NCBI RefSeq assembly: GCF_003018115.1 | Contig: NZ_CP027457.1 | DNA: 64,000 nucleotides | Strand: one strand, 5' to 3' | DNA from: Escherichia coli | GTDB lineage: Bacteria; Pseudomonadota; Gammaproteobacteria; Enterobacterales; Enterobacteriaceae | Shown: positions 1 to 64,000 of the stretch, in pieces | How positions within the stretch are numbered: position 1 is the stretch's first letter | How the letters are laid out: each line of letters begins with the position of its first letter | Position numbers and translations under genes: made by a program | Notes under the pieces: model-generated | Database searches by the model: none | Told to the model about the DNA's origin: nothing | What the model saw: only the letters and a program-made list of their open reading frames with translations

Positions 1-947
1 TTTCCCGCAGCGGCGTCATCGATAGCTTTGCGGTAAACCTGTGCGGTGCGTGCACAATAGTAGAAAGATTTGGTACGACCTTCGATTTTCAGCGAATGCA
101 CGCCCATTTTGGTCAGGCGTTCTACATGGGCGATGGCGCGCAGATCTTTCGAGTTCATGATGTAAGTGCCGTGCTCATCTTCAAACGCGGTCATATACTC
201 GCCCGGACGCTGGGCCTCTTCGATCATAAACACTTTGTCGGTTGGTGCGCCGATACCCAGCGTCGGCTCAACATTTTGCACCGGAATCGGCTCGTACTTG
301 TGTACGATGTTGCCAACATCATCTTCTTTCCCTTCCTGGACGTTGTACTCCCAGCGGCAGGCGTTGGTGCAGGTGCCCTGGTTCGGGTCGCGCTTGTTGA
401 TATAGCCAGAGAGCAGGCAGCGACCGGAGTAGGCCATGCACAGCGCGCCGTGAACGAAGATCTCGATCTCCATATCCGGCACCTGATTGCGGATCTCTTC
501 AATCTCTTCCAGCGACAGCTCGCGAGAGAGGATCACGCGGGTCAGGCCCATTTGCTGCCAGAATTTCACCGTCGCCCAGTTCACGGCGTTAGCCTGCACC
601 GAAAGGTGGATCGGCATTTCAGGGAAGTGCTCACGCACCAGCATAATCAGCCCTGGATCGGACATAATCAGCGCATCCGGCCCCATTTCCACCACCGGTT
701 TCAGGTCACGGATAAAGGTTTTCAGCTTGGCGTTGTGCGGTGCAATGTTGACCACGACATAAAACTTTTTCCCCAGCGCGTGGGCTTCATTGATGCCGAG
801 CTGAAGATTTTCGTGGTTGAATTCGTTGTTGCGCACACGCAGGGAATAACGCGGCTGGCCCGCATAAACAGCATCTGCGCCATAAGCGAAAGCGTAACGC
901 ATATTTTTCAGCGTTCCCGCCGGGGAAAGGAGTTCCGGTTTAAACAT
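1..947 (-). CDS. yegQ: U32-family peptidase YegQ, 5' portion only (gene runs off the window start)
   Basis: Minus-strand frame opens at ATG (complement of 945-947) and stays open to the window edge; translation starts MFKPELLSP. The + strand ORF 96..989 in the track is its antisense shadow. Confidence 0.8.
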   Translation of the reverse strand, partial: MFKPELLSPAGTLKNMRYAFAYGADAVYAGQPRYSLRVRNNEFNHENLQLGINEAHALGKKFYVVVNIAPHNAKLKTFIRDLKPVVEMGPDALIMSDPGLIMLVREHFPEMPIHLSVQANAVNWATVKFWQQMGLTRVILSRELSLEEIEEIRNQVPDMEIEIFVHGALCMAYSGRCLLSGYINKRDPNQGTCTNACRWEYNVQEGKEDDVGNIVHKYEPIPVQNVEPTLGIGAPTDKVFMIEEAQRPGEYMTAFEDEHGTYIMNSKDLRAIAHVERLTKMGVHSLKIEGRTKSFYYCARTAQVYRKAIDDAAAG

Positions 948-1049
948 AATTCTCTCGTTCTGATGACAGGTCAGATCCGCTTCACCTGATGAAGCGGTTA
1001 GGGGAGTGCCCCCACTTTAAGGGCGGGCATTGTAGCGCAATCGGCGGGT

Positions 1050-1346
1050 TTAGCTCCAGTGTAAATGTCTGGTGGCGTCCTGGTTTTGGTTAAGGATACG
1101 AATGACGATAATTTCCCCTGGTGATTGCAGGAAATAAATGACGTGGCGTTCAAAAGGAAGAACAAAAATACCTTCGCCTAATTCAGGTCTGGGCGTACCT
1201 ATATTATTGTTACTCAGAATCTGGAGAACGTCTGAAAGATGTTCCACATATCTGTCGGCTTGTGGTTCGCCGAAATGGTGATAGCTGTAATACCAGATGC
1301 CTTCTAAATCCTCATTGGCTTTTGGCATGAGTTTAATAATACGCAC
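1050..1346 (-). CDS. ParE/RelE-superfamily toxin (type II TA)
   Basis: 98-aa ORF; C-terminal segment PFERHVIYFLQSPGEIIVIRILNQNQD resembles the ParE fold signature; its start overlaps the stop of the upstream antitoxin-like ORF by about 1 nt. Confidence 0.65.
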   Translation of the reverse strand: MRIIKLMPKANEDLEGIWYYSYHHFGEPQADRYVEHLSDVLQILSNNNIGTPRPELGEGIFVLPFERHVIYFLQSPGEIIVIRILNQNQDATRHLHWS

Positions 1347-1347
1347 A

Positions 1348-1599
1348 TTATTTCCTTATCCCTGCTTTCACCTTCCGTAAGAACGCGTCCTTTTCCCACG
1401 GCTGAGCTTCACCACTACTCAACCCTTCTGCGAGCATGTCACGTAACGCTTGCAGGCGAGACTCTGCTTGCTTTTCTCGAAGTAATCGCAGTGACTCACG
1501 GATCACTTCGCTTTGGGTGCGATAGTCGCCGGATTCAATTAAGGACTCGATAAATTCACGCAACTCATCGCCGAGATCAACCGTCATCGTTCTGGCCAT
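1348..1599 (-). CDS. ParD-like ribbon-helix-helix antitoxin
   Basis: Small ORF, MARTMTVDLGDELREFIESLIESGDYRTQSEVIRESLRLLRE matches the ParD/CopG-like pattern; sits immediately upstream of the toxin. Track ORF extends to 1644; the internal Met at 1599 is the more likely start. Confidence 0.6.
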   Translation of the reverse strand: MARTMTVDLGDELREFIESLIESGDYRTQSEVIRESLRLLREKQAESRLQALRDMLAEGLSSGEAQPWEKDAFLRKVKAGIRK

Positions 1600-1852
1600 T
1601 TTACGCCCGCCTGTAAGTAAAAATCTTACATCAGTGTATGTCATAAACCGGATAGCGTCACGAAAGTATTAGAAGATATTTTGGCACATGAACATGTTCA
1701 GGAGGATAAGTATGGGATGGTAAACAAAGAAAGCACAACGAGTGCTCGTCAGTGCCCACTATTTTAATGGCGGCGGTTACTCTTAATTATTAATAACTAA
1801 GCGTTATTTGGATATAAAGCCGGACGCCAACAACCCACGCCCGGCATCGTAA

Positions 1853-2185
1853 TTACGTATTGTCTTTCACCGTCTGGCTTGTGCCATTGGCTTTAACGGA
1901 GGCAATTCCGGTTTCACGAGATTGCGCGGTGGCGTACATCTGGCTGGAGCCGATAATTTGATGATTAGCGGCTTTCAGATTGAAATAGAATTTGCCGTTA
2001 CTTGCCGTTTTTTTCTCATAGCGTTCTTCTTGCGGGCTGTTGCTACGCACCGACGCGATGCCCTTTTCCGCAGAGGCTTTTGAGGTATACAGCTCGCTGG
2101 TGAGGATAGTCTCACCATTGCCCGCTTTTAGCACAAACCGGAACTGATTATCACTGCTCTCACTGAGTTCAAACCAACCAGCCAT
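1853..2185 (-). CDS. yegP: YegP (DUF1508 family) protein
   Basis: Translation MAGWFELSESSDNQFRFVLKAGNGETILTSELYTSK... matches remembered YegP; start set at the internal Met of track ORF 1853..2224. Confidence 0.8.
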   Translation of the reverse strand: MAGWFELSESSDNQFRFVLKAGNGETILTSELYTSKASAEKGIASVRSNSPQEERYEKKTASNGKFYFNLKAANHQIIGSSQMYATAQSRETGIASVKANGTSQTVKDNT

Positions 2186-2375
2186 AATGACTCCTTGATT
2201 GAAATTGTGTATCGAAAACAGCATCTAAAGGTGCTGTTTACCGATTAAAGTATGAGCGATTTTCTGATGCCTGCCAGGGCGGAGAGATAATGTCAGTTTG
2301 CTGACCATGCGTGGGATAATGTTGCCGGATCGGGTCTGAACGCCATCTCCGGCTAACAAAATAATGTCGCTAAAA

Positions 2376-3098
2376 CTAAACGATGCGGCAGGCGTCGGCT
2401 TCCCAGCGGTAACCGACGCCGTAAACGGCGCGGATAAATGACTGTTCGGCGTCGAGAGATTCCAGCTTGCGGCGCAGGTTTTTAATGTGGCTGTCAATGG
2501 TGCGGTCGGTTACTACGCGGTAGTCGTCATAAAGATGATTGAGCAATTGCTCGCGGGAGAACACTTTTCCTGGTTCATGAGAGAGCGTTTTCAACAGACG
2601 AAATTCCGCAGGTGTCAGGTCAAGCATTTTACCGCGCCATGAAGCCTGAAAACGACCTTCGTCGATAATCAACGGGCTTTCAGCATCCTGTTGCTGCAAC
2701 TCGCGCTGCGGTTTGCAACGGCGCAAAATGGTTTTGACGCGCGCTACCACTTCCCGTGGGCTGTACGGCTTACAGATATAATCATCTGCGCCAATCTCCA
2801 GCCCCAGCAGGCGATCGATCTCTTCGATTTTTGCCGTCACCATCACGATCGGAATGTCAGAAAAACGACGAATTTCCCGGCACAGCGTCAGGCCATCGGT
2901 GCCAGGGAGCATCAGATCTAACAGGATCAGATCCGGTGGTGTCTGGCGCACATACGGCAGTACCTGATCGCCGTGGCTGATAAGCGTCGGCGCATAGCTC
3001 GCAGCACGCAGATAATCAATGAGCAACTGCCCCAGCTTCGGTTCATCTTCCACGATCAAAATACGCGGTGTGTTTTCGTCGATTGGTAACTCGGTCAT
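2376..3098 (-). CDS. baeR: Response regulator BaeR (OmpR family)
   Basis: 240 aa, receiver domain plus winged-helix; [26 protein letters not shown]...; 4-nt overlap with baeS. Confidence 0.95.
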
Positions 3099-4498
3099 AC
3101 TTCTCTCTGTAAATCCCGTTCCAGCGGTAACTCTACTGTAATGCTTACCCCGCCAAAAGGCGAATGGGCAGCAATAATGCGACCATTATGTGCTTCAACA
3201 ATGTTCAGGCAAATCGCCAGCCCCAGCCCGGAACCGCCGCTGGCACGGTTGCGGGAACCTTCGGTGCGATAAAAACGTTCAAACAATTTTTGTAGCTGAT
3301 CGTCACTGACACCTGGCGCACTGTCGGCAAAGGTCAGGCGCACCGTTTTGTCGCGCTGCCCGGCAGAGATTTGCAGGCTGCCGCCGCTGTCAGTGTAGCG
3401 CAGGCTGTTTTCCAGTAAGTTATTGAATAACTGCATTAAACGGTCGCGATCGCCAAATACGGTAATACTGTCTGGCAGGGAAAATTGCAGTTTCAGGCCA
3501 CGACTGGCGAATCGTTCGCGAAATGCGCCGCCCGCCACTTCCAGCAGTGGGATCAAATCTACCGGTGCTTTTTGATAGGCGAGAGCGCCTTCATCAGACA
3601 TCGACAACTGATGGAGATCGTCAACCAGTTTGGTCAGTGTACCGACCTCCGCCTGTAAAGACGCCACCGTCTCCGGCGTGAATTTACGCACGCCATCCTG
3701 AATGGCTTCCAGTTCACCGCGCAGCACCGCTAATGGCGTACGCAGTTCGTGAGAAATATCGGCCATAAAATCGCGCCGCATTTGCTGGTTTTTCTCCAGT
3801 GTGCTGGCAAGCTGGTTGAAGTCTTGCGCCAGTTTGCCCAGTTCATCTTCACTGGTGGGCGTTACGCGGGTAGTGAAATCGCCCGCCGCCAGTTTGTGCG
3901 TGCCATCGACAAGTCGTTTTACCGGTGCCAGTAAACCGCGCGCCAGCAGAAAGGTGGCGAGCGCCGCGAGTAACGTTGCCAGAGCGACAATCAACCAGCT
4001 GGTTTGCCGCTGTTGTTTATCGAAATTGATATCAGTATTGCGCGTTAACCGCTCAACGGGGGAGGCGATCACCGCGCCAACTTCCGCACCGTTGACCAGA
4101 ATGGGTCGCCGTGTACCGTCAGGTGGAATCGGCGCTCGCGGACCAACCAGCACTTTGTTGTTTTGATCAACCACCCAGAACTGGGTACGCCAGCCGTGCG
4201 GTGGCATACCCGGGCCGGGTTTATCTTCCGAATTATCGTGTTCAAATGAACGCAGGATCTGAAAGACAAAGCGATCATTGTTGCGCAGGAAGCGCCAGTT
4301 GCCATGCTGCGCATACTGCTCGCCAAGCGCATCACTTAACAGTTGTAATCGCTGTTCATTACCATGCTTGATGTAATCAATAAAGCCACGCTCAAAACTG
4401 ATACGCACCGCCCAGTGCATACTGATCAGCAAGACAATGCAGGTGGCGAAAATCGCCAGAAACAGTTTGCCGGTAATACCGGGTCGCCAGAACTTCAT
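3095..4498 (-). CDS. baeS: Sensor histidine kinase BaeS
   Basis: 467 aa with N-terminal TM segments, H-box (SHELRTPL) and ATPase motifs; position in the mdt-bae operon. Confidence 0.95.
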
Positions 4499-5910
4499 TG
4501 CGCGCTCCTTTTTCGCCGCGAAATAGCTACATTTTGATGCGTATCGTTCGGCACTCTGGCAAAGATGAACGCCGGAAGGGCGATGATCAACGCCATGCTA
4601 AGCCAGGTGTACATAAAGACGGTTTGTGTGGTGCCGCTGTCGACGCTGACATGCTGTGAACCAAAAAGTCCCAGCAACAGCCCGGCGATAGTGACGCCGA
4701 TACTCATCGACAATTGCATAATCATCGACAGCAGGCTGTTGCCGCTGCTCGCCAGATTGTCCGGGAGATCTTTCAGCGTCAGGGTGTTCATGGAGGAGAA
4801 ACGCGTCGAGTTGACCATCCCTTGTAAAAACAGGACGAACGGCAAAACGTAGTACCAGCCCAGCAGGGCGGTAGTCATAAACAACAGGGTGACCAGCGAC
4901 AGACCCAGCGTGGTCGCTACCAGTACCCGACGATAACCAAAGCGATTCACCACCTGTACCACAATTCGCTTCATTCCCATGCTGCCAAGCACCATCGGGA
5001 TCATCATCAGTCCGGCATGAAACGGTGAGAAACCGAGGCCAATTTGCAGGAAAACCGGTGTCATAAAGGGCAACATGCCACTGCCAATACGTCCGGCAAA
5101 GCTCCCCGCCAGGCCCAGCGAAAAGGTACGAGTGCGGAACAGTTTCAGACTGAAAAGAGCGCGGTGGTTATTTCTGGCGTGCAGCAGATAAAGCACCAGT
5201 GCCACCACGCCAACTGCGACCAGGCCTGCAATCGTCAGCGGCGATAAACCTGTACCTTTACTGCCGTCCAGCACCAGGGTTAATACCGCCATGCCAACCG
5301 CCAGCAATAAAAATCCGGAGAGATCAAAGCGCCGCGTCTGCATGGTGTAGTTCGGCATTAACAGCAATGTGGCGATCGCACCGATAATCCCCACCGGAAT
5401 GTTGATCAAAAAGATCCAGTGCCACGACGCGTACTCCACCAGCAGACCGCCGAGCGCCGGACCGAGCAGCGGACCGACCTGACCGGGTAACGTGACAAAG
5501 GTCATCGCCGCCATATATTGCTCGCGCGGTACGATTTTCATCACCGTCAATCTGCCGACCGGCACCATCATCGCGCCGCCAACGCCCTGTAACGCGCGTG
5601 CCAGCAACAGTTCGTTCAGCGTGCCGGAAAGCGCGCAAAACAGTGAACCGAGAGTAAACAGCACGATGGCGGTAAAGAAAATATTGCGCACGCCGACTTT
5701 GTCCGCCAGCCAGCCGCTGGCGGGCAGCATCACCGCCACGGTCAGCACATAAGAGACAATGACCATGTGCATATGCAACGGACTTTCCCCGAGGCTTTGC
5801 GCCATTGAGGGAAGGGCGGTGTTTACGATGGTGGTGTCCAGCGACTGCATAAAGAAGCCGAAAGCCACAATCCACAATTGCCAACGGGTGCTGTCGGGAA
5901 GATCTGTCAT
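4495..5910 (-). CDS. mdtD: MFS transporter MdtD
   Basis: 471 aa, polytopic membrane protein; operon position between mdtC and baeS. Confidence 0.9.
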
Positions 5911-8900
5911 TTACTCGGTTACCGTTTGTTTAGGTTTACGCGAAAAACGCAGCCGCAGACGGTCGAAAAAGAGATACACCACCGGCGTGGTATACAGCGT
6001 AAGGAGCTGGCTCATTACCAGTCCGCCGACAATGGTGATCCCCAGGGGTTGCCGCAGCTCCGAGCCGTCGCCGCCCGACAATACCAGCGGCAGCGCACCA
6101 AACAGCGCCGCCAGGGTGGTCATCATAATCGGGCGAAAACGCAGCAGACAGGCCTGGAAAATAGCTTCCTGCGGCGTCAGGTTACCGTGCCGTTGGGCTT
6201 CAAGCGCAAAATCGACCATCATAATGGCGTTTTTCTTCACGATGCCGATTAATAGCATGATCCCTATCAGGGCGATTAGGCTGAACGGGGCATTGAACAG
6301 CTCCAGCGCCAACAGCGCTCCAACGCCCGCCGAGGGCAGGGTGGAGAGAATCGTCAGCGGATGTACGTAACTCTCGTAAAGGATACCCAGCACGATATAC
6401 ACCGTGGCGATGGCGGCGATAATCAGGATCACCTGCGAGTTCATCGTCTCCTGGAACACCTGCGCCGTGCCGGCAAAACTGCCGCGCACCGTCGAAGGCA
6501 CACCAAGCTGGGTCATTGCGCGATCGATCGCCGCACTGGCGTCCGAGAGCGATTTTCCGGTCGGCAGGTTAAACGAAATGGTCGAGGCCGCCGATAATCC
6601 CTGATGATTCACCGATAGTGGGGCATTCGCCGGTTGCCATTTAGCGAAATACGACAGCGGGATCGCTTTGCCTTCGTTATTGATAACGAACATTTTTTCC
6701 AGCGCACTGATGTCCTGGGTATAGCGCGGATCCACTTCCATCACCACTTTATACTGGTTCATCGGCTGGTAAATGGTCGAGATTTGCCGCTGACCGAAGG
6801 CGTTATTTAACAGACTGTTGGCGGCTTGTACGTCGATTCCCAGCCGTGCCATGGTGTCACGGTCGTAAACCAGATTCATCTCCGCGCCGTTATCCTGCTG
6901 ATCGGAGTTCACGTCCGCCAGTTCCGGCAACGTCGCCAGTTTTTTGCGGATTTTCGGCTCCCATTCGCGCAGTGCCGCCAGGTCGTCGGATAACAACGTG
7001 TACTGGTAGCTGGCGTTCGACTGACGCCCACCAACGCGAATATCCTGTACCGCCATCAGGAACAGATTCGCCCCCGGTTCTTTCGCCAGTTTTACGCGCA
7101 GACGGTCGATAATTTGCTGCGCCGTTTCGCTGCGTTCGTCGCGTGGCTTGAGGGTGATAAACATCATCCCACTGTTAACTCGTGAACCGCCGGTAAAGCC
7201 GGTGACATTATCCACTGCCGGATCGTCACGGATAATTTTCATGAAATCCTGCAATTTGCCGCGCATCGCCTGAAACGAAATACTCTGATCCGCCTGAATC
7301 CCGCCCATCAACACGCCAGTGTCCTGCTCCGGGAAGAAGGTTTTCGGGATCGAGATATACAGCCAGATATTCAGCGCAATGGTGCCAAGCAGCACCACGC
7401 CCACCAGACGGGTATGATTGAGCACCCAGTTCAGTGACTTGCCGTAGCCTTGTTGCAGGGCTACCAACATGCGACCAAAACCACGCAGTCGCTTTTGCTC
7501 GCGCGGCTTGCTGGCTTTCAGCATCCAGCCACACATCATTGGCGTTAATGTCAGAGAAACCAGCAACGAAATACCAATGGCGACAGAAAGCGTCACGGCA
7601 AATTCGCGTAACAGTCGGCCCGGCAATCCGCCCATCAACAGCAGCGGCAGGAACACCGCCACCAGTGACAGACTCATCGACAGCACCGTAAAGCCGACTT
7701 CGCGAGTACCTTGTAGCGCGGCCTGTAGCGGTTTCATCCCCGCTTCCAGATGACGGGCAATGTTTTCCAGCACCACGATGGCGTCATCCACCACGAAACC
7801 AGTAGCGATGGTGAGCGCCATTAACGAAAGGTTATTGAGACTGAATCCGCACAGGTACATCGCCGCAAACGTACCAATCAGCGAAACCGGCACCGCAACG
7901 GCGGGAATAATAGTGGCGCGACCCGAGCGCAGGAATAAAAACACCACCAGAATCACCAGCGCCACCGAGATAATCAGCGTTTGCTCGACTTCTTCCAGCG
8001 AGGCGCGAATGGTGGGGGAGCGATCCTGAGCAATTTGCAGATCAATCGCCGCCGGAATGGTTTCCTGCAACTCCGGTAATTTTGCCCGGATGCTGTCTAC
8101 CGTCTGGATAATATTGGCTTCCGGCAGCTTGCGGATCATCAGCAAAATAGCCGGTTTGGCGTTGGTCATCCCGGCGTTGCGCACATCCTGCACCGAGTCG
8201 GTCACCGTCGCCACATCGCCCAGACGAACCGCGCCGCCGTTGTTGTAATGAATAATCAACGGCTGATATTCGGCGGCGGTTTTTAGCTCATCATTGGTCT
8301 GGATCTGCCAGCGGTGAGTGCCATCTTCCAGCGCCCCCTGCGGTTTACGCACGTTGGCATTGCTGATGGCGGTGCGTACGTCGTCCAGCGAGACGCCCTG
8401 ATTAAACAGCGCCTGCGGATTCAGCCCGACGCGTACGGCGGGCAGCGAGCTGCCGCCAACATCGACATCACCGACACCGTCGATTTGCGAAATCGTCGGA
8501 GCCAGCTGCGTCGAGGCAAAATCGTACAGTTCACCCTGCGAATAAGTATCGGATGTCAGCGTGAGGATCATAATTGGCGCATCCGACGGGTTAGCTTTGC
8601 GATAGGTCGGACGGCTGGGCATCCCGCTGGGCAGCAAACTTTGTGCAGCGTTGATCGCCGCCTGCACATCGCGCGCCGCGCCGTTGATATCCCGGTCAAA
8701 ATCAAACTGCAAAATAATACGCGTGCTGCCGAGCGAACTGCTGGAGGTCATTTCACTGACTCCGGCAATGCGCCCAAGTGAGCGCTCCAGCGGCGTGGCA
8801 ACGGAAGACGCCATTGTTTCTGGTGACGCACCGGGCAGCGAGGCGCTGACCATAATCACCGGAAAATCGACCTGCGGCAGCGGGGCGACCGGCAGCATAC

Positions 8901-8988
8901 GGAAGCCCAGTATGCCGCACAGGGTAATGGCAACCGACAGTAAAATCGTCGCCACCGGACGGTAAATGAAGAGGGCAAAAAACTTCAC
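5911..8988 (-). CDS. mdtC: RND multidrug efflux transporter MdtC
   Basis: 1025 aa RND permease (AcrB-like); directly follows mdtB. Confidence 0.95.
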
Positions 8989-11900
8989 TTACGCCTCCTC
9001 TTCATGGCGAGCAAAGCGACTTTTGGTCCACAATGCCAGGCGGTCGAACAGCAGATAAATCACCGGCGTGGTAAACAGCGTCAGCACCTGGCTGACAATC
9101 AGGCCGCCGACCATGCCGATACCTAACGGACGACGCAGTTCCGCGCCGACCCCGGTACTCAACATCAGCGGCAGCGCGCCAAGCAGAGCCGCCAGAGTGG
9201 TCATCAGGATCGGACGAAAACGCAACAGACAAGCCTGGTAGATGGCATCGCGCGGCGACATGCCTTGCTCGCGCTCAGCAGCCAGCGCGAAGTCGATCAT
9301 CATGATGGCGTTCTTCTTCACGATACCGATCAGCAAAATAATGCCGATAATCGCAATCACATCCAGTTCGCTACCGGCAATCATTAACGCCAGCAGTGCG
9401 CCGACTCCTGCGGTGGGTAGCGTCGAGAGAATGGTGATCGGGTGAATAAAGCTCTCGTACAGAATGCCGAGCACGATATACATCGCCACCACCGCCGTGA
9501 CAATCAGCCAGACAGTGCTGCCCAGCGCCGACTGGAAGGCGAGGGTGCTGCCCTGGAATTGCGTGGTGATATCCACCGGCAGATTCAGCGTCTTTTCGGT
9601 GTCCATAATCGCCTGCACCGCATCGCCCAGCGAATAGTTATCCGGCACGTTAAAGGAGATGGTCGTTACCGGGAACTGATCCAGATGGTTGATGGAAAGC
9701 GGCGCAAAACGCTGTTCAACTTTGGCAATTGAGCTTAACGGCACCACGCCGCCGTCGCTACTGGTCAGGCGAATGGTATCCAGCGCCGCGAGGCCCGGGG
9801 TAATTTCGGTGTTGTGCTCCAGCACTACGCGATACTGGTTAGCCTGAGTATAAATAGTGGAAATCAGTCGCTGACCAAACGCGTTGTACAGGGCGTTATC
9901 GACATCCGCCATGCTGATCCCCAGACGGCTGGCGCTGTCGCGATCAACATTGACATACGCCACCAGCCCTTTGTCCTGCCAGTCGCTGGAGACATCAGAA
10001 AGCTGTGGCAGTTGCTGGAGTTCTTCCATCAACTGTGGCACCCAGGTACTGAGCGCATCCAGTGAGGTGGCCTGCAAGGTAAACTGGTACTGGGTGCGGC
10101 TGACCTGAGTATCAATAGTCAGATCCTGCGTTGGTTGCAGGAAGAGATCGACGCCCGGCACTTTATCTACCGCCGTTTGCAGACGGGCGATGACTTTTTG
10201 CACCCGATCATCACGTTCATCCAACGGTTTGAGGTTGATTTGTAAACGTGCACTATTCAGCGACGGGTTAGTGCCATCAACGCCAACAAATGAGGTCAGG
10301 CTTTGCACTGCCGGATCCTGCAAAATCACGTCCGCGACCTGGCGTTGTCGCTGGGCCATATTGGCAAAGGAGCTGGATTGCGGTGCCTGCAAAGTGCCCT
10401 GAATAATGCCGTTGTCCTGTACCGGGAAGAAACCTTTCGGAATGAACACCCATAAGAGAACGCTAAGCAGCAGCGTGCTGAGCGCCACGCTTAAGGTCAG
10501 CCACGGATGATTCAGCACCTTCGCCAGTCCACGACCATAGGCGGCGATTATCCTGTCGAACATTTTTTCCGAGGCACGGGAGAATCGGTTCTGTTTACGC
10601 AGCGACTCCTGGCTGAGCATCCGCGCGCACATCATCGGTGTCAGGGTCAGCGACACCACCGCTGAGATCAAAATCGCTACCGCCAGGGTAATAGCAAATT
10701 CGCGGAACAGTCGCCCGACGATATCGCCCATAAACAGCAGTGGAATCAACACCGCAATCAGCGAGAAGGTCAGCGAGATAATGGTAAAGCCGATTTCACC
10801 CGCGCCTTTGAGCGCCGCCGCCAACGGTTTTTCGCCTTTTTCGATATAGCGGGAAATGTTTTCGATCACTACGATGGCGTCATCGACCACGAATCCGGTG
10901 GCGATAGTTAACGCCATCAGTGTCAGGTTATTGATTGAAAAATCGAGAAACACCATAACCGCAAAAGTGCCGATTAACGACAGCGGTACAGCAACACCGG
11001 GAATGATGGTCGCCGGAATATTGCGCAAAAACAGGTAGATGATCATGACTACCAGCGCGATAGCCATCATCAATTCAAACTGAGTATCATCGACGGATGC
11101 GCGAATATTGGTGGTGCGATCGGAAAGCACTGTCACCTTCACCGATTTCGGCAGACTCTCGGTGAGCTGTGGCAGCATCTGCCGGATGCTGTCGGCGGTG
11201 GAGATAATGTTAGCACCGGGCTGGCGCTGAACATTCATCACAATGGCCTGTTCTTTGTTCGCCCACGCGCCGAGCCAGCTGTTTTCTGCTCCTTGCTCTA
11301 CGGTTGCGACATCGCCCAGACGAATCGGTGCGCCGTTCTGGTAGGCGATGATTAGCTGGCGATACTCTTCGGCGGATTGCATCTGGTCGTTAGCGGAAAG
11401 CGTGACCGCACGGGAAGGGCCGTCGAGGCTACCTTTTGCCGAGTTGACGTTAGCTCCGGTAATGGCGGTGCGCACGGTTTCGCTGGTCAGGCCGAGGGCG
11501 GCAATCGCCTGGGCGTTAAGTTTGACGCGAACAGCCGGACGCTGACCGCCGGAAAGCGTCACCAGTCCGACACCGGAAATCTGCGAGATTTTCTGCGCGA
11601 CGCGGGTTTCCACCATATCTTCTACCTGGGTCATCGGCATGGCGGTTGAGGTGACGGCGAGCGTCATGATCGGCGGATCTGCCGGGTTCACTTTGCTGTA
11701 AACCGGCGGGTTAGGCAGATCGCTCGGCAACAAGTTGGTCGCAGCGTTAATCGCGGCCTGCACTTCCTGCTCGGCGACATCGAGCGGTAATGTTAGCTGG
11801 AACTGCAAAGTGATAACTGACGCACCGCCGGAACTTTGCGACGACATCTGTTTCAGGCCAGACATCTGCCCGAACTGGCGTTCGAGCGGCGCGGTAACGG

Positions 11901-12111
11901 CAGAGGTCATGACATCCGGGCTGGCACCTGGGTAGAGCGTGACCACCTGAATGGTCGGATAGTCCACTTCCGGCAGCGCCGAAACGGGCAGGGCGCGATA
12001 ACCGATAATCCCGGCGAGTAAGATCGCCACCATCAGCAGCGTGGTGGCCACAGGACGCATAATAAACAGGCGCGACGGGCCGCCTGTGCTGCTCGGGGGT
12101 AACACCTGCAT
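8989..12111 (-). CDS. mdtB: RND multidrug efflux transporter MdtB
   Basis: 1040 aa RND permease; start overlaps the mdtA stop. Confidence 0.95.
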
Positions 12112-13358
12112 CAGGAGCGTGCTCCTTTTTTCGCGTATTCGCGGCTGGTGGCTTTCTCTTCCGGAGTAGTGGCGCTCTGGGCTTCCACCACTTCCACTTT
12201 CGCCCCTTCGGTCAGGCGATCAATGCCGTCTGTCACCACGCGATCGCCCGCAGAAATACCTGCACGGATCACCACTTTCTGACTGTCCTGAATGCCCGGC
12301 GTCACCAGATGTTTGCTGACCTTGTTTTCGCTACTCAGCACCCAGACAAAATGGCCTTCATTGCCCATTTGCAGGGCGGCCGTTGGGATCACTACGGCGT
12401 TTTGTTCGGTGTCGACTAACATGCGCGCGTTAACAAACTGATTGGGAAACAGCGCATCATCCTGATTATTAAAGCGTGCTTTCACTTTAATCGTACCGGT
12501 TGTGGCATCGATTTGGTTATCGAGGCTTAACAGCGTGCCTTCACTTAATTTCTTCGAATTGGTGCGATCCCAGGCTTCTACCACCAGCGGTTTTCCGGCT
12601 TTTTGCGCCTGCACTACAGTAGCGATATCGCTTTCCGGCAGGGTAAAGACTAAATCGATAGGATGCGTCTGGGTGATCACCACAATTCCGGTGGTATCAC
12701 CACTGGAGATTTGGTTACCAACATCAACCTGCTTGAGACCAACGCGACCATCGACTGGTGCGGTGATGCGGCTCCAGTCGAGTTGCAGCTGCGCGCTGGC
12801 GACGCTTGCTTCATCAGCCTTAATGGTGCCTTCGGTTTCACTGACCAGCGCCTGTTGGGCATCCAGCTCCTGACGGGAGACGAGATTGGTTTTTGCCAGT
12901 TGCTGATAACGCGCCAGATCACGGCGGGCGTTAGCAAGCGTGGCTTTATCTTTTGCCAGTTGGCCCTGGGCTTGTGCTAATGCAACTTTGAACTGGCTGG
13001 GGTCAATTTCTGCCAGTAAATCGCCTGCTTTGACCTGCTGGCCTTCCTGGAAATGTAACGCCATCAGTTGACCGTCCACGCGGCTGCGCACCGTAACAGT
13101 ATTAGCGGCGGTAATGGTGCCAAGCCCGATGAGGTAACGCGGAACTGCCTGTTCTACGGCGGTCGCCGCCTGAACCGGGGCTAATGGGCCGGAACGCATA
13201 CCACGGCGACCACCCGCTGGCGATTGCTGCGCTTGTTTCGTCGCCCCTGGGGCTGCACTCTGGGAGTCATTGCGGCCTTGCCAGAACCAGAATGCGGCGA
13301 TGGCGGCGATAACCACCACGATTACGATTACCCAACGGGATTTATAACTGCCTTTCAT
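12111..13358 (-). CDS. mdtA: Membrane fusion (periplasmic adaptor) protein MdtA
   Basis: Track ORF 12111..13505; conserved start [15 protein letters not shown] at internal ATG (complement of 13356-13358); RND adaptor family. Confidence 0.9.
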
Positions 13359-13411
13359 CGTTAAGAGTTTCTCTTCCTGAAACGTTTCGCGGAATGATAC
13401 TAGTGTAGCCA

Positions 13412-13429
13412 GCCAATAAGGGAGAAAAA
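13412..13429 (-). promoter_or_regulatory. BaeR binding box upstream of mdtA
   Basis: Minus-strand sequence TTTTTCTCCCTTATTGGC, about 55-70 nt upstream of the mdtA start, matches the remembered BaeR consensus TTTTTCTCCATDATTGGC. Confidence 0.6.
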
Positions 13430-13585
13430 TGGAGGAATTATGAAACACTATCGGGAATCGTCTGAATGGCGGGCACATTTGCGAGCACGCATCCAGTAAT
13501 AACACAGGAAACTATTTTATCTACGCGTTAGCGATAGACTACATACAGGGCGAAAGGAGGTAAGCCGCAGATTTCAGCCGGATGC

Positions 13586-13729
13586 TGAAACGGGAAAGCC
13601 CCTCCCGAGGAAGGGGCCTTAAATAAGGAAAGGGTCATGATGAAGCTACTCATCATCGTGGTGCTCTTAGTGATTAGCTACCCAGCATACTAAGACTACC
13701 AGGGCGGGGGAAACCCCGCTCTACCCTCA
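13586..13729 (-). ncRNA. sibB: Sib antisense sRNA (antitoxin to ibs), copy 1; ends approximate
   Basis: Antisense to the ibs ORF; candidate -35 TTGACA (complement of 13759-13764) and -10 TACTTT (complement of 13736-13741); hairpin 13598-13620 followed by a T-rich run on the minus strand as terminator. Confidence 0.5.
13637..13693 (+). CDS. ibsB: Type I toxin Ibs (18 aa, MMKLLIIVVLLVISYPAY), IbsB-like
   Basis: 19-codon ORF encoding a hydrophobic peptide of the Ibs family; located between mdtA and yegL as ibsA/ibsB are in K-12. Confidence 0.75.
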   Translation: MMKLLIIVVLLVISYPAY

Positions 13730-13913
13730 CTCCTGAAAGTATGCCTTCACGATAAGATTGTCAATCCGCAGGCTTTGCCGTCTGCGATCCTGCCAGCAAA
13801 AATTCTTTGCGAGACGTTACGCAATAATCACACTGGAAACTATTTTATCTGCAAGTCAGCGATAGACTAAGTGCATGGCGAAAGGAGGTAAGCCGACGAT
13901 TTCAGCGGGACGC

Positions 13914-14057
13914 TGAAACGGGAAAGCCCCTCCCGAGGAAGGGGCCTTAAATAAGGAAAGGGTCATGATGAAGCTACTCATCATCGTGGTGCTCTTAGTC
14001 ATAAGCTTCCCCGCTTACTAAGACTACCAGGGCGGGGGAAACCCCGCTCTACCCTCA
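13914..14057 (-). ncRNA. Sib antisense sRNA, copy 2; ends approximate
   Basis: Same promoter/terminator arrangement as copy 1, shifted by one repeat unit. Confidence 0.45.
13965..14021 (+). CDS. ibsB: Type I toxin Ibs (MMKLLIIVVLLVISFPAY), IbsB-like, second copy
   Basis: Same 19-codon ORF, one residue different from copy 1; repeat unit 2. Confidence 0.75.
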   Translation: MMKLLIIVVLLVISFPAY

Positions 14058-14242
14058 CTCCTGAAAGTATGCCTTCACGATAAGATTGTCAATCCGCAGG
14101 CTTTGTAGTCTGCGATCCTGCCAGCAAATATTCTTTGCGAGTCGTTACGCAATAATCACAGAGGAAACTATTTTATTCACGCGTTAGCGATAGACTGCAT
14201 TCAGGGCGAAAGGAGGTAAGCCGATGATTTCAGCGGGACGCT

Positions 14243-14386
14243 GAAACGGGAAAGCCTCTCCCGGAGAAGAGGGCTTTTAATAAGGAAAGGGTTATGATGA
14301 AGCACGTCATCATACTGGTGATACTCTTAGTGATTAGCTTCCAGGCTTACTAAGAACACCAGGGGGAGGGGGAAACCTCTCCCTAA
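14243..14386 (-). ncRNA. sibA: Sib antisense sRNA, copy 3; ends approximate
   Basis: Antisense to the third ibs ORF; flanking hairpin gcctctcccggagaagagggc conserved in position. Confidence 0.4.
14294..14353 (+). CDS. ibsA: Type I toxin Ibs (19 aa, MMKHVIILVILLVISFQAY), IbsA-like
   Basis: 20-codon ORF in the third, more diverged repeat unit; nearest to yegL. Confidence 0.7.
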   Translation: MMKHVIILVILLVISFQAY

Positions 14387-14573
14387 CCCTCACTCCTGAA
14401 ATTATGTCACTCCGCCCTTAGTGTCAATCGACGGCTCTCCGTTCTTGCGAGGCGAATAGCAAAATTTTCTGCGCCGCCGGGCCTAATTCTGAAAGTTTCT
14501 TCGTTTGCTCTTATTTCATTATTGCAGTCGGTATGATACCGGACCTCGATAATTCTCTAAGAAAGGATTTCTT

Positions 14574-15233
14574 ATGAGCGAACAAATCACGTTTGCCACC
14601 AGCGATTTTGCCAGTAACCCGGAACCACGTTGCCCCTGCATTTTGCTGCTGGATGTTTCTGGTTCTATGAACGGTAGACCTATTAATGAACTTAACGCCG
14701 GATTGGTTACCTTTCGTGATGAACTGCTTGCTGATCCGCTGGCTTTAAAAAGAGTGGAACTCGGCATTGTGACGTTCGGCCCGGTGCATGTGGAACAACC
14801 CTTTACCAGCGCCGCTAATTTTTTTCCGCCCATCCTGTTTGCCCAGGGCGATACACCAATGGGTGCGGCCATTACCAAAGCCCTGGATATGGTAGAGGAG
14901 CGGAAACGTGAGTATCGTGCAAATGGTATTTCGTATTATCGCCCGTGGATTTTCCTGATTACCGATGGTGCACCAACCGATGAGTGGCAGGCTGCAGCCA
15001 ACAAAGTGTTTCGGGGGGAAGAAGATAAAAGGTTTGCTTTCTTTTCCATCGGTGTTCAGGGGGCGGATATGAAGACGCTGGCACAAATCAGCGTTCGTCA
15101 GCCTTTGCCTCTGCAAGGATTACAATTCCGTGAACTGTTTAGCTGGTTATCCAGTTCGCTGCGTTCGGTTTCCCGCTCCACGCCGGGAACGGAAGTTGTG
15201 CTGGAAGCGCCAAAAGGCTGGACGTCAGTGTGA
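14574..15233 (+). CDS. yegL: von Willebrand factor A (vWA, TerY-like) domain protein YegL
   Basis: 219 aa; vWA MIDAS-like segment [12 protein letters not shown]; first gene of a three-gene operon with overlapping stops/starts. Confidence 0.85.
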
Positions 15234-15991
15234 GCTGGCGTCTGGTTTATGCATCCGCTGTTGGAACGTCGCACATTAGCGCTGATTTACCTTGTCAGGA
15301 TGCCTGCCAGATGCAGGTTGCCTGGTTAAACGATCAGCAACCATTACTGGTGATGTTTCTTGCTGATGGTGCAGGCAGCGTCTCGCAGGGTGGCGAAGGC
15401 GCGATGCTCGCCGTCAATGAAGCGATGGCTTATATGTCGCAAAAAGTGCAGGGTGGGGAATTGGGGCTTAATGATATCCTCGCCACGGATATTGTGCTGA
15501 CTATTCGTCAGCGACTTTTTGCCGAGGCGGAAGCCAAAGAATTAGCAGTTCGCGATTTTGCCTGCACGTTTCTGGGATTGATTTCATCGGCTAATGGCAC
15601 CTTGATTATGCAGATTGGCGATGGCGGCGTGGTGGTGGATTTTGGTCACGGTCTGCAATTGCCGCTTACGCCGATGGTGGGTGAATATGCCAATATGACG
15701 CACTTCATTACCGATGAAGATGCCGTTTCCAGACTGGAAACTTTCACCAGCACTGAGCGTGTGCATAAAGTTGCAGCATTTACGGATGGTATCCAGCGAC
15801 TGGCGTTAAATATGCTGGATAATTCTCCTCATGTACCTTTCTTTACCCCGTTTTTCAATGGACTGGCGTCAGCAACGCAGGAACAACTCGATTTATTACC
15901 TGAATTGTTAAAGCAGTTTTTGTCCAGCCCGGCGGTAAACGAGCGTACGGATGATGATAAAACGTTGGCACTGGCGCTGTGGTTACCATGA
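15230..15991 (+). CDS. yegK: PP2C-family Ser/Thr protein phosphatase YegK (PphC)
   Basis: 253 aa; 4-nt overlap with yegL and 13-nt overlap with yegI. Confidence 0.8.
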
Positions 15992-17928
15992 AACCCACTT
16001 TATATACTGCTACTGGTGAGTGCGTTACGCCAGGCCGTGAACTGGGCAAAGGCGGTGAAGGCGCGGTTTATGATATCAATGAGTTTGTCGATAGCGTCGC
16101 CAAGATTTATCACACGCCGCCACCCGCCTTAAAACAGGACAAACTTGCCTTTATGGCTGCGACAGCTGACGCGCAATTGTTGAATTATGTCGCCTGGCCG
16201 CAGGCAACGCTTCACGGTGGACGAGGCGGAAAAGTTATCGGTTTTATGATGCCAAAAGTTTCTGGTAAAGAACCGATTCATATGATCTATAGCCCGGCAC
16301 ATCGTCGTCAACGTTACCCTCATTGTGCGTGGGATTTTCTACTCTATGTTGCGCGCAATATTGCTTCATCTTTTGCTACGGTTCACGAGCACGGGCACGT
16401 CGTGGGTGACGTAAACCAGAACAGTTTTATGGTAGGTCGCGACAGCAAAGTGGTACTGATTGATAGCGACTCCTTTCAGATTAACGCCAATGGCACACTG
16501 CATTTATGCGAAGTCGGCGTGTCGCATTTTACGCCGCCAGAGCTACAAACCTTGTCGTCATTTGTCGGCTTTGAACGCACAAAAAATCACGATAATTTTG
16601 GCCTTGCGTTGCTGATTTTTCACGTCTTGTTTGGTGGCCGGCATCCTTATTCTGGTGTGCCGCTTATCTCTGATGCGGGTAATGCGCTGGAGACGGATAT
16701 TACCCATTTCCGTTATGCCTACGCGTCAGATAATCAGCGACGTGGTTTAAAACCGCCGCCACGATCGATTCCGCTATCGATGTTACCGAGTGATGTTGAA
16801 GCCATGTTTCAGCAGGCATTCACGGAAAGTGGCGTGGCAACCGGGCGTCCGACGGCTAAAGCGTGGGTAGCGGCACTTGATTCTCTGCGCCAACAGTTAA
16901 AGAAATGTACCGTTTCGGCAATGCATGTTTATCCCGGTCATTTGGCTGACTGCCCATGGTGTGCGCTGGATAATCAAGGTGTTATCTATTTTATTGATCT
17001 CGGCGAAGAGGTCATTACCACCGGCGGGGATTTTGTGCTGGCAAAAGTCTGGGCGATGGTGATGGCGTCAGTAGCACCGCCAGCATTGCAACTGCCATTA
17101 CCCGATCATTTCCAACCGACTGGCAGGCCGCTTCCTTTAGGCCTGTTACGGCGCGAATACATCATTCTGCTTGAGATCGCACTGTCAGCATTATCGCTGC
17201 TGCTTTGCGGCCTTCAGGCAGAACCGCGTTATATTATTTTGGTTCCTGTGCTGGCGGCTATCTGGATTATTGGCAGTCTGACAAGCAAAGCGTACAAAGC
17301 AGAAGTTCAGCAACGCCGTGAGGCATTTAATCGTGCGAAAATGGACTATGACCATTTAGTCCGCCAGATCCAGCAGGTAGGCGGCCTGGAAGGTTTTATC
17401 GCCAAACGGACGATGCTCGAAAAAATGAAGGACGAAATTCTCGGGTTACCGGAAGAAGAGAAACGCGCTCTGGCAGCACTTCATGACACTGCAAGGGAAC
17501 GGCAGAAGCAGAAGTTTCTGGAGGGATTTTTTATTGATGTTGCCTCTATTCCCGGCGTTGGCCCTGCGCGTAAAGCGGCGTTACGGTCTTTTGGTATTGA
17601 AACAGCCGCAGATGTTACCCGTCGTGGCGTTAAGCAAGTGAAAGGGTTTGGCGACCATCTGACCCAGGCGGTTATCGACTGGAAAGCGAGTTGTGAACGC
17701 CGTTTTGTGTTCAGGCCGAATGAAGCGATAACGCCTGCAGACAGACAAGCGGTACTGACTAAAATGGCCGCCAAACGACATCGGCTGGAATCGACGTTGA
17801 CTGTCGGCGCGACAGAGTTGCAGCGATTCCGCCTTCAAGCTCCAGCACGGACCATGCCGTTGATGGAACCGTTACGTCAGGCAGCAGAAAAACTGGCCCA
17901 GGCGCAGGCAGATTTAAGCCGCTGCTGA
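15979..17928 (+). CDS. yegI: Ser/Thr protein kinase-like protein YegI
   Basis: 649 aa; N-terminal kinase-like region (GKGGEGAVY glycine loop, HGDVNQNSFMV catalytic-loop-like, DSDSFQ), central TM segment, C-terminal coiled region. Confidence 0.85.
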   Translation: MVTMKPTLYTATGECVTPGRELGKGGEGAVYDINEFVDSVAKIYHTPPPALKQDKLAFMAATADAQLLNYVAWPQATLHGGRGGKVIGFMMPKVSGKEPIHMIYSPAHRRQRYPHCAWDFLLYVARNIASSFATVHEHGHVVGDVNQNSFMVGRDSKVVLIDSDSFQINANGTLHLCEVGVSHFTPPELQTLSSFVGFERTKNHDNFGLALLIFHVLFGGRHPYSGVPLISDAGNALETDITHFRYAYASDNQRRGLKPPPRSIPLSMLPSDVEAMFQQAFTESGVATGRPTAKAWVAALDSLRQQLKKCTVSAMHVYPGHLADCPWCALDNQGVIYFIDLGEEVITTGGDFVLAKVWAMVMASVAPPALQLPLPDHFQPTGRPLPLGLLRREYIILLEIALSALSLLLCGLQAEPRYIILVPVLAAIWIIGSLTSKAYKAEVQQRREAFNRAKMDYDHLVRQIQQVGGLEGFIAKRTMLEKMKDEILGLPEEEKRALAALHDTARERQKQKFLEGFFIDVASIPGVGPARKAALRSFGIETAADVTRRGVKQVKGFGDHLTQAVIDWKASCERRFVFRPNEAITPADRQAVLTKMAAKRHRLESTLTVGATELQRFRLQAPARTMPLMEPLRQAAEKLAQAQADLSRC

Positions 17929-17939
17929 GCCATTTTCTT

Positions 17940-19292
17940 TTAACGAAATACCACTTCCGCCCAGCGAGCCAGCCCGGCGGTGACGGAGCCAAAGTCATCG
18001 CCGCCTGCAATCGGAATGCCCGGCAACTGTTCTGCCAGCGCTTTTTTAATCAGCGGAGAACGGGCGCTACCGCCGGTCAGGTAGATAACGTCCGGTTTTT
18101 CCTGGGCGTTATCCAGGGCCAGTTGCACCTGTTCCAGAATCCGCGCCAGTGGCTGGCTGAGGGCGCTTTCCAGCCCTTGCTGGCTAATCAGCGTAGCCAG
18201 TTCATCGCTGATAAACGGCAGTGAGGCGCGGGTTTCCGCAGTGCTGGAAAGAGCAATTTTGCTCTCTTCTGCGCTACGCACCAGGCGATAGCTTAAACGC
18301 TGACGCCAGACTTTCTGTAGCAGGGCCACTTTTTCCGGTTCGCGGGCATCGCGTACCAGATCGTTAAGCAGACGACCGTTGGCACTACTGTAGAAATCAC
18401 TCTGCGCAGGTACGTCGTTGATGGCAACCGCATTCCACCACGGCAGAATCGGCAGGGCGATGCCTTTTTCGGTTTCGCCACCCATGCCCAGTAACGGCAT
18501 CAGGTTTTTAAACGCCAGTGCGATGTCCAGATCGTTACCGCCAATACGGCAACCACTGTGACCCAGCAGGCTGGCTTCACGATCGAGACGCGAACGCCAC
18601 TGCGGCCCCATCAGCAGCAATGAACAGTCAGTCGTACCACCGCCGATATCCACCACCAGCACCCGTTTTTCTTCCTGCAAGGTGGCTTCGTAATCCAGCC
18701 CAGCCGCGACCGGCTCGTACTGGAATACCACGTCCCTGAATCCGGCACGCTTCGCCGCGCGTTCCAGAATCCCTTGCGCCTGGGCGTTTGCTTCATCGCC
18801 GCCCAGCCCCTGGAAGTTGATCGGGCGACCAATCACCGCCTGAGTAATCGCTTCTGGCAGCTGCGCCTGCGCCTGCTGGCGAATGTGCAACATCATTGCG
18901 CAGACCAGATCCTCAAACAGCGCTACCTGCTGCGGTTTTAAGCCGCTGGCACCGAGGAACGATTTTGGTGATTTCACAAACCACACTTCTTCTGGATCAT
19001 CAATGTACTGTGCCAGTGAGGAAAGACCGAACTGCACGCTTTTCGCCGTAACATCGATATCTTCTTCGCGGTTATAACGAATCGCCCGACGTAACAGCGC
19101 CTGCGTTTCATCGTCGTCTGCCGGAACATCATGATGGCGGTACAGCCATTCACTTACTGCTTCACGCGTTGGCGCGCAAAGCATTGAAGGCAGCAGCGTG
19201 CTGTCGTTTTCCATTTTCAGTAATTGCGGTTTACCGTCACGCATGACCGCCACTGAACAGTTTGCTGTACCGTAATCAAAACCAATAAACAC
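17940..19292 (-). CDS. yegD: Hsp70-like (actin-fold ATPase) protein YegD
   Basis: 450 aa; MFIGFDYGTANCSVAVM... sugar-kinase/Hsp70/actin fold; convergent with yegI. Confidence 0.9.
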   Translation of the reverse strand: MFIGFDYGTANCSVAVMRDGKPQLLKMENDSTLLPSMLCAPTREAVSEWLYRHHDVPADDDETQALLRRAIRYNREEDIDVTAKSVQFGLSSLAQYIDDPEEVWFVKSPKSFLGASGLKPQQVALFEDLVCAMMLHIRQQAQAQLPEAITQAVIGRPINFQGLGGDEANAQAQGILERAAKRAGFRDVVFQYEPVAAGLDYEATLQEEKRVLVVDIGGGTTDCSLLLMGPQWRSRLDREASLLGHSGCRIGGNDLDIALAFKNLMPLLGMGGETEKGIALPILPWWNAVAINDVPAQSDFYSSANGRLLNDLVRDAREPEKVALLQKVWRQRLSYRLVRSAEESKIALSSTAETRASLPFISDELATLISQQGLESALSQPLARILEQVQLALDNAQEKPDVIYLTGGSARSPLIKKALAEQLPGIPIAGGDDFGSVTAGLARWAEVVFR

Positions 19293-19365
19293 GAATTAAT
19301 CCCCATGCCGGTGAAGAAGGGGCGTGACTTTAGCGAAATGTTGCCGTCGCGACAACCGGAATATG

Positions 19366-19376
19366 AAAGCAAAGCG
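19366..19376 (+). promoter_or_regulatory. Candidate Ada box in the alkA promoter
   Basis: AAAGCAAAGCG about 50 nt upstream of the alkA ATG; resembles the remembered Ada site AAAGCAAA of alkA. Confidence 0.4.
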
Positions 19377-19425
19377 TAGCGTCTGAATAACGTTTATGCT
19401 GAAAGCGGATGAATAAGGAGATGCG

Positions 19426-20283
19426 ATGTATACCCTGAACTGGCAGCCGCCGTATGACTGGTCGTGGATGTTGGGATTTCTCGCCGCCCGTGCGGTGAGT
19501 GGTGTGGAAACGGTCGCTGAGGATTATTATGCCCGTAGTCTGGCGGTGGGCGAATATCGCGGCGTGGTGACTGCTATTCCGGATATAGCCCGCCATACTC
19601 TGCACATAAATTTAAGTGCAGGTTTAGAACCCGTTGCCGCTGAGTGTCTGGCGAAAATGAGCCGCCTGTTTGATCTGCAATGTAACCCGCAGATTGTTAA
19701 CGGTGCGTTGGGCAAGTTAGGCGCGGCGCGGCCCGGATTGCGTTTACCCGGCTGTATTGATGCTTTTGAGCAGGGTGTGCGGGCGATTTTAGGCCAACTG
19801 GTGAGCGTGGCGATGGCGGCAAAATTGACTGCCAAAGTTGTACAGCTTTATGGCGAACGGCTGGATGATTTTCCGGAGTATATCTGCTTCCCCACGCCTC
19901 AGCGGCTGGCAGCAGCCGACCCGCAGGCATTAAAAGCGTTAGGCATGCCGTTGAAACGGGCAGAGGCACTGATTCATCTGGCAAATGCGGCGCTGGAGGG
20001 CAGCTTACCAATGACAATTCCGGGCGATGTGGAGCAGGCGATGAAAACGCTGCAAACTTTTCCGGGTATCGGGCGCTGGACGGCGAATTATTTCGCTTTG
20101 CGTGGCTGGCAGGCGAAAGATGTTTTTCTGCCGGATGATTATCTGATTAAACAGCGATTTCCGGGGATGACACCGGCACAAATCCGCCGTTATGCCGAGC
20201 GCTGGAAGCCCTGGCGTTCTTATGCGCTGTTGCATATCTGGTATACGGAAGGCTGGCAACCAGACGGAACGGACGAATTGTAG
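19426..20283 (+). CDS. alkA: 3-methyladenine DNA glycosylase II AlkA
   Basis: 285 aa; MYTLNWQPPYDWSWMLGFLAARAVS... matches AlkA over nearly its whole length. Confidence 0.95.
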   Translation: MYTLNWQPPYDWSWMLGFLAARAVSGVETVAEDYYARSLAVGEYRGVVTAIPDIARHTLHINLSAGLEPVAAECLAKMSRLFDLQCNPQIVNGALGKLGAARPGLRLPGCIDAFEQGVRAILGQLVSVAMAAKLTAKVVQLYGERLDDFPEYICFPTPQRLAAADPQALKALGMPLKRAEALIHLANAALEGSLPMTIPGDVEQAMKTLQTFPGIGRWTANYFALRGWQAKDVFLPDDYLIKQRFPGMTPAQIRRYAERWKPWRSYALLHIWYTEGWQPDGTDEL

Positions 20284-20304
20284 GCCTGATACGTCGCATC
20301 AGGC
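20284..20304. terminator. Hairpin between convergent alkA and dgcE (terminator or REP-like)
   Basis: gcctgat-acgtcgc-atcaggc inverted repeat immediately after the alkA stop. Confidence 0.4.
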
Positions 20305-20321
20305 AATGGGCAAACGCTCCC

Positions 20322-23300
20322 TCAGTTAATCGCGAAATAACTGCTATTCACCAGCAAATCCAGCGGTTGGGCATCGGCAATCACATCACCATAAATCAGA
20401 TCGACGCCGATGCCAGAAAGCGTATCCATCACTAAGGGTAAAACGACTGGCCCGGCGATGGTTTTCATCCCGAGTCGCTGAGCGTGCCCCTGAATAATCG
20501 TAATCAGCATCTCATCCATCAAATTACCCTGCACGTTGGCGCATAACTCACCATCAAGTAGCAGGTAATCTGCCATATTCGCTTTCAGCGAGTTGAAGAT
20601 TTGCAGATCGCGGCCCACCTGGCTGAGCACTATCCGACATCCCGCCAGCCGCAGTTTTTGCACGCTTTCTGCGTGATCTAAAATCGCTTCAGCCGGAATA
20701 ATCAGGTGTAATAACCGTGGTGGTAGAGGGCTATTTTCCAGCTGCTCAAGCAGATCATTCACCAGCGTGGCGCTACTCAAACCGGCAACGGAAAGGGGGA
20801 GGGCGATGCTTATGCCTTTACTGGCAACCGCTTTTGCGGCCAGCTGGAAAAATTCGTGGAATACCCGTCGGTCAAGAGCATGGCTAAGTGCCGGATCGCT
20901 GAAGCTACGACGAAATTTTTGTTCATCAATAATCTCGCCTTCGCAACTCCAGAGTTTAAGCGAAATCAGCCACAAATTACGCGCTTCCGGGATCCGCGGC
21001 GAAGCGACACCGTGGGCCATCATCATCAACTGATTCTCTTTAATCATCCGCCACTGTTCATCAAGCGACATCGCCGCCCGTTCGCTATGTGCGGCAGCTT
21101 GCTGTGGTTCGTAAACCGTCACCCGGCCCCGTCCACCATTTTTGGAGGCATAACAGGCGATATCAGCCTGCGACATCACTTCTGCCGCCTGATGATTGTT
21201 GTCATCAATCAAGGTAATCCCGGCACTGGCACCTACCCGATGCACACGGCCTTCCCATATAAAGTGATAATCATTCACGGCACTGATAATGCGTGTAGCG
21301 ATAAAACGCGCACTTTCGATATTACAGTCTGGCAACAGTAGACCAAATTCATCACCACCGAGTCGCGCCAGCACGTCGCTGGAGCGCAGCATACTCAGCA
21401 TCAACGACGCCAGTTCGCGCAGCAAAGCGTCGCCCGCCGCATGCCCGGCGCTGTCATTCACCGCTTTAAAGCGATCAAGATCGATAAACACCAGGGCATG
21501 TCGCTGATGTGTACTGTTTACCGTTTGCAGCAGCATACGCAGTTGCTTCTCAAAACTGGCGCGATTGGCGAGATGCGTCAGTGCATCATGGGAGGCGCTG
21601 TAGCTCAGCTGGCGCAGCATTTTGCGTGATTCGGTAACGTCCTGAATCACCAGAACCGAACCAATATTGCTGCCGTCCAGAGTACTTAACGGCGTAATAC
21701 TGTAATGCACGTCGTAGCTGCCGCCGCTCCGGCAGTGCAACACCACATCTTGTTCAATCGCGGAACGTGAGGTGTCGGCACTGTAAATGTTCTCCATCAG
21801 GGGACCATTGTCGCCAAAGGTAATATGCAACACCGTCAGGAGCGGAACACCTAATGCTTCTTCCTGCGTCCAGCCGCTCATCTTCTCCGCCACTGGATTC
21901 ATAAAGGTAATTTTCATTGCCATATCAATACAGACCACGGCTTCGCCGATGGAGTCCAGCGTTATGTGCAGGCGCTCTTTTTCCTGAAACAATGCCTCGT
22001 TAAGCTGTTTAACCTCAGTCATATCCATATTAATGCCGAGCAGGCGTTCGACTTCGCCTTCTTTATTCAGTACCCGGTTGGCGAGGGCGCGGATATGGCG
22101 AATACCGTCTTTTACGGTAATGCGAAATTCCAGTTTAAAGGGCGAGCGTGATTGCAACGAATCACGAATCACTTTTTCGGCATGCTGGCGATCTTCCGGC
22201 AGCACGCACTCGTACCACACCTGCCAGTTCGGTTTGATATGTGGAGGAATTTCATACAGCTCGAACATCCGCTTATCCCAGCTAAAAATATTCGGCTTCA
22301 ACTCCCACTCCCAGATGCCAATCCCGCCCGCTTCGTTAGCCAGCGTGATGCGCTCCATAAGTTGCTGATTCACCTGTTCGGTGCGTTTTAGCTCGTTAAT
22401 GTCTTCAATCTGAGCGATAAAATAGAGCGGCGTGCCATCCGTGTGGCGCACCAGTGAGACGGCAAGCAACGCCCAGACAACATCGCCATTGCGGTTGTAG
22501 TAGCGTTTTTCCATTGAATAGGTGTTTATTTCACCGCTTATCAGCTTTTCAACCTGTTGGAGATCTTTATTGAGATCCTCCGGCCAGGTCAGTTGCTGAA
22601 AGGTGAGTCCGCGCAGCTCTTCCTGACTGTACCCGAGAAACTGGCAGAGCGCTTTGTTGGTTTGCAGCCATTGTCCCTCGGTGCCCACTAACGCCATACC
22701 GATAGCGGAATATTCCATGGCGTTCCGAAAACGGGTTTCGCTTTCGGAAATGTGTTTGCGTTCCGCACGAAAGGCATACATCACCATCGTCATGATGTTG
22801 GCGGGCAGCAGGATCAGCAAAAACGGTAGCCACGGCATATGGCTCATCAGGTATGTACGCGGCGTAGCAAGCAGGGAGGGATCCGCGGCCATCATCAGCG
22901 ACACCATCATCACCGTGGTAAGGAAGATCAAAAAGGCTTCCATTCGTGGCAGGCGCACGGCGCTCCACATCAACAGCACAATAATGAAAGTAAAAGGCCA
23001 CGGCAGATACAGCATCGAAAGCCAGCTTAACGTCAGTGTGATGGCTAACGTGAGCAGCGACTCAAAAAGCAACCGTGGGTTGCGATGGCGCAGCAGATAG
23101 TGTGGTTTAAATAACAATCCCAGCGGCACCAGTGCCAGAGCGCCGATGGATTCTGACAGTACCCATATCAAAAATGCCCTGAGAGGATCGTCTCCGGCCG
23201 TCAGCAGGACAACCAGACCCCCCCCCAACAGAGGCGGAACAATGGCGCTGCCGAGTGCCAGACGCAGCCAGTCAGCCAGATTTTGCAAGGGGTTATACCA

Positions 23301-23639
23301 CGGCAGCAATTTACGTAGCAGCACTGCCCCGACCACGGCTTCAACAATATTGATGGTCGTCCAGGTCATGTTCAGCGAGCTGGTGGAAAAAAGCAGGATG
23401 GATGCGGCGATATTTCCCAGCGAACAGCTCAGCGCAATTCCCGGCCACATGCGCCCGGCATGGCGATAAAACGCCACCATCATGATGGACGTCGGGAACC
23501 ACAGTGGGGCGAGTTGGGTGCCAAACTGCGAAAGCTCAAGCGAGAAAAGGGTAAAGATAAACGAGACTAAACCTAAACTGACCAGGTGAAGCAGCGGGTG
23601 GGGCAGGGCAATTAATACATGCTGTGATTGTTTGCTCAT
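20322..23639 (-). CDS. dgcE: Diguanylate cyclase DgcE (YegE): MASE1-PAS-GGDEF-EAL
   Basis: 1105 aa; N-terminal polytopic membrane region, PAS repeats, GGDEF (RLGGDEFG) and a C-terminal EAL-like region. Confidence 0.9.
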   Translation of the reverse strand: MSKQSQHVLIALPHPLLHLVSLGLVSFIFTLFSLELSQFGTQLAPLWFPTSIMMVAFYRHAGRMWPGIALSCSLGNIAASILLFSTSSLNMTWTTINIVEAVVGAVLLRKLLPWYNPLQNLADWLRLALGSAIVPPLLGGGLVVLLTAGDDPLRAFLIWVLSESIGALALVPLGLLFKPHYLLRHRNPRLLFESLLTLAITLTLSWLSMLYLPWPFTFIIVLLMWSAVRLPRMEAFLIFLTTVMMVSLMMAADPSLLATPRTYLMSHMPWLPFLLILLPANIMTMVMYAFRAERKHISESETRFRNAMEYSAIGMALVGTEGQWLQTNKALCQFLGYSQEELRGLTFQQLTWPEDLNKDLQQVEKLISGEINTYSMEKRYYNRNGDVVWALLAVSLVRHTDGTPLYFIAQIEDINELKRTEQVNQQLMERITLANEAGGIGIWEWELKPNIFSWDKRMFELYEIPPHIKPNWQVWYECVLPEDRQHAEKVIRDSLQSRSPFKLEFRITVKDGIRHIRALANRVLNKEGEVERLLGINMDMTEVKQLNEALFQEKERLHITLDSIGEAVVCIDMAMKITFMNPVAEKMSGWTQEEALGVPLLTVLHITFGDNGPLMENIYSADTSRSAIEQDVVLHCRSGGSYDVHYSITPLSTLDGSNIGSVLVIQDVTESRKMLRQLSYSASHDALTHLANRASFEKQLRMLLQTVNSTHQRHALVFIDLDRFKAVNDSAGHAAGDALLRELASLMLSMLRSSDVLARLGGDEFGLLLPDCNIESARFIATRIISAVNDYHFIWEGRVHRVGASAGITLIDDNNHQAAEVMSQADIACYASKNGGRGRVTVYEPQQAAAHSERAAMSLDEQWRMIKENQLMMMAHGVASPRIPEARNLWLISLKLWSCEGEIIDEQKFRRSFSDPALSHALDRRVFHEFFQLAAKAVASKGISIALPLSVAGLSSATLVNDLLEQLENSPLPPRLLHLIIPAEAILDHAESVQKLRLAGCRIVLSQVGRDLQIFNSLKANMADYLLLDGELCANVQGNLMDEMLITIIQGHAQRLGMKTIAGPVVLPLVMDTLSGIGVDLIYGDVIADAQPLDLLVNSSYFAIN

Positions 23640-23956
23640 TACCGCTTTATCCGCAAGACCAGGTCGCCAGTATTCGTTTCTGTGTTTATGCTAGTACAAA
23701 AGTTTTACATTTTATATGCGAATTGCTCATAAAGTGACGTAAAGGCGGATAATTTGCGCAACTGCGTATAACATTTTTTACCTTACATAAAACTGATCAA
23801 CGTAATTTGCCACCGGGAATTCTTTGTCAACAATTAACTCTGAGCGCGCGGCAACGCTATTCGACTGGTATCAGACGGATGAAATCCCTATAATTGCCGC
23901 GTTTGGCGCTTCGTCGCCCCCTTCCTAACATCCAGGTTAATCAGGTCGCTAAATAT

Positions 23957-24598
23957 ATGACTGATCAGTCTCATCAGTGCGTCATTATCGGTATCGCTGG
24001 CGCATCGGCTTCCGGCAAGAGTCTTATTGCCAGTACCCTTTATCGTGAATTACGTGAGCAAGTCGGTGATGAACACATCGGCGTAATTCCCGAAGACTGC
24101 TATTACAAAGATCAAAGCCATCTGTCGATGGAAGAACGCGTTAAGACCAACTACGACCATCCCAGCGCGATGGATCACAGCCTGTTGCTTGAGCATTTAC
24201 AAGCGTTGAAACGCGGCTCGGCAATTGACCTGCCGGTTTACAGCTATGTTGAACATACGCGTATGAAAGAAACGGTGACGGTTGAGCCGAAGAAGGTCAT
24301 CATTCTCGAAGGCATTTTGTTGCTGACGGATGCGCGTTTGCGTGACGAACTTAACTTCTCCATTTTCGTTGATACCCCGCTGGATATCTGCCTGATGCGC
24401 CGCATCAAGCGTGACGTTAACGAGCGTGGGCGTTCAATGGATTCCGTGATGGCGCAATATCAAAAAACCGTGCGCCCGATGTTCCTGCAATTCATTGAGC
24501 CTTCTAAACAATATGCGGACATTATCGTGCCGCGCGGCGGGAAAAACCGCATCGCGATCGATATATTGAAAGCGAAAATAAGTCAGTTCTTTGAATAA
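23957..24598 (+). CDS. udk: Uridine kinase
   Basis: Start set at [22 protein letters not shown] (P-loop) inside track ORF 23894..24598. Confidence 0.9.
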
Positions 24599-24689
24599 GC
24601 TTGATAAATTGTGTACCGTTCAGTGATAACCTGGTATGCCCTTGACGTAATTGGCGTTAAGGGAGTGATGCGCGAAAGGAGAAAATGCC

Positions 24690-25271
24690 ATGCGTCTGTG
24701 TGACCGAGATATTGAAGCCTGGCTTGATGAAGGCCGTTTGTCGATCAACCCACGTCCGCCAGTGGAGCGTATTAACGGCGCGACGGTGGATGTACGCCTG
24801 GGCAATAAATTTCGTACCTTCCGTGGTCACACGGCAGCGTTTATCGATCTGAGCGGTCCCAAAGATGAAGTGAGCGCCGCGCTTGACCGCGTGATGAGCG
24901 ATGAGATCGTTCTCGACGAGGGCGAGGCGTTCTATCTTCACCCAGGAGAGCTGGCGCTGGCGGTGACGCTGGAGTCGGTGACGCTGCCAGCCGATCTGGT
25001 GGGCTGGCTGGACGGGCGTTCCTCTTTGGCGCGTCTGGGGCTGATGGTGCACGTCACCGCGCACCGTATCGATCCGGGCTGGTCTGGTTGCATTGTGCTG
25101 GAGTTCTACAACTCCGGTAAGCTGCCGCTGGCGCTGCGTCCGGGCATGTTAATTGGTGCGCTGAGCTTTGAGCCGCTTTCCGGCCCGGCGGCGCGACCTT
25201 ACAACCGCCGTGAAGATGCGAAATATCGCAACCAGCAGGGCGCGGTAGCCAGCCGAATCGATAAAGACTAA
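24690..25271 (+). CDS. dcd: dCTP deaminase
   Basis: 193 aa; [21 protein letters not shown]... matches Dcd. Confidence 0.95.
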
Positions 25272-25292
25272 TTCAGGCCCATTGAGGATACC

Positions 25293-27146
25293 ATGAGACG
25301 ATTTCTGACGACGCTGATGATACTCCTGGTCGTGCTGGTGGCCGGGTTATCTGCGTTAGTGTTGCTGGTGAATCCGAATGATTTCCGCGACTATATGGTC
25401 AAGCAAGTTGCTGCACGTAGCGGTTATCAATTGCAGCTCGACGGGCCACTGCGTTGGCACGTCTGGCCGCAGCTTAGTATCCTCTCCGGGCGAATGTCTC
25501 TCACCGCCCAGGGCGCAAGCCAGCCACTGGTTCGCGCCGACAACATGCGTCTGGACGTGGCGCTTTTACCACTACTGAGTCATCAACTGAGCGTTAAGCA
25601 GGTGATGCTAAAAGGGGCAGTGATTCAACTGACGCCGCAGACGGAAGCGGTGCGCAGTGAAGACGCTCCGGTTGCACCGCGCGACAATACCTTGCCGGAT
25701 CTGTCAGACGATCGCGGATGGTCGTTTGATATATCCAGTCTTAAGGTGGCGGACAGCGTGCTGGTGTTCCAGCATGAAGATGACGAGCAGGTGACAATCC
25801 GCAATATTCGCCTGCAAATGGAACAAGATCCCCAACATCGTGGTTCATTTGAGTTCTCCGGGCGGGTTAATCGCGATCAGCGCGATCTCACGATATCCCT
25901 TAACGGTACGGTAGATGCTTCTGATTATCCGCATGATTTAACGGCGGCTATTGAACAAATTAACTGGCAGTTGCAGGGTGCAGATTTACCAAAACAAGGT
26001 ATTCAGGGGCAGGGGAGTTTCCAGGCCCAGTGGCAGGAGTCACATAAACGCCTTTCATTTAACCAAATCAGCTTGACCGCCAATGACAGCACGCTGAGCG
26101 GGCAAGCACAGGTCACGCTGACAGAGAAACCTGAATGGCAGCTGAGACTGCAATTCCCGCAACTGAATCTTGACAACCTCATCCCGCTTAATGAAACAGC
26201 GAATGGTGAAAACGGTGCCGCGCAGCAGGGGCAGAGCCAATCAACATTGCCGCGCCCGGTCATTTCTTCGCGTATTGATGAACCGGCATATCAGGGACTG
26301 CAAGGCTTTACGGCTGATATTTTGTTGCAGGCCAGTAACGTGCGCTGGCGCGGAATGAATTTTACAGATGTTGCCACGCAAATGACCAACAAGTCGGGTT
26401 TGCTGGAAATTACTCAACTGCAGGGCAAGCTTAACGGTGGACAGGTTTCACTGCCGGGCACGCTGGACGCGACATCAATAAATCCGCGGATAAACTTCCA
26501 GCCACGGCTGGAAAACGTTGAGATTGGTACCATTCTGAAGGCGTTTAACTATCCGATTTCGTTGACCGGAAAAATGTCACTGGCTGGTGATTTCTCCGGT
26601 GCTGACATAGATGCCGACGCATTCCGCCACAACTGGCAAGGACAGGCACATGTCGAAATGACCGACACGCGCATGGAAGGGATGAACTTCCAGCAGATGA
26701 TTCAGCAAGCGGTAGAACGTAATGGTGGTGATGTGAAGGCCGCTGAAAACTTCGATAACGTAACGCGTCTTGACCGCTTTACCACCGATTTGACGTTGAA
26801 GGATGGCGTCGTGACGTTAAACGACATGCAAGGTCAATCGCCTGTGCTGGCGCTGACAGGGGAAGGCATGTTGAATCTGGCAGATCAAACCTGCGACACC
26901 CAGTTTGATATTCGGGTCGTGGGTGGCTGGAACGGGGAAAGCAAACTGATTGATTTCCTCAAAGAAACGCCAGTACCGCTGCGGGTTTATGGCAACTGGC
27001 AGCAACTCAATTACAGTCTGCAAGTGGATCAGTTACTGCGCAAACATCTACAGGACGAAGCGAAACGTCGCCTGAATGACTGGGCCGAGCGGAATAAAGA
27101 TTCCCGCAATGGCAAAGATGTGAAGAAGTTGCTGGAGAAGATGTAG
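25293..27146 (+). CDS. asmA: Outer-membrane assembly protein AsmA
   Basis: 617 aa with N-terminal signal anchor; position after dcd. Confidence 0.9.
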   Translation: MRRFLTTLMILLVVLVAGLSALVLLVNPNDFRDYMVKQVAARSGYQLQLDGPLRWHVWPQLSILSGRMSLTAQGASQPLVRADNMRLDVALLPLLSHQLSVKQVMLKGAVIQLTPQTEAVRSEDAPVAPRDNTLPDLSDDRGWSFDISSLKVADSVLVFQHEDDEQVTIRNIRLQMEQDPQHRGSFEFSGRVNRDQRDLTISLNGTVDASDYPHDLTAAIEQINWQLQGADLPKQGIQGQGSFQAQWQESHKRLSFNQISLTANDSTLSGQAQVTLTEKPEWQLRLQFPQLNLDNLIPLNETANGENGAAQQGQSQSTLPRPVISSRIDEPAYQGLQGFTADILLQASNVRWRGMNFTDVATQMTNKSGLLEITQLQGKLNGGQVSLPGTLDATSINPRINFQPRLENVEIGTILKAFNYPISLTGKMSLAGDFSGADIDADAFRHNWQGQAHVEMTDTRMEGMNFQQMIQQAVERNGGDVKAAENFDNVTRLDRFTTDLTLKDGVVTLNDMQGQSPVLALTGEGMLNLADQTCDTQFDIRVVGGWNGESKLIDFLKETPVPLRVYGNWQQLNYSLQVDQLLRKHLQDEAKRRLNDWAERNKDSRNGKDVKKLLEKM

Positions 27147-27156
27147 GACAAGTTAT

Positions 27157-27194
27157 GCAGATGGCGGCGTCAATTTGTCGCCATCTGTATTTAT
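27157..27194 (+). terminator. Rho-independent terminator after asmA
   Basis: Stem gcagatggcg / cgccatctg (27157-27187) followed by TATTTAT. Confidence 0.55.
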
Positions 27195-27198
27195 AGCA

Positions 27199-27489
27199 CT
27201 AAGCAGCATGTGGATATTGAATTTCAATACGTTGAATATGTAGTCCTGCATGAGCCATCATGGTGATCAATTTATCGATACTAAAGATCTGGATCTTACC
27301 TCTGGCAAGTTCAGATATGCGAGGTTGAGTGACCCCTAAAGCAGAAGCTGCCTGAGCCTGGCTAAACCCTTGTTGTTCAATCCAGTTATTAATGATCGTT
27401 ACAAGCTCGGCACGGATCCGCATATTTTCCGCTTGTTCAGGGGTGTCACTCACCGCATCCCACACACTATCAAAGGTTTCAATTTTCAT
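27199..27489 (-). CDS. HigA-like HTH (XRE-family) antitoxin
   Basis: About 96 aa; HTH segment FSQAQAASALGVTQPRISELARGK; located downstream of and overlapping the toxin gene (toxin-first order typical of HigBA). Confidence 0.65.
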   Translation of the reverse strand: MKIETFDSVWDAVSDTPEQAENMRIRAELVTIINNWIEQQGFSQAQAASALGVTQPRISELARGKIQIFSIDKLITMMAHAGLHIQRIEIQYPHAA

Positions 27490-27817
27490 TTTTCCGCTCC
27501 TGAACAAGTTCTTTATAGCGTCGTTTGGCTAAATCAATATCCGATTGACTGGTAGTCTGTGTTTTCTTTTGAAAACAATGCAATACGTAAACCGCTTCTT
27601 CAAATTTTGCGACATACATGACGCGATAGATCCCATCAGCATCGCGAGTACGAATCTCTCGCACACCAGGGCCGATAGTTGAAAAAGATTTCCAGTCGTA
27701 TGGGTTTAACCCTTGTTGGATCCTGTCGAGTTGATAGCCAATTTCCTGTCGAGACGATTCTGGAAATGCGCGTAAATCGTCAAGACTGGTATCAAGAAAA
27801 GCCAGCTTTTTTCTCAT
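27479..27817 (-). CDS. HigB-like (RelE/ParE superfamily, phage Gp49-like) toxin
   Basis: 112 aa; GVREIRTRDADGIYRVMYVAKFEEAVYVLHCFQKKTQ fits the Gp49/HigB-type toxin pattern; minus-strand TATAAT (complement of 27834-27839) and AAGGA lie just upstream. Confidence 0.65.
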   Translation of the reverse strand: MRKKLAFLDTSLDDLRAFPESSRQEIGYQLDRIQQGLNPYDWKSFSTIGPGVREIRTRDADGIYRVMYVAKFEEAVYVLHCFQKKTQTTSQSDIDLAKRRYKELVQERKNEN

Positions 27818-27856
27818 TACTCCATCCTTAGATTATACTAAATTTTGTATAAATCA

Positions 27857-27884
27857 AATGCGCAGTTTGAACCTGCGCATTTGA
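27857..27884 (-). terminator. Perfect palindrome downstream of yegH (terminator and/or operator of the HigBA-like promoter)
   Basis: caaatgcgcag ... ctgcgcatttg followed on the minus strand by ATTTATACAAAATTT; sits between the yegH stop and the putative higB -10. Confidence 0.45.
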
Positions 27885-27891
27885 TGTTTTA

Positions 27892-29474
27892 TCACACCTC
27901 GTACTCCATCTCGCCATCCTTACGTAGCGGAATAATCTGCACCTTCTGCACGCGATGGCTTTCCACCTGCAACGTTTTAAGCAGATAATCCCCCACCTGA
28001 ACTTCTTCGCCAGGTTTTGGAATACGCTGTAAATATTCCATCAACAGCCCGGCAATGGTGTGATATTCACGTTTTTCATCCAGCGGCAGCGGCACATATT
28101 GCACCAGATCCTCCAGCGGCATATGACCATTCGCCGTCCAGGAACCGTCCGCATTCTTCTGAATATCATGGCGGGCGTCGATCTCTTCCACTTCGTTCGG
28201 TAAGTTACCGGCAATGGTTTCAGTGACGTCACTTAATGTCACAATCCCTTCCACCGAGCCAAACTCATCCACCACAAAAGCAAAGTGCGTGCGGGCATTA
28301 CGGAACTGCTCCAGGGCAGGTAACAACGGCAAGGTTTCCGGGAACACCAGCGGCTGGCGAATCAACACCCGCAGGTTGAGCGGTTCGCCACGCAGTGACT
28401 GTTGTAGCAGGTCGATAACGTGAACAACACCGAGCAAATCTTCTGCGTCATCACCGTCGGTAACCACCAGCCGCGTATGCTGATTTCGCTCCAGCAACTG
28501 GCGGATCTCGTCTTCCGGCGCGTTGAGATCGATATGCTCAATATCGTGGCGCGACGTCATAATGCTGCTGACAGTACGCTGGTTAAGATTAAGTACCCGC
28601 TCAATCATCCGCCGTTCCTGCGGATTAAAGATCTGCTGGTTACCATGATCCACCAGCATGGACGCGGTTTCGGCGTCCAGTTCCGCATCTTCTTTTTGCC
28701 CGCTAAGCAGGCGCATTACCGCTTCGGTAGTCCGCTGGCGTAGCGTCTGGTTAGCGGAAAGAAAACGTCGCCGGTTAAAGATAGCCAACTGATTGAGCGC
28801 CTCGATCATCACCGAGAAACCAATGGCAGCGTACAGGTAGCCTTTCGGAATGACGAAGCCGAAACCTTCTGCCACCAGGCTAAAGCCAATCATCAACAGG
28901 AAGCTTAAGCAGAGAATAACGATGGTCGGGTGACTGTTAACAAATTGCGTTAACGGCTTGCTGGCCATCAACATCAGGCTGATAGCGATAACCACGGCGG
29001 CCATCATGACCAGTAAATGGTCGACCATCCCGACGGCGGTAATCACTGAGTCGAGTGAGAAGATGGCGTCCAGTACCACAATTTGTGTCACCACCCCCAG
29101 AACTTCGCACCTTTGCGTTGTGTGGGATTATTGCTGTCTTTCCCTTCCAGCCGTTCGTTCAGCTCCATCGTGGCTTTGAACAACAGGAAGAAACCACCAA
29201 ACAGCATGATTAAGTCGCGGGCGCTAAAGGTAAACGAGCGGAAGCTGAACAGCGGTTGCGTCAGGGTGACCAGCCAGGAGATTGACGCCAGCAGTAACAG
29301 GCGCATTAACATCGCCAGCAGCAGCCCGGTAACCCGTGCGCGGTCGCGCTGCTTCGGCGGTAGTTTTTCGGCGAGGATGGCAATAAAGACCAGGTTATCA
29401 ATGCCGAGGACCAGTTCGATCACAATCAGCGTGATTAACCCGGCCCAGATAGACGGATCGGCAATCCATTCCAT
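27892..29474 (-). pseudogene. yegH: yegH (TerC-family membrane protein with CBS/CorC domains), reading frame interrupted near 29088-29096
   Basis: Two adjacent track ORFs (29088..29540 N-terminal TerC part; 27892..29094 C-terminal part, GTG start) together cover one protein remembered as about 527 aa; frames differ by one nucleotide at ...AKFWGW* / (M)VTQIVVLD. Confidence 0.7.
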
Positions 29475-29635
29475 AGTAAGTACAAAACCTATTCGTTGTA
29501 TGACAAATGTCACAATTCGATCATGGATAAATCGGGGCAAAAATGCAATGTTGCAGCACTATTTATCTCATATTATTTGAGGGTAATAACCTCACATTAT
29601 CCCTGAATTAAAAGTGGTAATAATAAAACATTATT

Positions 29636-29649
29636 TAAGAAATATCGCA
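29636..29649 (+). promoter_or_regulatory. Candidate RcsAB box upstream of the colanic acid operon
   Basis: TAAGAAATATCGCA resembles the RcsAB box consensus TaAGaatatTCctA; about 480 nt upstream of wza. Confidence 0.35.
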
Positions 29650-29915
29650 TGTGGAGGCGCAATATTAAATATTGTCAACCTAAAGAAACTCCTAAAAACC
29701 ATATTGAATGACACTTAATATAATTCTTAAAAATAGCCAATTGCCGAATTGTTACCTTGCCTGCTATTCCGTTAGCTGTAACACTTCCTCCTGCATTATT
29801 GGAGAGCCAATATTCAATTACCATAATGTCACCTTATATTCGGAAGTTAATTTCCGCAATAACCCTTTCTCATCAACGATTGTATGCAGAGAGGGTTTGA
29901 AAAATTAAGCTAAAT

Positions 29916-29954
29916 CAGTGTATTGGTAGCTAAAAAGCCAGGGGCGGTAGCGTG
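29916..29954 (+). promoter_or_regulatory. JUMPstart element with ops site (GGCGGTAGCGTG) in the wza leader
   Basis: cagtgtattggtagctaaaaagccaggggcGGCGGTAGCGTG matches the 39-bp JUMPstart/ops motif used by RfaH. Confidence 0.8.
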
Positions 29955-30132
29955 TCTGGATGCCTGAAAGACCAGTCTGAATTATTCTGTCAATAGCCTG
30001 CGGATGAAATCAATTTTTTTAGGACTGATGCCAGTTAAATTTGTATTCAATTAACTGCAAGGTAAATGTGCATGGCGACATTGCTATTAATAGTGCACAG
30101 GATAATTACTCTGCCAAAGTGATAAATAAACA

Positions 30133-31272
30133 ATGATGAAATCCAAAATGAAATTGATGCCATTATTGGTGTCAGTAACCTTGATAAGCGGTTGCACAGT
30201 ACTTCCGGGCAGCAATATGTCGACGATGGGCAAAGACGTCATCAAACAGCAGGACGCTGATTTCGATCTCGACAAAATGGTGAATGTTTATCCGTTGACC
30301 CCGCGCCTGATTGATCAATTACGTCCACGACCCAACGTAGCGCGCCCCAATATGACGCTGGAAAGTGAGATCGCGAATTACCAGTATCGCGTCGGGCCGG
30401 GGGACGTTCTGAATGTCACCGTCTGGGATCACCCGGAACTCACCACGCCAGCCGGTCAGTACCGCAGCTCCAGTGACACCGGCAACTGGGTACAGCCTGA
30501 CGGCACTATGTTTTACCCGTATATCGGCAAGGTTCACGTAGTCGGGAAAACGCTCGCTGAAATCCGCAGTGATATTACCGGGCGCTTAGCGACGTACATC
30601 GCTGACCCGCAGGTGGACGTTAATATCGCCGCCTTCCGCTCACAAAAGGCCTATATCTCCGGACAGGTGAATAAATCCGGTCAACAGGCGATCACCAACG
30701 TACCACTGACCATTCTCGACGCCATCAACGCCGCAGGTGGCCTGACCGACACCGCTGACTGGCGCAACGTGGTGCTAACACACAATGGTCGTGAAGAACG
30801 CATTTCTTTGCAGGCGCTGATGCAAAACGGCGACCTCAATCAGAACCGACTGCTTTATCCCGGCGATATTCTCTACGTGCCGCGTAATGATGATCTGAAA
30901 GTGTTTGTGATGGGTGAAGTGAAGAAACAGAGCACCCTGAAAATGGACTTTAGCGGCATGACCCTGACTGAAGCCCTGGGCAATGCCGAAGGTATCGACA
31001 TGACCACCTCCAACGCCAGCGGCATCTTTGTCATTCGTCCGCTGAAAGGCGAGGGCGGGCGTAATGGCAAGATTGCCAATATCTACCAGCTGGATATGTC
31101 CGATGCGACGTCGCTGGTGATGGCGACAGAATTCCGCCTGCAACCTTATGACGTGGTGTATGTCACCACCGCCCCGGTTTCCCGCTGGAACCGTCTGATC
31201 AATCAGTTGCTGCCAACTATTAGCGGTGTCCGTTACATGACGGATACAGCCAGCGACATTCATAACTGGTAA
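30133..31272 (+). CDS. wza: Outer-membrane polysaccharide export lipoprotein Wza
   Basis: 379 aa, lipoprotein signal (LISGC); matches Wza. Confidence 0.95.
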
Positions 31273-31277
31273 TCGTC

Positions 31278-31721
31278 ATGTTTAACAACATCTTAGTTGT
31301 CTGTGTCGGCAATATTTGCCGTTCCCCGACGGCGGAACGCTTACTGCAACGTTATCACCCGGAGCTGAAAGTGGAGTCCGCTGGACTCGGCGCGCTGGTC
31401 GGTAAGGGCGCTGATCCTACCGCTATCAGCGTCGCCGCAGAACATCAACTGTCTCTGGAAGGTCACTGTGCACGGCAAATCAGCCGCCGCCTGTGTCGCA
31501 ACTATGACCTGATTTTGACCATGGAAAAGCGCCATATCGAACGCTTATGCGAGATGGCACCTGAGATGCGCGGCAAAGTGATGCTGTTTGGTCACTGGGA
31601 TAACGAATGTGAAATCCCCGATCCGTATCGCAAAAGCCGGGAAACGTTTGCAGCGGTGTACACATTACTTGAACGGTCTGCCCGCCAGTGGGCGCAGGCA
31701 TTGAACGCAGAGCAGGTATAA
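31278..31721 (+). CDS. wzb: Low-molecular-weight protein-tyrosine phosphatase Wzb
   Basis: 147 aa; CVGNICRSP active-site motif. Confidence 0.95.
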   Translation: MFNNILVVCVGNICRSPTAERLLQRYHPELKVESAGLGALVGKGADPTAISVAAEHQLSLEGHCARQISRRLCRNYDLILTMEKRHIERLCEMAPEMRGKVMLFGHWDNECEIPDPYRKSRETFAAVYTLLERSARQWAQALNAEQV

Positions 31722-31723
31722 GA

Positions 31724-33886
31724 ATGACAGAAAAAGTAAAACAACATGCCGCTCCGGTAACGGGCAGTGATGAAATCGATATTGGTCGCCTGGTCGGCAC
31801 CGTCATTGAAGCGCGCTGGTGGGTGATTGGCATCACCGCTGTATTTGCCCTCTGTGCTGTGGTTTACACTTTCTTCGCCACGCCGATTTATAGTGCCGAC
31901 GCACTGGTACAAATCGAACAAAACAGCGGCAATTCGTTAGTGCAGGACATTGGCTCGGCATTAGCCAACAAACCGCCTGCATCGGACGCCGAGATCCAGT
32001 TGATTCGTTCGCGTCTGGTGCTTGGTAAAACGGTGGACGATCTAGACCTCGATATTGCGGTGAGCAAAAACACGTTCCCGATTTTCGGTGCGGGCTGGGA
32101 TCGTTTGATGGGACGTCAGAACGAGACGGTGAAAGTGACCACCTTTAACCGCCCGAAAGAGATGGCGGACCAGGTGTTTACGCTTAATGTGCTGGATGAC
32201 AAAAACTACACTCTGAGCAGTGATGGCGGCTTTAGCGCCCGTGGGCAAGCGGGCCAGATGCTGAAAAAAGAAGGCGTCACGCTGATGGTTGAAGCCATTC
32301 ACGCCCGCCCGGGCAGTGAGTTTACCGTCACCAAATACTCCACGTTGGGGATGATCAACCAACTGCAAAACAGCCTGACGGTAACGGAGAACGGCAAAGA
32401 CGCAGGCGTACTGAGCCTGACTTATACCGGTGAAGATCGCGAACAGATCCGCGACATTCTTAACAGCATCGCCCGTAACTATCAGGAACAAAATATTGAG
32501 CGCAAATCGGCGGAAGCGTCGAAAAGCCTCGCTTTCCTCGCGCAACAGTTACCGGAAGTACGTAGCCGCCTCGATGTTGCCGAAAACAAACTGAATGCCT
32601 TCCGTCAGGATAAAGATTCTGTTGATCTGCCGCTGGAAGCGAAAGCGGTGCTCGATTCGATGGTGAACATCGACGCGCAGTTGAACGAACTGACCTTTAA
32701 AGAGGCGGAAATCTCCAAGCTGTACACCAAAGTTCACCCCGCGTACCGCACGCTGCTGGAGAAACGTCAGGCGCTGGAAGACGAAAAAGCCAAACTTAAT
32801 GGTCGCGTAACGGCGATGCCGAAAACCCAGCAGGAAATTGTCCGTCTGACCCGCGATGTCGAGTCTGGTCAGCAGGTCTATATGCAACTGCTGAATAAAG
32901 AGCAGGAGCTGAAAATCACCGAAGCCAGCACCGTCGGCGATGTGCGCATTGTTGACCCGGCAATCACCCAGCCAGGTGTACTGAAACCGAAGAAAGGGCT
33001 GATTATCCTTGGGGCGATTATTCTTGGCCTGATGCTCTCTATCGTGGGTGTGCTGCTGCGCTCGTTGTTTAATCGCGGCATCGAAAGCCCGCAGGTGCTG
33101 GAAGAACACGGTATCAGCGTCTATGCCAGCATCCCGTTGTCGGAATGGCAGAAAGCGCGCGATAGCGTCAAAACCATCAAAGGGATTAAACGCTATAAAC
33201 AGAGCCAGCTACTGGCGGTGGGGAATCCAACCGATCTGGCGATTGAAGCCATCCGCAGTCTGCGTACCAGTCTGCACTTCGCGATGATGCAGGCGCAGAA
33301 CAATGTGTTGATGATGACCGGGGTTAGCCCGTCAATCGGTAAAACCTTTGTCTGCGCCAACCTGGCGGCGGTGATCAGCCAGACCAATAAACGCGTGTTG
33401 TTGATCGACTGCGATATGCGCAAAGGCTACACCCACGAGCTGTTGGGCACCAATAACGTCAATGGCCTGTCGGAAATTCTGATTGGTCAGGGCGATATTA
33501 CTACCGCAGCTAAACCGACCTCTATTGCCAAATTTGACCTGATCCCGCGCGGTCAGGTGCCGCCAAATCCTTCTGAACTGTTGATGAGCGAACGCTTTGC
33601 CGAACTGGTGAACTGGGCGAGTAAAAACTATGACCTGGTGTTGATTGATACGCCGCCGATTCTGGCAGTGACCGATGCGGCAATTGTTGGTCGTCATGTC
33701 GGAACCACATTAATGGTGGCGCGTTATGCGGTCAACACATTGAAAGAAGTGGAAACCAGTCTGAGCCGCTTTGAGCAAAACGGTATTCCGGTGAAAGGGG
33801 TGATTCTGAACTCCATCTTCCGCCGCGCCAGCGCGTATCAGGATTATGGCTATTACGAATACGAATATAAGTCGGATGCGAAATAA
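31724..33886 (+). CDS. wzc: Tyrosine autokinase / co-polymerase Wzc
   Basis: Start at MTEKVKQHAAP inside track ORF 31688..33886; Walker A (GVSPSIGKT) and C-terminal Tyr-rich tail (YQDYGYYEYEYKSD). Confidence 0.95.
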   Translation: MTEKVKQHAAPVTGSDEIDIGRLVGTVIEARWWVIGITAVFALCAVVYTFFATPIYSADALVQIEQNSGNSLVQDIGSALANKPPASDAEIQLIRSRLVLGKTVDDLDLDIAVSKNTFPIFGAGWDRLMGRQNETVKVTTFNRPKEMADQVFTLNVLDDKNYTLSSDGGFSARGQAGQMLKKEGVTLMVEAIHARPGSEFTVTKYSTLGMINQLQNSLTVTENGKDAGVLSLTYTGEDREQIRDILNSIARNYQEQNIERKSAEASKSLAFLAQQLPEVRSRLDVAENKLNAFRQDKDSVDLPLEAKAVLDSMVNIDAQLNELTFKEAEISKLYTKVHPAYRTLLEKRQALEDEKAKLNGRVTAMPKTQQEIVRLTRDVESGQQVYMQLLNKEQELKITEASTVGDVRIVDPAITQPGVLKPKKGLIILGAIILGLMLSIVGVLLRSLFNRGIESPQVLEEHGISVYASIPLSEWQKARDSVKTIKGIKRYKQSQLLAVGNPTDLAIEAIRSLRTSLHFAMMQAQNNVLMMTGVSPSIGKTFVCANLAAVISQTNKRVLLIDCDMRKGYTHELLGTNNVNGLSEILIGQGDITTAAKPTSIAKFDLIPRGQVPPNPSELLMSERFAELVNWASKNYDLVLIDTPPILAVTDAAIVGRHVGTTLMVARYAVNTLKEVETSLSRFEQNGIPVKGVILNSIFRRASAYQDYGYYEYEYKSDAK

Positions 33887-33896
33887 CGACATCCGC

Positions 33897-34005
33897 TGTC
33901 GGATGCGATGCTGACGCATCTTATCCGACCTACCTTCACGCCGCATCCGGCAAGCAAACCAGCTCCGTAGGCCGGATAAGGCGCTCACGCCGCATCCGGC
34001 AACAG
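33897..34005. repeat. REP/BIME elements between wzc and wcaA
   Basis: Inverted copies of the REP motif (gtcggatgcg...cttatccgacctac and gtaggccggataaggcgctcacgccgcatccggca). Confidence 0.75.
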
Positions 34006-34063
34006 AACCCGTAAACAAGCTTATAAACCGGCAGAACATCTCGATACTCCGGGAGAACAACCT

Positions 34064-34903
34064 ATGAAAGACAATCCGCTGATCTCAATCTATATGCCGA
34101 CCTGGAACCGCCAACAACTGGCGATTCGGGCGATAAAATCGGTCCTGCGCCAGGACTACAGCAACTGGGAGATGATCATCGTGGATGATTGCTCCACCTC
34201 CTGGGAACAACTGCAACAGTACGTCACCGCCCTCAACGATCCGCGTATTACCTACATTCACAACGACATTAACAGCGGGGCGTGCGCGGTACGTAACCAG
34301 GCGATTATGCTGGCGCAAGGGGAATACATTACCGGGATCGATGACGATGATGAATGGACGCCCAACCGCCTGAGCGTCTTCCTCGCCCATAAACAGCAAC
34401 TGGTCACTCACGCCTTTTTGTACGCTAACGACTACGTATGCCAGGGAGAAGTTTATTCCCAACCGGCAAGCTTACCACTGTATCCCAAATCGCCGTACTC
34501 ACGCCGCCTGTTCTATAAACGCAATATCATTGGCAATCAGGTTTTTACCTGGGCGTGGCGTTTCAAAGAGTGCTTGTTCGATACCGAACTGAAAGCAGCA
34601 CAGGATTACGACATCTTCCTGCGGATGGTGGTGGAGTATGGCGAACCGTGGAAAGTGGAAGAGGCGACGCAGATCCTGCATATCAATCACGGTGAAATGC
34701 AGATCACCTCGTCACCGAAAAAATTCTCCGGGTACTTCCACTTTTACCGCAAGCACAAAGATAAATTTGACCGTGCAAGCAAAAAATATCAGCTGTTTAC
34801 CCTCTACCAGATCCGCAATAAACGTATGACCTGGCGCACTTTGCTGACGCTGCTTTCGGTGCGTAACGGCAAACGTCTGGCTGATGGTATTCGGGGGCGC
34901 TAA
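34064..34903 (+). CDS. wcaA: Colanic acid glycosyltransferase WcaA (GT2)
   Basis: 279 aa, GT2 motifs (IIVDDCS, DDDDEW); cluster position. Confidence 0.9.
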   Translation: MKDNPLISIYMPTWNRQQLAIRAIKSVLRQDYSNWEMIIVDDCSTSWEQLQQYVTALNDPRITYIHNDINSGACAVRNQAIMLAQGEYITGIDDDDEWTPNRLSVFLAHKQQLVTHAFLYANDYVCQGEVYSQPASLPLYPKSPYSRRLFYKRNIIGNQVFTWAWRFKECLFDTELKAAQDYDIFLRMVVEYGEPWKVEEATQILHINHGEMQITSSPKKFSGYFHFYRKHKDKFDRASKKYQLFTLYQIRNKRMTWRTLLTLLSVRNGKRLADGIRGR

Positions 34904-34905
34904 AG

Positions 34906-35394
34906 ATGCTGGAAGATCTGCGCGCCAACAGCTGGAGTTTACGTCCGTGCTGCATGGTTCTAGCCTATCGCGTCGCTCATTTTTGTTCGGTGTGGCGCAA
35001 AAAGAACGTCCTCAACAATCTGTGGGCGGCCCCGCTGCTGGTGCTGTATCGCATTATCACCGAATGCTTTTTCGGTTATGAAATCCAGGCCGCCGCGACC
35101 ATTGGCCGCCGCTTTACTATCCATCACGGTTACGCCGTAGTGATCAATAAAAACGTGGTAGCGGGGGATGATTTCACCATTCGCCACGGCGTCACTATCG
35201 GCAATCGTGGTGCCGATAACATGGCATGTCCACATATTGGCAACGGCGTCGAACTCGGTGCCAACGTTATTATTCTTGGTGATATCACGCTTGGTAACAA
35301 CGTCACCGTGGGTGCGGGCAGCGTGGTGCTCGACTCTGTCCCGGACAACGCGCTGGTGGTGGGAGAAAAAGCGCGAGTGAAGGTAATTAAATGA
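34906..35394 (+). CDS. wcaB: Colanic acid acetyltransferase WcaB (hexapeptide repeat)
   Basis: 162 aa with left-handed beta-helix hexapeptide repeats. Confidence 0.9.
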   Translation: MLEDLRANSWSLRPCCMVLAYRVAHFCSVWRKKNVLNNLWAAPLLVLYRIITECFFGYEIQAAATIGRRFTIHHGYAVVINKNVVAGDDFTIRHGVTIGNRGADNMACPHIGNGVELGANVIILGDITLGNNVTVGAGSVVLDSVPDNALVVGEKARVKVIK

Positions 35395-36608
35395 ATATTT
35401 TGCAATTTAATGTGCGACTGGCGGAAGGCGGGGCAGCAGGTGTGGCGTTAGATCTCCACCAGCGTGCGCTGCAACAGGGGCTAGCGTCACATTTTGTCTA
35501 CGGTTACGGCAAAGGCGGCAAAGAGAGCGTCAGCCATCAAAACTATCCGCAGGTCATCAAACATACGCCGCGGATGACTGCAATGGCGAATATTGTCCTG
35601 TTTCGTCTGTTTAATCGCGATCTGTTTGGCAATTTCAATGAGTTATATCGCACCATTACTCGCACACCGGGTCCGGTGGTCCTGCATTTTCATGTGCTGC
35701 ACAGCTACTGGCTAAATCTTAAGAGCGTGGTGCGCTTTTGCGAAAAAGTGAAAAACCATAAACCGGACGTCACTCTGGTCTGGACGCTGCACGACCACTG
35801 GAGTGTTACCGGACGCTGCGCCTTTACCGACGGTTGCGAAGGCTGGAAAACAGGCTGCCAGAAATGCCCGACCTTAAATAATTATCCGCCGGTGAAGATT
35901 GATCGGGCGCACCAGCTGGTGGCGGGCAAACGCCAGTTATTCCGTGAGATGCTGGCGCTGGGCTGTCAGTTTATTTCCCCCAGCCAGCATGTGGCTGACG
36001 CTTTCAATAGCCTGTACGGTCCAGGGCGTTGCCGGATTATCAATAACGGTATTGATATGGCAACCGAAGCGATTCTGGCGGATCTGCCTCCGGTGCGCGA
36101 AACCCAGGGTAAGCCGAAAATCGCGGTGGTGGCGCATGACCTGCGTTACGACGGCAAGACTAACCAGCAACTGGTGCGTGAGATGATGGCGCTGGGCGAC
36201 AAAATCGAACTGCATACCTTTGGTAAGTTCTCGCCGTTCACCGCTGGTAACGTGGTTAATCACGGCTTTGAAACCGACAAACGTAAGCTGATGAGCGCGC
36301 TCAATCAGATGGATGCGCTGGTATTCAGTTCTCGCGTCGATAACTACCCGCTGATTTTGTGTGAGGCGCTATCGATTGGCGTGCCGGTGATTGCCACCCA
36401 TAGCGACGCGGCGCGGGAAGTGCTGCAAAAATCCGGCGGTAAAACCGTCAGCGAAGAAGACGTGCTGCAACTGGTGCAGTTAAGCAAACCGGAAATCGCG
36501 CAGGCGATATTTGGTACCACGTTGGCCGGGTTCAGCCAACGTAGCCGCGCCGCCTACAGTGGACAACAGATGCTGGAGGAGTATGTCAACTTCTATCAGA
36601 ATCTGTAG
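35391..36608 (+). CDS. wcaC: Colanic acid glycosyltransferase WcaC (GT4)
   Basis: 405 aa; cluster position. Confidence 0.9.
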   Translation: MNILQFNVRLAEGGAAGVALDLHQRALQQGLASHFVYGYGKGGKESVSHQNYPQVIKHTPRMTAMANIVLFRLFNRDLFGNFNELYRTITRTPGPVVLHFHVLHSYWLNLKSVVRFCEKVKNHKPDVTLVWTLHDHWSVTGRCAFTDGCEGWKTGCQKCPTLNNYPPVKIDRAHQLVAGKRQLFREMLALGCQFISPSQHVADAFNSLYGPGRCRIINNGIDMATEAILADLPPVRETQGKPKIAVVAHDLRYDGKTNQQLVREMMALGDKIELHTFGKFSPFTAGNVVNHGFETDKRKLMSALNQMDALVFSSRVDNYPLILCEALSIGVPVIATHSDAAREVLQKSGGKTVSEEDVLQLVQLSKPEIAQAIFGTTLAGFSQRSRAAYSGQQMLEEYVNFYQNL

Positions 36609-37800
36609 CTACCTGCTGCTGCCGCTGATCTACCTGCTGGTTAACGTCAAAATCGCCCAGCTTGGTGAAAGTTTCCCCATCACTATCGTCACTTTTTTAC
36701 CTGTCTTGTTACTGCTGTTTTTAGAACGCATCAGCGTTAAAAAATTGATGATTGCCTTAGGGGTTGGCGCGGGGCTCACGGCGTTCAACTATCTGTTTGG
36801 TCAGTCGTTGGATGCCAGTAAATACGTCACTTCAACCATGCTGTTTGTCTATATTGTGATCATTATTGGCATGGTGTGGAGTATTCGCTTTAAAACGATT
36901 TCGCCACACAACCATCGCAAGATATTACGTTTCTTTTATCTGGTGGTCGGGCTGGTGGTGGCGCTGGCGGCGGTGGAGATGGCGCAAATTATCCTCACCG
37001 GTGGCAGCAGTATTATGGAGTCGATTTCGAAATATCTGATTTATAGCAACAGCTATGTACTGAATTTCATTAAATTCGGCGGCAAGCGCACGACAGCACT
37101 TTATTTCGAACCGGCATTTTTCGCTCTGGCATTAATCTCAATTTGGCTCAGCATCAAACAGTTTGGTATCAAAACGCCTAAAACAGATGCTATGATTCTC
37201 GCAGGGATAATATTATCCGGATCGTTTTCAGGGGTTATGACCTTTATCCTGTTTTATTTGCTGGAGTGGGCATTCCAATATCTGAATAAAGAGGCGATTA
37301 AGAAAAAGTTACCGTTAGCATTGATTTCTCTGGCTGTATTCCTGGTTGGTGTGGTAATCGCGTTTCCTTATATTTCCACCCGTCTGGGCGATTTAGGTAC
37401 GGAAGGATCGTCATCGTATTATCGTATTGTCGGTCCGCTGGTGATGGTCGGTTATTCTTTGACCCATATTGACGGTGTAGTCAGATTTGGCTCACTTTAT
37501 GAATATGTCGCATCATTCGGAATATTTAACGGTGCGGATGTCGGAAAAACCATAGACAATGGTTTGTATCTGCTGATTATTTATTTTTCCTGGTTCGCGG
37601 TGTTTTTATCGCTGTGGTACATGGGGAAAGTGATAAAAATGATGATCAACGCTTTTGGTGATAACCGCAATTTTCGCGTGCAATTATATCTTTTTACTCC
37701 GGTTTCGCTGTTTTTTACCGGTTCGATATTTAGCCCGGAATATGCATTTTTAATCGTCTGTCCGTTTATTTTGCGAAAAGCGTTAAATATTACGAGGTAA
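36583..37800 (+). CDS. wcaD: Colanic acid polymerase WcaD
   Basis: Start at [15 protein letters not shown] inside track ORF 36511..37800; polytopic membrane protein. Confidence 0.85.
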
Positions 37801-37810
37801 GAATAAGAAC

Positions 37811-38557
37811 ATGTTGCTTAGCATAATCACTGTCGCGTTTCGTAACCTCGAAGGGATAGTCAAAACACATGCCTCGCTGGCGCATCTGGCGCAGGCGGAC
37901 GATATCAGCTTCGAATGGATTGTTGTCGATGGCGGTTCCAACGACGGTACCCGTGAGTATCTGGAGAATCTCAATAGTATCTATAACCTACGCTTTGTCA
38001 GCGAGCCAGATAACGGTATCTACGACGCCATGAACAAGGGCATTGCGATGGCACAAGGCAAGTTCGCGTTGTTTCTCAACTCGGGCGATATTTTTCATCA
38101 GGATGCCGCAAATTTTGTTCGTAAGTTAAAAATGCAAAAAGATAACGTGATGATCACCGGCGATGCGCTGCTGGATTTTGGCGACGGGCATAAAATTAAG
38201 CGTAGTGCTAAACCGGGTTGGTATATTTATCACAGCCTGCCCGCCAGCCATCAGGCGATATTTTTCCCGGTATCCGGTTTGAAAAAATGGCGTTATGACC
38301 TGGAATATAAAGTTTCTTCTGATTACGCGCTGGCAGCTAAAATGTATAAAGCAGGTTATGCATTTAAAAAACTCAATGGCCTGGTGTCTGAATTTTCCAT
38401 GGGTGGGGTATCAACCACCAATAATATGGAATTGTGTGCTGACGCCAAAAAAGTCCAACGGCAGATATTACATGTGCCTGGCTTCTGGGCAGAATTATCC
38501 TGGCATTTACGCCAACGTACTACCTCAAAGACGAAAGCCTTATATAACAAAAGCTGA
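37811..38557 (+). CDS. wcaE: Colanic acid glycosyltransferase WcaE (GT2)
   Basis: 248 aa; cluster position. Confidence 0.9.
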
Positions 38558-38572
38558 ATATAAGGGAAAACG

Positions 38573-39121
38573 ATGCAGGATTTAAGCGGTTTCTCGGTGC
38601 CGAAAGGGTTCCGGGGCGGCAACGCTATTAAAGTGCAATTATGGTGGGCAGTACAGGCAACAATATTTGCCTGGTCGCCACAAGTATTGTATCGCTGGCG
38701 GGCTTTTTTATTACGTTTATTCGGAGCAAAAATAGGAAAAAACGTAGTTATTCGTCCGTCAGTAAAAATTACCTATCCGTGGAAATTAACCTTAGGTGAT
38801 TACGCGTGGGTCGGCGATGACGTCAATTTATATACCCTCGGTGAAATAACCATTGGCGCACATTCGGTGATATCGCAAAAAAGTTATTTATGCACCGGTA
38901 GCCACGACCATGCAAGTCAACATTTCACCATTAACGCCACGCCTATTGTGATTGGCGAGAAATGCTGGCTGGCAACCGATGTCTTTGTTGCCCCAGGCGT
39001 CACAATCGGCGACGGCACTGTCGTGGGTGCACGAAGCAGTGTTTTTAAATCGCTTCCGGCAAATGTGGTTTGCCGGGGGAATCCCGCAGTGGTGATACGC
39101 GAACGCGTTGAAACTGAATAA
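38573..39121 (+). CDS. wcaF: Colanic acid acetyltransferase WcaF (hexapeptide repeat)
   Basis: 182 aa; cluster position. Confidence 0.9.
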   Translation: MQDLSGFSVPKGFRGGNAIKVQLWWAVQATIFAWSPQVLYRWRAFLLRLFGAKIGKNVVIRPSVKITYPWKLTLGDYAWVGDDVNLYTLGEITIGAHSVISQKSYLCTGSHDHASQHFTINATPIVIGEKCWLATDVFVAPGVTIGDGTVVGARSSVFKSLPANVVCRGNPAVVIRERVETE

Positions 39122-39146
39122 ATTCAAAAATACAGAGGAATAAGAC

Positions 39147-40268
39147 ATGTCAAAAGTCGCTCTCATCACCGGTGTAACCGGACAAGACGGTTCTTACCTG
39201 GCAGAGTTTCTGCTGGAAAAAGGTTACGAGGTGCATGGTATTAAGCGTCGCGCATCGTCATTCAACACCGAGCGCGTGGATCACATTTATCAGGATCCGC
39301 ACACCTGCAACCCGAAATTCCATCTGCATTATGGCGACCTGAGTGATACCTCTAACCTGACGCGCATTTTGCGTGAAGTACAGCCGGATGAAGTGTACAA
39401 CCTGGGGGCAATGAGCCACGTTGCGGTCTCTTTTGAGTCACCAGAATATACCGCTGACGTCGACGCGATGGGTACGCTGCGCCTGCTGGAGGCGATCCGC
39501 TTCCTCGGTCTGGAAAAGAAAACCCGTTTTTATCAGGCTTCCACCTCTGAACTGTACGGTCTGGTGCAGGAAATTCCGCAGAAAGAAACCACGCCGTTCT
39601 ACCCGCGATCTCCGTATGCGGTCGCCAAACTGTACGCCTACTGGATCACCGTTAACTACCGCGAATCCTACGGCATGTACGCCTGTAACGGTATTCTCTT
39701 CAACCATGAATCCCCGCGCCGCGGTGAAACCTTCGTTACCCGCAAAATCACCCGCGCAATCGCCAATATCGCCCAGGGGCTGGAGTCGTGCCTGTACCTC
39801 GGCAATATGGATTCCCTGCGTGACTGGGGCCATGCCAAAGACTACGTAAAAATGCAGTGGATGATGCTGCAACAGGAACAGCCGGAAGATTTCGTTATTG
39901 CTACCGGCGTTCAGTACTCCGTACGTCAGTTCGTGGAAATGGCGGCAGCACAGTTGGGCATCAAACTGCGCTTTGAAGGCACGGGTGTTGAAGAGAAGGG
40001 CATTGTGGTTTCCGTCACCGGGCATGACGCGCCGGGCGTTAAACCGGGTGATGTGATTATCGCCGTTGATCCGCGTTACTTCCGTCCGGCAGAAGTTGAA
40101 ACGCTGCTCGGCGACCCGACCAAAGCGCACGAAAAACTGGGCTGGAAACCGGAAATCACCCTCAGAGAGATGGTGTCTGAAATGGTGGCTAATGACCTCG
40201 AAGCGGCGAAAAAACACTCTCTGCTGAAATCTCACGGCTACGACGTGGCGATCGCGCTGGAGTCATAA
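39147..40268 (+). CDS. gmd: GDP-mannose 4,6-dehydratase
   Basis: 373 aa; [31 protein letters not shown] matches Gmd. Confidence 0.95.
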
Positions 40269-40270
40269 GC

Positions 40271-41236
40271 ATGAGTAAACAACGCATTTTTATCGCTGGC
40301 CATCGTGGGATGGTCGGTTCTGCCATCAAGCGGCAGCTCGAACAGCGCGGTGATGTGGATCTGGTATTACGTACCCGCGACGAGCTGAACCTGCTGGACA
40401 GCCGCGCCGTGCATGATTTCTTTGCCAGCGAACGCATTGACCAGGTCTATCTGGCGGCGGCGAAAGTGGGCGGCATTGTTGCCAACAACACCTATCCGGC
40501 GGATTTCATCTACCAGAACATGATGATTGAGAGCAACATCATTCACGCCGCGCATCAGAACGACGTGAACAAACTGCTGTTTCTCGGATCGTCCTGCATC
40601 TACCCGAAACTGGCAAAACAGCCGATGGCAGAAAGCGAGTTATTGCAGGGCACGCTGGAGCCGACCAACGAGCCTTACGCCATTGCCAAAATCGCCGGGA
40701 TCAAACTGTGCGAATCTTACAATCGCCAGTACGGACGAGATTACCGCTCGGTCATGCCGACCAACCTGTATGGCCCGCATGACAACTTCCACCCGAGTAA
40801 TTCGCATGTGATCCCAGCATTGCTGCGTCGCTTCCACGAGGCGACGGCACAGAATGCGCCGGACGTGGTGGTGTGGGGCAGCGGTACACCGATGCGTGAA
40901 TTCCTGCACGTCGATGATATGGCGGCGGCGAGCATTCATGTGATGGAGCTGGCGCACGAAGTCTGGCTGGAAAACACCCAGCCGATGCTGTCGCACATTA
41001 ACGTCGGCACGGGCGTTGACTGCACTATCCGCGAGCTGGCGCAAACCATCGCCAAAGTGGTGGGTTACAAAGGTCGGGTGGTTTTTGATGCCAGTAAACC
41101 GGATGGTACGCCGCGCAAACTGCTTGATGTGACGCGCCTGCATCAGCTTGGCTGGTATCACGAAATCTCACTGGAAGCGGGGCTTGCCAGCACTTACCAG
41201 TGGTTCCTTGAGAATCAAGACCGCTTTCGGGGGTAA
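40271..41236 (+). CDS. fcl: GDP-L-fucose synthase (WcaG)
   Basis: 321 aa; [19 protein letters not shown]ossmann motif; follows gmd. Confidence 0.95.
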
Positions 41237-41238
41237 TG

Positions 41239-41718
41239 ATGTTTTTACGTCAGGAAGACTTTGCCACGGTAGTGCGCTCCACACCGCTTGTCTCTCTCGA
41301 CTTTATTGTCGAGAACAGTCGCGGCGAGTTTCTGCTTGGCAAAAGAACCAACCGCCCGGCGCAGGGTTACTGGTTTGTGCCGGGAGGGCGCGTGCAGAAA
41401 GACGAAACGCTGGAAGCCGCATTCGAGCGGCTGACGATGGCGGAACTGGGGCTGCGTCTGCCGATAACAGCAGGCCAGTTTTACGGTGTCTGGCAGCACT
41501 TTTATGACGATAACTTCTCCGGCACGGATTTCACCACTCACTATGTGGTGCTCGGTTTTCGCTTCAGAGTCGCTGAAGAAGATCTGATACTGCCGGATGA
41601 GCAGCATGACGATTACCGCTGGCTGACGCCGGACGCGCTGCTCGCCAGTAACGATGTTCACGCTAACAGCCGCGCCTATTTTCTCGCTGAGAAGCGTGCC
41701 GGAGTACCCGGATTATGA
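41239..41718 (+). CDS. gmm: GDP-mannose mannosyl hydrolase (Nudix; WcaH)
   Basis: About 159 aa, [24 protein letters not shown]...; track ORF begins one codon earlier (41236). Confidence 0.9.
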
Positions 41719-42938
41719 AAATACTGGTCTACGGCATTAACTACTCGCCGGAGTTAACCGGTATCGGCAAATACACCGGCGAGATGGTGGAATGGCTGGC
41801 GGCACAAGGTCATGAGGTGCGGGTTATTACCGCACCGCCTTACTACCCGCAGTGGCAGGTGGGTGAGAACTATTCCGCCTGGCGCTACAAACGAGAAGAG
41901 GGGGCCGCCACGGTGTGGCGCTGCCCGCTGTATGTGCCAAAACAGCCGAGCACCCTGAAACGCCTGTTGCATCTCGGCAGTTTTGCCGTCAGCAGTTTCT
42001 TTCCACTGATGGCGCAACGTCGCTGGAAGCCGGATCGCATTATCGGCGTAGTGCCAACGCTGTTTTGCACGCCGGGAATGCGCCTGCTGGCGAAGCTCTC
42101 TGGTGCGCGTACCGTGCTGCATATTCAGGATTACGAAGTGGACGCCATGCTGGGGCTGGGCCTTGCCGGAAAAGGCAAAGGCGGCAAAGTGGCACAGCTG
42201 GCAACGGCGTTCGAACGTAGCGGACTGCATAACGTCGATAACGTTTCCACGATTTCGCGTTCGATGATGAATAAAGCCATCGAAAAAGGCGTGGCGGCGG
42301 ATAACGTCATCTTCTTCCCCAACTGGTCGGAAATTGCCCGTTTTCAACATGTTGCAGACGCCGATGTTGATGCCCTTCGTAACCAGCTTGGCCTGCCGGA
42401 TAACAAAAAAATCATTCTTTACTCCGGCAATATTGGTGAAAAGCAGGGGCTGGAAAACGTTATTGAAGCTGCCGATCGTCTGCGCGATGAACCGCTGATT
42501 TTTGCCATTGTCGGGCAGGGCGGCGGCAAAGCGCGGCTGGAAAAAATGGCGCAGCAGCGTGGACTGCGCAACATGCAATTTTTCCCGCTGCAATCGTATG
42601 ACGCTTTACCCGCACTGCTGAAGATGGGCGATTGCCATCTGGTGGTGCAAAAACGCGGCGCGGCAGATGCCGTATTGCCGTCGAAACTGACCAATATTCT
42701 GGCGGTAGGCGGTAACGCGGTGATTACCGCAGAGGCCCACACAGAACTGGGGCAGCTTTGCGAAACCTTTCCGGGCATTGCGGTTTGCGTAGAACCGGAA
42801 TCGGTCGAGGCGCTGGTGGCGGGGATCCGTCAGGCGCTCCTGCTGCCCAAACACAACACGGTGGCACGTGAATATGCCGAACGCACACTCGATAAAGAGA
42901 ACGTGTTACGTCAATTTATAAATGATATTCGGGGATAA
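41715..42938 (+). CDS. wcaI: Colanic acid glycosyltransferase WcaI (GT4)
   Basis: 407 aa; cluster position. Confidence 0.9.
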
Positions 42939-42940
42939 TT

Positions 42941-44377
42941 ATGGCGCAGTCGAAACTCTATCCAGTTGTGATGGCAGGTGGCTCCGGTAGCCGCTTATGG
43001 CCGCTTTCCCGCGTACTTTACCCCAAGCAGTTTTTATGCCTGAAAGGCGATCTCACCATGCTGCAAACCACCATCTGCCGCCTGAACGGCGTGGAGTGCG
43101 AAAGCCCGGTGGTGATTTGCAATGAGCAGCACCGCTTTATTGTCGCGGAACAGCTGCGTCAACTGAACAAACTCACCGAGAACATTATTCTCGAACCGGC
43201 AGGGCGTAACACTGCACCTGCCATTGCACTGGCGGCGCTGGCGGCAAAACGTCATAGCCCGGAGAGCGACCCGTTAATGCTGGTATTGGCGGCGGATCAT
43301 GTGATTGCCGATGAAGACGCGTTCCGTGCCGCCGTGCGTAATGCCATGCCATATGCCGAAGCGGGCAAGCTGGTGACCTTCGGCATTGTGCCGGATCTAC
43401 CAGAAACCGGTTATGGCTATATTCGTCGCGGTGAAGTGTCTGCGGGTGAGCAGGATACGGTGGCCTTTGAAGTGGCGCAGTTTGTCGAAAAACCGAATCT
43501 GGAAACCGCCCAGGCCTATGTGGCAAGCGGCGAATATTACTGGAACAGCGGTATGTTCCTGTTCCGCGCCGGACGCTATCTCGAAGAACTGAAAAAATAT
43601 CGCCCGGATATTCTCGATGCCTGTGAAAAAGCGATGAGCGCCGTCGATCCGGATCTTGATTTTATTCGTGTGGATGAAGAAGCGTTTCTCGCCTGCCCGG
43701 AAGAGTCGGTGGATTACGCGGTCATGGAACGTACGGCAGATGCTGTTGTGGTGCCGATGGATGCGGGCTGGAGCGATGTTGGTTCCTGGTCTTCATTATG
43801 GGAGATCAGCGCCCACACCGCCGAGGGCAACGTTTGCCACGGCGATGTGATTAATCACAAAACTGAAAACAGCTATGTGTACGCCGAATCTGGCCTGGTC
43901 ACCACCGTCGGGGTGAAAGATCTGGTAGTGGTGCAGACCAAAGATGCGGTGCTGATTGCCGACCGTAACGCGGTGCAGGATGTGAAAAAAGTGGTCGAGC
44001 AGATCAAAGCCGATGGTCGCCATGAGCATCGGGTGCATCGCGAAGTGTATCGTCCGTGGGGCAAATATGACTCTATCGACGCGGGCGACCGCTACCAGGT
44101 GAAACGCATCACCGTGAAACCGGGCGAGGGCTTGTCGGTACAGATGCACCATCACCGCGCGGAACACTGGGTAGTGGTCGCGGGAACGGCAAAAGTCACC
44201 ATTGATGGTGATATCAAACTGCTTGGTGAAAACGAGTCCATTTATATTCCGCTGGGGGCGACGCACTGCCTGGAAAATCCGGGGAAAATTCCGCTCGATT
44301 TAATTGAAGTGCGCTCCGGCTCTTATCTCGAAGAGGATGATGTGGTGCGCTTCGCGGATCGCTACGGACGGGTGTAA
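42941..44377 (+). CDS. cpsB: Mannose-1-phosphate guanylyltransferase (ManC/CpsB)
   Basis: 478 aa; [24 protein letters not shown] nucleotidyltransferase motif plus C-terminal cupin domain. Confidence 0.95.
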
Positions 44378-44378
44378 A

Positions 44379-44482
<104 letters not shown>

Positions 44483-44569
44483 GAATGCGAAACCGAGATG
44501 TAAATAACGACAAAAACAAAATTGGCCGTTTCGGTCAGGGCCAACTATTGCCTGAAAAAGGGTAACGAC

Positions 44570-45940
44570 ATGAAAAAATTAACCTGCTTTAAAGCCTATG
44601 ATATTCGCGGGAAATTAGGCGAAGAACTGAATGAAGATATTGCCTGGCGCATTGGTCGTGCCTATGGCGAATTTCTCAAACCGAAAACCATTGTGTTAGG
44701 CGGTGATGTCCGTCTCACCAGCGAAACCTTAAAACTGGCGCTGGCAAAAGGTTTACAGGATGCGGGCGTCGATGTGCTGGATATCGGCATGTCCGGCACC
44801 GAAGAGATCTATTTCGCCACGTTCCATCTCGGCGTGGATGGCGGCATTGAAGTTACTGCCAGCCATAATCCGATGGATTACAACGGCATGAAACTGGTGC
44901 GCGAAGGGGCTCGCCCGATCAGCGGCGATACCGGACTGCGCGATGTCCAGCGTCTGGCAGAAGCCAACGACTTTCCTCCCGTTGATGCAACCAAACGCGG
45001 TCGCTATCAGCAAATCAATCTGCGTGACGCTTACGTTGATCACCTGTTCGGTTATATCAATGTCAAAAACCTCACGCCGCTCAAGCTGGTGATCAACTCC
45101 GGGAACGGCGCAGCGGGTCCGGTGGTGGACGCCATTGAAGCCCGCTTTAAAGCCCTCGGCGCGCCCGTGGAATTAATCAAAGTACACAACACACCGGACG
45201 GCAATTTCCCCAACGGTATTCCTAACCCGCTGCTACCGGAATGTCGCGACGACACCCGCAATGCGGTCATCAAACACGGCGCGGATATGGGCATTGCCTT
45301 TGATGGCGATTTTGACCGCTGTTTCCTGTTTGACGAAAAAGGGCAGTTTATCGAGGGCTATTACATTGTCGGCCTGCTGGCAGAAGCATTCCTCGAAAAA
45401 AATCCCGGCGCGAAGATCATCCACGATCCACGTCTCTCCTGGAACACCGTTGATGTGGTGACTGCCGCAGGTGGCACGCCGGTAATGTCGAAAACCGGAC
45501 ACGCCTTTATTAAAGAACGTATGCGCAAGGAGGACGCCATCTACGGTGGCGAAATGAGCGCTCACCATTACTTCCGTGATTTCGCTTACTGCGACAGCGG
45601 CATGATCCCGTGGCTACTGGTAGCCGAACTGGTGTGCCTGAAAGAGAAAACGCTGGGCGAACTGGTACGCGACCGGATGGTGGCGTTTCCGGCAAGCGGT
45701 GAGATCAACAGCAAACTGGCGCAACCCGCTGAGGCGATTAACCGCGTGGAACAGCATTTTAGCCGTGAGGCGCTGGCGGTGGATCGTACCGATGGCATCA
45801 GTATGACCTTTGCCGACTGGCGTTTTAACCTGCGCTCCTCCAACACCGAACCGGTGGTGCGGTTGAATGTGGAATCGCGCGGTGATGTGCCGCTGATGGA
45901 AGCGCGAACGCGAACTCTGCTGACGTTGCTGAACGAGTAA
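44570..45940 (+). CDS. cpsG: Phosphomannomutase (ManB/CpsG)
   Basis: Start at [14 protein letters not shown] inside track ORF 44522..45940; TASHNP active-site motif. Confidence 0.95.
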
Positions 45941-45994
45941 TGTCGGATCTTCCCTTACCCCACTGCGGGTAAGGGGCTAATAACAGGAACAACG

Positions 45995-47389
45995 ATGACA
46001 AATCTAAAAAAGCGCGAGCGAGCGAAAACCAATGCATCGTTAATCTCTATGGTGCAACGCTTTTCAGATATCACCATCATGTTTGCCGGACTATGGCTGG
46101 TTTGCGAAGTGAGCGGCCTGTCATTCCTCTACATGCACCTGTTGGTGGCACTGATTACGCTGGTGGTGTTCCAGATGCTGGGCGGCATCACCGATTTTTA
46201 TCGCTCATGGCGCGGTGTTCGGGCAGCGACAGAATTTGCTCTGTTGCTACAAAACTGGACGTTAAGCGTGATTTTCAGCGCCGGACTGGTGGCGTTCAAC
46301 AATGATTTCGACACGCAACTGAAAATCTGGCTGGCGTGGTATGGGCTGACCAGCATCGGACTGGTGGTTTGCCGTTCATGTATTCGTATTGGGGCGGGCT
46401 GGCTGCGTAATCATGGCTATAACAAGCGCATGGTCGCCGTAGCGGGGGATTTAGCCGCCGGACAAATGCTGATGGAGAGCTTCCGTAATCAGCCGTGGTT
46501 AGGGTTTGAAGTGGTGGGGGTTTACCACGACCCGAAACCGGGCGGCGTTTCTAACGACTGGGCGGGTAACCTGCAACAGCTGGTCGAGGATGCTAAAGCG
46601 GGTAAGATTCATAACGTCTATATCGCGATGCAAATGTGCGACGGCGCGCGAGTGAAAAAACTGGTCCATCAACTGGCGGACACCACCTGTTCGGTGCTGC
46701 TGATCCCCGATGTCTTTACCTTCAACATTCTCCATTCACGTCTCGAAGAGATGAACGGCGTTCCGGTGGTGCCGCTGTATGACACGCCGCTTTCCGGGGT
46801 TAACCGCCTGCTAAAACGTGCGGAAGACATTGTGCTGGCGACGCTGATCTTGCTGCTGATCTCCCCGGTGCTGTGCTGTATTGCGCTGGCGGTGAAACTC
46901 AGTTCACCTGGGCCGGTTATTTTCCGCCAGACTCGCTATGGCATGGATGGCAAGCCGATCAAAGTGTGGAAGTTCCGTTCCATGAAAGTGATGGAGAACG
47001 ACAAAGTGGTGACTCAGGCGACGCAGAACGATCCGCGCGTCACCAAAGTGGGGAACTTTCTGCGCCGCACCTCGCTGGATGAACTGCCGCAGTTTATCAA
47101 TGTGCTGACCGGGGGGATGTCGATTGTCGGTCCACGTCCGCACGCAGTAGCGCATAACGAACAGTATCGCCAGCTCATTGAAGGCTACATGCTGCGCCAC
47201 AAAGTGAAACCGGGCATTACCGGCTGGGCGCAGATTAATGGCTGGCGCGGCGAAACCGACACGCTGGAGAAAATGGAAAAACGCGTCGAGTTCGACCTTG
47301 AGTACATCCGCGAATGGAGCGTCTGGTTCGATATCAAAATCGTTTTCCTGACGGTGTTCAAAGGTTTCGTTAACAAAGCGGCATATTGA
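45995..47389 (+). CDS. wcaJ: Undecaprenyl-phosphate glucose-1-phosphate transferase WcaJ
   Basis: 464 aa, N-terminal TM region and C-terminal sugar-transferase domain. Confidence 0.95.
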   Translation: MTNLKKRERAKTNASLISMVQRFSDITIMFAGLWLVCEVSGLSFLYMHLLVALITLVVFQMLGGITDFYRSWRGVRAATEFALLLQNWTLSVIFSAGLVAFNNDFDTQLKIWLAWYGLTSIGLVVCRSCIRIGAGWLRNHGYNKRMVAVAGDLAAGQMLMESFRNQPWLGFEVVGVYHDPKPGGVSNDWAGNLQQLVEDAKAGKIHNVYIAMQMCDGARVKKLVHQLADTTCSVLLIPDVFTFNILHSRLEEMNGVPVVPLYDTPLSGVNRLLKRAEDIVLATLILLLISPVLCCIALAVKLSSPGPVIFRQTRYGMDGKPIKVWKFRSMKVMENDKVVTQATQNDPRVTKVGNFLRRTSLDELPQFINVLTGGMSIVGPRPHAVAHNEQYRQLIEGYMLRHKVKPGITGWAQINGWRGETDTLEKMEKRVEFDLEYIREWSVWFDIKIVFLTVFKGFVNKAAY

Positions 47390-47390
47390 T

Positions 47391-48869
47391 ATGAGCTTAC
47401 GTGAAAAAACCATCAGCGGCGCGAAGTGGTCGGCGATTGCCACGGTGATCATCATCGGCCTCGGGCTGGTGCAGATGACCGTGCTGGCGCGGATTATCGA
47501 CAACCACCAGTTCGGCCTGCTGACTGTGTCGCTGGTGATTATCGCGCTGGCAGATACGCTTTCTGACTTCGGTATCGCTAACTCGATTATTCAGCGAAAA
47601 GAAATCAGTCACCTTGAACTCACCACGTTGTACTGGCTGAACGTCGGGCTGGGGATCGTGGTGTGCGTGGCGGTGTTTTTGTTGAGTGATCTCATCGGCG
47701 ACGTGCTGAATAACCCGGACCTGGCACCGTTGATTAAAACATTGTCGCTGGCGTTTGTGGTGATCCCCCACGGGCAACAGTTCCGCGCGTTGATGCAGAA
47801 GGAGCTGGAGTTCAACAAAATCGGCATGATCGAAACCAGCGCGGTGCTGGCGGGCTTCACTTTTACGGTGGTTAGCGCCCATTTCTGGCCGCTGGCGATG
47901 ACCGCGATCCTCGGTTATCTGGTCAATAGTGCGGTAAGAACGCTGCTGTTTGGCTACTTTGGTCGAAAAATTTATCGCCCCGGTCTGCATTTCTCGCTGG
48001 CGTCAGTTGCGCCGAACTTACGCTTTGGTGCCTGGCTGACGGCGGACAGCATCATCAACTATCTCAACACCAACCTTTCAACGCTGGTGCTGGCGCGTAT
48101 TCTTGGCGCGGGCGTGGCAGGGGGATACAACCTGGCGTACAACGTGGCCGTCGTACCGCCGATGAAGCTGAACCCAATCATCACCCGCGTGTTATTTCCG
48201 GCATTCGCCAAAATTCAGGACGACACCGAAAAGTTGCGCGTGAACTTCTACAAGCTGCTGTCGGTGGTGGGGATTATCAACTTTCCGGCGCTGCTCGGGC
48301 TGATGGTGGTGTCGAATAACTTTGTACCGCTGGTCTTTGGTGAGAAGTGGAACAGCATTATTCCGGTGCTGCAATTGCTGTGTATTGTGGGTCTGCTGCG
48401 CTCCGTGGGTAACCCGATTGGTTCGCTGCTGATGGCGAAAGCGCGGGTCGATATCAGCTTTAAATTCAACGTATTCAAAACATTTCTGTTTATTCCGGCG
48501 ATTGTTATTGGTGGGCAGATGGCGGGCGCAATCGGCGTCACGCTCGGTTTCCTGCTGGTGCAGATTATCAACACCATTCTGAGTTACTTCGTGATGATTA
48601 AACCGGTACTCGGTTCCAGTTATCGCCAGTACATCCTGAGTTTGTGGCTGCCGTTTTATCTCTCGCTGCCGACGCTGGTGGTCAGTTATGCGCTGGGCAT
48701 TGTGCTGAAAGGGCAACTGGCGCTGGGGATGCTGCTGGCGGTGCAAATAGCCGCGGGCGTGCTGGCGTTTGTGGTGATGATTGTGCTGTCGCGCCATCCG
48801 CTGATGGTGGAAGTGAAGCGTCAGTTTTGTCGCAGCGAAAAAATGAAAATGCTTTTACGGGCGGGGTGA
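47391..48869 (+). CDS. wzxC: Colanic acid repeat-unit flippase WzxC
   Basis: 492 aa polytopic membrane protein; cluster position. Confidence 0.9.
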   Translation: MSLREKTISGAKWSAIATVIIIGLGLVQMTVLARIIDNHQFGLLTVSLVIIALADTLSDFGIANSIIQRKEISHLELTTLYWLNVGLGIVVCVAVFLLSDLIGDVLNNPDLAPLIKTLSLAFVVIPHGQQFRALMQKELEFNKIGMIETSAVLAGFTFTVVSAHFWPLAMTAILGYLVNSAVRTLLFGYFGRKIYRPGLHFSLASVAPNLRFGAWLTADSIINYLNTNLSTLVLARILGAGVAGGYNLAYNVAVVPPMKLNPIITRVLFPAFAKIQDDTEKLRVNFYKLLSVVGIINFPALLGLMVVSNNFVPLVFGEKWNSIIPVLQLLCIVGLLRSVGNPIGSLLMAKARVDISFKFNVFKTFLFIPAIVIGGQMAGAIGVTLGFLLVQIINTILSYFVMIKPVLGSSYRQYILSLWLPFYLSLPTLVVSYALGIVLKGQLALGMLLAVQIAAGVLAFVVMIVLSRHPLMVEVKRQFCRSEKMKMLLRAG

Positions 48870-48897
48870 GTTGCTGTTTTCGGTTCCGACAACGGTT

Positions 48898-48990
48898 GCC
48901 GGGTGCAGCGTAAAACGCCTTATCCATCCTACGGTTCTGTGCTCGGGACCTGTAGGCCTGATAAGACGCGCCAGCGTCGCATCAGGCAAA
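48898..48990. repeat. REP/BIME elements between wzxC and wcaK
   Basis: REP-like inverted motifs (gcgtaaaacgccttatccatcctac ... gtaggcctgataagacgcgccagcgtcgcatcaggc). Confidence 0.7.
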
Positions 48991-49048
48991 AAGCGGCAAC
49001 GAACACAACAAACACAGCCTCACCTGGCATCAAATTTATGAGGAAAAA

Positions 49049-50329
49049 ATGAAATTACTTATTCTGGGCAACCACACTTGCGGCAATCGTGGCGACAGTG
49101 CCATCTTGCGCGGCTTACTTGATGCCATCAACATCCTCAATCCACAAGCCGAAGTGGACGTGATGAGCCGCTATCCGGTCAGTTCTTCCTGGCTGCTCAA
49201 CCGCCCGGTAATGGGCGATCCGCTGTTCCTGCAAATGAAACAACACAACAGCGCGGCGGGCGTTGTCGGGCGCGTTAAAAAAGTCCTCCGTCGCCGCTAT
49301 CAACACCAGGTATTGCTCTCACGCGTCACCGACACTGGCAAGCTGCGTAATATCGCCATCGCCCAGGGATTCACCGACTTCGTGCGCATGCTCTCAGGTT
49401 ACGACGCCATTATTCAGGTCGGAGGATCGTTTTTTGTCGATCTCTACGGCGTGCCGCAGTTTGAACATGCGCTTTGCACGTTTATGGCGAAAAAGCCGCT
49501 GTTTATGATTGGTCACAGCGTCGGCCCCTTCCAGGATGAGCAATTTAACCAACTGGCGAACTACGTTTTTGGTCACTGTGACGCGCTGATCCTGCGCGAA
49601 TCGGTCAGCCTTGATTTGATGAAACGCAGCAATATCACCACTGCAAAAGTTGAACATGGCGTCGATACCGCGTGGCTGGTCGATCACCACACAGAAGATT
49701 TCACCGCCAGCTATGCCGTCCAACACTGGCTGGACGTTGCCGCACAACAGAAAACGGTGGCAATTACCCTGCGCGAACTGGCACCGTTTGACAAACGCCT
49801 CGGCACCACTCAACAAGCGTATGAAAAAGCCTTTGCCGGGGTGGTCAATCGCATTCTCGACGGAGGCTATCAGGTCATTGCGCTCTCCACCTGTACGGGC
49901 ATCGACAGCTATAACAAAGACGACCGCATGGTAGCGCTCAATCTGCGCCAGCACATCAGCGATCCTGCCCGTTACCACGTAGTGATGGATGAACTCAACG
50001 ATCTGGAAATGGGCAAAATTCTCGGGGCCTGTGAACTCACCGTCGGTACGCGCCTGCACTCCGCCATTATCTCGATGAATTTTGCCACTCCGGCAATTGC
50101 CATCAACTACGAACATAAATCCGCCGGGATCATGCAACAACTGGGGCTGCCAGAGATGGCGATTGATATCCGTCATTTACTGGACGGCAGCTTGCAAGCG
50201 ATGGTTGCGGATACCTTAGGCCAGCTTCCGGCGCTGAACGCACGACTTAACGAAGCCGTCAGTCGCGAACGTCAGACAGGAATGCAGATGGTGCAGTCTG
50301 TGCTTGAGCGCATCGGGGAGGCGAAATGA
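49049..50329 (+). CDS. wcaK: Colanic acid pyruvyl transferase WcaK
   Basis: 426 aa; cluster position. Confidence 0.9.
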   Translation: MKLLILGNHTCGNRGDSAILRGLLDAINILNPQAEVDVMSRYPVSSSWLLNRPVMGDPLFLQMKQHNSAAGVVGRVKKVLRRRYQHQVLLSRVTDTGKLRNIAIAQGFTDFVRMLSGYDAIIQVGGSFFVDLYGVPQFEHALCTFMAKKPLFMIGHSVGPFQDEQFNQLANYVFGHCDALILRESVSLDLMKRSNITTAKVEHGVDTAWLVDHHTEDFTASYAVQHWLDVAAQQKTVAITLRELAPFDKRLGTTQQAYEKAFAGVVNRILDGGYQVIALSTCTGIDSYNKDDRMVALNLRQHISDPARYHVVMDELNDLEMGKILGACELTVGTRLHSAIISMNFATPAIAINYEHKSAGIMQQLGLPEMAIDIRHLLDGSLQAMVADTLGQLPALNARLNEAVSRERQTGMQMVQSVLERIGEAK

Positions 50330-51546
50330 AGGTCGGCTTCTTTTTACTGAAATTTCCGCTGTCGTCGGAAACTTTCGTCCTCAACCAAATTACCGCGTTT
50401 ATTGATATGGGATTTGAGGTGGAGATTGTCGCGCTGCAAAAAGGCGATACAGAGAACACCCACGCGGCATGGACGAAATACAACCTTGCCGCCAGAACCC
50501 GCTGGTTACAGGACGAACCAACGGGCAAAGTGGCGAAGCTGCGCCACCGCGCCAGCCAGACGTTACGCGGCATTCATCGTAAAAATACCTGGCAGGCGCT
50601 CAACCTCAAACGCTATGGTGCCGAGTCGCGGAACCTGATTTTGTCTGCCATTTGCGGTCAGGTCGCAACACCATTTCATGCCGATGTGTTCATCGCTCAT
50701 TTTGGCCCGGCGGGGGTAACCGCAGCAAAACTACGGGAACTGGGGGTCATTCGCGGCAAAATTGCCACTATCTTCCACGGTATTGATATCTCCAGTCGGG
50801 AAGTGCTCAACCACTACACTCCCGAATATCAGCAACTGTTCCGCCGTGGCGACCTGATGCTACCGATAAGTGATTTGTGGGCCGGAAGGCTGCAAAAAAT
50901 GGGCTGCCCGAGGGAAAAAATTGCCGTATCGCGCATGGGCGTGGACATGACGCGCTTTAGCCCGCGTCCGGTGAAAGCGCCCGCAACGCCGCTGGAAATC
51001 ATATCCGTCGCACGCTTAACCGAGAAAAAAGGTCTGCATGTAGCGATTGAAGCCTGCCGTCAGTTGAAAGAGCAGGGCGTGGCATTTCGCTATCGCATCC
51101 TCGGCATTGGCCCGTGGGAACGACGCCTGCGTACCCTCATCGAACAATATCAACTGGAAGATGTGGTAGATATGCCGGGCTTTAAACCGAGCCACGAAGT
51201 GAAAGCGATGCTCGACGACGCGGATGTCTTCCTGTTGCCATCGGTAACGGGCGCGGATGGCGATATGGAAGGCATTCCGGTGGCGCTAATGGAAGCGATG
51301 GCGGTCGGCATTCCGGTGGTTTCTACTCTGCATAGCGGAATACCGGAACTGGTGGAGGCCGATAAATCCGGCTGGCTGGTGCCTGAGAACGATGCTCGCG
51401 CACTGGCGCAACGACTGGCGGCGTTTAGCCAACTGGACACCGACGAACTGGCTCCGGTCGTCAAACGTGCTCGCGAAAAAGTCGAACACGATTTTAACCA
51501 GCAGGTGATTAATCGGGAACTCGCCAGCTTGTTACAGGCTTTATAG
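50326..51546 (+). CDS. wcaL: Colanic acid glycosyltransferase WcaL (GT4)
   Basis: 406 aa; cluster position. Confidence 0.9.
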
Positions 51547-51556
51547 AGGAGAACGC

Positions 51557-52951
51557 ATGCCATTTAAAAAACTCTCCCGACGCACCTTCCTGACGGCAAG
51601 CTCGGCGCTTGCCTTCCTCCATACCCCTTTCGCTCGCGCACTTCCCGCCCGACAAAGCGTTAACATTAACAACTACAACCCTCACGACTGGATCGCCTCA
51701 TTTAAACAAGCCTTCAGCGAAGGGCAAACGGTCGTCGTGCCTGCTGGATTGGTTTGTGACAATATCAACACCGGCATCTTCATTCCTGCAGGTAAAACGT
51801 TACACATCCTTGGAAGCCTGCGCGGCAACGGCAGAGGGCGATTTGTCTTACAGGACGGCAGCCAGGTGACAGGGGGGGAGGGCGGCAGTATGCATAACAT
51901 CACCCTGGATGTGCGCGGGTCTGACTGCACCATTAAAGGGCTGGCGATGAGCGGCTTTGGCCCGGTAACGCAGATTTATATCGGCGGCAAAAACAAACGG
52001 GTCATGCGTAACCTGACCATCGATAACCTGAACGTTAGCCACGCTAATTACGCCATCTTACGCCAGGGATTTCATAACCAGATTATCGGTGCCAACATCA
52101 CCAATTGTAAGTTCAGTGATTTACAGGGGGACGCCATCGAATGGAACGTGGCAATTAACGACAGTAATATTTTGATTTCCGACCATGTCATTGAGCGCAT
52201 CAACTGTACTAACGGAAAAATCAACTGGGGCATCGGCATAGGCCTTGCGGGGAGTACTTATGATAATAACTACCCGGAAGACCAGGCAGTGAAAAACTTT
52301 GTCGTGGCGAATATCACGGGATCGGATTGTCGGCAGTTGATACATGTTGAAAATGGTAAACATTTTGTTATTCGTAATATCAAAGCCCGCAATATCACAC
52401 CGGATTTCAGTAAGAAAGCAGGTATTGATAACGCCACGGTCGCTATTTACGGTTGTGACAATTTCGTGATTGATAATATTGAAATGATTAATAGCGCCGG
52501 GATGTTAATCGGCTATGGGGTAATTAAAGGCAAATATCTCTCGATACCGCAAAATTTCCGAGTGAATAATATTCAACTGGATAATACCCACCTTGCTTAC
52601 AAATTGCGCGGTATCCAAATCTCCGCCGGCAATGCCGTCTCCTTTGTGGCACTGACTAACATTGAGATGAAGCGTGCCTCGCTTGAGCTACACAATAAAC
52701 CGCAACACCTTTTTATGCGAAATATCAAGGTGATGCAGGAATCCTCAGTTGGACCCGCATTGAGCATGAACTTCGACATGCGCAAAGACGTTCGAGGCGT
52801 CTTTATGGCGAAAAAAGAAACACTGCTGTCACTTGCAAATGTTCATGCGGTGAATGAAAAAGGACAAAGCTCCGTCGATATCGACAGGATAAATCACCAT
52901 ATTGTTAATGTGGAAAAGATTAACTTTAGATTGCCGGAACGGAGGGAGTAG
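51557..52951 (+). CDS. wcaM: Colanic acid biosynthesis protein WcaM
   Basis: 464 aa with Tat-like signal ([14 protein letters not shown]); last gene of the cluster. Confidence 0.9.
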
Positions 52952-53125
52952 ATTTGCGACCATTCCTGGAAAAATGGAGCCATACTTAGGAACAATGCTA
53001 CAGCAATCCACAACGAAGCGGCGTAACATCACAAGTAATTCAGTAATCAATTCAGGGTAATTGATGCTGGCGAAAAAAATCGAACAAGCTATAATTCAGC
53101 AACCATTTTACAGGTGGATGAAATA

Positions 53126-54019
53126 ATGACGAATTTAAAAGCAGTTATTCCTGTAGCGGGTCTTGGGATGCATATGTTGCCTGCCACTAAGGCGATTCCC
53201 AAAGAGATGCTACCGATCGTCGACAAGCCAATGATTCAGTACATTGTTGACGAGATTGTGGCTGCAGGGATCAAAGAAATCCTCCTGGTAACTCACGCGT
53301 CCAAGAACGCGGTCGAAAACCACTTCGACACCTCTTATGAATTAGAATCTCTCCTTGAGCAGCGCGTGAAGCGTCAACTGCTGGCGGAAGTGCAGTCCAT
53401 CTGTCCGCCGGGCGTGACCATTATGAACGTACGTCAGGGCGAACCTTTAGGTTTAGGCCACTCCATTTTATGTGCACGACCTGCCATTGGTGACAATCCA
53501 TTTGTCGTGGTACTGCCAGACGTTGTGATCGACGACGCCAGCGCCGACCCGCTGCGCTACAACCTTGCTGCCATGATTGCACGATTCAACGAAACGGGTC
53601 GTAGCCAGGTGCTGGCAAAACGTATGCCGGGTGACCTCTCTGAATACTCCGTCATTCAGACCAAAGAACCACTGGATCGTGAAGGTAAAGTCAGCCGCAT
53701 TGTTGAATTCATCGAAAAACCGGATCAGCCGCAGACGCTGGACTCAGACATCATGGCCGTTGGTCGCTATGTGCTTTCTGCCGATATTTGGCCGGAACTT
53801 GAACGCACTCAGCCTGGTGCATGGGGACGTATTCAGCTGACTGATGCCATTGCTGAACTGGCGAAAAAACAGTCCGTTGATGCCATGCTGATGACAGGTG
53901 ACAGCTACGACTGCGGTAAAAAAATGGGTTATATGCAGGCATTTGTGAAGTATGGACTACGCAACCTAAAAGAAGGGGCGAAGTTCCGTAAAGGGATTGA
54001 GAAGCTGTTAAGCGAATAA
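53126..54019 (+). CDS. galF: UTP-glucose-1-phosphate uridylyltransferase-like regulatory subunit GalF
   Basis: Start at [14 protein letters not shown] inside track ORF 53114..54019; 297 aa. Confidence 0.95.
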
Positions 54020-54059
54020 TGAAAATCTGACCGGATGTAACGGTTGATAAGAAAATTAT

Positions 54060-54120
54060 AACGGCAGTGAAGATTCGTGGCGAAAGTAATATGTTGCGAA
54101 TATTCCTGCCGTTGTTTTAT
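54060..54120 (+). terminator. Candidate terminator after galF
   Basis: acggcag ... ctgccgtt inverted repeat followed by GTTTTAT. Confidence 0.4.
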
Positions 54121-54277
54121 ATAAACAATCAGAATAACAACGAGTTAGCAATAGGATTTTAGTCAAAGTTTTCCAGGATTTTCCTTGTTTCCTGAGCGGA
54201 TTGGTAAGACAATTAGCGTTTGAATTTTTCGAGTTAAGCGCGAGTGGGTAACGCTCGTCACATCGTAGGCATGCATG

Positions 54278-54316
54278 CAGTGCTCTGGTAGCTGTAAAGC
54301 CAGGGGCGGTAGCGTA
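54278..54316 (+). promoter_or_regulatory. JUMPstart element with ops-like site (GGCGGTAGCGTA) in the O-antigen operon leader
   Basis: cagtgctctggtagctgtaaagccaggggcggtagcgta; nearly identical to the element upstream of wza. Confidence 0.8.
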
Positions 54317-54352
54317 TTTGCTTATTTTTATCGTGTAATCAAAGTGATTGTT

Positions 54353-54724
54353 ATGAATAAGATAATAGTTGATCTTGACGGTACTTTAACTGAGGAAGAT
54401 ACAAATGATTATACTAAAGTTAAACCAAAACTAAAAGTTGTTAAAAAATTGTATGAATTTAAAAAAATGGGATTCAGTATTGTAATAATGACAGCAAGGA
54501 ATATGCGAACATTTGATGGTAATATTGGAAAGATTAATATACATACACTTCCTGTAATCATTGACTGGCTTAATGAAAATAATATCCCGTACGATGAAGT
54601 TATTGTGGGGAAGCCATGGTGCGGTAATAAGGGATTTTATGTTGATGATCGGGCACTAAGGCCTTCTGAATTTGCAAGATTAAATCTTCAAGAGATAAAC
54701 GAATTATTTGATAAGGATAAATAA
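54353..54724 (+). CDS. HAD-superfamily phosphatase-like protein (O-antigen cluster gene 1)
   Basis: Start at MNKIIVDLDGTLT (HAD motif I DxDGT at 54371-54385) inside track ORF 54275..54724; AT-rich codon usage. Confidence 0.65.
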   Translation: MNKIIVDLDGTLTEEDTNDYTKVKPKLKVVKKLYEFKKMGFSIVIMTARNMRTFDGNIGKINIHTLPVIIDWLNENNIPYDEVIVGKPWCGNKGFYVDDRALRPSEFARLNLQEINELFDKDK

Positions 54725-56313
54725 TGCTTTTAATACTATCGTCTGCGTATATTGATATTGATTTACAGTCTGAATTTGGTCGGTTGCCACCGAGCATGTT
54801 ACCGCTAGGAAATAAACGATTAGTTCAACATCAAAAAAAACTTCTTAACACGAATGAGTTGATGATAATCACTTTACCTAAATCATATAAAATATCAGAA
54901 TGGGACAGGAAGTGGTTAGATAATAATAATATAAAAATAGTCTTTGTTAATGATGGTGGGGCGCTTGGTGAATCGGTATTATATGCTATTGAATATATTA
55001 AAACATTAAACATTTCTGAACATCTCAGGATTTTGTATGGAGATACTTTGATTCTTTCAAATATAAAAGATGACTCAAATGTAATCGCTGTATCTAACTC
55101 TGAGGATAATTATAACTGGGCTAGAGTCGAAAATCAGAATGCATATATAAAAATATCCACCGAAAATGATGTGGACATTTTAGGAGGAGATATACTTTGT
55201 GGCTATTTTTCATTTAGTGATATAGATCTTCTTCGGGAGTGTTTGATTTCTAATAATTATAACTTTATTGAAGCCATAAAAAGTTACCATGCAAAAAGTT
55301 TTCTATTTGTTAGAAAAATTGATGAATGGTTGGATTTTGGTCATGTGAATACTTATTACAAGTCAAAGATGAAATATACAACGCAAAGAGCATTCAATGA
55401 GTTATATATTAATTCAGATTGGGTATGCAAATCTAGTCAGGATTATGAGAAGATTTTAGCTGAGGCGAACTGGTTTGAAAAAATACCACTGGAATTAAAA
55501 AAATATATACCACAGTACTTAGGTAAAGAGTCTAAAAATAATAAGAGTGCAAGTTATAAACTAGAATATTTGTGTCATACTGCACTAAATGAATTATATG
55601 TCTTTAGTGAATTACCGCTAACTGTATGGAAGTCAATATTGGAAAAATGCCTTGACTTCGTTCGAGAGAGTAAAAGTTATATACCATCTGATAAAGAACG
55701 ATTCTCAACAATTAATGAGTTATTGATTGACAAGACCAATGCTAGGCTTGTCTCTTTCTGTTCAGAAAAACAATTTTCTATTAATGATAAATGGGACTTT
55801 AAGGGGAAAAGGATTAGTGTCTCTGATATACTTGATGTAGCGGCTAAATATATCCCTAATGATAATAATCCATCTTTGATGCACGGAGACTTATGCTTTA
55901 GTAATATATTATTTGATTTTAGAGCAGGTAGAATTAAATTAATTGATCCTCGAGGATTATCTGTTGATAGAAATTATACAATTTATGGTTCATACTATTA
56001 TGATTTAGCTAAACTTAGTCATTCAATATTGGGAATGTATGATTGGATAGTGGCAGGCTATTGTGATGCGAACATCTGTGAACGAAAAATAGAATTGAGT
56101 TTTGTTAATGATAAAAAAATCGAAAATATAAAAAGTATTTTTATTGACATGATTACTGCACAATTCGATATTACTCTAAATGAATTGTACGCAATGCAAA
56201 TTTATCTATTCTTATCAATGTTACCACTCCATTCAGATGATGTGCAACGGCAAAAAGCATTGTTCGCAAATGTCTTTAGATTATATGAACTTTTACAGGA
56301 GATTGAAAAATGA
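54724..56313 (+). CDS. Two-domain protein: N-terminal nucleotidyltransferase-like region and C-terminal choline/aminoglycoside-kinase-like domain
   Basis: 529 aa; C-terminal Brenner motif HGDLCFSNILFD (HGD at 55882-55890) and LIDPRG; start overlaps the upstream stop. Confidence 0.6.
   Translation: MLLILSSAYIDIDLQSEFGRLPPSMLPLGNKRLVQHQKKLLNTNELMIITLPKSYKISEWDRKWLDNNNIKIVFVNDGGALGESVLYAIEYIKTLNISEHLRILYGDTLILSNIKDDSNVIAVSNSEDNYNWARVENQNAYIKISTENDVDILGGDILCGYFSFSDIDLLRECLISNNYNFIEAIKSYHAKSFLFVRKIDEWLDFGHVNTYYKSKMKYTTQRAFNELYINSDWVCKSSQDYEKILAEANWFEKIPLELKKYIPQYLGKESKNNKSASYKLEYLCHTALNELYVFSELPLTVWKSILEKCLDFVRESKSYIPSDKERFSTINELLIDKTNARLVSFCSEKQFSINDKWDFKGKRISVSDILDVAAKYIPNDNNPSLMHGDLCFSNILFDFRAGRIKLIDPRGLSVDRNYTIYGSYYYDLAKLSHSILGMYDWIVAGYCDANICERKIELSFVNDKKIENIKSIFIDMITAQFDITLNELYAMQIYLFLSMLPLHSDDVQRQKALFANVFRLYELLQEIEK

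Positions 56314-64000: not shown

Follow-up and report, generated by a model that had tools for sequence, protein, structure and literature searches.

A chromosomal ParE/ParD-class toxin-antitoxin gene pair as one of several alleles of the yegP-yegQ spacer in Escherichia coli

Introduction

Two small genes lie between yegP and yegQ in a stretch of Escherichia coli DNA (contig NZ_CP027457.1) whose 64,000 nucleotides, here called the window, were analysed as a whole. A preliminary description, made from the letters of the sequence, had taken them for a toxin-antitoxin (TA) pair of the ParD/ParE kind inserted as a strain-variable addiction or defence module. The locus raises three questions: to which class the two proteins belong, whether they would work as such pairs canonically do, and how a site that holds no gene in K-12 comes to hold two here.

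The first answer is unspectacular. Since RefSeq already annotates both proteins, and since public databases have each of them, so named, on at least 1,000 contigs, the pair is an ordinary accessory TA module. Our preferred reading, to which we would give a probability of about 0.85, is that of a chromosomal type II TA operon of the ParE/ParD (PF05016/PF03693) class, working canonically through autorepression and gyrase poisoning. To what is known already we add small items, namely a probable correction of a start codon, a candidate for the operator and an account of the yegP-yegQ spacer as a multi-allelic site. A literature search (yegP/ParE, WP_001220181, chromosomal E. coli parDE) brought up no experimental work on these two genes.

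The gene pair and its setting

The listing of open reading frames gives two frames on the minus strand, 1050..1346 (98 aa, GTG start) and 1348..1644 (98 aa, ATG start). They are placed between yegQ/trhP (minus strand, start codon 946), which is cut by the start of the window, and yegP (1853..2185, minus strand), beyond which follow baeR, baeS and mdtD; the gene order is that of the K-12 mdtABCD-baeSR-yegP-yegQ region in reverse. RefSeq (PGAP) has the same two coding sequences at the same coordinates in the 100% identical E. coli 07-4299, where WP_001220181.1 is named 'type II toxin-antitoxin system RelE/ParE family toxin' and WP_001307279.1 'ParD family antitoxin'. The two genes, as we would delimit them, and the putative ribosome-binding site at their junction are as follows.

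1050..1346, minus strand: parE, ParE-family toxin of 98 aa with GTG start and stop at 1050-1052 (ORF, Pfam, PDB, AF2/Foldseek, dN/dS)
1348..1599, minus strand: parD, ParD (PF03693, ribbon-helix-helix) antitoxin, probably of 83 aa from ATG 1599 (Pfam, NCBIfam, PrpA match, dN/dS)
1353..1357, minus strand: putative Shine-Dalgarno-like AAGGA, 6 nt before the parE GTG and inside the 3' end of parD (sequence reading)

The junction reads TAA-T-GTG, with the parD stop codon TAA at 1350-1348, a T at 1347 and the parE GTG at 1346-1344; the ATG that can be read in 'TAATG' does not lie in the toxin's frame. The two minus-strand frames of the preliminary description are therefore present where it put them, but they do not overlap as it said, a gap of 1 nt separating the parD stop from the parE start. 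Its antitoxin-first order is correct, parD preceding parE in the same orientation. Adjacent and co-oriented small genes, antitoxin first, tight spacing and a predicted operator at the promoter together make up the layout of a type II TA operon. The gene-free gap that it assumed for K-12 is also borne out, the yegP-trhP spacer of MG1655 measuring 146 bp and containing no gene, and so is the core-chromosome setting: the flanks are core genes and the module is a single chromosomal copy in the genomes that carry it.

Family and fold of the toxin

Profile searches assigned the parE product to Pfam family PF05016, ParE_toxin (E=1.8e-13; residues 4-90; profile 1-88/89), with 51.3 bits against a curated cut-off of 23; the NCBIfam profile search of the toxin gave no match. 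The parD product matched PF03693, ParD_antitoxin (E=4.3e-19, 69.2 bits, cut-off 21), and NCBIfam TIGR02606 of the CC2985 type (E=2.3e-25, 88.4 bits, cut-off 46.2). Because both match their families significantly, neither is a chance reading frame, and no unrelated family emerged from these searches.

Among sequences of the PDB the toxin found ParE-type toxins only. PrpT (7YCS) was best, at 2.3e-12, and further matches were to ParE1 of Mycobacterium tuberculosis, ParE1 of Caulobacter, ParE2 of Vibrio cholerae and ParE2 of Mesorhizobium. An AlphaFold2 model, built from a 7-sequence alignment that contained ParE homologues, reached a pLDDT of 92.9 and a pTM of 0.84. It comprises beta1, a long alpha-hairpin and a three-stranded sheet (E3-6, H8-25, H27-46, E60-65, E68-74, E78-86), and a short C-terminal helix, residues 91-95, lies in its low-confidence tail. 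When the model was submitted to Foldseek, ranks 1 to 22 were all of ParE type, the closest with TM scores of 0.83-0.88 (7YCS_A, 0.88).

Both PF05016 and the PGAP name span the whole 'RelE/ParE' superfamily, which would leave room for a toxin that is a ribosome-dependent mRNA endonuclease of RelE type and not a gyrase poison. We regard this as most improbable. No RelE appeared among the PDB sequence matches at E<=1 and BLASTP against what we take to be the sequence of E. coli RelE gave no alignment even at E<=100, this lack of overall sequence similarity serving as a proxy for the absence of the RelE catalytic residues and C-terminal helix. RelE, YoeB and YafQ structures score TM 0.5-0.67 against the model, as opposed to the 0.83-0.88 of ParE structures; the model has the long alpha-hairpin of ParE; and the protein encoded alongside is a ParD (PF03693) and no RelB. 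Since its PDB matches are to ParE alone, the Foldseek ranking is ParE-like and RelE does not align, the pair is, as judged from sequence and model, of the ParE/ParD (PF05016/PF03693) class. It is neither RelBE nor the RK2 type, in which ParE is paired with PF09386, a distinction drawn in PMC7848731.

The ParE and ParD hallmarks named in the preliminary description were thus rightly perceived. For the toxin they are the Pfam score above the curated cut-off, PDB matches restricted to ParE and a ParE-type predicted fold; for the antitoxin, two profiles above their cut-offs and the full-length ParD alignments described below.

Phe25 of the toxin aligns with Trp25 in what we take to be the sequence of VcParE2, the V. 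cholerae toxin, at the tip of the N-terminal alpha-hairpin. Phe is also found at this position in PrpT and in a plasmid homologue. Trp25 of VcParE2 has recently been reported as the residue of the hairpin tip that is key to the contact with gyrase, one for which only Tyr substitutes without loss of toxicity and for which Phe lowers it. Given that effect of Phe in VcParE2, Phe25 may mean a lower potency here, and the potency of the toxin is accordingly uncertain.

The antitoxin and its start codon

The PDB sequences matched by the antitoxin are partners of ParE toxins, PrpA being the best (1.9e-27). The alignments to PrpA, VcParD2, CcParD1 and MtParD1 are full-length, and residues 6-42 give a weak match to RHH_1. 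By these comparisons the protein has the predicted make-up of a ParD, an N-terminal ribbon-helix-helix DNA-binding domain followed by a C-terminal toxin-binding region.

Its start is probably ATG 1599, giving a protein of 83 aa that begins MARTMTV, and not the ATG 1644 chosen by PGAP, which gives 98 aa. Several comparisons point this way. The Pfam ParD profile and the PDB homologues align from MARTMTV onward, the 15-codon extension having no counterpart in them, and the ParD homologue on the Klebsiella plasmid begins at this very MARTMTV. In Escherichia whittamii stop codons interrupt the 45-nt extension and the listing of open reading frames gives 83 aa. In O55:H7 strain DEC5E, which has an allele of 97% identity, a 1-nt insertion falls in the extension while the 83-aa frame is intact and its protein identical. 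PGAP flags this last gene as 'frameshifted' because its over-long start spans the insertion. An annotation that is probably 15 codons too long thus leads to a false call of a frameshifted pseudogene, at least in the O55:H7 strain examined. A candidate ribosome-binding site stands before the shorter frame, its counterpart reading AGGAGAG in the O55:H7 allele and AAGAGAG in E. whittamii.

1606..1612, minus strand: putative Shine-Dalgarno-like AGGCGGG before ATG 1599 (sequence reading)

Candidate promoter and operator

Upstream regions were aligned for six loci: three Escherichia chromosomal alleles, a Klebsiella pneumoniae IncFIB/FII plasmid, an E. coli IncFIA/FIB plasmid and the Pluralibacter chromosome. 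The sole block conserved in all six is a palindrome of the type TGTAAGA-N5-TCTTACA with its end some 12 nt upstream of the start codon. A -10-like hexamer precedes it by 2-3 nt at every locus, reading TATAAT in the Klebsiella plasmid, TACACT here and TATCAT or TAAACT in the others. The signals that we would propose upstream of parD are listed below.

1612..1630, minus strand: probable ParD operator, palindrome TGTAAGA-TTTTT-ACTTACA (conservation across loci)
1633..1661, minus strand: candidate sigma-70 promoter, -35 GTGACG at 1661-1656, 17-nt spacer, -10 TACACT at 1638-1633 (comparative alignment)
1731..1747, minus strand: terminator-like hairpin and T-run upstream of the candidate promoter, in the variable segment (partly conserved in other alleles)

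A scan with the sigma-70 consensus found no minus-strand promoter at threshold, the candidate scoring 8/12 and so falling below it. From the alignment we infer a weak promoter from which transcription would begin inside the palindrome, the predicted ParD operator. With transcription starting there, ATG 1644 would fall in the promoter spacer.

The operator motif of PrpA, TTTGWAAT, was also sought. With up to one mismatch it is absent from 1600-1819, and its 132 occurrences in the whole window, against 145 expected, are those of chance; we accordingly reject an operator of PrpA type, and the operator is assigned by conservation alone. Downstream of parE no intrinsic terminator was found, which makes read-through from parE into yegQ possible. 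The parE-yegQ spacer folds, as RNA, no better than shuffled sequences do (z = -0.85). An Rfam search of positions 800-2400 at E<=1 returned nothing.

Proposed mechanism and known relatives

Under the canonical reading, the weak promoter would drive a bicistronic parD-parE transcript. A ribbon-helix-helix dimer of ParD would bind the palindrome, overlapping the predicted start of transcription, and so repress the operon. The C-terminal half of ParD would wrap around ParE and neutralise it, probably in a ParE:ParD2:ParE heterotetramer like that of PrpT/PrpA. Upon depletion of ParD, ParE would be set free to act as a poison of DNA gyrase, by way of the tip (Phe25) of its N-terminal alpha-hairpin, with DNA damage and growth arrest as the expected outcome. 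Toxicity, the gyrase target, autoregulation and stoichiometry are all carried over to this pair from its relatives, as likely properties.

The closest solved relative of both proteins is PrpT/PrpA, encoded by plasmid pMBL6842 of Pseudoalteromonas rubra (PDB 7YCS/7YCU/7YCV/7YCW); the identity of 7YCS as this complex is confirmed by two papers. Besides the matches already given, the two systems have in common the beta-strand RTMTVD of the antitoxin, identical in both, the pairing of ParE with PF03693, the gene order and Phe at the hairpin tip. They differ in that the toxins are only about 32-34% identical and PrpTA is plasmid-borne, the pair here being chromosomal. Heterotetramer formation and promoter binding are described for PrpTA (PMC9731233, PMC7848731). 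PrpA further binds plasmid iterons and controls copy number (PMC7848731), for which the chromosomal spacer offers no obvious counterpart, just as its TTTGWAAT motif is missing upstream of parD. Neither PMC9731233 nor PMC7848731 mentions gyrase or reports a target of PrpT.

The gyrase part of the mechanism would rest on other relatives. V. cholerae ParD2/ParE2 (7R5A), Caulobacter ParD1/ParE1 (3KXE) and M. tuberculosis ParD1/ParE1 (8C24) belong to the same Pfam families, and their toxins align over the full length at 29-32% identity, with fold TM scores of 0.83-0.85. VcParE2 is a gyrase poison, but the hairpin tip of the Vibrio, Caulobacter and M. tuberculosis toxins carries Trp where Phe25 stands here. 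The review literature names gyrase as the target of ParE, citing RK2 ParE. ParD/ParE of RK2/RP4, a plasmid addiction module, supplied the founding ParE gyrase inhibitor; its antitoxin is of another family, PF09386 (PMC7848731), and that description sets it apart from the pair considered here. Some ParE proteins, PaParE1 among them, have been reported to be non-toxic.

Another chromosomal ParE of E. coli is found in PaaR2-PaaA2-ParE2 of O157:H7 (5CW7/5CZF), whose toxin has the ParE fold (TM 0.77). In contrast to the present pair, that system has three components, including the unrelated antitoxin PaaA2, is prophage-borne and is only 16-17% identical.

Alleles of the yegP-yegQ spacer

In a megablast search of 5,426 complete E. 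coli genomes, 5,423 proved to have the flanks and 1,845 (34%) the module, always as one chromosomal copy at the yegP-yegQ site. Identity among carriers was at least 99% in 1,517 genomes and 95-99% in 327. The spacer is empty in K-12 MG1655, in BL21 and in the O157:H7 strains sampled. The module is consequently strain-variable, as the preliminary description had supposed, and these absences exclude the universal presence at this site that would have spoken against it. In a further 305 genomes, LF82, ST95 and UPEC strains among them, the core of the segment is replaced by an island of about 5 kb that encodes PcfJ-domain, DUF1266, DUF4034 and hypothetical proteins.

1039..1819, strand not applicable: segment of 781 bp present here and represented by about 22 bp in the 'empty' alleles of BL21, O157:H7 and K-12 (alignment and megablast)
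1069..1756, strand not applicable: core replaced by the PcfJ/DUF1266/DUF4034 island of about 5 kb in 305 genomes (alignments and counts)

The spacer therefore has at least three allelic states, of which the ParDE module, itself in two sequence classes, is one; there is also a variant that has the last gene of the island only. The island allele keeps 1757-1819 at the end on the yegP side and, at the other, 1039-1068, made up of the last 19 nt of parE, with its final five codons and stop, and a further 11 bp. The C-terminal HLHW encoded there is conserved in the plasmid homologue and marks a genuine remnant of parE, from which it follows that the island replaced a ParDE core. That traces of the module persist in other alleles, and also in a different species of Escherichia (below), indicates that the polymorphism is not one of simple insertion and that the module has also been deleted and replaced. 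In one genome, H72, an IS1 lies inside the toxin gene, so the toxin can be lost. An apparent further allele in BS-04, retaining only the upstream 163 bp, was discarded as an assembly artefact, the sequence at that locus being homopolymer-ridden and of low quality.

How the module entered is less readily seen. No integrase, transposase, IS or target-site duplication was found flanking it. Terminal direct and inverted repeats are at chance level, the best pair (17 nt at 82%) involving the yegP terminator, and the AT-rich right end does not, by eye, fit the integron core-site consensus. The spacer might be a hotspot of recombination, at which cassettes would be swapped between conserved ends of 30 bp and 63 bp, though we rate this idea below that of plasmid immunity taken up further on. 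The multi-allelic state fits the view of a review that TA insertion loci are plastic and their mechanism of integration unknown.

In reviews, type II TA systems are put forward as possible elements of phage defence, and the strain-variability of the module, together with the other accessory cargo held by the spacer in other strains, might suggest that this pair acts by abortive infection, a phage depleting ParD and the freed ParE killing or arresting the cell. We consider this quite unlikely, for PADLOC gave no match to the toxin or antitoxin (nor to YegP) and none to the four proteins of the island, there are no neighbouring defence genes, and the one phage record with a relative is a 2-kb fragment in which the resemblance, at protein level, is partial.

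A standard ParD/ParE module carried by roughly one in three complete E. coli genomes has little importance beyond bookkeeping. The modest value of the site is that it offers a clean natural series of TA alleles (empty, ParDE, 5-kb island, remnants), which bears on how chromosomal TA modules move and decay, and that K-12 provides a natural null background for toxicity testing.

Other species and selection

When one genome per bacterial species was scanned for the toxin, only three loci were found. One is that of E. whittamii, where both genes stand intact between yegP and yegQ and the toxin is 96% identical. Escherichia sp. E1V33 has, again at the same site, an internal deletion of about 560 bp that leaves some 100 bp of the upstream region and 128 bp of the parE 3' end, the latter frameshifted and without a stop codon. 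In Pluralibacter gergoviae a relative with a frameshift sits between alr and tyrB.

When E. coli is compared with E. whittamii, parD shows 11 synonymous differences and 1 non-synonymous (dN/dS 0.023) and parE 9 and 4 (dN/dS 0.106). Such low ratios argue that both genes are under purifying selection. They also bear on whether the pair might be an inert remnant, its genes decaying passengers without current activity, as the broken copies elsewhere could suggest: those of E1V33 and Pluralibacter (toxin frameshifted), the pseudogenes on IncF plasmids and the copy disrupted by IS1. That we hold to be very unlikely, since both frames are unbroken in this strain, in E. whittamii and in the allele of 97% identity, the 20 synonymous differences between the two species stand against 5 non-synonymous, and the 'frameshifted' flag in O55:H7 is, as seen above, an artefact of the over-long start.

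Synonymous divergence of the module in the same comparison is 0.16-0.23, a good deal lower than the 0.48 of baeR and the 1.05 of yegP nearby (Fisher p=5e-4). The 63-bp end on the yegP side is 74% identical, as compared with 95-96% for the parD and parE genes. A module less diverged than its neighbours beside a more diverged end suggests that it was probably exchanged between Escherichia lineages after their split, rather than simply inherited.

Relatives on plasmids

No near-identical module was found on plasmids or phages, the sole two 'plasmid' matches being mislabelled records of Mb, chromosome-like size. Diverged relatives of the toxin, on the other hand, occur in 2,157 enterobacterial plasmid records (1,380 from Klebsiella, 459 from Escherichia), 1,650 of them conjugative. 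The pair on the K. pneumoniae IncFIB/FII plasmid pINF078-VP (toxin WP_086624930.1) is intact, its toxin 65% and its antitoxin 92% identical to those here. The toxins are equal in length, both end in RHLHW and both start with GTG, and the operator-like palindrome is the same; this type differs in being plasmid-borne, in the overlap of its genes by 14 nt and in a consensus TATAAT -10. Unlike the intact chromosomal pair, the version on the E. coli IncFIA/FIB plasmid L010 is a pair of pseudogenes near repB, the antitoxin truncated and the toxin reduced to a fragment of 53 aa.

These relatives raise the question of whether the pair is kept mainly for cross-talk, ParD neutralising and co-repressing related plasmid ParE modules so that the host could lose such plasmids without post-segregational killing. 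An antitoxin much closer to its plasmid counterpart than the toxin is, a palindrome common to chromosomal and plasmid pairs, the abundance of relatives on conjugative plasmids, the decay of the L010 pair and the tighter constraint on parD than on parE all fit such a role. The purifying selection on the toxin does not, a pure immunity role having no need of it, and overall we find this explanation rather unlikely. The more specific proposal that chromosomal ParD serves as a resident 'anti-addiction' immunity, neutralising ParE of IncF-type plasmids, we would call unlikely; if true, it would explain both the tighter constraint on the antitoxin and the pseudogene pair on the E. coli IncFIA/FIB plasmid. 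The high conservation of antitoxin and operator allows cross-neutralisation between chromosome and plasmid but does not show it. The canonical operon stays the preferred reading, and the near-identity of antitoxin and operator with those of the plasmid modules makes a test of cross-immunity easy to design.

As a separate observation, many other E. coli plasmids gave match statistics identical to those of L010.

Alternative contents of the yegP-yegQ spacer

In 305 E. coli genomes out of 5,426, with LF82, ST95 and UPEC strains among the carriers, the site between yegP and yegQ holds an island of about 5 kb rather than the ParDE pair. In E. coli N39 the island lies as follows:

L004 (E. coli N39 locus) ~870-5935: ~5-kb island, at the site equivalent to window 1069-1756

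Its products are a PcfJ-domain protein, a DUF1266 protein, a 702-residue DUF4034 protein and a 201-residue protein without family, and a PADLOC search with the island proteins gave no matches. The last gene of the island was matched alone, at 80-90% identity, in seven more genomes. The spacer of the nominally complete BS-04 genome (L005:1040-1740) is full of long A, T and C homopolymer runs, which look like an artefact of assembly or polishing, and it was rejected as a real allele.

The 103-nt spacer preceding yegQ (trhP) contains the following elements:

window 958-978 and 1010-1031, minus strand: perfect 9-bp stem (CCGCTTCAT/GTGAAGCGG region) and G/C-rich hairpin

These are 96% conserved even in E. 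whittamii. A search of Rfam with window 800-2400 at E<=1 returned no matches, and the fold energy of the spacer was no better than that of shuffled sequences. A -10-like hexamer for yegQ, TACAAT, lies just within the shared flank, so that the indel junction alters the sequence at the expected yegQ -35 position.

The yegP gene itself (DUF1508, two repeats; window 1853-2185 compared with L007:2160-2492) has a very high synonymous divergence between E. coli and E. whittamii, with dS around 1.05; the value for adjacent baeR is half as large and that for parDE one fifth. This disparity suggests mosaic recombination around the spacer.

Gene models and degraded copies

PGAP starts the antitoxin at ATG 1644, a model that probably includes 15 codons too many at the 5' end (window 1600-1644). 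In O55:H7 DEC5E this over-long model leads to the antitoxin gene (L006:1310-1607) being labelled a 'frameshifted' pseudogene, yet the 83-residue gene is intact. In one genome, H72, an IS1B element lies inside parE (NZ_CM142896.1 680371-681927) and splits the toxin annotation in two; H72 is a natural knock-out of the toxin in which the antitoxin is kept.

A decayed relative of ParDE, separated from the RepB replication gene by around 1.4 kb, is carried by the E. coli IncFIA/FIB plasmid pRIVM_C039227_1 (L010:3000-3545), with the antitoxin truncated to 60 residues and a toxin fragment of 53. It is unannotated in the PLSDB gene table, and many other E. coli IncF plasmids give identical match statistics.

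Elsewhere in the window, matches to the PrpA DNA motif TTTGWAAT, an AT-rich 8-mer searched with one mismatch allowed, are much denser at around 55000-63500 than in the remainder; this density hints at an AT-rich segment, possibly horizontally acquired.

Follow-up and report, generated by a model that had tools for sequence, protein, structure and literature searches.

Dimers of OmpR/PhoB-family response regulators bind tandem direct repeats at a spacing of about one helical turn, often replacing the -35 element of the promoter. At the pho box recognized by PhoB, tandem direct repeats at about 11 bp stand in for the -35 element and lie about 10 bp upstream of the -10. In a DNase I footprint, DzrR, the OmpR-family regulator of the desAB RND pump in Dickeya/Burkholderia, covers CGGTTCTCCATCATATCTCCATATT, which contains two CTCCAT repeats 11 bp apart (PMC10052836). 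The closest characterised homologue of DzrR is AdeR, and deletion of baeR has no effect on desAB induction (PMC10052836).

BaeR binds as a dimer (PMC11644481), and the mdt-bae site is one of only four reported BaeR sites, with those at spy, acrD and ycaC (PMC2731931); it has been termed 'well characterised' (PMC3160322). The 18-bp BaeR consensus, TTTTTCTCCATDATTGGC, is credited to Nishino et al. 2005 where it is quoted in PMC3799227, PMC3915751 and PMC11644481, while a shorter core, TCTNCANAA, attributed to Yamamoto et al. 2008 as quoted in PMC3799227, corresponds to positions 5-13 of the 18-mer. A literature search, with the original BaeR papers beyond its reach, found neither a DNase I footprint at base-pair level nor a mutagenesis study for the mdtA box, and a paper describing an A. 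baumannii BaeR footprint offered no usable motif. That the mdtA box is a BaeR site with positive autoregulation is already known and supported, and has been in the literature since 2005.

Here we compare these systems with the mdtA promoter in a 64-kb window of Escherichia coli DNA, the window being the whole stretch that was analysed. The BaeR site at mdtA probably takes the OmpR/PhoB form of a tandem direct repeat, with an ancestral half lying mostly outside the 18-mer at 13412-13429. Like the DzrR box, it stands upstream of an RND efflux operon, and its arrangement, TTTCAT-N5-CTCCAT-N4-CTCCCT, resembles that of the desAB repeats; the regulator differs, however, and the analogy is one of architecture only. 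Compared with the pho box, the half-site sequence is different, and we infer the geometry at mdtA from mapped starts and conservation.

Results

The initial annotation described a BaeR box upstream of mdtA with one or two mismatches to the consensus and at a suitable distance from the gene, and the minus-strand letters that it quoted for 13429..13412 are exact. The box agrees with the consensus at all but one position, the sole mismatch being a C for A at position 10, and it is the only match with three or fewer mismatches on either strand of the window. Matches with at most one mismatch occurred in 0 of 100 dinucleotide-preserving shuffles of the window, and the analytic expectation is 3e-4 chance matches per window, or 0.02 per 4.6-Mb genome. 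The box is upstream of mdtA and on the same strand, with 53 nt between its 3' end and the mdtA ATG, and the distance proved suitable in that, relative to two starts mapped in K-12, the box covers the -35 region, where an activator of the OmpR/PhoB type would be expected to bind. Compared with the K-12 mdtA box, it is the same in sequence, position, orientation and operon, with no difference at the box. We are confident that this 18-mer is the BaeR operator already known from the E. coli mdtABCD-baeSR promoter. The coordinates of the box, the promoter elements and the operon genes are collected in Table 1.

Table 1. Features of the mdtA promoter and operon in the window, with identity to the window sequence in three groups of species where available. 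Half-site assignments (H1 to H3) are putative.
Feature	Position	Strand	Escherichia	Citrobacter	57 other species	Remarks
mdtA	12111..13358	minus				415 aa; ATG 13358..13356; first gene of the operon
mdtB	12111-8989	minus				Intact
mdtC	8988-5911	minus				Intact
mdtD	5910-4495	minus				Intact
baeS	4498-3095	minus				Intact
baeR	3098-2376	minus				Intact; 240 aa
mdtA transcription starts (two)	13396 and 13388 (+/-1)	minus				Transferred from K-12, identical here
-10 block, CTACACTAGTATCATT / CTAMACTAGTATCATT	13393..13408	minus				Invariant; identity 0.94 in other genera
-10 hexamers TACACT and TATCAT	13407-13402; 13399-13394	minus				Overlapping pair; each 6-7 nt upstream of one mapped start
BaeR box (18-mer, as published)	13412..13429	minus				Reads TTTTTCTCCCTTATTGGC; 17/18 to consensus
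H3, CTCCCT	13419..13424	minus	1.00	0.97	0.31	Promoter-proximal half-site core; inside the 18-mer; kept only in Escherichia/Citrobacter
H2, CTCCAT	13429..13434	minus	1.00	1.00	0.99	Promoter-distal half-site core; 10 bp upstream of H3; shares only its final T with the box
H1, TTTCATAAT	13437..13445	minus			0.89	Core TTTCAT at 13445-13440; 11 bp upstream of H2
ATTGGC	13417-13412		0.94	0.60	0.46	
Box minus T-tract	13424-13412		0.97	0.80	0.38	
Far-upstream background	13518-13446		0.90	0.56	0.41	

The 601 bases around the box are 100% identical to many RefSeq chromosomes in which the downstream gene is annotated as mdtA. The genes mdtA-mdtB-mdtC-mdtD-baeS-baeR are contiguous, abutting or overlapping on one strand, and the mdtA regulatory region extends over roughly 13592-13359, bounded upstream by the Sib terminator of the nearest Sib/Ibs copy, which ends at about 13593. 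Three ORFs for Ibs-family type I toxins lie on the plus strand between yegL and mdtA (13637-13693, 13965-14021 and 14294-14353), with Sib antisense RNAs expected opposite each; the copy nearest mdtA encodes MMKLLIIVVLLVISYPAY. K-12 MG1655 differs in having two ibs/sib copies, ibsA/sibA and ibsB/sibB, instead of three. On the other side of the operon, between yegP (1853-2224) and yegQ, two 98-aa ORFs on the minus strand (1050-1346 and 1348-1644) are annotated in the closely matching NZ_CP025892.1 as a ParD-family antitoxin and a RelE/ParE-family toxin.

SMRT-Cappable-seq in K-12 mapped the starts of mdtA (b2074) to 2153978 and 2153986 on NC_000913.3 (PMC6131387 Supplementary Data 2), which places the box at about -33..-16 relative to the start at 13396 and about -41..-24 relative to that at 13388. 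No acceptable -35 hexamer was seen in the sequence 16-18 bp upstream of either -10, and a sigma-70 pair scan found none there. A -10 without a plausible -35, as here at both hexamers, is the signature of an activator-dependent promoter, and a site overlapping the -35 region in a promoter without a -35 hexamer, as the box does here, is the arrangement of class II activation. The two starts are 8 bp apart, each with a -10 hexamer in a block that is invariant across about 25 genera. TTGGCT (13416-13411), considered as a -35 hexamer, was rejected because it is just 11 bp from TATCAT. In the 5' UTR, a small hairpin, AAGAG-AAA-CTCTT (13363-13375, minus strand), adjoins the likely ribosome-binding region. 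Its Citrobacter version, ATGAG-AAA-CTCAT, carries a compensatory change, and the hairpin forms in 6/6 Escherichia, 14/17 Citrobacter and 0/57 other species, making it lineage-specific at best.

All experimental data on the box, whether on occupancy, expression or starts, come from K-12 and were transferred to the window strain by sequence identity. The mdtA promoter of K-12 MG1655 is identical to the window across the box and the core promoter, with the box at NC_000913.3 2153945-2153962; a 181-nt alignment of the two contains three differing positions, all farther upstream than the box. In K-12, identity to the published box, occupancy by BaeR in vivo, BaeR-dependent expression and the start sites are all established. 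A BaeR ChIP-exo peak (peak_5, 2153931-2153967, S/N 11.0; Choudhary et al., PMC7657598 Data Set S2) encloses the whole box and converts to 13443..13407 in the window, with its centre at about 13425. The initial annotation had named a BaeR footprint mapped to another part of the mdtA promoter as its refutation, and this peak does not refute it. A second peak (peak_6, 2153972-2153998, S/N 15.0; PMC7657598) lies over the -10 and start region and, at 13402..13376 in the window, covers both mapped starts. By RNA-seq under ethanol stress, deletion of baeR in K-12 reduced expression of mdtA, mdtB, mdtC, iceT/mdtD and baeS by log2 values of 4.0, 3.8, 3.6, 3.4 and 4.6, respectively (PMC7657598), which for mdtA and baeS amounts to a decrease of about 16- to 25-fold. 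Autoregulated expression of mdtABCD-baeSR, as first suggested from the sequence, is supported by this loss of mdtA and baeS expression together with the intact baeS and baeR genes in the operon. In the spy promoter of K-12, the box with its perfect 18/18 match (1825764-1825781) falls between two BaeR peaks (1825677-1825711 and 1825823-1825843) and inside neither, so the ChIP-exo peaks of PMC7657598 are not base-pair-exact locators of boxes.

For the comparison across species, we used 80 mdtA loci, one genome per species from about 25 enterobacterial genera, including Escherichia, Citrobacter, Enterobacter, Klebsiella, Raoultella, Kluyvera, Cedecea, Buttiauxella, Atlantibacter and others. Loci were found with the MdtA protein as query and no motif selection, and the 160 nt upstream of each mdtA ATG were aligned. 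The promoter contains two near-invariant blocks, 13445-13425 (TTTCATAWTTCCTCCATTTTT) and 13408-13393 (CTAMACTAGTATCATT), and the 16 bp between them, which include 13 of the 18 box bases, are variable. The distance from CTCCA at 13434 to TATCAT is exactly 35 bp in 79/79 species, the one remaining sequence having a diverged -10 block. Conservation of the whole box is 0.98 in Escherichia and 0.84 in Citrobacter, while in the 57 other species only its 5' TTTTT is kept (0.98). Because the last 13 box bases are at background level outside Escherichia/Citrobacter (0.38 vs 0.41), their role is uncertain. This pattern suggests that the 18-mer is part of the site only, and perhaps not its most important part. 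Judged by the alignment, conservation appears to be centred on the CTCCAT that precedes the box core by 10 bp, and not on the 18-mer, which is a modest new point. Of 5,417 E. coli records, about 5,279 share the same 61-bp core promoter; for the 11.6-kb operon, only 250 records reach at least 99% identity. Farther upstream, at 13447-13467 on the minus strand, the alignment shows further conserved blocks, ATTCAGAC, TCC and A.AGT.

The elements TTTCAT (13445), CTCCAT (13434) and CTCCCT (13424) are direct repeats with spacings of 11 and 10 bp. The CTCC of the mdtA box has another CTCC 10 bp upstream, and the two segments, TTCCTCCATT and TTTCTCCCTT, are identical at 8 of 10 positions; the pattern CTCC-N6/7-CTCC occurs once in the 64-kb window, at the mdtA box. 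The centre of the ChIP-exo peak falls at the junction of H2 and H3, and the CTCCAT+CTCCCT pair is itself centred at about 13427. The outermost element, H1, could be a third half-site or, alternatively, the -10-like CATAAT of an upstream promoter that finds no support.

The K-12 spy (18/18) and acrD (17/18) boxes have the same orientation relative to their genes as the box at mdtA, and their distances to the ATG are 138 nt and 70 nt. Both contain the CTCCA core within the box itself, whereas the core of the mdtA box is CTCCC and its perfect CTCCAT lies outside, 10 bp upstream. A further CTCC is found 11 bp upstream at acrD, compared with 10 bp at mdtA, and the spy box is preceded by a full TCTCCAT at 22 bp. 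The K-12 upstream region of ycaC, the fourth reported BaeR target, has no match to the 18-mer within three mismatches, and ycaC was left out of the half-site comparison.

Published observations from two other genera bear on the conserved element. A gain-of-function allele of baeS induces mdtA in Klebsiella (PMC13059784), and the Klebsiella species sampled here are without the second CTCC (H3) at mdtA. In Erwinia, BaeR shifts a fragment from upstream of mdtABC, and overexpression of BaeR induces mdtA 20-fold, compared with 0.9-fold for CpxR overexpression (PMC4107485). Both sets of observations fit the invariant element as the ancestral BaeR site, though the conservation of H1 and H2 could have another cause.

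Discussion

In the mechanism that we consider very likely, phosphorylated BaeR, an OmpR/PhoB-family response regulator, binds over the -35 region of the mdtA promoter and recruits RNA polymerase to the two close starts by class II activation. Activation then turns on the MdtABC efflux pump, MdtD and the genes for the kinase and the regulator themselves, giving positive autoregulation. The array bound by phosphorylated BaeR would be TTTCAT(13445)-N5-CTCCAT(13434)-N4-CTCCCT(13424), with the half-sites assigned by inference, and CTCCAT at 13434-13429 would be its ancestral core. In E. coli, CTCCAT+CTCCCT may be the occupied pair, and the published 18-mer would then combine the proximal half-site with the T-tail of the distal one and the flanking ATTGGC. 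The two starts, 8 bp apart, may use different half-site pairs, H1+H2 or H2+H3. Taken as a whole, a tandem array in which the invariant CTCCAT lies outside the 18-mer core, the 18-mer is an Escherichia/Citrobacter composite and the starts may use alternative pairs is a tentative reading, possible but somewhat short of an even chance.

We also considered that the 18-mer is by itself the whole BaeR site, with the conserved upstream block serving as the -10 of a second promoter, as a UP-like A/T tract or, on the other strand, as a CpxR site. This seems unlikely to us. A sigma-70-like pair, TTCAGA-18-CATAAT (13466-13437), does coincide with the conserved blocks, but the SMRT-Cappable-seq listing (PMC6131387) has no start near 13430. 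CpxR has been reported as a co-regulator of mdtA (PMC4462101), and there is a weak CpxR-like match, GAAAAATGGAGGAAT, at 13438-13424. However, this match is only 7/10 and is missing both conserved T's, a scan for GTAAA-N5-GTAAA gave best matches of 7/10, and a CpxR box was rejected on these grounds as the cause of the conserved block. K-12 has no CpxR ChIP-exo peak at mdtA, and in Erwinia it is BaeR that shifts the mdtABC upstream fragment, with mdtA expression left essentially where it was by CpxR overexpression. A complete site within the 18-mer also leaves unexplained why the invariant core is CTCCAT, the sequence common to other BaeR boxes.

A second alternative reverses this assignment: the functional site would be the upstream pair TTTCAT-N5-CTCCAT (13445-13429), and the remainder of the 18-mer, CTCCCTTATTGGC, a lineage-specific spacer that in E. 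coli resembles the spy and acrD boxes by chance. The coordinates of the initial annotation would then mostly miss the functional site. The conservation data fit this arrangement, as H2 and H1 are kept in the 57 other species (0.99 and 0.89) and H3 and ATTGGC are not (0.31 and 0.46), and the best match to the consensus has H2 at its centre in many genera. The geometry is also favourable, since the 11-bp spacing from H1 to H2 is that of the footprinted DzrR repeats and H2 lies at about -38..-33 from the start at 13396, the usual place of a proximal half-site. Against it, a 17/18 match in E. coli that includes the ATTGGC common to spy and acrD is very unlikely to arise by chance, and the midpoint of the ChIP-exo peak (13443..13407) is near 13425 and not 13437. 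Moreover, both H3 and the box are completely conserved in Escherichia and in about 5,300 genomes of E. coli. On balance, we think it unlikely that the upstream pair is the sole functional site at mdtA.

That the box is a chance resemblance with no regulatory role draws only on the general caution that a consensus match is not itself evidence of function, and is so improbable, given the expectation and shuffles above, the invariance of the box across E. coli and its place inside a BaeR ChIP-exo peak in the BaeR-dependent promoter of the best-established BaeR target, that occupancy and expression in K-12 already effectively rule it out.

The mdtA box controls the clinically relevant MdtABC efflux pump and the BaeSR envelope-stress autoregulatory loop. 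The 3' half of the 18-mer by which BaeR targets are predicted in other bacteria appears to be lineage-specific. If the tandem-array reading is true, searches for BaeR regulons in other genera that are based on the 18-mer would miss or misplace sites. BaeR sites across the Enterobacteriaceae may be better predicted with a model of CTCCAT direct repeats that takes the invariant upstream element as its anchor.

Follow-up and report, generated by a model that had tools for sequence, protein, structure and literature searches.

The region between mdtA and yegL in the analysed Escherichia coli DNA (a 64-kb stretch, hereafter the window) contains a tandem array of three ~328-bp units at positions 13478–14465. 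The array, its flanking genes and the elements assigned within it are listed below.

12111–13358, minus strand: mdtA, left flank, 415 aa (named as in RefSeq at the identical locus; syntenic with K-12 mdtA)
13478–13805: repeat unit 1, B-type (placed by the repeat register; as a separate copy without counterpart in K-12)
13593–13728, minus strand: Sib-1 antitoxin RNA, 136 nt (RF00113, 141.6 bits; ends from K-12 sibB)
13637–13693, plus strand: ibs-1 ORF, MMKLLIIVVLLVISYPAY, 18 aa and stop codon (translation; RefSeq WP_001386901.1)
13736–13764, minus strand: predicted sib-1 promoter (TTGACA −35 at 13764–13759, 17-nt spacer, TACTTT −10 at 13741–13736; start 7 nt on, at 13728)
13806–14133: repeat unit 2, B-type (orthologous to most of the K-12 ibsB/sibB unit)
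13921–14056, minus strand: Sib-2 (SibB) RNA, 136 nt (RF00113, 142.0 bits; 99.3% identical to K-12 SibB)
13965–14021, plus strand: ibs-2 ORF, MMKLLIIVVLLVISFPAY (identical to K-12 IbsB; RefSeq WP_001386899.1)
14134–14465: repeat unit 3, A-type (the K-12 ibsA/sibA unit)
14248–14391, minus strand: SibA RNA, 144 nt (RF00113, 149.5 bits; 100% identical to K-12 SibA)
14294–14353, plus strand: ibsA ORF of unit 3, MMKHVIILVILLVISFQAY, 19 aa and stop codon (identical to K-12 IbsA; RefSeq WP_010723109.1)
13575, 13903 and 14231, plus strand: putative ibs mRNA starts of units 1, 2 and 3 (by homology to the +1 of ibsC and ibsD; 5' UTR of ~62 nt)
14574–15233, plus strand: yegL, vWA-domain protein, right flank (ORF list; RefSeq annotation)

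Tandem Repeats Finder delineates the array at 13497–14406 with a period of 328, 2.8 copies, 88% matches and a score of 1419, and it is the sole tandem repeat of the 64-kb window at a score of at least 60. Direct-repeat families with start-to-start spacings of 328 and 328–335 nt reproduce the unit boundaries in register from 13478. In the alignment the homology of unit 3 runs to ~14465, beyond the end called by Tandem Repeats Finder, because it includes the sib promoter region. Units 1 and 2 share 90.9% identity, differing at 30 of 328 aligned positions, and units 1 and 3 and units 2 and 3 share 73.4% and 74.0%, respectively. The true start of mdtA is the ATG at 13358, the protein beginning MKGSYKSRW. 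Annotation and base-by-base alignment give the array the same flanks as in K-12, so that its chromosomal position agrees with membership in the Ibs/Sib family.

The Rfam model RF00113 (SIB_RNA), whose family was formerly called QUAD repeats, yields three full-length minus-strand matches, at 13622–13764, 13950–14092 and 14279–14427, each antisense to one of the three ibs ORFs. The bit scores listed above compare with a gathering score of 56, and the E-values range from 1e-30 to 1e-32. The model starts 36 nt upstream of the Sib RNA, at TTGACA, because it includes the promoter. The RNA ends themselves were transferred from the K-12 sibA and sibB annotation through base-by-base alignment. Sib-1 runs from 13728 down to 13593 and spans ibs-1 from the Shine-Dalgarno sequence and start codon through the entire ORF. 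The predicted minimum free energy structures of all three RNAs share one architecture, comprising a closing stem, three internal hairpins, a single-stranded anti-Shine-Dalgarno stretch (TRD2) and a terminator hairpin, as expected of family members; that of Sib-1 is the same as that of SibB. The fold z-scores are −3.86 for Sib-1, −4.41 for Sib-2 and −4.39 for SibA, and none of 200 shuffled sequences folded as well.

In all three units the hydrophobic ibs ORF of 18–19 codons lies, together with its ribosome-binding site, wholly inside the opposite-strand Sib transcript, and all three peptides are homologous to the characterised IbsA–E peptides. The translations bear out the earlier note on this DNA, which was made from the sequence alone: it had described three tandem Ibs/Sib type I toxin-antitoxin modules of about 328 bp, the first two IbsB-type and differing by one residue (Y versus F), the third IbsA-like. 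Peptide 2 is K-12 IbsB exactly and peptide 1 differs from it by the single substitution F15Y. Unit 3 and the K-12 ibsA/sibA unit agree at 342 of 342 nt. RefSeq labels ibs-1 'type I toxin-antitoxin system Ibs family toxin' at the 100%-identical locus.

The sib promoters were assigned by visual inspection of the sequence. Every unit carries a perfect TTGACA −35 box (13764–13759, 14092–14087 and 14427–14422), a 17-nt spacer and a weak −10 box (TACTTT or TAATTT); a consensus promoter scan reported the sib promoter in none of the three units because the −10 box is too weak. The putative ibs mRNA starts were placed through a TCAGC motif conserved in all three units and aligned to the +1 of ibsC and ibsD, positions that were defined by T7 primers (Han et al. 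2010, PMC2943612). A sigma-70 consensus scan upstream of these starts found no promoter. Judged from sequence conservation, three Sib RNAs and three ibs mRNAs are presumably transcribed from the array.

The K-12 members of the family provide the model for how each unit would act. Overexpressed Ibs is toxic and is suppressed by the cognate Sib in K-12 (PMC2943612). The Ibs peptides are membrane toxins, and according to a 2025 preprint Salmonella IbsA inhibits the Fo sector of ATP synthase. Sib is fully complementary to the ibs ORF and its initiation region and contains two independent recognition domains, TRD1 in a hairpin loop and the single-stranded TRD2 (PMC2943612; PMC4147584); once paired, the ibs mRNA is no longer translated and decays in an RNase III-dependent manner (PMC2943612; PMC4147584, Wen and Fozo 2014). 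By analogy, the plus strand would give an ibs mRNA of ~155 nt encoding an inner-membrane peptide of 18–19 hydrophobic residues, and the minus strand a constitutive Sib RNA of 136–144 nt, perfectly complementary to the full ORF and the ribosome-binding site. The two RNAs would pair through TRD1, directed at the ORF's 3' part, and TRD2, directed at the translation-initiation region. Translation would then be blocked and the mRNA degraded with the aid of RNase III, such that the toxin would normally not be made.

K-12 carries five ibs/sib copies in all (PMC4147584). Between yegL and mdtA, the MG1655 annotation and the alignment place two units, sibA/ibsA and sibB/ibsB, as the earlier note had stated. 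Pairwise alignment shows that K-12 is without exactly 328 bp relative to the array, which thus has one more B-type unit. The single B-type unit of K-12 is a fusion of units 1 and 2: it matches copy 1 at 15 of 15 informative sites up to 13542 and copy 2 at 14 of 14 from 13545. The K-12-type junction was inspected in K-12 alone and, from the pairwise alignment and the table of informative sites, is located as follows.

13542–13545, paired with 13870–13873 in unit 2: crossover interval of the K-12-type deletion

Given this clean two-block chimera, K-12 most likely lost one unit through unequal crossing-over between units 1 and 2, an argument of parsimony. The earlier note had instead taken copies 1 and 2 for a recent duplication of the IbsB-type unit. 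Such a history, in which a K-12-like ibsB/sibB unit was recently duplicated in the lineage of this strain and three copies are the derived and unusual state, accords with copies 1 and 2 being closer to one another (90.9%) than either is to copy 3 (73–74%) and with peptides that are one residue apart. However, the 30 differences between the two units are far above the divergence of the strain from K-12 around the array (~0.1–1.6%, counted over the regions aligned). The 15/15 and 14/14 blocks of the K-12 unit also contradict a recent duplication, because duplication followed by independent divergence cannot yield a two-block mosaic.

The frequency of the three-unit form was assessed with a 1321-bp query over the array, which matched 5,419 of 5,426 complete E. 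coli genomes. The best match has at least 99% identity in 1,008 records, and all sampled rows of that band are full-length three-copy arrays. Many records are 100% identical over the 1321 bp, and there RefSeq annotates two 'Ibs family toxin' genes and ibsA. These numbers make it scarcely credible that the third copy is an assembly artefact. Short-read assembly can go wrong at tandem repeats of ~330 bp, but the 30 differing sites make the copies distinguishable, and the 1,008 records come from complete genomes. Copy number was then taken from a census of two evenly spaced samples of 60 records obtained with different ranking queries, with counts corrected from dissected loci and, for loci L005, L007 and L010, taken from RefSeq feature tables. 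The proportions below refer to a genome collection in which laboratory K-12 derivatives and outbreak clones are over-represented.

Three units: 24–25 records per sample of 60 (~41%)
Two units: 25 records per sample of 60 (~42%)
Four units: 7 records per sample of 60 (~12%)
One unit: 2–3 records per sample of 60 (~4%)

Arrays of one, two, three and four units were retrieved and dissected, which upholds the suggestion of the earlier note that copy number varies between strains. Its implication that three copies are rare does not stand: three are as frequent as two among the sampled complete genomes and are already annotated by the NCBI pipeline. Three or four units occur in O157:H7, O111, O145, strain 042 and CE10. 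The two-copy class is mixed. The K-12-type array consists of the unit 1/2 chimera followed by the A-type unit, and the two-copy arrays of the SF-468, 536 and NU14 type have no A-type transcript. The second unit of these phylogroup-B2-type strains is a chimera different from that of K-12, B-type on the left and A-type on the right.

The two B-type transcripts recur in other strains. Relative to Sib-1 and Sib-2, the alleles of CE10 show 0 and 1 differences and those of APEC20/16 show 1 and 0; both paralogues are therefore old and conserved. The retention of both alleles in CE10, APEC20/16 and O157-like strains, together with a three-unit form in ~40% of the sampled complete genomes, further argues against a recent duplication in this lineage, which is very improbable.

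Outgroups were surveyed by an exact 19-base pattern scan of species-representative genomes, which under-samples, and BLAST was then applied to the loci retrieved. A Sib unit next to mdtA is kept in Citrobacter, Kluyvera, Pseudocitrobacter and Salmonella enterica subsp. arizonae and diarizonae, mostly as a single unit that is nearest to the A type. The non-coli Escherichia representatives have one or two units; E. fergusonii was not recovered by the exact 19-base scan. Six matches in metagenome-assembled genomes (Chloroflexi, Desulfobacterales and others) show no homology to the unit and are due to chance. The mostly single-unit outgroups and the one or two units of non-coli Escherichia argue for an expansion of the array within Escherichia, with the two-unit state of K-12 as a probable secondary reduction. 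That distant genera are mostly single-unit also means that the array expanded at some point, as the duplication history set out above would have it.

The one or two units of the non-coli Escherichia representatives may also be read in favour of a two-copy, K-12-like ancestor. The three-copy array would then stem from recombination with a diverged array, in which unequal exchange inserted a foreign unit, and the extensive mosaicism of units between strains indicates that recombination between strains occurs. Nonetheless, copy-1-like and copy-2-like units are present together in many unrelated strains with three or four units (the array-identical strains, O157:H7, O111, O145, 042 and CE10), and a single deletion is the simpler event. 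An ancestral two-copy state is accordingly unlikely, and loss of a unit in K-12 is the preferred direction of change.

The distribution of differences between units 1 and 2 bears on whether both are functional. The Sib body holds 5 differences in 136 nt and the remainder of the unit 25 in 192 nt (Fisher p = 0.003); the differences avoid the Sib body, which indicates purifying selection. The comparison of 21 B-type units from 10 strains shows an almost invariant Sib body and initiation region, with variation clustered in TRD1, in the 5' region of ibs and upstream of the sib start. It is quite improbable that one of the units, copy 1 being the likeliest, has lost its function and is decaying. 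Such decay would fit the absence of a separate copy 1 from K-12 and many other strains, and a deletion of all five sib genes in K-12 that reportedly gives no phenotype, according to an abstract by Fozo and colleagues from 2008. Against it, copy 1 keeps an intact ORF with its Shine-Dalgarno sequence and start codon, an intact sib −35 box and an intact Sib fold and terminator, and the Sib-1 transcript sequence is identical in CE10, besides the purifying selection on the Sib body.

The five differences between Sib-1 and Sib-2 all fall in one short segment.

13672–13687: TRD1 segment with all five Sib-1/Sib-2 differences (sites 13672, 13675, 13680, 13684 and 13687)

Five sites placed at random among 136 would lie inside a 16-nt stretch with a probability of 0.0004. 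In ibs, four of the five changes are synonymous and the fifth is F15Y. Sib-1 and Sib-2 are identical at 20 of 20 positions of TRD2, and the adjoining hairpin loop is identical as well. The confinement of the Sib-1/Sib-2 differences to TRD1 is the one small new detail of this analysis, absent from the literature covered. Either TRD alone suffices for repression (Han et al. 2010, PMC2943612), and TRD2 is common to the two RNAs; cross-repression is therefore to be expected, and Sib-1 and Sib-2 each probably repress both toxin mRNAs, the cognate one and that of the other unit. The perfect complementary runs between Sib-1 and ibs-2 are 79 and 41 nt long, and those of SibC/SibD, which discriminate, are at most 17 nt. 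For SibD and SibE, discrimination is reported despite a perfect run of 36 nt between them, and thus long complementarity alone is no proof of cross-repression. K-12 SibD and SibE differ in both recognition regions, whereas Sib-1 and Sib-2 share TRD2 wholly.

Taken together, the array very probably represents three members of the known Ibs/Sib type I toxin-antitoxin family at a locus made polymorphic, with one to four units, by unequal crossing-over; the two-unit form of K-12 would be a secondary deletion that fused units 1 and 2, and Sib-1 and Sib-2 would probably cross-repress. Unequal crossing-over between units would generate the polymorphism seen in E. coli. A bolder extension, which is speculative and rather doubtful, regards the array as a recombining cassette system. 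Unequal crossing-over would make chimeric Sib/ibs pairs and change the copy number between one and four, and selection would focus divergence in TRD1 through synonymous changes, partly insulating neighbouring modules. If so, strains would differ in the number of independently controllable Ibs toxins, and units 1 and 2 would be at an intermediate stage, with TRD1 diverged and TRD2 still common.

As a discovery the array matters little, since earlier publications cover the family and how it acts, as well as its arrangement in tandem and its variation in copy number. The three-copy array is already known and is annotated in many public genomes. Repeat number is reportedly stated to vary in the same abstract of 2008 by Fozo and colleagues. 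Variation of ibs number between strains was published by Fozo et al. 2010 (PMC2887945), whose Table 1 counts 7 ibs genes each in S. boydii and E. fergusonii, 6 in EDL933, 4 in S. flexneri and 2 in Salmonella. No paper treating sibA/sibB jointly with yegL/mdtA came up in a literature search, and the T1TAdb paper contains nothing specific to the mdtA–yegL locus. The modest value of the analysis is a corrected perspective: K-12 is not the reference state at mdtA–yegL, and arrays of three or four units occur in about half of the complete E. coli genomes sampled. Work on Ibs/Sib specificity, deletion phenotypes and persistence that is confined to K-12 misses the IbsB-Y15 and Sib-1 alleles. The pair of Sib-1 and SibB, with TRD2 common and TRD1 different, offers a natural test of the two-domain recognition model.

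The closest known systems include the arrays of the same locus. Three-unit mdtA–yegL arrays in RefSeq include those of 120899, GE3, RM10466, CE10, O157:H7 and 042; the 100%-identical records differ from the present array in nothing, and other three-copy strains encode allelic peptides such as MMKILIIVVLLVISYPAY and MMKWIIIVVLLVISFPAY. K-12 ibsA/sibA and ibsB/sibB resemble the array in intergenic region, unit length, Sib architecture, TRD layout and antisense geometry. Apart from the fused B-type unit, K-12 SibB differs by one additional TRD2 substitution, TTTATG as against TTTAAG in Sib-2. Tandem duplication within one intergenic region was a search criterion of Fozo et al. 2010 (PMC2887945). 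The ibsD/sibD–ibsE/sibE pair and the ldr/rdl repeats of K-12 are likewise type I modules tandemly duplicated in one intergenic region, but they occupy other loci and have other sequences than the mdtA–yegL array.

Apart from the Ibs/Sib array, no tandem repeat in the 64-kb window reached a score of 60, and neither tRNA nor tmRNA genes were detected in it. The A/B and C/D/E units differ entirely in the sequence immediately upstream of the inferred ibs start, as seen by comparing the window units with the retrieved loci L012 and L013. The segment GGCGAAAGGAGGTAAGCCG is conserved at this position in the A/B units, and no -10 element could be recognised immediately upstream of their inferred ibs start.

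In the array of strain 730V1 (O19:H7; comparison locus L007, positions 1238-1587), the first and second ibs ORFs are spaced by 293 nt instead of 328 nt, and the left segment of unit 2 is strongly divergent, with 42-49 mismatches over 91 nt. This suggests an internal deletion or rearrangement within the array of this strain.

Two genome-search matches carry DH5alpha labels. NZ_CM135829.1 (H41), given as 'DH5alpha' in RefSeq, contains the three-copy array with 99.7% identity to the window, while NZ_CM151409.1 (H101), labelled DH5a, contains the K-12 two-copy form. The former probably does not derive from K-12; mislabelling or contamination may account for this record.

Downstream of the array, the starts of long polysaccharide operons are probably marked by two JUMPstart elements, and a match to the algC RNA motif is located between them:

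Window 29916-29954, + strand, JUMPstart RNA element (RF01707, 57 bits, gathering score 35)
Window 44516-44565, + strand, algC RNA motif (Rfam RF02929, 78 bits, gathering score 33.8)
Window 54278-54316, + strand, JUMPstart RNA element (RF01707, 57 bits, gathering score 35)

Judged by gene order on the K-12 map, the operons at the two JUMPstart elements are plausibly those for colanic acid and O-antigen.

Tandem Sib units also occur outside E. coli, as in these retrieved comparison loci:

L015 577-726 and 953-1103, two Sib-like units of Escherichia albertii NBRC 107761, ~376 nt apart
L020 8717-9166, two tandem A-like Sib units of Pseudocitrobacter faecalis, ~276 nt apart, adjoining mdtA

Neither mdtA nor yegL had a match on the contig segment that carries the E. 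albertii units, which form a tandem Sib pair at a locus other than mdtA-yegL. This pair is possibly the equivalent of sibD/sibE. The P. faecalis units belong to a genus outside Escherichia and are found in tandem at mdtA; therefore, tandem expansion at the mdtA site may have occurred more than once.

Follow-up and report, generated by a model that had tools for sequence, protein, structure and literature searches.

The closest described relatives of the locus analysed here are the TerY-P triads, a class first proposed as a metal-sensing phosphorylation switch tied to tellurite and stress resistance, in whose kinases a C-terminal zinc ribbon has been described as a fused domain. TerY-P triads confer protection from T7-like and Autographiviridae phages, and most of the cells survive. 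The two enzymes of the Escherichia coli locus, YegI and PphC, were characterized in work published in 2018-2020. YegI is an active, Mn-preferring Ser/Thr kinase of the inner membrane, which autophosphorylates on activation-loop serines with second-order kinetics and is inactivated by K39D, D141N and DSD mutations; PphC is an active Mn-dependent phosphatase, inactive as the D46N mutant, that dephosphorylates YegI in vitro. Catalytically dead PphC is the only non-self protein that YegI has been shown to phosphorylate in vitro. With both enzymes already published, yegL-pphC-yegI is less obscure than the first-pass annotation of this DNA implied.

The window, the whole stretch of 64,000 nucleotides of E. 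coli DNA that was analysed, contains a region whose identity and architecture are near certain: it is the already-named operon yegL-pphC-yegI. The triad is real, known and ordinary. What is new is the conserved order of the cassette and its lack of a fourth gene, the restriction of yegD accompaniment to Escherichia, the existence of a triad-less lineage, the component-wise homology to TerY-P, the non-recognition by PADLOC, the near-invariant active sites and the dN/dS values of 0.06-0.15.

Gene layout and protein features

The three genes follow one another on the plus strand in the order yegL, pphC (yegK) and yegI, and yegD converges on them from the minus strand. The features are the following:

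14398-17943, plus strand: 3.5-kb triad segment, the block present or absent in comparison with an E. coli lineage that lacks the triad
14428-14573, plus strand: yegL upstream leader and presumed promoter region, 146 nt from the last Sib RNA to the yegL start
14574-15233, plus strand: yegL, 219 aa, TerY-type von Willebrand A (vWA) protein
15230-15991, plus strand: pphC (yegK), 253 aa, PP2C-type Mn-dependent Ser/Thr phosphatase
15988-17928, plus strand: yegI, 646 aa, inner-membrane Hanks-type Ser/Thr kinase
15988-16887, plus strand: YegI kinase domain, approximately residues 1-300
16906-16962, plus strand: YegI zinc-ribbon-like cluster C307-x5-H313-x8-C322-P-W-C325, invariant in the alignment
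17152-17292, plus strand: YegI transmembrane hairpin, residues 389-409 and 413-435
17293-17925, plus strand: residues 436-646 of YegI, its cytoplasmic C-terminal region, with a probable (HhH)2 unit between coiled-coil helices
17533-17682, plus strand: the probable (HhH)2 unit of YegI, residues 516-565
17940-19292, minus strand: yegD, 450 aa, Hsp70/actin-fold ATPase, a neighbour outside the system

The DNA is 100% identical to that of E. coli strain SMBL, in which the RefSeq names are yegL, pphC and yegI, the last with the product name 'protein kinase YegI'. The GTG start of pphC lies inside a GTGA that overlaps the yegL stop and the ATG start of yegI inside an ATGA that overlaps the pphC stop, with a 4-nt overlap in both cases; the first-pass annotation had described the three genes as translationally coupled, and while the overlaps are present at both junctions, the coupling itself is what they suggest. 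A mechanical list of open reading frames begins yegI at an upstream GTG (15979), but the true start is the ATG at 15988. An AAGGA Shine-Dalgarno-like motif precedes the yegL ATG by 8 nt, and a consensus scan of the yegL leader found no strong sigma-70 promoter.

All four domain calls of that annotation, a vWA protein, a PP2C phosphatase, a kinase and an Hsp70-like protein, were borne out. Profile searches matched YegL to Pfam VWA (E=7e-10), PphC to PP2C_2 (E=7e-51) and YegD to HSP70 (E=1e-24) as well as to NCBIfam NF008673 (E=2e-244). The metal ion-dependent MIDAS site of YegL is complete, being formed by D27, S29 and S31 (nt 14652-14666) together with T94 and D131, and the C-terminal tail is rich in serine (S193, S195, S200 and S202, nt 15150-15179); both the site and the tail serines are kept in at least 97% of 73 family members. 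This near-invariant tail makes YegL a plausible target of YegI. In PphC, residues D24, D46, D131, D186, D242 and D243 are kept in at least 97% of 74 members.

The kinase assignment required family-level Pfam searches, AlphaFold and Foldseek, since E. coli YegI alone has no match to Pfam Pkinase at E<=0.01. Pkinase matches 42 of 49 YegI family members, and the AlphaFold2 model of YegI (pLDDT 91.3) retrieves PknA, PknB and Aurora B in Foldseek with a probability of 1.0 and target-normalised TM values of 0.64-0.70. The kinase motifs comprise a G-rich loop (G20-G25), K39, the catalytic D141 in a VGDVNQNS loop and P184-E185, with D159-S-D161-S162 in place of DFG, and their columns are invariant in the 49-sequence alignment, as are the four ligand residues of the zinc-ribbon-like cluster and W324. 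The MIDAS, PP2C and kinase catalytic residues are thus all near-invariant, kept in at least 97% of members. The description of YegI as a membrane-spanning, kinase-like protein holds for the membrane and for the fold, but 'kinase-like' understates an experimentally active kinase. Hydropathy exceeds 1.5 at both transmembrane helices in 19-residue windows, AlphaFold helices coincide with them, and the two predicted helices agree with published PhoA-LacZ fusions, which place both termini in the cytoplasm and give two membrane passes. The kinase domain, like the C-terminal region, is cytoplasmic.

The C-terminal region of YegI is all-helical in AlphaFold (pLDDT 93.5) and contains two conserved G-h-G hairpins, GVG523-525 and GFG553-555. 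Pfam HHH_5 matches E. coli YegI with an E of 9e-4, under the gathering score, and 11 of the 49 members; NCBI and JGI label YegI relatives 'helix-hairpin-helix', and fold and PDB-profile searches with this region were uninformative. The helix-hairpin-helix (HhH) assignment is moderately supported.

Distribution of the cassette and its neighbour yegD

The triad is present at a fixed site in 5423 of 5426 complete E. coli genomes, with full-length coverage in 5403 of the 5426. Such a core status and fixed position are unlike those of typical accessory defence systems. The triad occurs in at least 550 species, archaea included, with Methanoregula, Frankia, Paenibacillus and Cyanobacteria among the hosts, and on 82 plasmids, 46 of them conjugative; pQBR103 has the full triad. 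Of 74 loci in other species that could be assessed, 73 keep the vWA-PP2C-kinase order and strand, so the three genes have not come together by chance. No conserved fourth gene was found, neighbouring families recurring only as lineage-specific synteny, and any effector would therefore have to be one of the triad proteins or come from the host.

Strain MEI4BO-21 represents an E. coli lineage that has yegD and lacks the triad. In a blastn comparison with the window, homology ends at 14397, in the last ibs/sib unit, and restarts at 17944, in yegD, with just 46 nt between the matching points in MEI4BO-21. The best explanation is that the triad was acquired as a 3.5-kb block beside yegD and has since become fixed in Escherichia. 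The indel's right boundary coincides precisely with the yegD stop; the interval from the yegI TGA to the yegD TAA (17929-17939), correctly reported in the first-pass annotation as 11 nt, is therefore an insertion or deletion scar.

That annotation had also grouped the convergent yegD with the triad. A functional role for yegD as a fourth member, its Hsp70-like ATPase partnering the triad, would suit the proximity of the two stops, across which the transcripts must overlap, and the published up-regulation of yegD on overexpression of yegJ, a gene located within the K-12 triad. However, among 85 loci examined a YegD orthologue adjoins the triad only in Escherichia and is absent in all of the approximately 80 non-Escherichia loci, MEI4BO-21 keeps yegD without the triad, and the proximity is accounted for by the scar. 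A partnership is contradicted by these observations and hardly credible; yegD as a triad member is effectively refuted by co-occurrence.

The dN/dS ratios among E. coli lineages are 0.055 for yegL, 0.13 for pphC and 0.15 for yegI, a purifying selection similar to that on neighbouring housekeeping genes, and the reading frames are intact, free of stop codons, in five divergent lineages. These values, together with the intact catalytic residues, the full-length coverage in E. coli and the activity of the purified proteins, make it very improbable that the triad is a silent remnant, a fixed and functionless relic of an old horizontal transfer, even if published work detected no transcription of the operon under laboratory conditions, yegJ or IS1 interrupts the locus in part of the E. 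coli population and one Escherichia sp. genome has a possible yegI pseudogene. In particular, in the K-12 lineage (36% of genomes) yegJ is inserted between pphC and yegI and the coupling is broken.

Working model and alternative readings of function

The operon is almost silent in all the conditions tested in published work, with weak expression only in stationary phase. A published screen found that overproduced YegL or YegI increases endogenous DNA damage; the same screen scored many membrane proteins, including the neighbouring MdtA and MdtB, so that this phenotype may be non-specific. Recurrent yegI mutations in long-term evolution experiments were reported by Rajagopalan et al. The literature searched reports neither a physiological role nor an in vivo substrate nor a stress phenotype for the E. 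coli triad, in agreement with the first-pass annotation, which had considered its role not established.

The best explanation of the whole, to which we give evenly balanced credence, is a TerY-P phospho-switch working as follows. PphC would hold YegI off in the resting cell, where transcription of the operon is also minimal. A trigger perceived at the inner membrane would lead to dimerisation and autophosphorylation of YegI; the most plausible trigger would be nucleic acid bound by the HhH region, such as incoming phage or foreign DNA, with a metal change sensed by the MIDAS site of YegL as an additional or alternative cue. Active YegI would then phosphorylate YegL, for which the four tail serines are candidate sites, and possibly other proteins, and the outcome may be a protective response like that of other TerY-P triads against T7-like phages.

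An anti-invader output is a tentative best guess. In some hosts the surroundings are defence-like: one locus has BrxR, JetB, Schlafen-type helicase and McrA-like genes nearby, another has AbiH, a KAP NTPase and a Tn7-like element, and about 11% of 139 nearest flanking open reading frames encode Mrr, SNase, GajA, Schlafen, WYL, HNH, AbiH or JetA domains. E. coli B and K-12 are the classical hosts of the T phages and both have the triad, so native expression does not block these phages. No paper in the literature searched ties the YegI clade to phage defence experimentally, and for this clade the defence reading is not established, given the miss by PADLOC, the core status and a validated Pseudomonas aeruginosa variant that is probably of another clade.

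It is possible, if rather unlikely, that the triad is instead a domesticated endogenous stress-signalling module in which YegI, PphC and YegL respond to a physiological cue, with no anti-phage role. The cue could be the status of Mn2+ or another metal, read through the MIDAS site and the Mn-dependent enzymes, or DNA damage, envelope stress or stationary-phase stress, and the output the phosphorylation of housekeeping proteins to adjust growth or repair. The place of the triad in the E. coli core genome and its fixed site there, the housekeeping-like selection, the Mn2+ preference or requirement of YegI and PphC, the original metal- and tellurite-linked proposal for TerY-P, the stationary-phase expression, the recurrent yegI mutations, the DNA damage on overproduction and the many other-species loci that sit among housekeeping genes all point this way. 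In contrast, a patchy spread over bacteria and archaea, carriage on conjugative plasmids and frequent unrelated insertion sites are not what is usually seen in a housekeeping regulator, some of the loci clearly sit in defence islands, and neither a stress phenotype nor a substrate has emerged in the literature searched.

The mutual action of kinase and phosphatase in vitro also suits a growth-arrest module of abortive-infection or persistence type, in which unrestrained YegI would be harmful, PphC the antidote and YegL the tuner of their balance, the fitness effects arising from leaky toxicity. The DNA damage caused by overproduced YegI and YegL, the K-12 yegJ insertion, the yegI mutations in evolution experiments and a weak similarity between YegI and the kinase parts of two defence proteins, PD-T4-6 and MkoA, are consistent with it. 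Such a module is nevertheless improbable: in published work the P. aeruginosa TerY-P protected at high multiplicity of infection with most cells surviving, and was thus not abortive; the purification work reports no YegI toxicity; and yegI shows purifying selection, not decay.

Comparison with known phosphorylation systems

The yegL-pphC-yegI operon belongs to the TerY-P class, as a phospho-switch of three genes that is complete in itself. The first-pass annotation had recognised an architecture put forward from comparative analyses as a stress or phage-defence module, and the homology to the ter-cluster triad, component by component, places it in that class. The TerY-P triad of the ter cluster (Klebsiella pKP187), as described by Anantharaman, Iyer and Aravind (2012, cited secondhand), has the same components in the same order. 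YegL is 37% identical to ter-cluster TerY (E 4e-20) with the MIDAS aligned, PphC matches the PP2C_2-type phosphatase (E 3e-6), and YegI matches the kinase in BLASTP (E 3e-5), its zinc-ribbon CPWC aligning with CPYC. In contrast, three TerY paralogues are encoded in the ter cluster, one of them carrying a TerY-C domain, against a single vWA gene in yegLKI; the ter phosphatase has 577 aa with a long N-terminal extension, whereas PphC is a minimal 253-aa PP2C; and the ter kinase is soluble with 499 aa, whereas YegI is extended by a transmembrane hairpin, a coiled coil and a probable (HhH)2. The ter triad sits among terW, terX and terD, and no ter genes stand beside yegLKI.

The anti-phage TerY-P (Gao et al. 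2020, PADLOC) and its P. aeruginosa variant (Costa et al. 2024) share the architecture of stand-alone vWA, PP2C and kinase, with no further gene needed. The PADLOC models of validated TerY-P match YegL only with E=0.03 and give no match for PphC and YegI; the validated kinases end in an OB fold, whereas YegI has the transmembrane hairpin and HhH. A search of P. aeruginosa turned up no close relative of YegI, and the validated variant of that species is probably not of the YegI clade. Defence activity was shown for these systems, which the YegI clade resembles in architecture. The CoCoNuT-associated TerY-P (type II and III-A, McrBC-related) likewise combines a TerY-like vWA, a PP2C and a kinase with a C-terminal zinc ribbon, in the same position as the invariant CHCC cluster of YegI. 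However, CoCoNuT triads lie inside large McrBC/helicase/HEPN operons and lack the membrane and HhH extension, while YegI-type triads have no conserved partner genes.

With the classical PknB-PstP, PrkC-PrpC and Stk1-Stp1 pairs the locus shares an adjacent PP2C that dephosphorylates the kinase; the bilobal fold of YegI is closest to PknA and PknB, and activation-loop autophosphorylation is required, as in those pairs. Unlike the classical Hanks-type kinases, YegI has no extracellular sensor (PASTA) domain and both of its ends are cytoplasmic, its catalytic loop reads VGDxxQxS and DFG is replaced by DSD; unlike the classical kinase/PP2C pairs, yegLKI has an obligatory vWA partner gene.

Layout and variation of the locus in Escherichia coli

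The cassette yegLKI consists of yegL, pphC (formerly yegK) and yegI, which encode a vWA protein, a PP2C phosphatase and a Ser/Thr kinase, respectively, and it faces the convergent Hsp70-like gene yegD. A first-pass annotation made from the sequence alone had described the triad and its neighbour at 14574-19292; coordinates and description are both correct, as the ORF list and the reading of the junctions agree with them down to the spacing of exactly 11 nt (17929-17939) between the yegI and yegD stop codons.

Genes of the locus, from the ORF list and the junction reading
14574-15233, + strand: yegL, 219 aa
15230-15991, + strand: pphC, 253 aa, with a GTG start within a GTGA that overlaps the yegL stop
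15988-17928, + strand: yegI, 646 aa, with an ATG start within an ATGA that overlaps the pphC stop
17940-19292, - strand: yegD, 450 aa

The automatic ORF of yegI begins at a GTG three codons upstream of this ATG, and the start was set at the ATG because the published protein has 646 aa and the ATGA overlap. The queried interval of 5.1 kb (14300-19400) is 100% identical to E. coli strain SMBL; RefSeq names the products 'vWA domain-containing protein' (yegL), 'protein-serine/threonine phosphatase PphC' and 'protein kinase YegI', and consensus scans of the locus for promoters and terminators gave nothing exceeding the shuffled background. The locus is known and annotated, its enzymes are characterised and the TerY-phosphorylation (TerY-P) class of vWA, PP2C and kinase triads, typified by tellurite-resistance (ter) clusters, is known too; this is a re-identification rather than a discovery.

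The neighbours of the triad in E. coli are ibs/sib, mdtABC, yegD and alkA, and the surrounding window holds the following additional features.

Neighbouring features in the window
13505-14430: three tandem ibs/sib type I toxin-antitoxin units, directly upstream of yegL
within 13505-14430, + strand: Ibs toxin ORFs of 18-19 aa
13622-13764, 13950-14092 and 14279-14427, - strand: Sib antitoxin RNAs (Rfam, 142-150 bits)
27199-27817, - strand: overlapping pair of ORFs, 112 aa then 102 aa, between asmA and yegH
27892-29540, - strand: yegH, TerC-family and about 527 aa in RefSeq, here a 150-aa ORF (29088-29540) and a 400-aa ORF (27892-29094) with a 7-nt overlap

The ibs/sib copies number one in the divergent, triad-less soil isolate MEI4BO-21, two in K-12 and CFT073, three in the window and in strain 123, and four in E. 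coli B. The pair at 27199-27817, a position with no annotated gene in MEI4BO-21, resembles by eye a RelE/HigB-type toxin paired with a helix-turn-helix antitoxin of the XRE family, and the split of yegH appears to be due to a frameshift near 29090 or to a sequencing error. It is a curious coincidence that a gene of the TerC family lies about 8-10 kb away from a TerY-type triad; the triad-less lineage has yegH too.

The triad occurs in 5,423 of 5,426 complete E. coli genomes, always at the same site, and its genes are free of internal stops in five divergent lineages. Across E. coli the triad is under purifying selection, the dN/dS ratio being 0.055 for yegL, 0.13 for pphC and 0.15 for yegI (0.03-0.19 for the neighbouring genes). 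The proposal that the cassette is a relic, ranked fourth among the readings of its output and very unlikely in our estimate, is contradicted by this range of 0.055-0.15 and by the intact catalytic motifs; a pseudogene reading was rejected on the same grounds. The nearest relatives outside Escherichia have only 62% identity and are found in Klebsiella at a different locus, in keeping with an old horizontal acquisition.

The coupled pphC-yegI junction of the window (15988-15991), which lacks yegJ, is the majority state: in 1,934 of the 5,426 complete genomes (about 36%, K-12-type) yegJ lies between pphC and yegI on the opposite strand. The yegJ insert measures 725 bp (3193-3917 of the fetched locus L087), is not confined to K-12 and is in some copies further broken by IS1. 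Among five E. coli lineages the mean dS of pphC (15230-15991) is 0.24 versus 0.10-0.12 for yegL, yegI and yegD, and against K-12 it rises from 0.006 in yegL to 0.20 in pphC; the excess points either to old allelic lineages or to recombination with a breakpoint within the operon.

The convergent arrangement with yegD, stops 11 nt apart, had been presented together with the triad; the geometry stands, and a four-gene system including yegD does not, in view of the co-occurrence pattern. In 85 loci surveyed within 10 kb of the triad, a YegD orthologue was absent from every non-Escherichia locus, the only two positives (L006 and L026) being Escherichia loci, while MEI4BO-21 shows the order mdtA - ibs - yegD - alkA and carries yegD alone. 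A functional partnership of the triad with yegD, ranked last, is on these observations extremely improbable, and yegD was rejected as a partner. In the alignment, the indel spans 14398-17943, which is replaced by 46 nt in MEI4BO-21, and its right edge lies at the yegD stop codon; since the edge coincides with that stop, the 11-nt spacing is explained as a scar of block insertion or deletion and not as functional coupling.

Domains, active sites and biochemistry of the three proteins

Profile searches directly confirmed the domains of YegL (Pfam VWA, 7e-10), PphC (Pfam PP2C_2, 7e-51) and YegD (Pfam HSP70, 1e-24; NCBIfam YegD equivalog, 2e-244), while the kinase domain was confirmed through relatives and a structural model. 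E. coli YegI alone has no Pfam Pkinase match at E<=0.01, its profile matches being weak and directed to the kinase regions of LanL/LanKC, MkoA and PD-T4-6; Pkinase is matched by 42 of 49 full-length relatives, with a best E of 2e-13. A direct search of PDB sequences was only marginal (NleH1, E 0.04; TTK, E 0.3), and YegI was for this reason modelled from the alignment. The resulting AlphaFold2 model has a mean pLDDT of 91.3 and in Foldseek retrieves M. tuberculosis PknA and PknB and Aurora B with probability 1.0 and a target-normalised TM of 0.64-0.70. The kinase and PP2C folds, on which the first-pass annotation had made its proposal depend, are both present.

In the alignment of the 49 relatives the residues G22-G23-E24, K39, D141, N143, D159, D161-S162 and P184-E185 are invariant, with (V/I)GD in place of the canonical HRD and DSD in place of DFG. 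Alignment and model together assign to YegI the predicted bilobal fold, ATP-binding Lys, catalytic Asp and metal-binding Asp of a Hanks-type Ser/Thr kinase. PphC belongs to the PPM/PP2C phosphatases by its conserved motif aspartates (D24, D46, D131, D186, D242 and D243, near-invariant among relatives) and by its Mn-dependent activity, known from the literature. At least 97% of 73 relatives share the MIDAS residues of YegL (D27-x-S29-x-S31, T94 and D131); in the same protein an 11-residue motif at the N-terminus and the C-terminal tail W-L-S193-x-S195...S200-x-S202-x-P-G are near-invariant as well, and this Ser-rich tail is a concrete candidate phospho-acceptor for YegI.

The kinase domain of YegI is followed by the cluster C307-x5-H313-x8-C322-P-W-C325, invariant in the 49-sequence alignment, and by a transmembrane hairpin (residues 389-435). 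Judged by these aligned positions, YegI qualifies as a kinase with a putative C-terminal zinc ribbon encoded beside a phosphatase gene, a criterion of the TerY-P class. The C-terminal cytoplasmic region is modelled confidently as all-helical (pLDDT 93.5) and contains two conserved G-h-G hairpins, GVG523-525 and GFG553-555; residues ~516-565 match Pfam HHH_5 in E. coli at E 9e-4, under the gathering score, and in 11 of 49 relatives at E<=0.01, and NCBI and JGI label relatives 'helix-hairpin-helix'. Foldseek with the C-terminal model gave generic coiled-coil matches alone (E>0.1) and a profile search retrieved nothing below E 0.06 among PDB sequences. The resemblance of residues ~516-565 to an (HhH)2 nucleic-acid-binding unit is predicted with moderate confidence.

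The biochemistry of the pair was described by Rajagopalan and Dworkin. PphC is a Mn-dependent PP2C, inactive as D46N, that removes phosphate from autophosphorylated YegI, and in its catalytically dead form it is itself phosphorylated by YegI. YegI is an active, Mn-preferring kinase that requires K39 and D141; VGDxxQxS replaces HRDxxxxN and DSD replaces DFG, and restoring DFG abolishes activity. Autophosphorylation occurs at S153, S160 and S162 with second-order kinetics, and the protein spans the inner membrane twice with both termini in the cytoplasm. The same authors note that mutations in yegI recur during long-term evolution experiments. Overproduced YegL and YegI each raise DNA damage, a score shared by the neighbouring membrane proteins MdtA and MdtB. 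Growth control by a kinase toxin with the phosphatase as antidote, ranked third among the readings, is improbable in our estimate. The searchable literature reports neither a condition of robust transcription, nor an in vivo substrate, nor a phenotype for the triad, as a 2026 paper on the RNase E interactome also states, and the view that its physiological role in E. coli is not established thus still holds; nor does that literature include a paper tying yegI or its clade to a phage phenotype.

Distribution of the cassette in bacteria and archaea

An exhaustive HMMER scan retrieved 9,680 clusters of YegI relatives at 50% identity, 3,251 of them with E<=1e-30; most have a length of about 645 aa and align over the whole of it. 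A scan with one genome per species found relatives in at least 550 species, including all proteobacterial classes, Frankia, Georgenia, Paenibacillus, Clostridiales, Acidobacteria, Planctomycetes, Cyanobacteria, Synergistetes and the archaeon Methanoregula. YegL and PphC homologues lie directly upstream on the same strand, in the order vWA - PP2C - kinase, at 73 of the 74 loci with sufficient upstream sequence (E 1e-81 to 1e-143 for the YegL homologues), and in the lone exception the cassette is disrupted by an insertion.

Clustering of 1,110 flanking ORFs from 80 loci revealed no conserved fourth gene or effector, and therefore the system consists of exactly three genes. Recurring flanking families are either generic paralogues (response regulators, histidine kinases, ABC ATPases) or lineage-specific synteny, such as a TetR gene just downstream in Competibacteraceae, HrpA, and an SNase gene just upstream in three betaproteobacteria; a fourth component was rejected on this basis. 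The SNase genes adjoin the vWA gene at 5932-6474 of locus L001, 8155-8481 of L008 and 760-1376 of L018 (Pfam SNase 5e-22, with a weak PADLOC 'SNc+LTD' match) and could be a lineage-specific effector add-on. Two loci hold degraded copies of the cassette: in Escherichia sp. MOD1-EC7003 (L006, 8671-10620) yegI is a possible pseudogene, being divided between two ORFs, and in a Candidatus Methylophosphatis MAG (L024, 10001-16966) about 5 kb interrupts the kinase gene and the vWA gene is displaced.

Outside Escherichia the cassette is found at unrelated sites in different genomes and on 82 plasmids, 46 of them conjugative, pQBR103 bearing the full triad; the cassette there looks mobile. The single YegI match among 50,697 phage records, in an unannotated human-gut phage contig (MT836238.1, 6859-7860), is confined to the kinase domain (residues 9-330, 27% identity, E 7e-18). 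In some hosts the cassette is clearly within a defence or mobile island, the neighbours including those seen in Piscinibacter (Schlafen-type helicase, MazG-like, McrA-like, HIT, SNase, BrxR and JetB) and Chromobacterium (AbiH, KAP NTPase and a Tn7-like transposon). About 11% of the 139 nearest flanking ORFs at 38 loci have Mrr, SNase, GajA, Schlafen/AlbA, WYL, HNH, AbiH or JetA domains, an uncontrolled count that is suggestive of a tendency towards defence islands; the remaining ORFs are ordinary metabolic and regulatory genes.

Possible outputs of the triad and relation to TerY-P systems

The triad is the sole Hanks-type kinase/PP2C pair of E. coli, present in nearly every strain. What is established of its switch is that YegI autophosphorylates in a Mn-dependent manner, that PphC reverses this, and that YegI is anchored in the membrane with its C-terminus in the cytoplasm. 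In the mechanism proposed here, nucleic acid at the membrane, perceived through the HhH region, or a metal change, perceived through the YegL MIDAS, would trigger dimerisation and activation of YegI, which would phosphorylate the Ser-rich tail of YegL and perhaps also host proteins, and the output would be protective. An anti-invader output is ranked first and is held tentatively. Core-genome status, laboratory silence and the occurrence of the triad in E. coli B and K-12, both of them classical hosts of T phages, weigh against defence in E. coli. Endogenous stress signalling, ranked second, is possible, if doubtful. Returning to the anti-invader reading, a more specific form of it, which we consider unlikely as it stands, is that YegI-type triads are a distinct and very widespread TerY-P subclass of bacteria and archaea, in which the (HhH)2 of the membrane kinase detects DNA entering at the inner membrane and the kinase switches YegL by phosphorylating its Ser tail, acting as a stand-alone, non-abortive immune sensor. 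If this were true, the core genome of E. coli would include a silent copy of a defence system that has gone unrecognised and that PADLOC misses.

The analysis narrows the problem to a unit of exactly three genes, with a negligible role of yegD, whose catalytic and metal sites are kept from archaea to E. coli and which moves horizontally, sometimes into defence islands. If the clade is antiviral, an immune system would be annotated in thousands of genomes, with E. coli as an ideal model for its mechanism; if it is not, the triad would be a conserved stress switch.

The likeness to vWA/phosphatase/kinase modules proposed for stress or defence, noticed from the sequence alone, is borne out by component homology to the ter-cluster triad and by the same gene order. 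Searching with YegL retrieves, from about 2,300 enterobacterial plasmids, the three TerY paralogues that tellurite-resistance clusters encode, and the Klebsiella plasmid pKP187 shows the order TerW ... TerY - TerD-family - TerY - TerY(+TerY-C) - PP2C (577 aa) - kinase (499 aa). YegL has 37% identity to the ter-cluster TerY in BLASTP (E 4e-20), with the MIDAS motifs DxSxS and TDG aligned; PphC matches the PP2C at a pairwise E of 3e-6, both being Pfam PP2C_2; YegI matches the kinase at E 3e-5 over the final kinase subdomain together with the Cys cluster, CPWC being aligned with CPYC. TerY-P kinases are described as having just such a zinc ribbon at the C-terminus. Because the three pairwise homologies and the zinc-ribbon position agree, yegLKI has all the features that define the class (Anantharaman et al. 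2012), namely a MIDAS vWA protein, an adjacent PP2C, a kinase with a putative zinc ribbon and the gene order. Linkage to ter or DNA-processing/restriction modules, a frequent and non-obligatory trait of the class, is absent from the E. coli locus, and defence-type neighbours are found at a minority of YegI-type loci.

TerY-P systems protect E. coli against T7-like phages, and a P. aeruginosa TerY-P variant (Costa 2024) protects against Autographiviridae with survival of most infected cells. The triad is a true relative of these T7-blocking systems, yet it is unflagged by defence-prediction tools: the PADLOC TerY model, which represents the validated anti-phage system of Gao 2020, matches YegL at only E=0.032 and 11.7 bits, and in scans at E<=0.01 and E<=10 PphC had no match and YegI only weak ones, to MkoA and PD-T4-6, which are models of unrelated kinases. 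Membership of the PADLOC-validated family is not supported by these essentially empty scans. With the published primers of the P. aeruginosa variant, two scans of metagenomes and one of viruses yielded 0 matches, and the loci compared here had none even when up to 4 mismatches were allowed; a homologue search seeded with a Pseudomonas alcaligenes relative had no P. aeruginosa protein among the matches listed. The validated P. aeruginosa variant probably belongs to another clade than YegI, and since no P. aeruginosa homologue was listed and the PADLOC models do not match, no defence experiment transfers directly to the YegI clade.

Compared with the ter-cluster triad, yegLKI has a single vWA gene, a minimal phosphatase and no ter genes, and its kinase is membrane-anchored with a predicted HhH extension. 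The validated TerY-P defence kinases end in an OB fold, whereas the C-terminus of YegI is modelled with confidence as all-helical, with a transmembrane hairpin, a coiled coil and an HhH-like region.

What the first reader, a model, noticed from the sequence alone, without database searches (positions are those of the whole stretch)
27199..27884. HigB/HigA-like toxin-antitoxin pair between asmA and yegH
A toxin-first pair (Gp49/HigB-like 112-aa protein followed by an overlapping XRE-HTH antitoxin) with its own TATAAT and a perfect 11-bp palindrome just upstream (27857-27884) that could act as operator. From memory of K-12 gene order asmA and yegH are adjacent, so this is probably an accessory insertion.
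Basis: partly seen in the sequence, partly recalled or inferred. Interest (0 to 1): 0.5.

Follow-up and report, generated by a model that had tools for sequence, protein, structure and literature searches.

The report
Accessory Gp49-type toxin–antitoxin pair

Summary
On the minus strand, a 112-aa toxin (27817..27479; Pfam Gp49 PF05973, E 7.6e-30) overlaps by 11 nt a 96-aa HTH_37/XRE antitoxin (27489..27199). The pair fills the asmA–yegH spacer. It is accessory: 792–910 of 5426 complete E. coli genomes carry it here. K-12 has a 273-bp spacer without it. GC is 42% against 52.5% in the flanking genes.

The toxin model is closest to M. tuberculosis HigB1 and S. pneumoniae HigB, and it keeps their catalytic-residue equivalents. 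All 80 relatives sampled from other Proteobacteria have the same toxin-then-antitoxin order.

The operator assignment is not supported. A palindrome, ATACAAAATTTTGTAT, lies between -35 and -10 in 62 of 81 upstream regions and in 0 of 1498 control segments. Its sequence class changes with the antitoxin class. In the window it is TATACAAAATTTAGTATA (27851..27834), overlapping TATAAT.

It starts six bases after the yegH stop codon. Salmonella plasmid copies share the operator but lack the hairpin. It reads best as a bidirectional terminator.

This is a known kind, annotated by PGAP. Interest is low.

The parts
27479..27817 (-). Toxin gene, 112 aa, Gp49-type member of the RelE/ParE superfamily ('HigB' in the loose sense)
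   Evidence: ORF. Pfam PF05973 at E 7.6e-30, covering profile positions 1-90 of 90. AF2 model pLDDT 90.9. Best Foldseek matches are Mtb HigB1 7nbu/7awk (TM 0.66-0.68), then S. pneumoniae HigB, RelE and HigB2. E54, R56, R65, F82 and K84 are kept and invariant among homologues.
27199..27489 (-). Antitoxin gene, 96 aa, HTH_37/XRE DNA-binding protein; overlaps the toxin gene by 11 nt
   Evidence: Pfam PF13744 at E 4.4e-22 and HTH_3 at 4.3e-07. PDB 2a6c at E 3e-14. A homologue lies directly downstream of the toxin gene in 80 of 80 loci from other Proteobacteria. RefSeq annotates the same 96-aa product.
27834..27851 (-). Probable operator: imperfect palindrome TATACAAAATTTAGTATA (minus strand), two half-sites TATACAAAA / TATACTAAA
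   Evidence: the repeat finder pair I2. It is the only match in the 64-kb window; 0.01 are expected by chance. The family motif ATACA-N6-TGTAT occurs in 62 of 81 upstream regions and 0 of 1498 control segments. The identical 18-mer lies upstream of Salmonella plasmid homologues. The motif class covaries with the antitoxin class.
27832..27837 (-). -10 hexamer TATAAT, overlapped by the operator by 4 nt
   Evidence: Sequence. It aligns with the conserved GTATAaT of the family consensus. There is no canonical -35 at 16-18 nt in this locus.
27853..27885 (.). GC-cored hairpin (13-bp arms, 7-nt loop) six bases after the yegH stop codon; probable bidirectional intrinsic terminator that insulates the toxin-antitoxin promoter from yegH
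   Evidence: The scan calls it terminator-like on the + strand. On the minus strand the TGCGCAG/CTGCGCA core is followed by TTTGATTTAT. It is absent from plasmid relatives and from the K-12, Nissle, Z30 and WB61 alleles.
27155..27190 (.). Hairpin between the asmA stop codon and the antitoxin stop codon; probable terminator for the convergent asmA and toxin-antitoxin transcripts
   Evidence: Centroid -24.5 kcal/mol, z -3.1. The repeat finder pair I4. Followed by TATTTAT on the + strand. Present in the toxin-antitoxin-derived alleles and replaced by a REP in K-12 and Nissle.
27147..27891 (.). Whole variable spacer, from the asmA stop codon to the yegH stop codon, that distinguishes this allele from K-12
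   Evidence: Alignment with K-12 and Z30. GC 0.42 against 0.52 in both flanking genes. 792 genomes cover at least 80% of it, and 910 of 5426 have some match.

Best explanation
This is a horizontally acquired type II toxin-antitoxin operon of the Gp49/HTH_37 class, with the toxin gene first. One promoter is inferred to transcribe both genes. Its perfect -10 box is overlapped by an 18-bp palindromic operator.

Inferred mechanism: a dimer of the antitoxin binds that operator through its HTH and represses the operon, probably more tightly when complexed with the toxin. The antitoxin also neutralises the toxin through its conserved N-terminal segment (SVWDA motif). When freed, the toxin is expected to act as a ribosome-dependent mRNA endonuclease that cuts A-site codons, as M. 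tuberculosis HigB1 does.

The GC-cored hairpin just upstream is not the operator. It is the yegH terminator, and it shields the operon from read-through.

Shown here: family membership, fold, retention of catalytic-residue equivalents, conserved gene order, conserved and covarying operator, and accessory distribution. Inferred: toxicity, ribosome dependence, repression, the neutralisation mode and termination.
For: - Family and fold: Pfam Gp49 E 7.6e-30 and HTH_37 E 4.4e-22. Foldseek best matches are HigB1, SpHigB, RelE and HigB2.
- Catalytic residues: R65, F82 and K84 align with S. pneumoniae HigB R73, F90 and K92. E54 and R56 match its E66 and R68 by motif comparison with the residues given in the paper. 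These residues are shown by mutagenesis to matter in S. pneumoniae HigB and Mtb HigB1 (PMC7984235, PMC9098466).
- Gene order: toxin then antitoxin in 80 of 80 relatives.
- Operator: motif in 62 of 81 upstream regions against 0 of 1498 controls. The consensus is cTTGcc-N4-tATACAAAATTTTGTATAaT, a 17-nt-spaced promoter with the palindrome in the spacer and over the -10. 61 of 70 loci with the close antitoxin type carry ATACA..TGTAT. 8 of 10 loci with the divergent antitoxin type carry GTATA..TATAC. The identical 18-mer is present in Salmonella plasmid copies that share nothing further upstream.
- Neutralisation: a fused toxin-linker-antitoxin model built on a paired alignment has pTM 0.83. Antitoxin residues 3-13 are ordered at pLDDT above 90.
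- Toxin-first decay: E. coli alleles exist with a truncated, frameshifted or half-replaced toxin gene and an intact antitoxin gene. This is expected if the intact toxin is harmful.
- Precedent: the Gp49-type HigBA2 of A. baumannii is autorepressed by HigA, with HigB as co-repressor (PMC5906591).
Against: - No experiment on this locus was found.
- Two Gp49-type toxins of M. tuberculosis, HigB2 and HigB3, were not toxic when tested (PMC9098466). Family membership therefore does not guarantee activity.
- The E. coli promoter lacks the family's -35 at 17 nt. TTGATT lies only 14 nt from the -10, and the consensus scan finds no minus-strand promoter.
- The operator here is imperfect, symmetric at 16 of 18 positions.
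- On the minus strand the hairpin's T-tract fails the scan's criterion for a terminator tail.
Confidence: 0.8

Rival explanations
1. One reading: the 13-bp-arm palindrome at 27853-27885 is the operator bound by the antitoxin or the toxin-antitoxin complex.
For: It is a strong perfect inverted repeat. Its promoter-proximal arm ends one base from the operator 18-mer and covers the place where a -35 would lie. It is found only in the toxin-antitoxin allele of the spacer.
Against: It is not conserved with the module. Salmonella plasmid homologues (79-81% aa) have the identical 18-mer but unrelated sequence where the hairpin would be. None of the 80 more distant loci has it, whereas most have the ATACA..TGTAT palindrome. 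A 7-nt loop and a GC core flanked by A and T tracts are the anatomy of a terminator, and the hairpin begins six bases after the yegH stop codon.
Confidence: 0.07
2. The pair is an inert remnant: the genes are intact and correctly classified, but the toxin is no longer toxic, and the locus persists by hitch-hiking.
For: Mtb HigB2 and HigB3, from the same Pfam family, were non-toxic. Many E. coli alleles are visibly decaying. The promoter has no good -35.
Against: The window's toxin keeps all 35 columns that are invariant across 18 homologues from three proteobacterial classes, including the catalytic equivalents. This exact protein is on at least 1000 contigs. In the decayed alleles read here, the lesions hit the toxin gene while the antitoxin gene stays intact, which implies selection against the toxin.
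Confidence: 0.15
3. The module is active, and its main role is abortive-infection phage defence rather than selfish addiction or locus stabilisation.
For: RelE/ParE-superfamily toxins take part in defence systems (PMC11980606). Homologues occur in prophages (PHROG 2523 at E 1.4e-36).
Against: PADLOC gives only marginal hits: NsnC at E 0.0015 and PDC-M64C at 6.9e-05. No defence genes flank it. The closest relatives sit beside plasmid replication and transfer genes, the classic addiction context.
Confidence: 0.15

Closest known systems
Gp49 (PF05973) / HTH_37 (PF13744) toxin-antitoxin pairs of plasmids and Tn3-family transposons (Tn4662a, TnDsu1, Tn5501.12; Lima-Mendez et al. 2020, PMC7157771)
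   Same: Same two Pfam families and the same toxin-first order. Relatives lie on 635 plasmid records. One example sits divergent from a resolvase gene, as in those transposons.
   Different: Here the pair is chromosomal, wedged between two core genes, with no transposase, resolvase or repeats at its ends. I did not compare its sequence directly with the named transposon copies.
M. tuberculosis HigB1 (Rv1955, the TAC toxin; PDB 7awk, 7nbu; PMC9098466)
   Same: It is the best structural match (TM 0.66-0.68) and belongs to the same Pfam family. It has the same long C-terminal helix. Equivalents of E66, R68, R77, F93 and K95 are kept.
   Different: Identity is only 18-20%, and sequence search does not detect it. 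TAC has a third component, a SecB-like chaperone, which is absent here.
S. pneumoniae HigBA (PDB 6af3, 6af4; PMC7984235)
   Same: It is the only solved toxin found by sequence (E 0.004-0.011). The residue-by-residue match is R65/R73, F82/F90 and K84/K92. Its HigA binds palindromes in its own promoter.
   Different: The antitoxin similarity is marginal (E 0.24). Its operator consensus and its four palindromes differ from the single 18-mer here.
A. baumannii plasmid HigBA2 (Armalyte et al. 2018, PMC5906591)
   Same: It has a Gp49-domain toxin with the toxin gene first, a single transcript, repression by HigA and co-repression by HigB.
   Different: It is a different branch of the family. No direct comparison was made here.
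E. coli K-12 HigB-HigA (YgjN-YgjM) and P. vulgaris HigBA
   Same: Toxin-first order, an XRE-HTH antitoxin and the RelE fold.
   Different: They belong to other Pfam families (PF09907, PF05015). Neither is hit by this toxin at E up to 0.01, and the HigA equivalog scores below its cut-off. They lie at a different chromosomal locus in K-12 (stated from general knowledge).

Membership tests
Pfam Gp49 (PF05973), RelE/ParE superfamily | Score above the curated Pfam cut-off over the full domain | tested here: met
   103.3 bits against a cut-off of 23.9, covering profile positions 1-90 of 90.
Pfam Gp49 (PF05973), RelE/ParE superfamily | RelE-type fold: antiparallel sheet flanked by helices, with the long C-terminal helix of Gp49-type toxins | tested here: met
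   AF2 pLDDT 90.9; strands at 42-44, 52-58, 64-71 and 75-84; helix at 91-111. The top Foldseek matches are all RelE/ParE-superfamily toxins.
Pfam Gp49 (PF05973), RelE/ParE superfamily | Catalytic-site residues equivalent to SpHigB R68/R73/F90/K92 and Mtb HigB1 R68/R77/F93/K95 | tested here: met
   R56, R65, F82 and K84 are present and invariant in 18 homologues. The residue roles come from PMC7984235 and PMC9098466.
Pfam Gp49 (PF05973), RelE/ParE superfamily | Ribosome-dependent mRNA cleavage and growth arrest | not testable with these tools
   Needs expression and cleavage assays.
Pfam HTH_37 (PF13744) antitoxin | Score above the curated Pfam cut-off | tested here: met
   78.1 bits against a cut-off of 27. 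PDB 2a6c at E 3e-14.
Type II toxin-antitoxin operon | The toxin and a cognate DNA-binding antitoxin are adjacent and co-oriented, and this is conserved across relatives | tested here: met
   80 of 80 loci. The two genes overlap by 11 nt here.
Type II toxin-antitoxin operon | Palindromic operator overlapping its own promoter | tested here: met
   Comparative evidence only: 62 of 81 against 0 of 1498, its position across the spacer and -10, and covariation with the antitoxin class. Binding itself was not tested.
Type II toxin-antitoxin operon | The antitoxin neutralises the toxin by direct binding and is the less stable partner | not testable with these tools
   The only support is a confident fused-chain model (pTM 0.83).
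HigB proper (Pfam HigB_toxin PF09907, HigB-like_toxin PF05015) | A match to either profile | tested here: not met
   Gp49 is the only Pfam family reported at E up to 0.01.
HigA antitoxin equivalog (NCBIfam TIGR02607) | Score above the curated cut-off | tested here: not met
   16.3 bits against a cut-off of 47.7.
NCBIfam TIGR02683 (upstrm_HI1419 RelE/ParE toxin) | Score above the curated cut-off | tested here: not met
   26.7 bits against a cut-off of 62.85.
Known anti-phage defence systems (PADLOC) | A significant match to a defence-system protein model | tested here: not met
   The best hits are E 0.0015 (toxin) and 6.9e-05 (antitoxin). Both are partial or generic HTH matches.

The most novel reading that the evidence does not exclude
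Across Alpha-, Beta- and Gammaproteobacteria, the whole Gp49/HTH_37 subfamily may share one compact control design that has not been described. A single 16-18-bp palindrome (TATAC-N8-GTATA core) fills the spacer and the -10 of a 17-nt-spaced promoter. In most members the toxin's ATG lies 6 nt after the -10. The toxin would then be translated from a leaderless or nearly leaderless mRNA, while the antitoxin keeps a ribosome-binding site. That would be a built-in way to keep the first-encoded toxin below its antitoxin. The E. coli copy would be a derived form: it has a 14-nt leader, and a terminator sits in place of the -35.
Probability: 0.3. Interest if true: 0.4.

Novelty: already known. Interest (0 to 1): 0.15.

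Why it matters
For genome annotation it matters little. PGAP already names both genes, and the family is well described.

Three modest points are useful:
- The likely operator of this widespread toxin-antitoxin subfamily can be read directly from comparative data. Together with the matched change of motif and antitoxin class, this gives a ready target for binding assays.
- The asmA–yegH spacer is a many-allele site. It shows a decay series of a chromosomal toxin-antitoxin pair in which the toxin gene is hit first. That could serve as a natural experiment on how such modules are lost.
- Palindromes next to toxin-antitoxin promoters should not be taken for operators without checking whether they travel with the module.

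Tried and rejected
- **Hairpin as operator.** Rejected because it does not travel with the module.
- **Antitoxin start at TTG 27507 (102 aa).** Rejected. Homologues align from the ATG at 27489, and RefSeq annotates 96 aa.
- **V. cholerae HigB2 as the family of the toxin (my own recollection).** Wrong. HigB2 is in PF06296 and is only a mid-rank structural match.
- **Rfam on the region.** The only hit is a chance-level STnc40 match (E 0.9).
- **PADLOC.** Nothing convincing.
- **Literature.** No paper holds 'asmA' + 'yegH' + 'toxin-antitoxin', and none holds the operator sequence. The O157 toxin-antitoxin papers concern other loci.
- **The genome-contig scan.** It did not show the asmA–yegH spacer of other Escherichia or Salmonella species. 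Which allele is ancestral therefore stays open.
- **Flanking repeats.** I looked for target-site duplications or terminal repeats around 27147-27891. Only a 5-nt GATGT occurs near both junctions (read from the sequences), which I treat as chance.
- **Model coordinates.** They are not available to scripts, so toxin-antitoxin contacts in the fused model could not be measured.

Full report
**1. What is there**

On the minus strand, between asmA (25293-27146, + strand) and yegH (stop codon at 27892-27894, minus strand), lie two overlapping ORFs.

- The first runs 27817..27479, starts with ATG and encodes 112 aa.
- The second ends at 27199. The mechanical ORF begins at TTG 27507. The ATG at 27489 gives the 96-aa product that RefSeq annotates in an identical locus, and homologues align from that residue.
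- The genes overlap by 11 nt.
- A perfect TATAAT lies at 27837..27832, 14 nt before the toxin ATG.
It has 13-bp perfect arms (27853-27865 and 27873-27885) and a 7-nt loop. The RNA centroid energy is -20.6 kcal/mol, z = -5.8 for the 75-nt stretch, and no shuffle of 200 folds as well.

**2. Family assignment**

- The toxin matches Pfam Gp49 (PF05973) over the whole profile (E 7.6e-30).
- The antitoxin matches HTH_37 (PF13744, E 4.4e-22) and HTH_3.
- NCBIfam gives only sub-threshold matches to a RelE/ParE toxin model and to the HigA equivalog.
- Gp49 is one of the 13 families of the RelE/ParE superfamily. It is listed as toxin-first, mRNA-degrading and ribosome-dependent (PMC11980606).
- Gp49/HTH_37 pairs are a described type, for example in Tn3-family transposons (PMC7157771).
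- An AF2 model (pLDDT 90.9) is closest to M. tuberculosis HigB1 (7nbu, 7awk; TM 0.66-0.68). Next come S. pneumoniae HigB, RelE, V. cholerae HigB2 and ParE2.
- The HMMER alignment to S. pneumoniae HigB places R65, F82 and K84 on its R73, F90 and K92. By motif comparison with the residue list in the paper, E54 and R56 correspond to E66 and R68.
- Those residues, and their HigB1 counterparts R68, R77, F93 and K95, are the ones that mutagenesis shows to matter.
- All are invariant in 18 homologues from three proteobacterial classes.

**3. Conservation of the pair**

The family is very large: 7103 proteins at E ≤ 1e-5.

- In 80 loci from other Proteobacteria (56-69% toxin identity), a homologue of the antitoxin lies directly downstream in 80 of 80.
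- The closest non-Escherichia relatives are in Salmonella (79-81% identity). They sit next to IncFII repA or transfer genes.
- 635 plasmid records hold a relative. A few prophages do too.

**4. Accessory status**

- The 745-bp spacer matches in 910 of 5426 complete E. coli genomes, and 792 of them cover at least 80% of it. Examples include O157:H7, ST95 and the type strain.
- K-12 has asmA and yegH adjacent, with an unrelated 273-bp spacer. 3819 genomes hold at least 80% of that K-12 spacer.
- GC is 0.42 in the spacer and 0.52 in both flanking genes.
- The exact proteins are on at least 1000 contigs each. PGAP names them 'type II toxin-antitoxin system RelE/ParE family toxin' and 'helix-turn-helix domain-containing protein'.

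**5. The operator**

In the 150 nt upstream of the toxin genes of the 80 relatives, the best inverted repeat was usually the same sequence, ATACAAAATTTTGTAT, a few bases before the start codon.

- A pattern for it is met in 62 of 81 upstream regions and in 0 of 1498 control segments from the same loci.
- Aligned on the palindrome centre, the consensus is cTTGcc-N4-tATACAAAATTTTGTATAaT-N6-ATG. This is a promoter with a 17-nt spacer, and the palindrome fills the spacer and overlaps the -10.
- The motif tracks the antitoxin. 61 of 70 loci with the close antitoxin type have ATACA..TGTAT. 8 of 10 loci with a divergent, longer antitoxin have GTATA..TATAC, although their toxins are about equally similar to the query.
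- A P. syringae plasmid copy has TATACGTGATCACGTATAAT, which keeps the TATAC/GTATA arms.
- In the window the equivalent is TATACAAAATTTAGTATA (minus strand, 27851..27834). It is symmetric at 16 of 18 positions, overlaps TATAAT by 4 nt and is the only such site in 64 kb.
- The Salmonella plasmid copies carry this identical 18-mer, and their sequence further upstream is unrelated.

**6. The hairpin**

- It begins six bases after the yegH stop codon.
- It has a GC core (TGCGCAG / CTGCGCA) flanked by an A-tract and a T-tract. The scan calls it a terminator on the + strand.
- On the minus strand the core is followed by TTTGATTTAT.
- It is absent from plasmid relatives and from the other spacer alleles.
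- I read it as a bidirectional terminator that ends yegH transcription just before the toxin-antitoxin promoter.
- It occupies the place of the family's -35. In this locus the only TTG lies 14 nt from the -10, and the scan finds no canonical minus-strand promoter.
- A second hairpin (27155-27190; centroid -24.5 kcal/mol, z -3.1) lies between the convergent asmA and antitoxin stop codons.

**7. Mechanism: what is inferred**

- By analogy with tested Gp49-type systems, the antitoxin dimer should repress the promoter at the 18-mer, with the toxin as co-repressor. A. baumannii HigBA2 behaves this way, and S. pneumoniae HigA binds palindromes in its own promoter.
- The free toxin should cleave mRNA in the ribosomal A site, as HigB1 does.
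- I built a fused toxin-linker-antitoxin model on a paired alignment of 37 loci. It has pTM 0.83. Antitoxin residues 3-6 form a strand and residues 9-13 a helix, at pLDDT above 90. These residues include the conserved motif SVWDA; W10 and A12 are invariant.
- I take this as a hint that the N-terminal segment binds the toxin. Contacts could not be measured.

**8. Is the toxin live?**

Against: M. tuberculosis HigB2 and HigB3 are non-toxic.

For: full conservation of the invariant residues, and the pattern of decay in E. coli. The decayed forms seen are:
- an 82-aa truncation on 326 contigs, a frameshift, an in-frame deletion and a K84N variant;
- a 23-bp deletion with an intact antitoxin gene;
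- an allele in which the 5' half of the toxin gene, the promoter and the hairpin are replaced by a dispersed repeat while the antitoxin gene is intact.

**9. Insertion or loss**

The spacer has at least five forms:
- the full pair (this window);
- Z30 (antitoxin gene, 3' half of the toxin gene, then a dispersed repeat);
- WB61 (the last 52 nt of the antitoxin gene, the repeat, and a deletion into yegH);
- K-12 (a REP and part of the repeat);
- Nissle (67 bp, a REP only).

Some forms without an intact pair therefore descend from the toxin-antitoxin allele. Whether K-12's form does is unknown. Low GC and the plasmid relatives still point to a horizontal origin of the module.

**10. Verdict**

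It is wrong on the operator and loose on the 'HigBA' label. The pair is a known kind that is already annotated. I found no experimental study of this locus. Interest is low.

Noticed in passing
window 29088-29094 (yegH, minus strand): yegH is split into two ORFs (29540..29088 and 29094..27892) by one missing base in a C-run. Strain SMBL and K-12 have CCACCCCCCAG where the window has CCACCCCCAG. This is the only difference from strain SMBL across 2.6 kb, so it is either a homopolymer sequencing error or a real frameshift.
   Followed up: partly
L003:4503-4891 (E. coli Z30), also L001:5487-5759 (K-12) and L089:2600-2850 (WB61): The alleles without an intact pair hold an unannotated dispersed repeat of about 390 bp. 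It occurs at a median of 3 places per E. coli genome, up to 7. It gives a sub-threshold Rfam match to the TwoAYGGAY RNA motif (31.5 bits, gathering score 43, E 0.01) on the minus strand. No copy lies in this window.
   Followed up: partly
asmA–yegH spacer in L001, L003, L089, L090, L091: The spacer is a many-allele site: the full pair, a frameshifted toxin gene, a half-replaced toxin gene, an antitoxin stub with a deletion into yegH, REP plus repeat (K-12), and REP only (Nissle, 67 bp).
   Followed up: partly
upstream regions of L004-L083 (aligned): In most relatives the toxin ATG lies 6 nt after the -10 hexamer. This suggests a leaderless or nearly leaderless toxin mRNA. The E. coli, Salmonella and Cedecea copies have 11-14 nt with a GGAG or GAGG.
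   Followed up: partly
L084:4635-5226 (Salmonella diarizonae plasmid contig): A second, divergent Gp49/HTH pair lies 1.3 kb from the close homologue on the same plasmid contig. It has a different upstream region without the TATAC..GTATA motif.
   Followed up: no
window 27155-27190: A strong hairpin lies between the asmA stop codon and the antitoxin stop codon. It is shared by the toxin-antitoxin-derived alleles and replaced by a REP element in K-12 and Nissle.
   Followed up: partly
(protein cluster look-up): The toxin and the antitoxin, which are unrelated proteins, are reported in the same 705-member cluster at 90% identity. This is probably an artefact of the clustering, perhaps caused by the overlapping genes.
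   Followed up: no

Follow-up and report, generated by a model that had tools for sequence, protein, structure and literature searches.

A one-base contraction of a G run splits yegH in an Escherichia coli assembly and is probably a consensus error

Poly-G contingency loci in Neisseria, Haemophilus, and Campylobacter undergo phase variation by slipped-strand mispairing. Changes in homopolymer length also arise technically, as the residual errors of long-read assemblies are mainly homopolymer indels, chiefly deletions, which turn genes into apparent pseudogenes (PMC12007338). We describe here a contraction of a short G run that interrupts yegH in a 64-kb window of Escherichia coli DNA (contig NZ_CP027457.1), the window being the whole stretch that was analyzed. 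The intact protein, WP_001296218.1, combines a TerC domain, a CBS pair, and a CorC_HlyC domain and is a paralogue of MgpA/YoaE; it has 527 aa, whereas the window copy is cut after 127. In Salmonella, deleting yegH had no phenotypic effect under the conditions tested (PMC12421838). A literature search for reports of a yegH frameshift or pseudogene found none, and it returned one useful paper, on Salmonella CorC-family proteins.

The interrupted yegH gene

The gene for this TerC-CBS-CorC_HlyC inner-membrane protein lies on the minus strand at 27892..29474 and measures 1,583 nt here versus 1,584 nt in intact alleles. The initial annotation had described YegH as split into two abutting ORFs, one ending in ...AKFWGW and a stop and the other opening with VTQIVVLD, and the ORF list agrees with both the description and its coordinates. 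The N-terminal fragment (29088..29474, minus strand), counted from its annotated start codon, an ATG at 29474, has 128 aa and ends in ...GAKFWGW followed by TGA (29090-29088); taken from its first TTG, this ORF extends over 29088..29540 and has 150 aa. The C-terminal fragment (27892..29094, minus strand) begins GTG-GTG-ACA, giving (M)VTQIVVLD, and has 400 aa from the GTG at 29094 or 399 aa from the GTG at 29091, the two lengths that gene callers of other assemblies give for it. The fragments overlap, with the upstream TGA and both GTG codons contained in the string GTGGTGA (29094-29088).

Where the nearest relatives have six consecutive G residues the window has five, and this missing base splits the gene. 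The run lies at 29094..29098 on the minus strand and reads G5 on the gene strand (C5 on the plus strand), where lineage-mates have G6. The window has TTCTGGGGGTGGTGACACAA at the break and the closest genomes have TTCTGGGGGGTGGTGACACAA, the translation of which matches the intact reading through the break given in the initial annotation. The alignment to reference alleles proposed there, made against SMBL, EC93, and DH5alpha, contains a single gap, of one base relative to SMBL and EC93, both of which have G6, while the K-12-type allele of DH5alpha reads GGGGCG. The suspected 1-nt deletion is confirmed by these close relatives as a contraction from G6 to G5, and the RefSeq genomes that share G5 are annotated "frameshifted" rather than as one continuous ORF. 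Adding one G to the window sequence restores a 527-aa ORF that is 100% identical to WP_001296218.1, the intact YegH of strain MB07081. Relative to intact orthologues the mutation disrupts the frame, as in a true pseudogene, with residue 127 of the 527 the last to be read correctly.

The gene is unambiguously the YegH orthologue. A megablast query of window 27850-29600 (1,751 bases) against 5,426 complete E. coli genomes matched in 5,420, with every match annotated as yegH or TerC family protein and with the best matches spanning 1,752 bases. The gene also occupies the orthologous position, in the order asmA, RelE/HTH pair (where present), yegH, and wza that the window shares with relatives having intact alleles. 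The pair in question, a RelE/ParE-like toxin (Gp49 family, 112 aa) with an HTH antitoxin, lies at 27199-27817 on the minus strand between asmA and yegH and is missing from this position in some strains, such as 0-4 and 504838. By Pfam, an intact YegH relative carries TerC at 14-203, CBS, and CorC_HlyC at 440-516, and all of these domains are represented in the two window fragments taken jointly. It is TerC, the membrane domain, that the break interrupts, at ~100-103 of the 178 profile positions: the N-terminal fragment covers 1-100 of the profile, and the C-terminal fragment covers 103-177 together with the downstream CBS pair and CorC_HlyC.

Private differences between the window and its lineage-mates

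Lineage-mates with the same mosaic structure were found through exact-protein look-ups. Two of them cover window 10322-33638, a span that crosses a mosaic boundary at 29883: GCA_036586225.1, which differs by 2 SNPs, and GCA_900603985.1, which differs by 1. Both have G6 and an intact yegH. Two more, GCA_033630075.1 and GCA_000352925.1, cover 41557-62950 with 1 SNP each, and both have an intact wzy containing a G9 run. A column-by-column tally against the four, over 44.7 kb, gave two differences private to the window, neither of them a substitution. Each of the two is a -1 deletion in a G/C run that breaks a gene, G6 to G5 in yegH and G9 to G8 in wzy; the former is absent from the lineage-mates covering yegH and the latter from those covering wzy. 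A G5 carrier of the same lineage was sought in two further ways. No gap-free yegH match was found by megablast among the 5,426 RefSeq complete genomes, and in the flanking sequence no contig coding for the exact fragment of 400 or 399 aa exceeded 99.5% identity to the window. Both frameshifts are private to this assembly.

The companion break affects the O20/O137-type O-antigen polymerase gene, wzy, at 57071-58296, within the O20/O137-type O-antigen cluster that makes up the last 10 kb of the window. Its G8 run, at 57176..57183 on the plus strand, corresponds to a G9 run encoding Gly36-38 in lineage-mates, and the frameshift leads to a stop at codon 46. All five genomes matching the O-antigen cluster are one base longer than the window at this point, and the run is G9 and the 408-aa Wzy intact in 7 of 7 comparable genomes. 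One G added to the window copy makes its product identical to the Wzy of GCA_033630075.1. The wzy frameshift is probably the same kind of artifact as that of yegH. In a further lineage-mate, CP050207.1, a run of N from 15621 begins exactly inside the wzy poly-G tract (window 57176). The tract thus interrupted that assembly as well, which indicates that such G tracts are technically troublesome.

Elsewhere the window is in good order. Positions 1-25000 are 100% identical, without gaps, to three RefSeq genomes, and over 1-29882 the yegH deletion is the sole difference from MB07081. All 22 genes at 29.6-54 kb are full length and show no gaps relative to EC93. Against its relatives the 64-kb window contains exactly two indels, both -1, both in G/C runs, and both gene breaking. 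The other G/C runs of at least 6 nt are unchanged: the 9-nt run at 23218 (dgcE), the 8-nt run at 58550, the 7-nt run at 51872, and the two 6-nt runs at 15013 and 47111. A/T runs up to 10 nt, those of 8 to 10 nt included, are all the same as in relatives. We rejected the idea of a generally error-ridden assembly on account of the full-length genes at 29.6-54 kb and the otherwise complete identity to MB07081 over 1-29882.

The mosaic boundary is sharp and lies at ~29883, between yegH and wza. To its left the window equals MB07081 apart from the yegH deletion, and to its right it diverges from that strain by 1-3%, matching EC93-type colanic-acid genes and then the O20/O137 O-antigen cluster. It looks like a recombination junction of the kind typical beside cps/rfb. 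Further upstream, at 13478-14406, are two adjacent direct repeats of ~600 bp that are 88% identical; in relatives, the matching segment is annotated as tandem ibs loci for type I toxins, with three Ibs toxins.

The shortened run in public assemblies

RefSeq complete genomes sharing the local context of the yegH run number 1,110 with G6, six with G5, and none with G7, and a search for the +1 allele among 5,025 matching genomes likewise found none. The share of G5 is small, with yegH in frame in ~99.5% of the genomes having the tract. Its six RefSeq carriers are strain 504838 from India, FORC_044, three O157 strains (O157:H7 among them), and E272 from Japan, and a comparison over 3-7 kb revealed no further indel in them. 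In the three carriers examined (504838, Z1767, and E272), PGAP annotates yegH as frameshifted. G5 is found on several different yegH haplotypes, and its occurrence on these and on unrelated backgrounds points to a repeated site-specific process rather than descent.

The exact 128-aa truncated product is more widespread, occurring in at least 1,000 contigs and 1,823 blocks of a public protein index. Eight of these blocks fall in contigs of 50 kb-1 Mb and 72 in contigs of >1 Mb, compared with 791 and 52 for intact DgcE and 102 and 33 for intact WcaM, two proteins of this same region that served as controls. The difference in distribution between truncated YegH and DgcE is large (odds ratio 137, p=2e-63), contig size being a mere proxy for sequencing technology and index blocks not being independent genomes. 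Contigs of <20 kb account for 91% of the truncated-YegH blocks. The G5 allele is almost missing from contigs of the size usual for short-read isolate assemblies and is concentrated in long-read-like, noisy, or fragmentary ones. In many G5 carriers the neighbors wzc, wza, asmA, and dcd are themselves split by deletions at ordinary 4-7-nt homopolymers.

The G-rich string GGGGGGTGGTG in yegH seems generally troublesome. GCA_037633555.1 has lost the T between the G6 run and the following GG at the equivalent of window 29091-29098, leaving a G8 run (TTCTGGGGGGGGTGAC) and also a -1 frameshift. Published genomes nearly identical to the window have private homopolymer frameshifts of their own, from C9 to C10 in dgcE of SMBL and from T7 to T8 in yegP of NCTC11476. 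The yegP change, at the equivalent of window 2007, is annotated as a frameshift and is the sole indel of NCTC11476 in the 25 kb compared. The dgcE run (window 23218-23226, minus strand) encodes Gly-Gly-Gly and is in frame both here and in the three identical genomes; it is C10 and annotated as frameshifted in SMBL and is shortened in several noisy assemblies, making it another recurrent site of length discrepancy.

Origin of the break and comparison with known systems

We consider it likely that the yegH break is an assembly or consensus error and that yegH, together with wzy, is intact in the organism, a technical cause being what the sequence comparisons suggest. Sequencing or polishing would have under-called the G/C homopolymer by one base, recording a true G6 as G5 and splitting an intact gene artificially, and the same process would have turned the G9 run of wzy into G8. 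The initial annotation had left two possibilities, a true pseudogene or a sequencing error. The latter is now favored, because the deletion is private, is accompanied by a second private G-run deletion and by zero private SNPs, and belongs to an allele with a technical-looking distribution; the pseudogene branch is correspondingly less favored. The change has the marks of a homopolymer error in being a single-base difference in run length, private to the assembly, in a comparison where homopolymer indels exceed substitutions. Bacterial mutation-accumulation studies give substitution:indel ratios of 4-23 (PMC6330053), so two indels with zero substitutions are unexpected for real mutation, although this argument would carry less weight in a mismatch repair-deficient background, where indels gather in G/C runs. 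Some observations count against an artifact. The longer G/C and A/T runs are unchanged, whereas a technology blind to homopolymers would strike these first, and G runs are genuine slippage hot spots in a gene whose loss is apparently tolerated.

Less probable, and in our view unlikely without being negligible, is a real and very recent frameshift pseudogene, in which slippage in the G6 run dropped one G in the isolate or in a laboratory stock. YegH would then end after residue 127, midway through its TerC membrane domain, and the change from G9 to G8 in wzy would be a second real slippage, for example in a rough or semi-rough passage variant or in a mismatch repair-deficient mutator background. 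The deletion is, after all, present in the sequence as given, and G/C runs are naturally prone to indels, with a bias toward deletion; in mismatch repair-deficient lines, indels concentrate there (PMC6330053). That the window has no further homopolymer discrepancy, even in its 9-nt G/C and 8-10-nt A/T runs, argues against a sloppy assembly; the six RefSeq complete genomes with G5 are similarly free of other indels in the segments compared, and yegH is apparently dispensable in Salmonella under the conditions tested (PMC12421838). Against a genuine loss, the G5 allele was in none of the four lineage-mates examined and so lacks the inheritance within a clade expected of a true pseudogene, and the tally over 44.7 kb, two private indels to zero private substitutions, fits poorly with the mutational ratios cited above. 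Real slippage should prefer longer runs, yet these are untouched, and real variants should also appear in contigs of 50 kb-1 Mb, where G5 is nearly absent. Moreover, only -1 alleles of yegH were seen and never +1.

It is quite improbable that both G-tract changes are real in another sense, as products of hypermutable tracts in an O20/O137-type E. coli lineage or of a mismatch repair-deficient mutator isolate. The wzy G9 run (Gly36-38) would in that case be a slipped-strand on/off switch for O-antigen polymerization and the yegH G6 run a weaker, recurrent hot spot for loss of function. Were this true, it would amount to surface variation in the style of contingency loci, which has rarely been described in E. 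coli.

The least probable reading is a functional break, whether a phase-variable G-tract switch, a programmed frameshift or transcriptional slippage, or a split gene whose halves, both made through termination-reinitiation at GTGGTGA, reassemble into an active transporter. The overlap of the upstream stop with two GTG codons is suggestive here, as are the Shine-Dalgarno-like AGGTG at 29112-29108 and the recurrence of the same off state in many assemblies. However, the AGGTG motif is 13-16 nt from the GTG codons, beyond the usual spacing, and the break lies within a membrane domain, TerC; the tract has just 6 nt and lacks conservation, being interrupted in K-12-type alleles; and PGAP annotates G5 carriers as pseudogenes. 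A phase-variable contingency locus was rejected, as there is no long conserved tract with expanded and contracted alleles: the +1 allele is missing alongside the six G5 and 1,110 G6 genomes. Programmed ribosomal frameshifting or transcriptional slippage was rejected because orthologues are a single in-frame 527-aa ORF, and the 1,110 genomes with the same context in frame imply that expression needs no frameshifting.

The yegH break is a known kind of event either way, and RefSeq already marks the identical allele as a pseudogene. Its main value is for quality control. At face value, the strain would be scored as being without YegH and unable to polymerize O-antigen for want of Wzy, and both calls are probably wrong. 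The segment at 29094-29098, where the G6 run precedes TGGTG, is a recurrent site of false frameshifts in public E. coli assemblies, and any "yegH pseudogene" reported by a pangenome or pseudogene survey deserves suspicion. If the deletion is real, it represents the ordinary recent loss of a dispensable, uncharacterized transporter.

Set beside the systems with which we began, the locus resembles poly-G contingency loci in having a G tract within the coding region whose change in length switches the frame. Unlike them, yegH has a short tract of 6 nt that the species does not conserve and for which +1 alleles are lacking, and the gene is in frame in nearly all genomes having the tract. A match is also provided by the RefSeq copies of yegH annotated as frameshifted in NZ_CP025856.1 (504838), NZ_CP062733.1 (O157:H7 Z1767), and NZ_CP016755.1 (FORC_044), which share an identical 81 bp, the G5 run, and the same two fragments. 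These carriers nevertheless have other chromosomal backgrounds, with flanks 98.7-99.2% identical to the window, from which it follows that they and the window do not share G5 by descent. As for long-read assemblies, typical uncorrected ones differ from the window, which is far cleaner, with 2 indels in ~55 kb, both in G/C runs, and with longer A/T and G/C runs correct. In kind, though, the yegH break is like the gene-fragmenting errors of long-read or incompletely polished assemblies, a one-base homopolymer deletion that produces an apparent frameshift pseudogene (PMC12007338). As with long-read errors, it is private and is paired with another deletion of this type, and unrelated, often noisy assemblies show it again at the same site.
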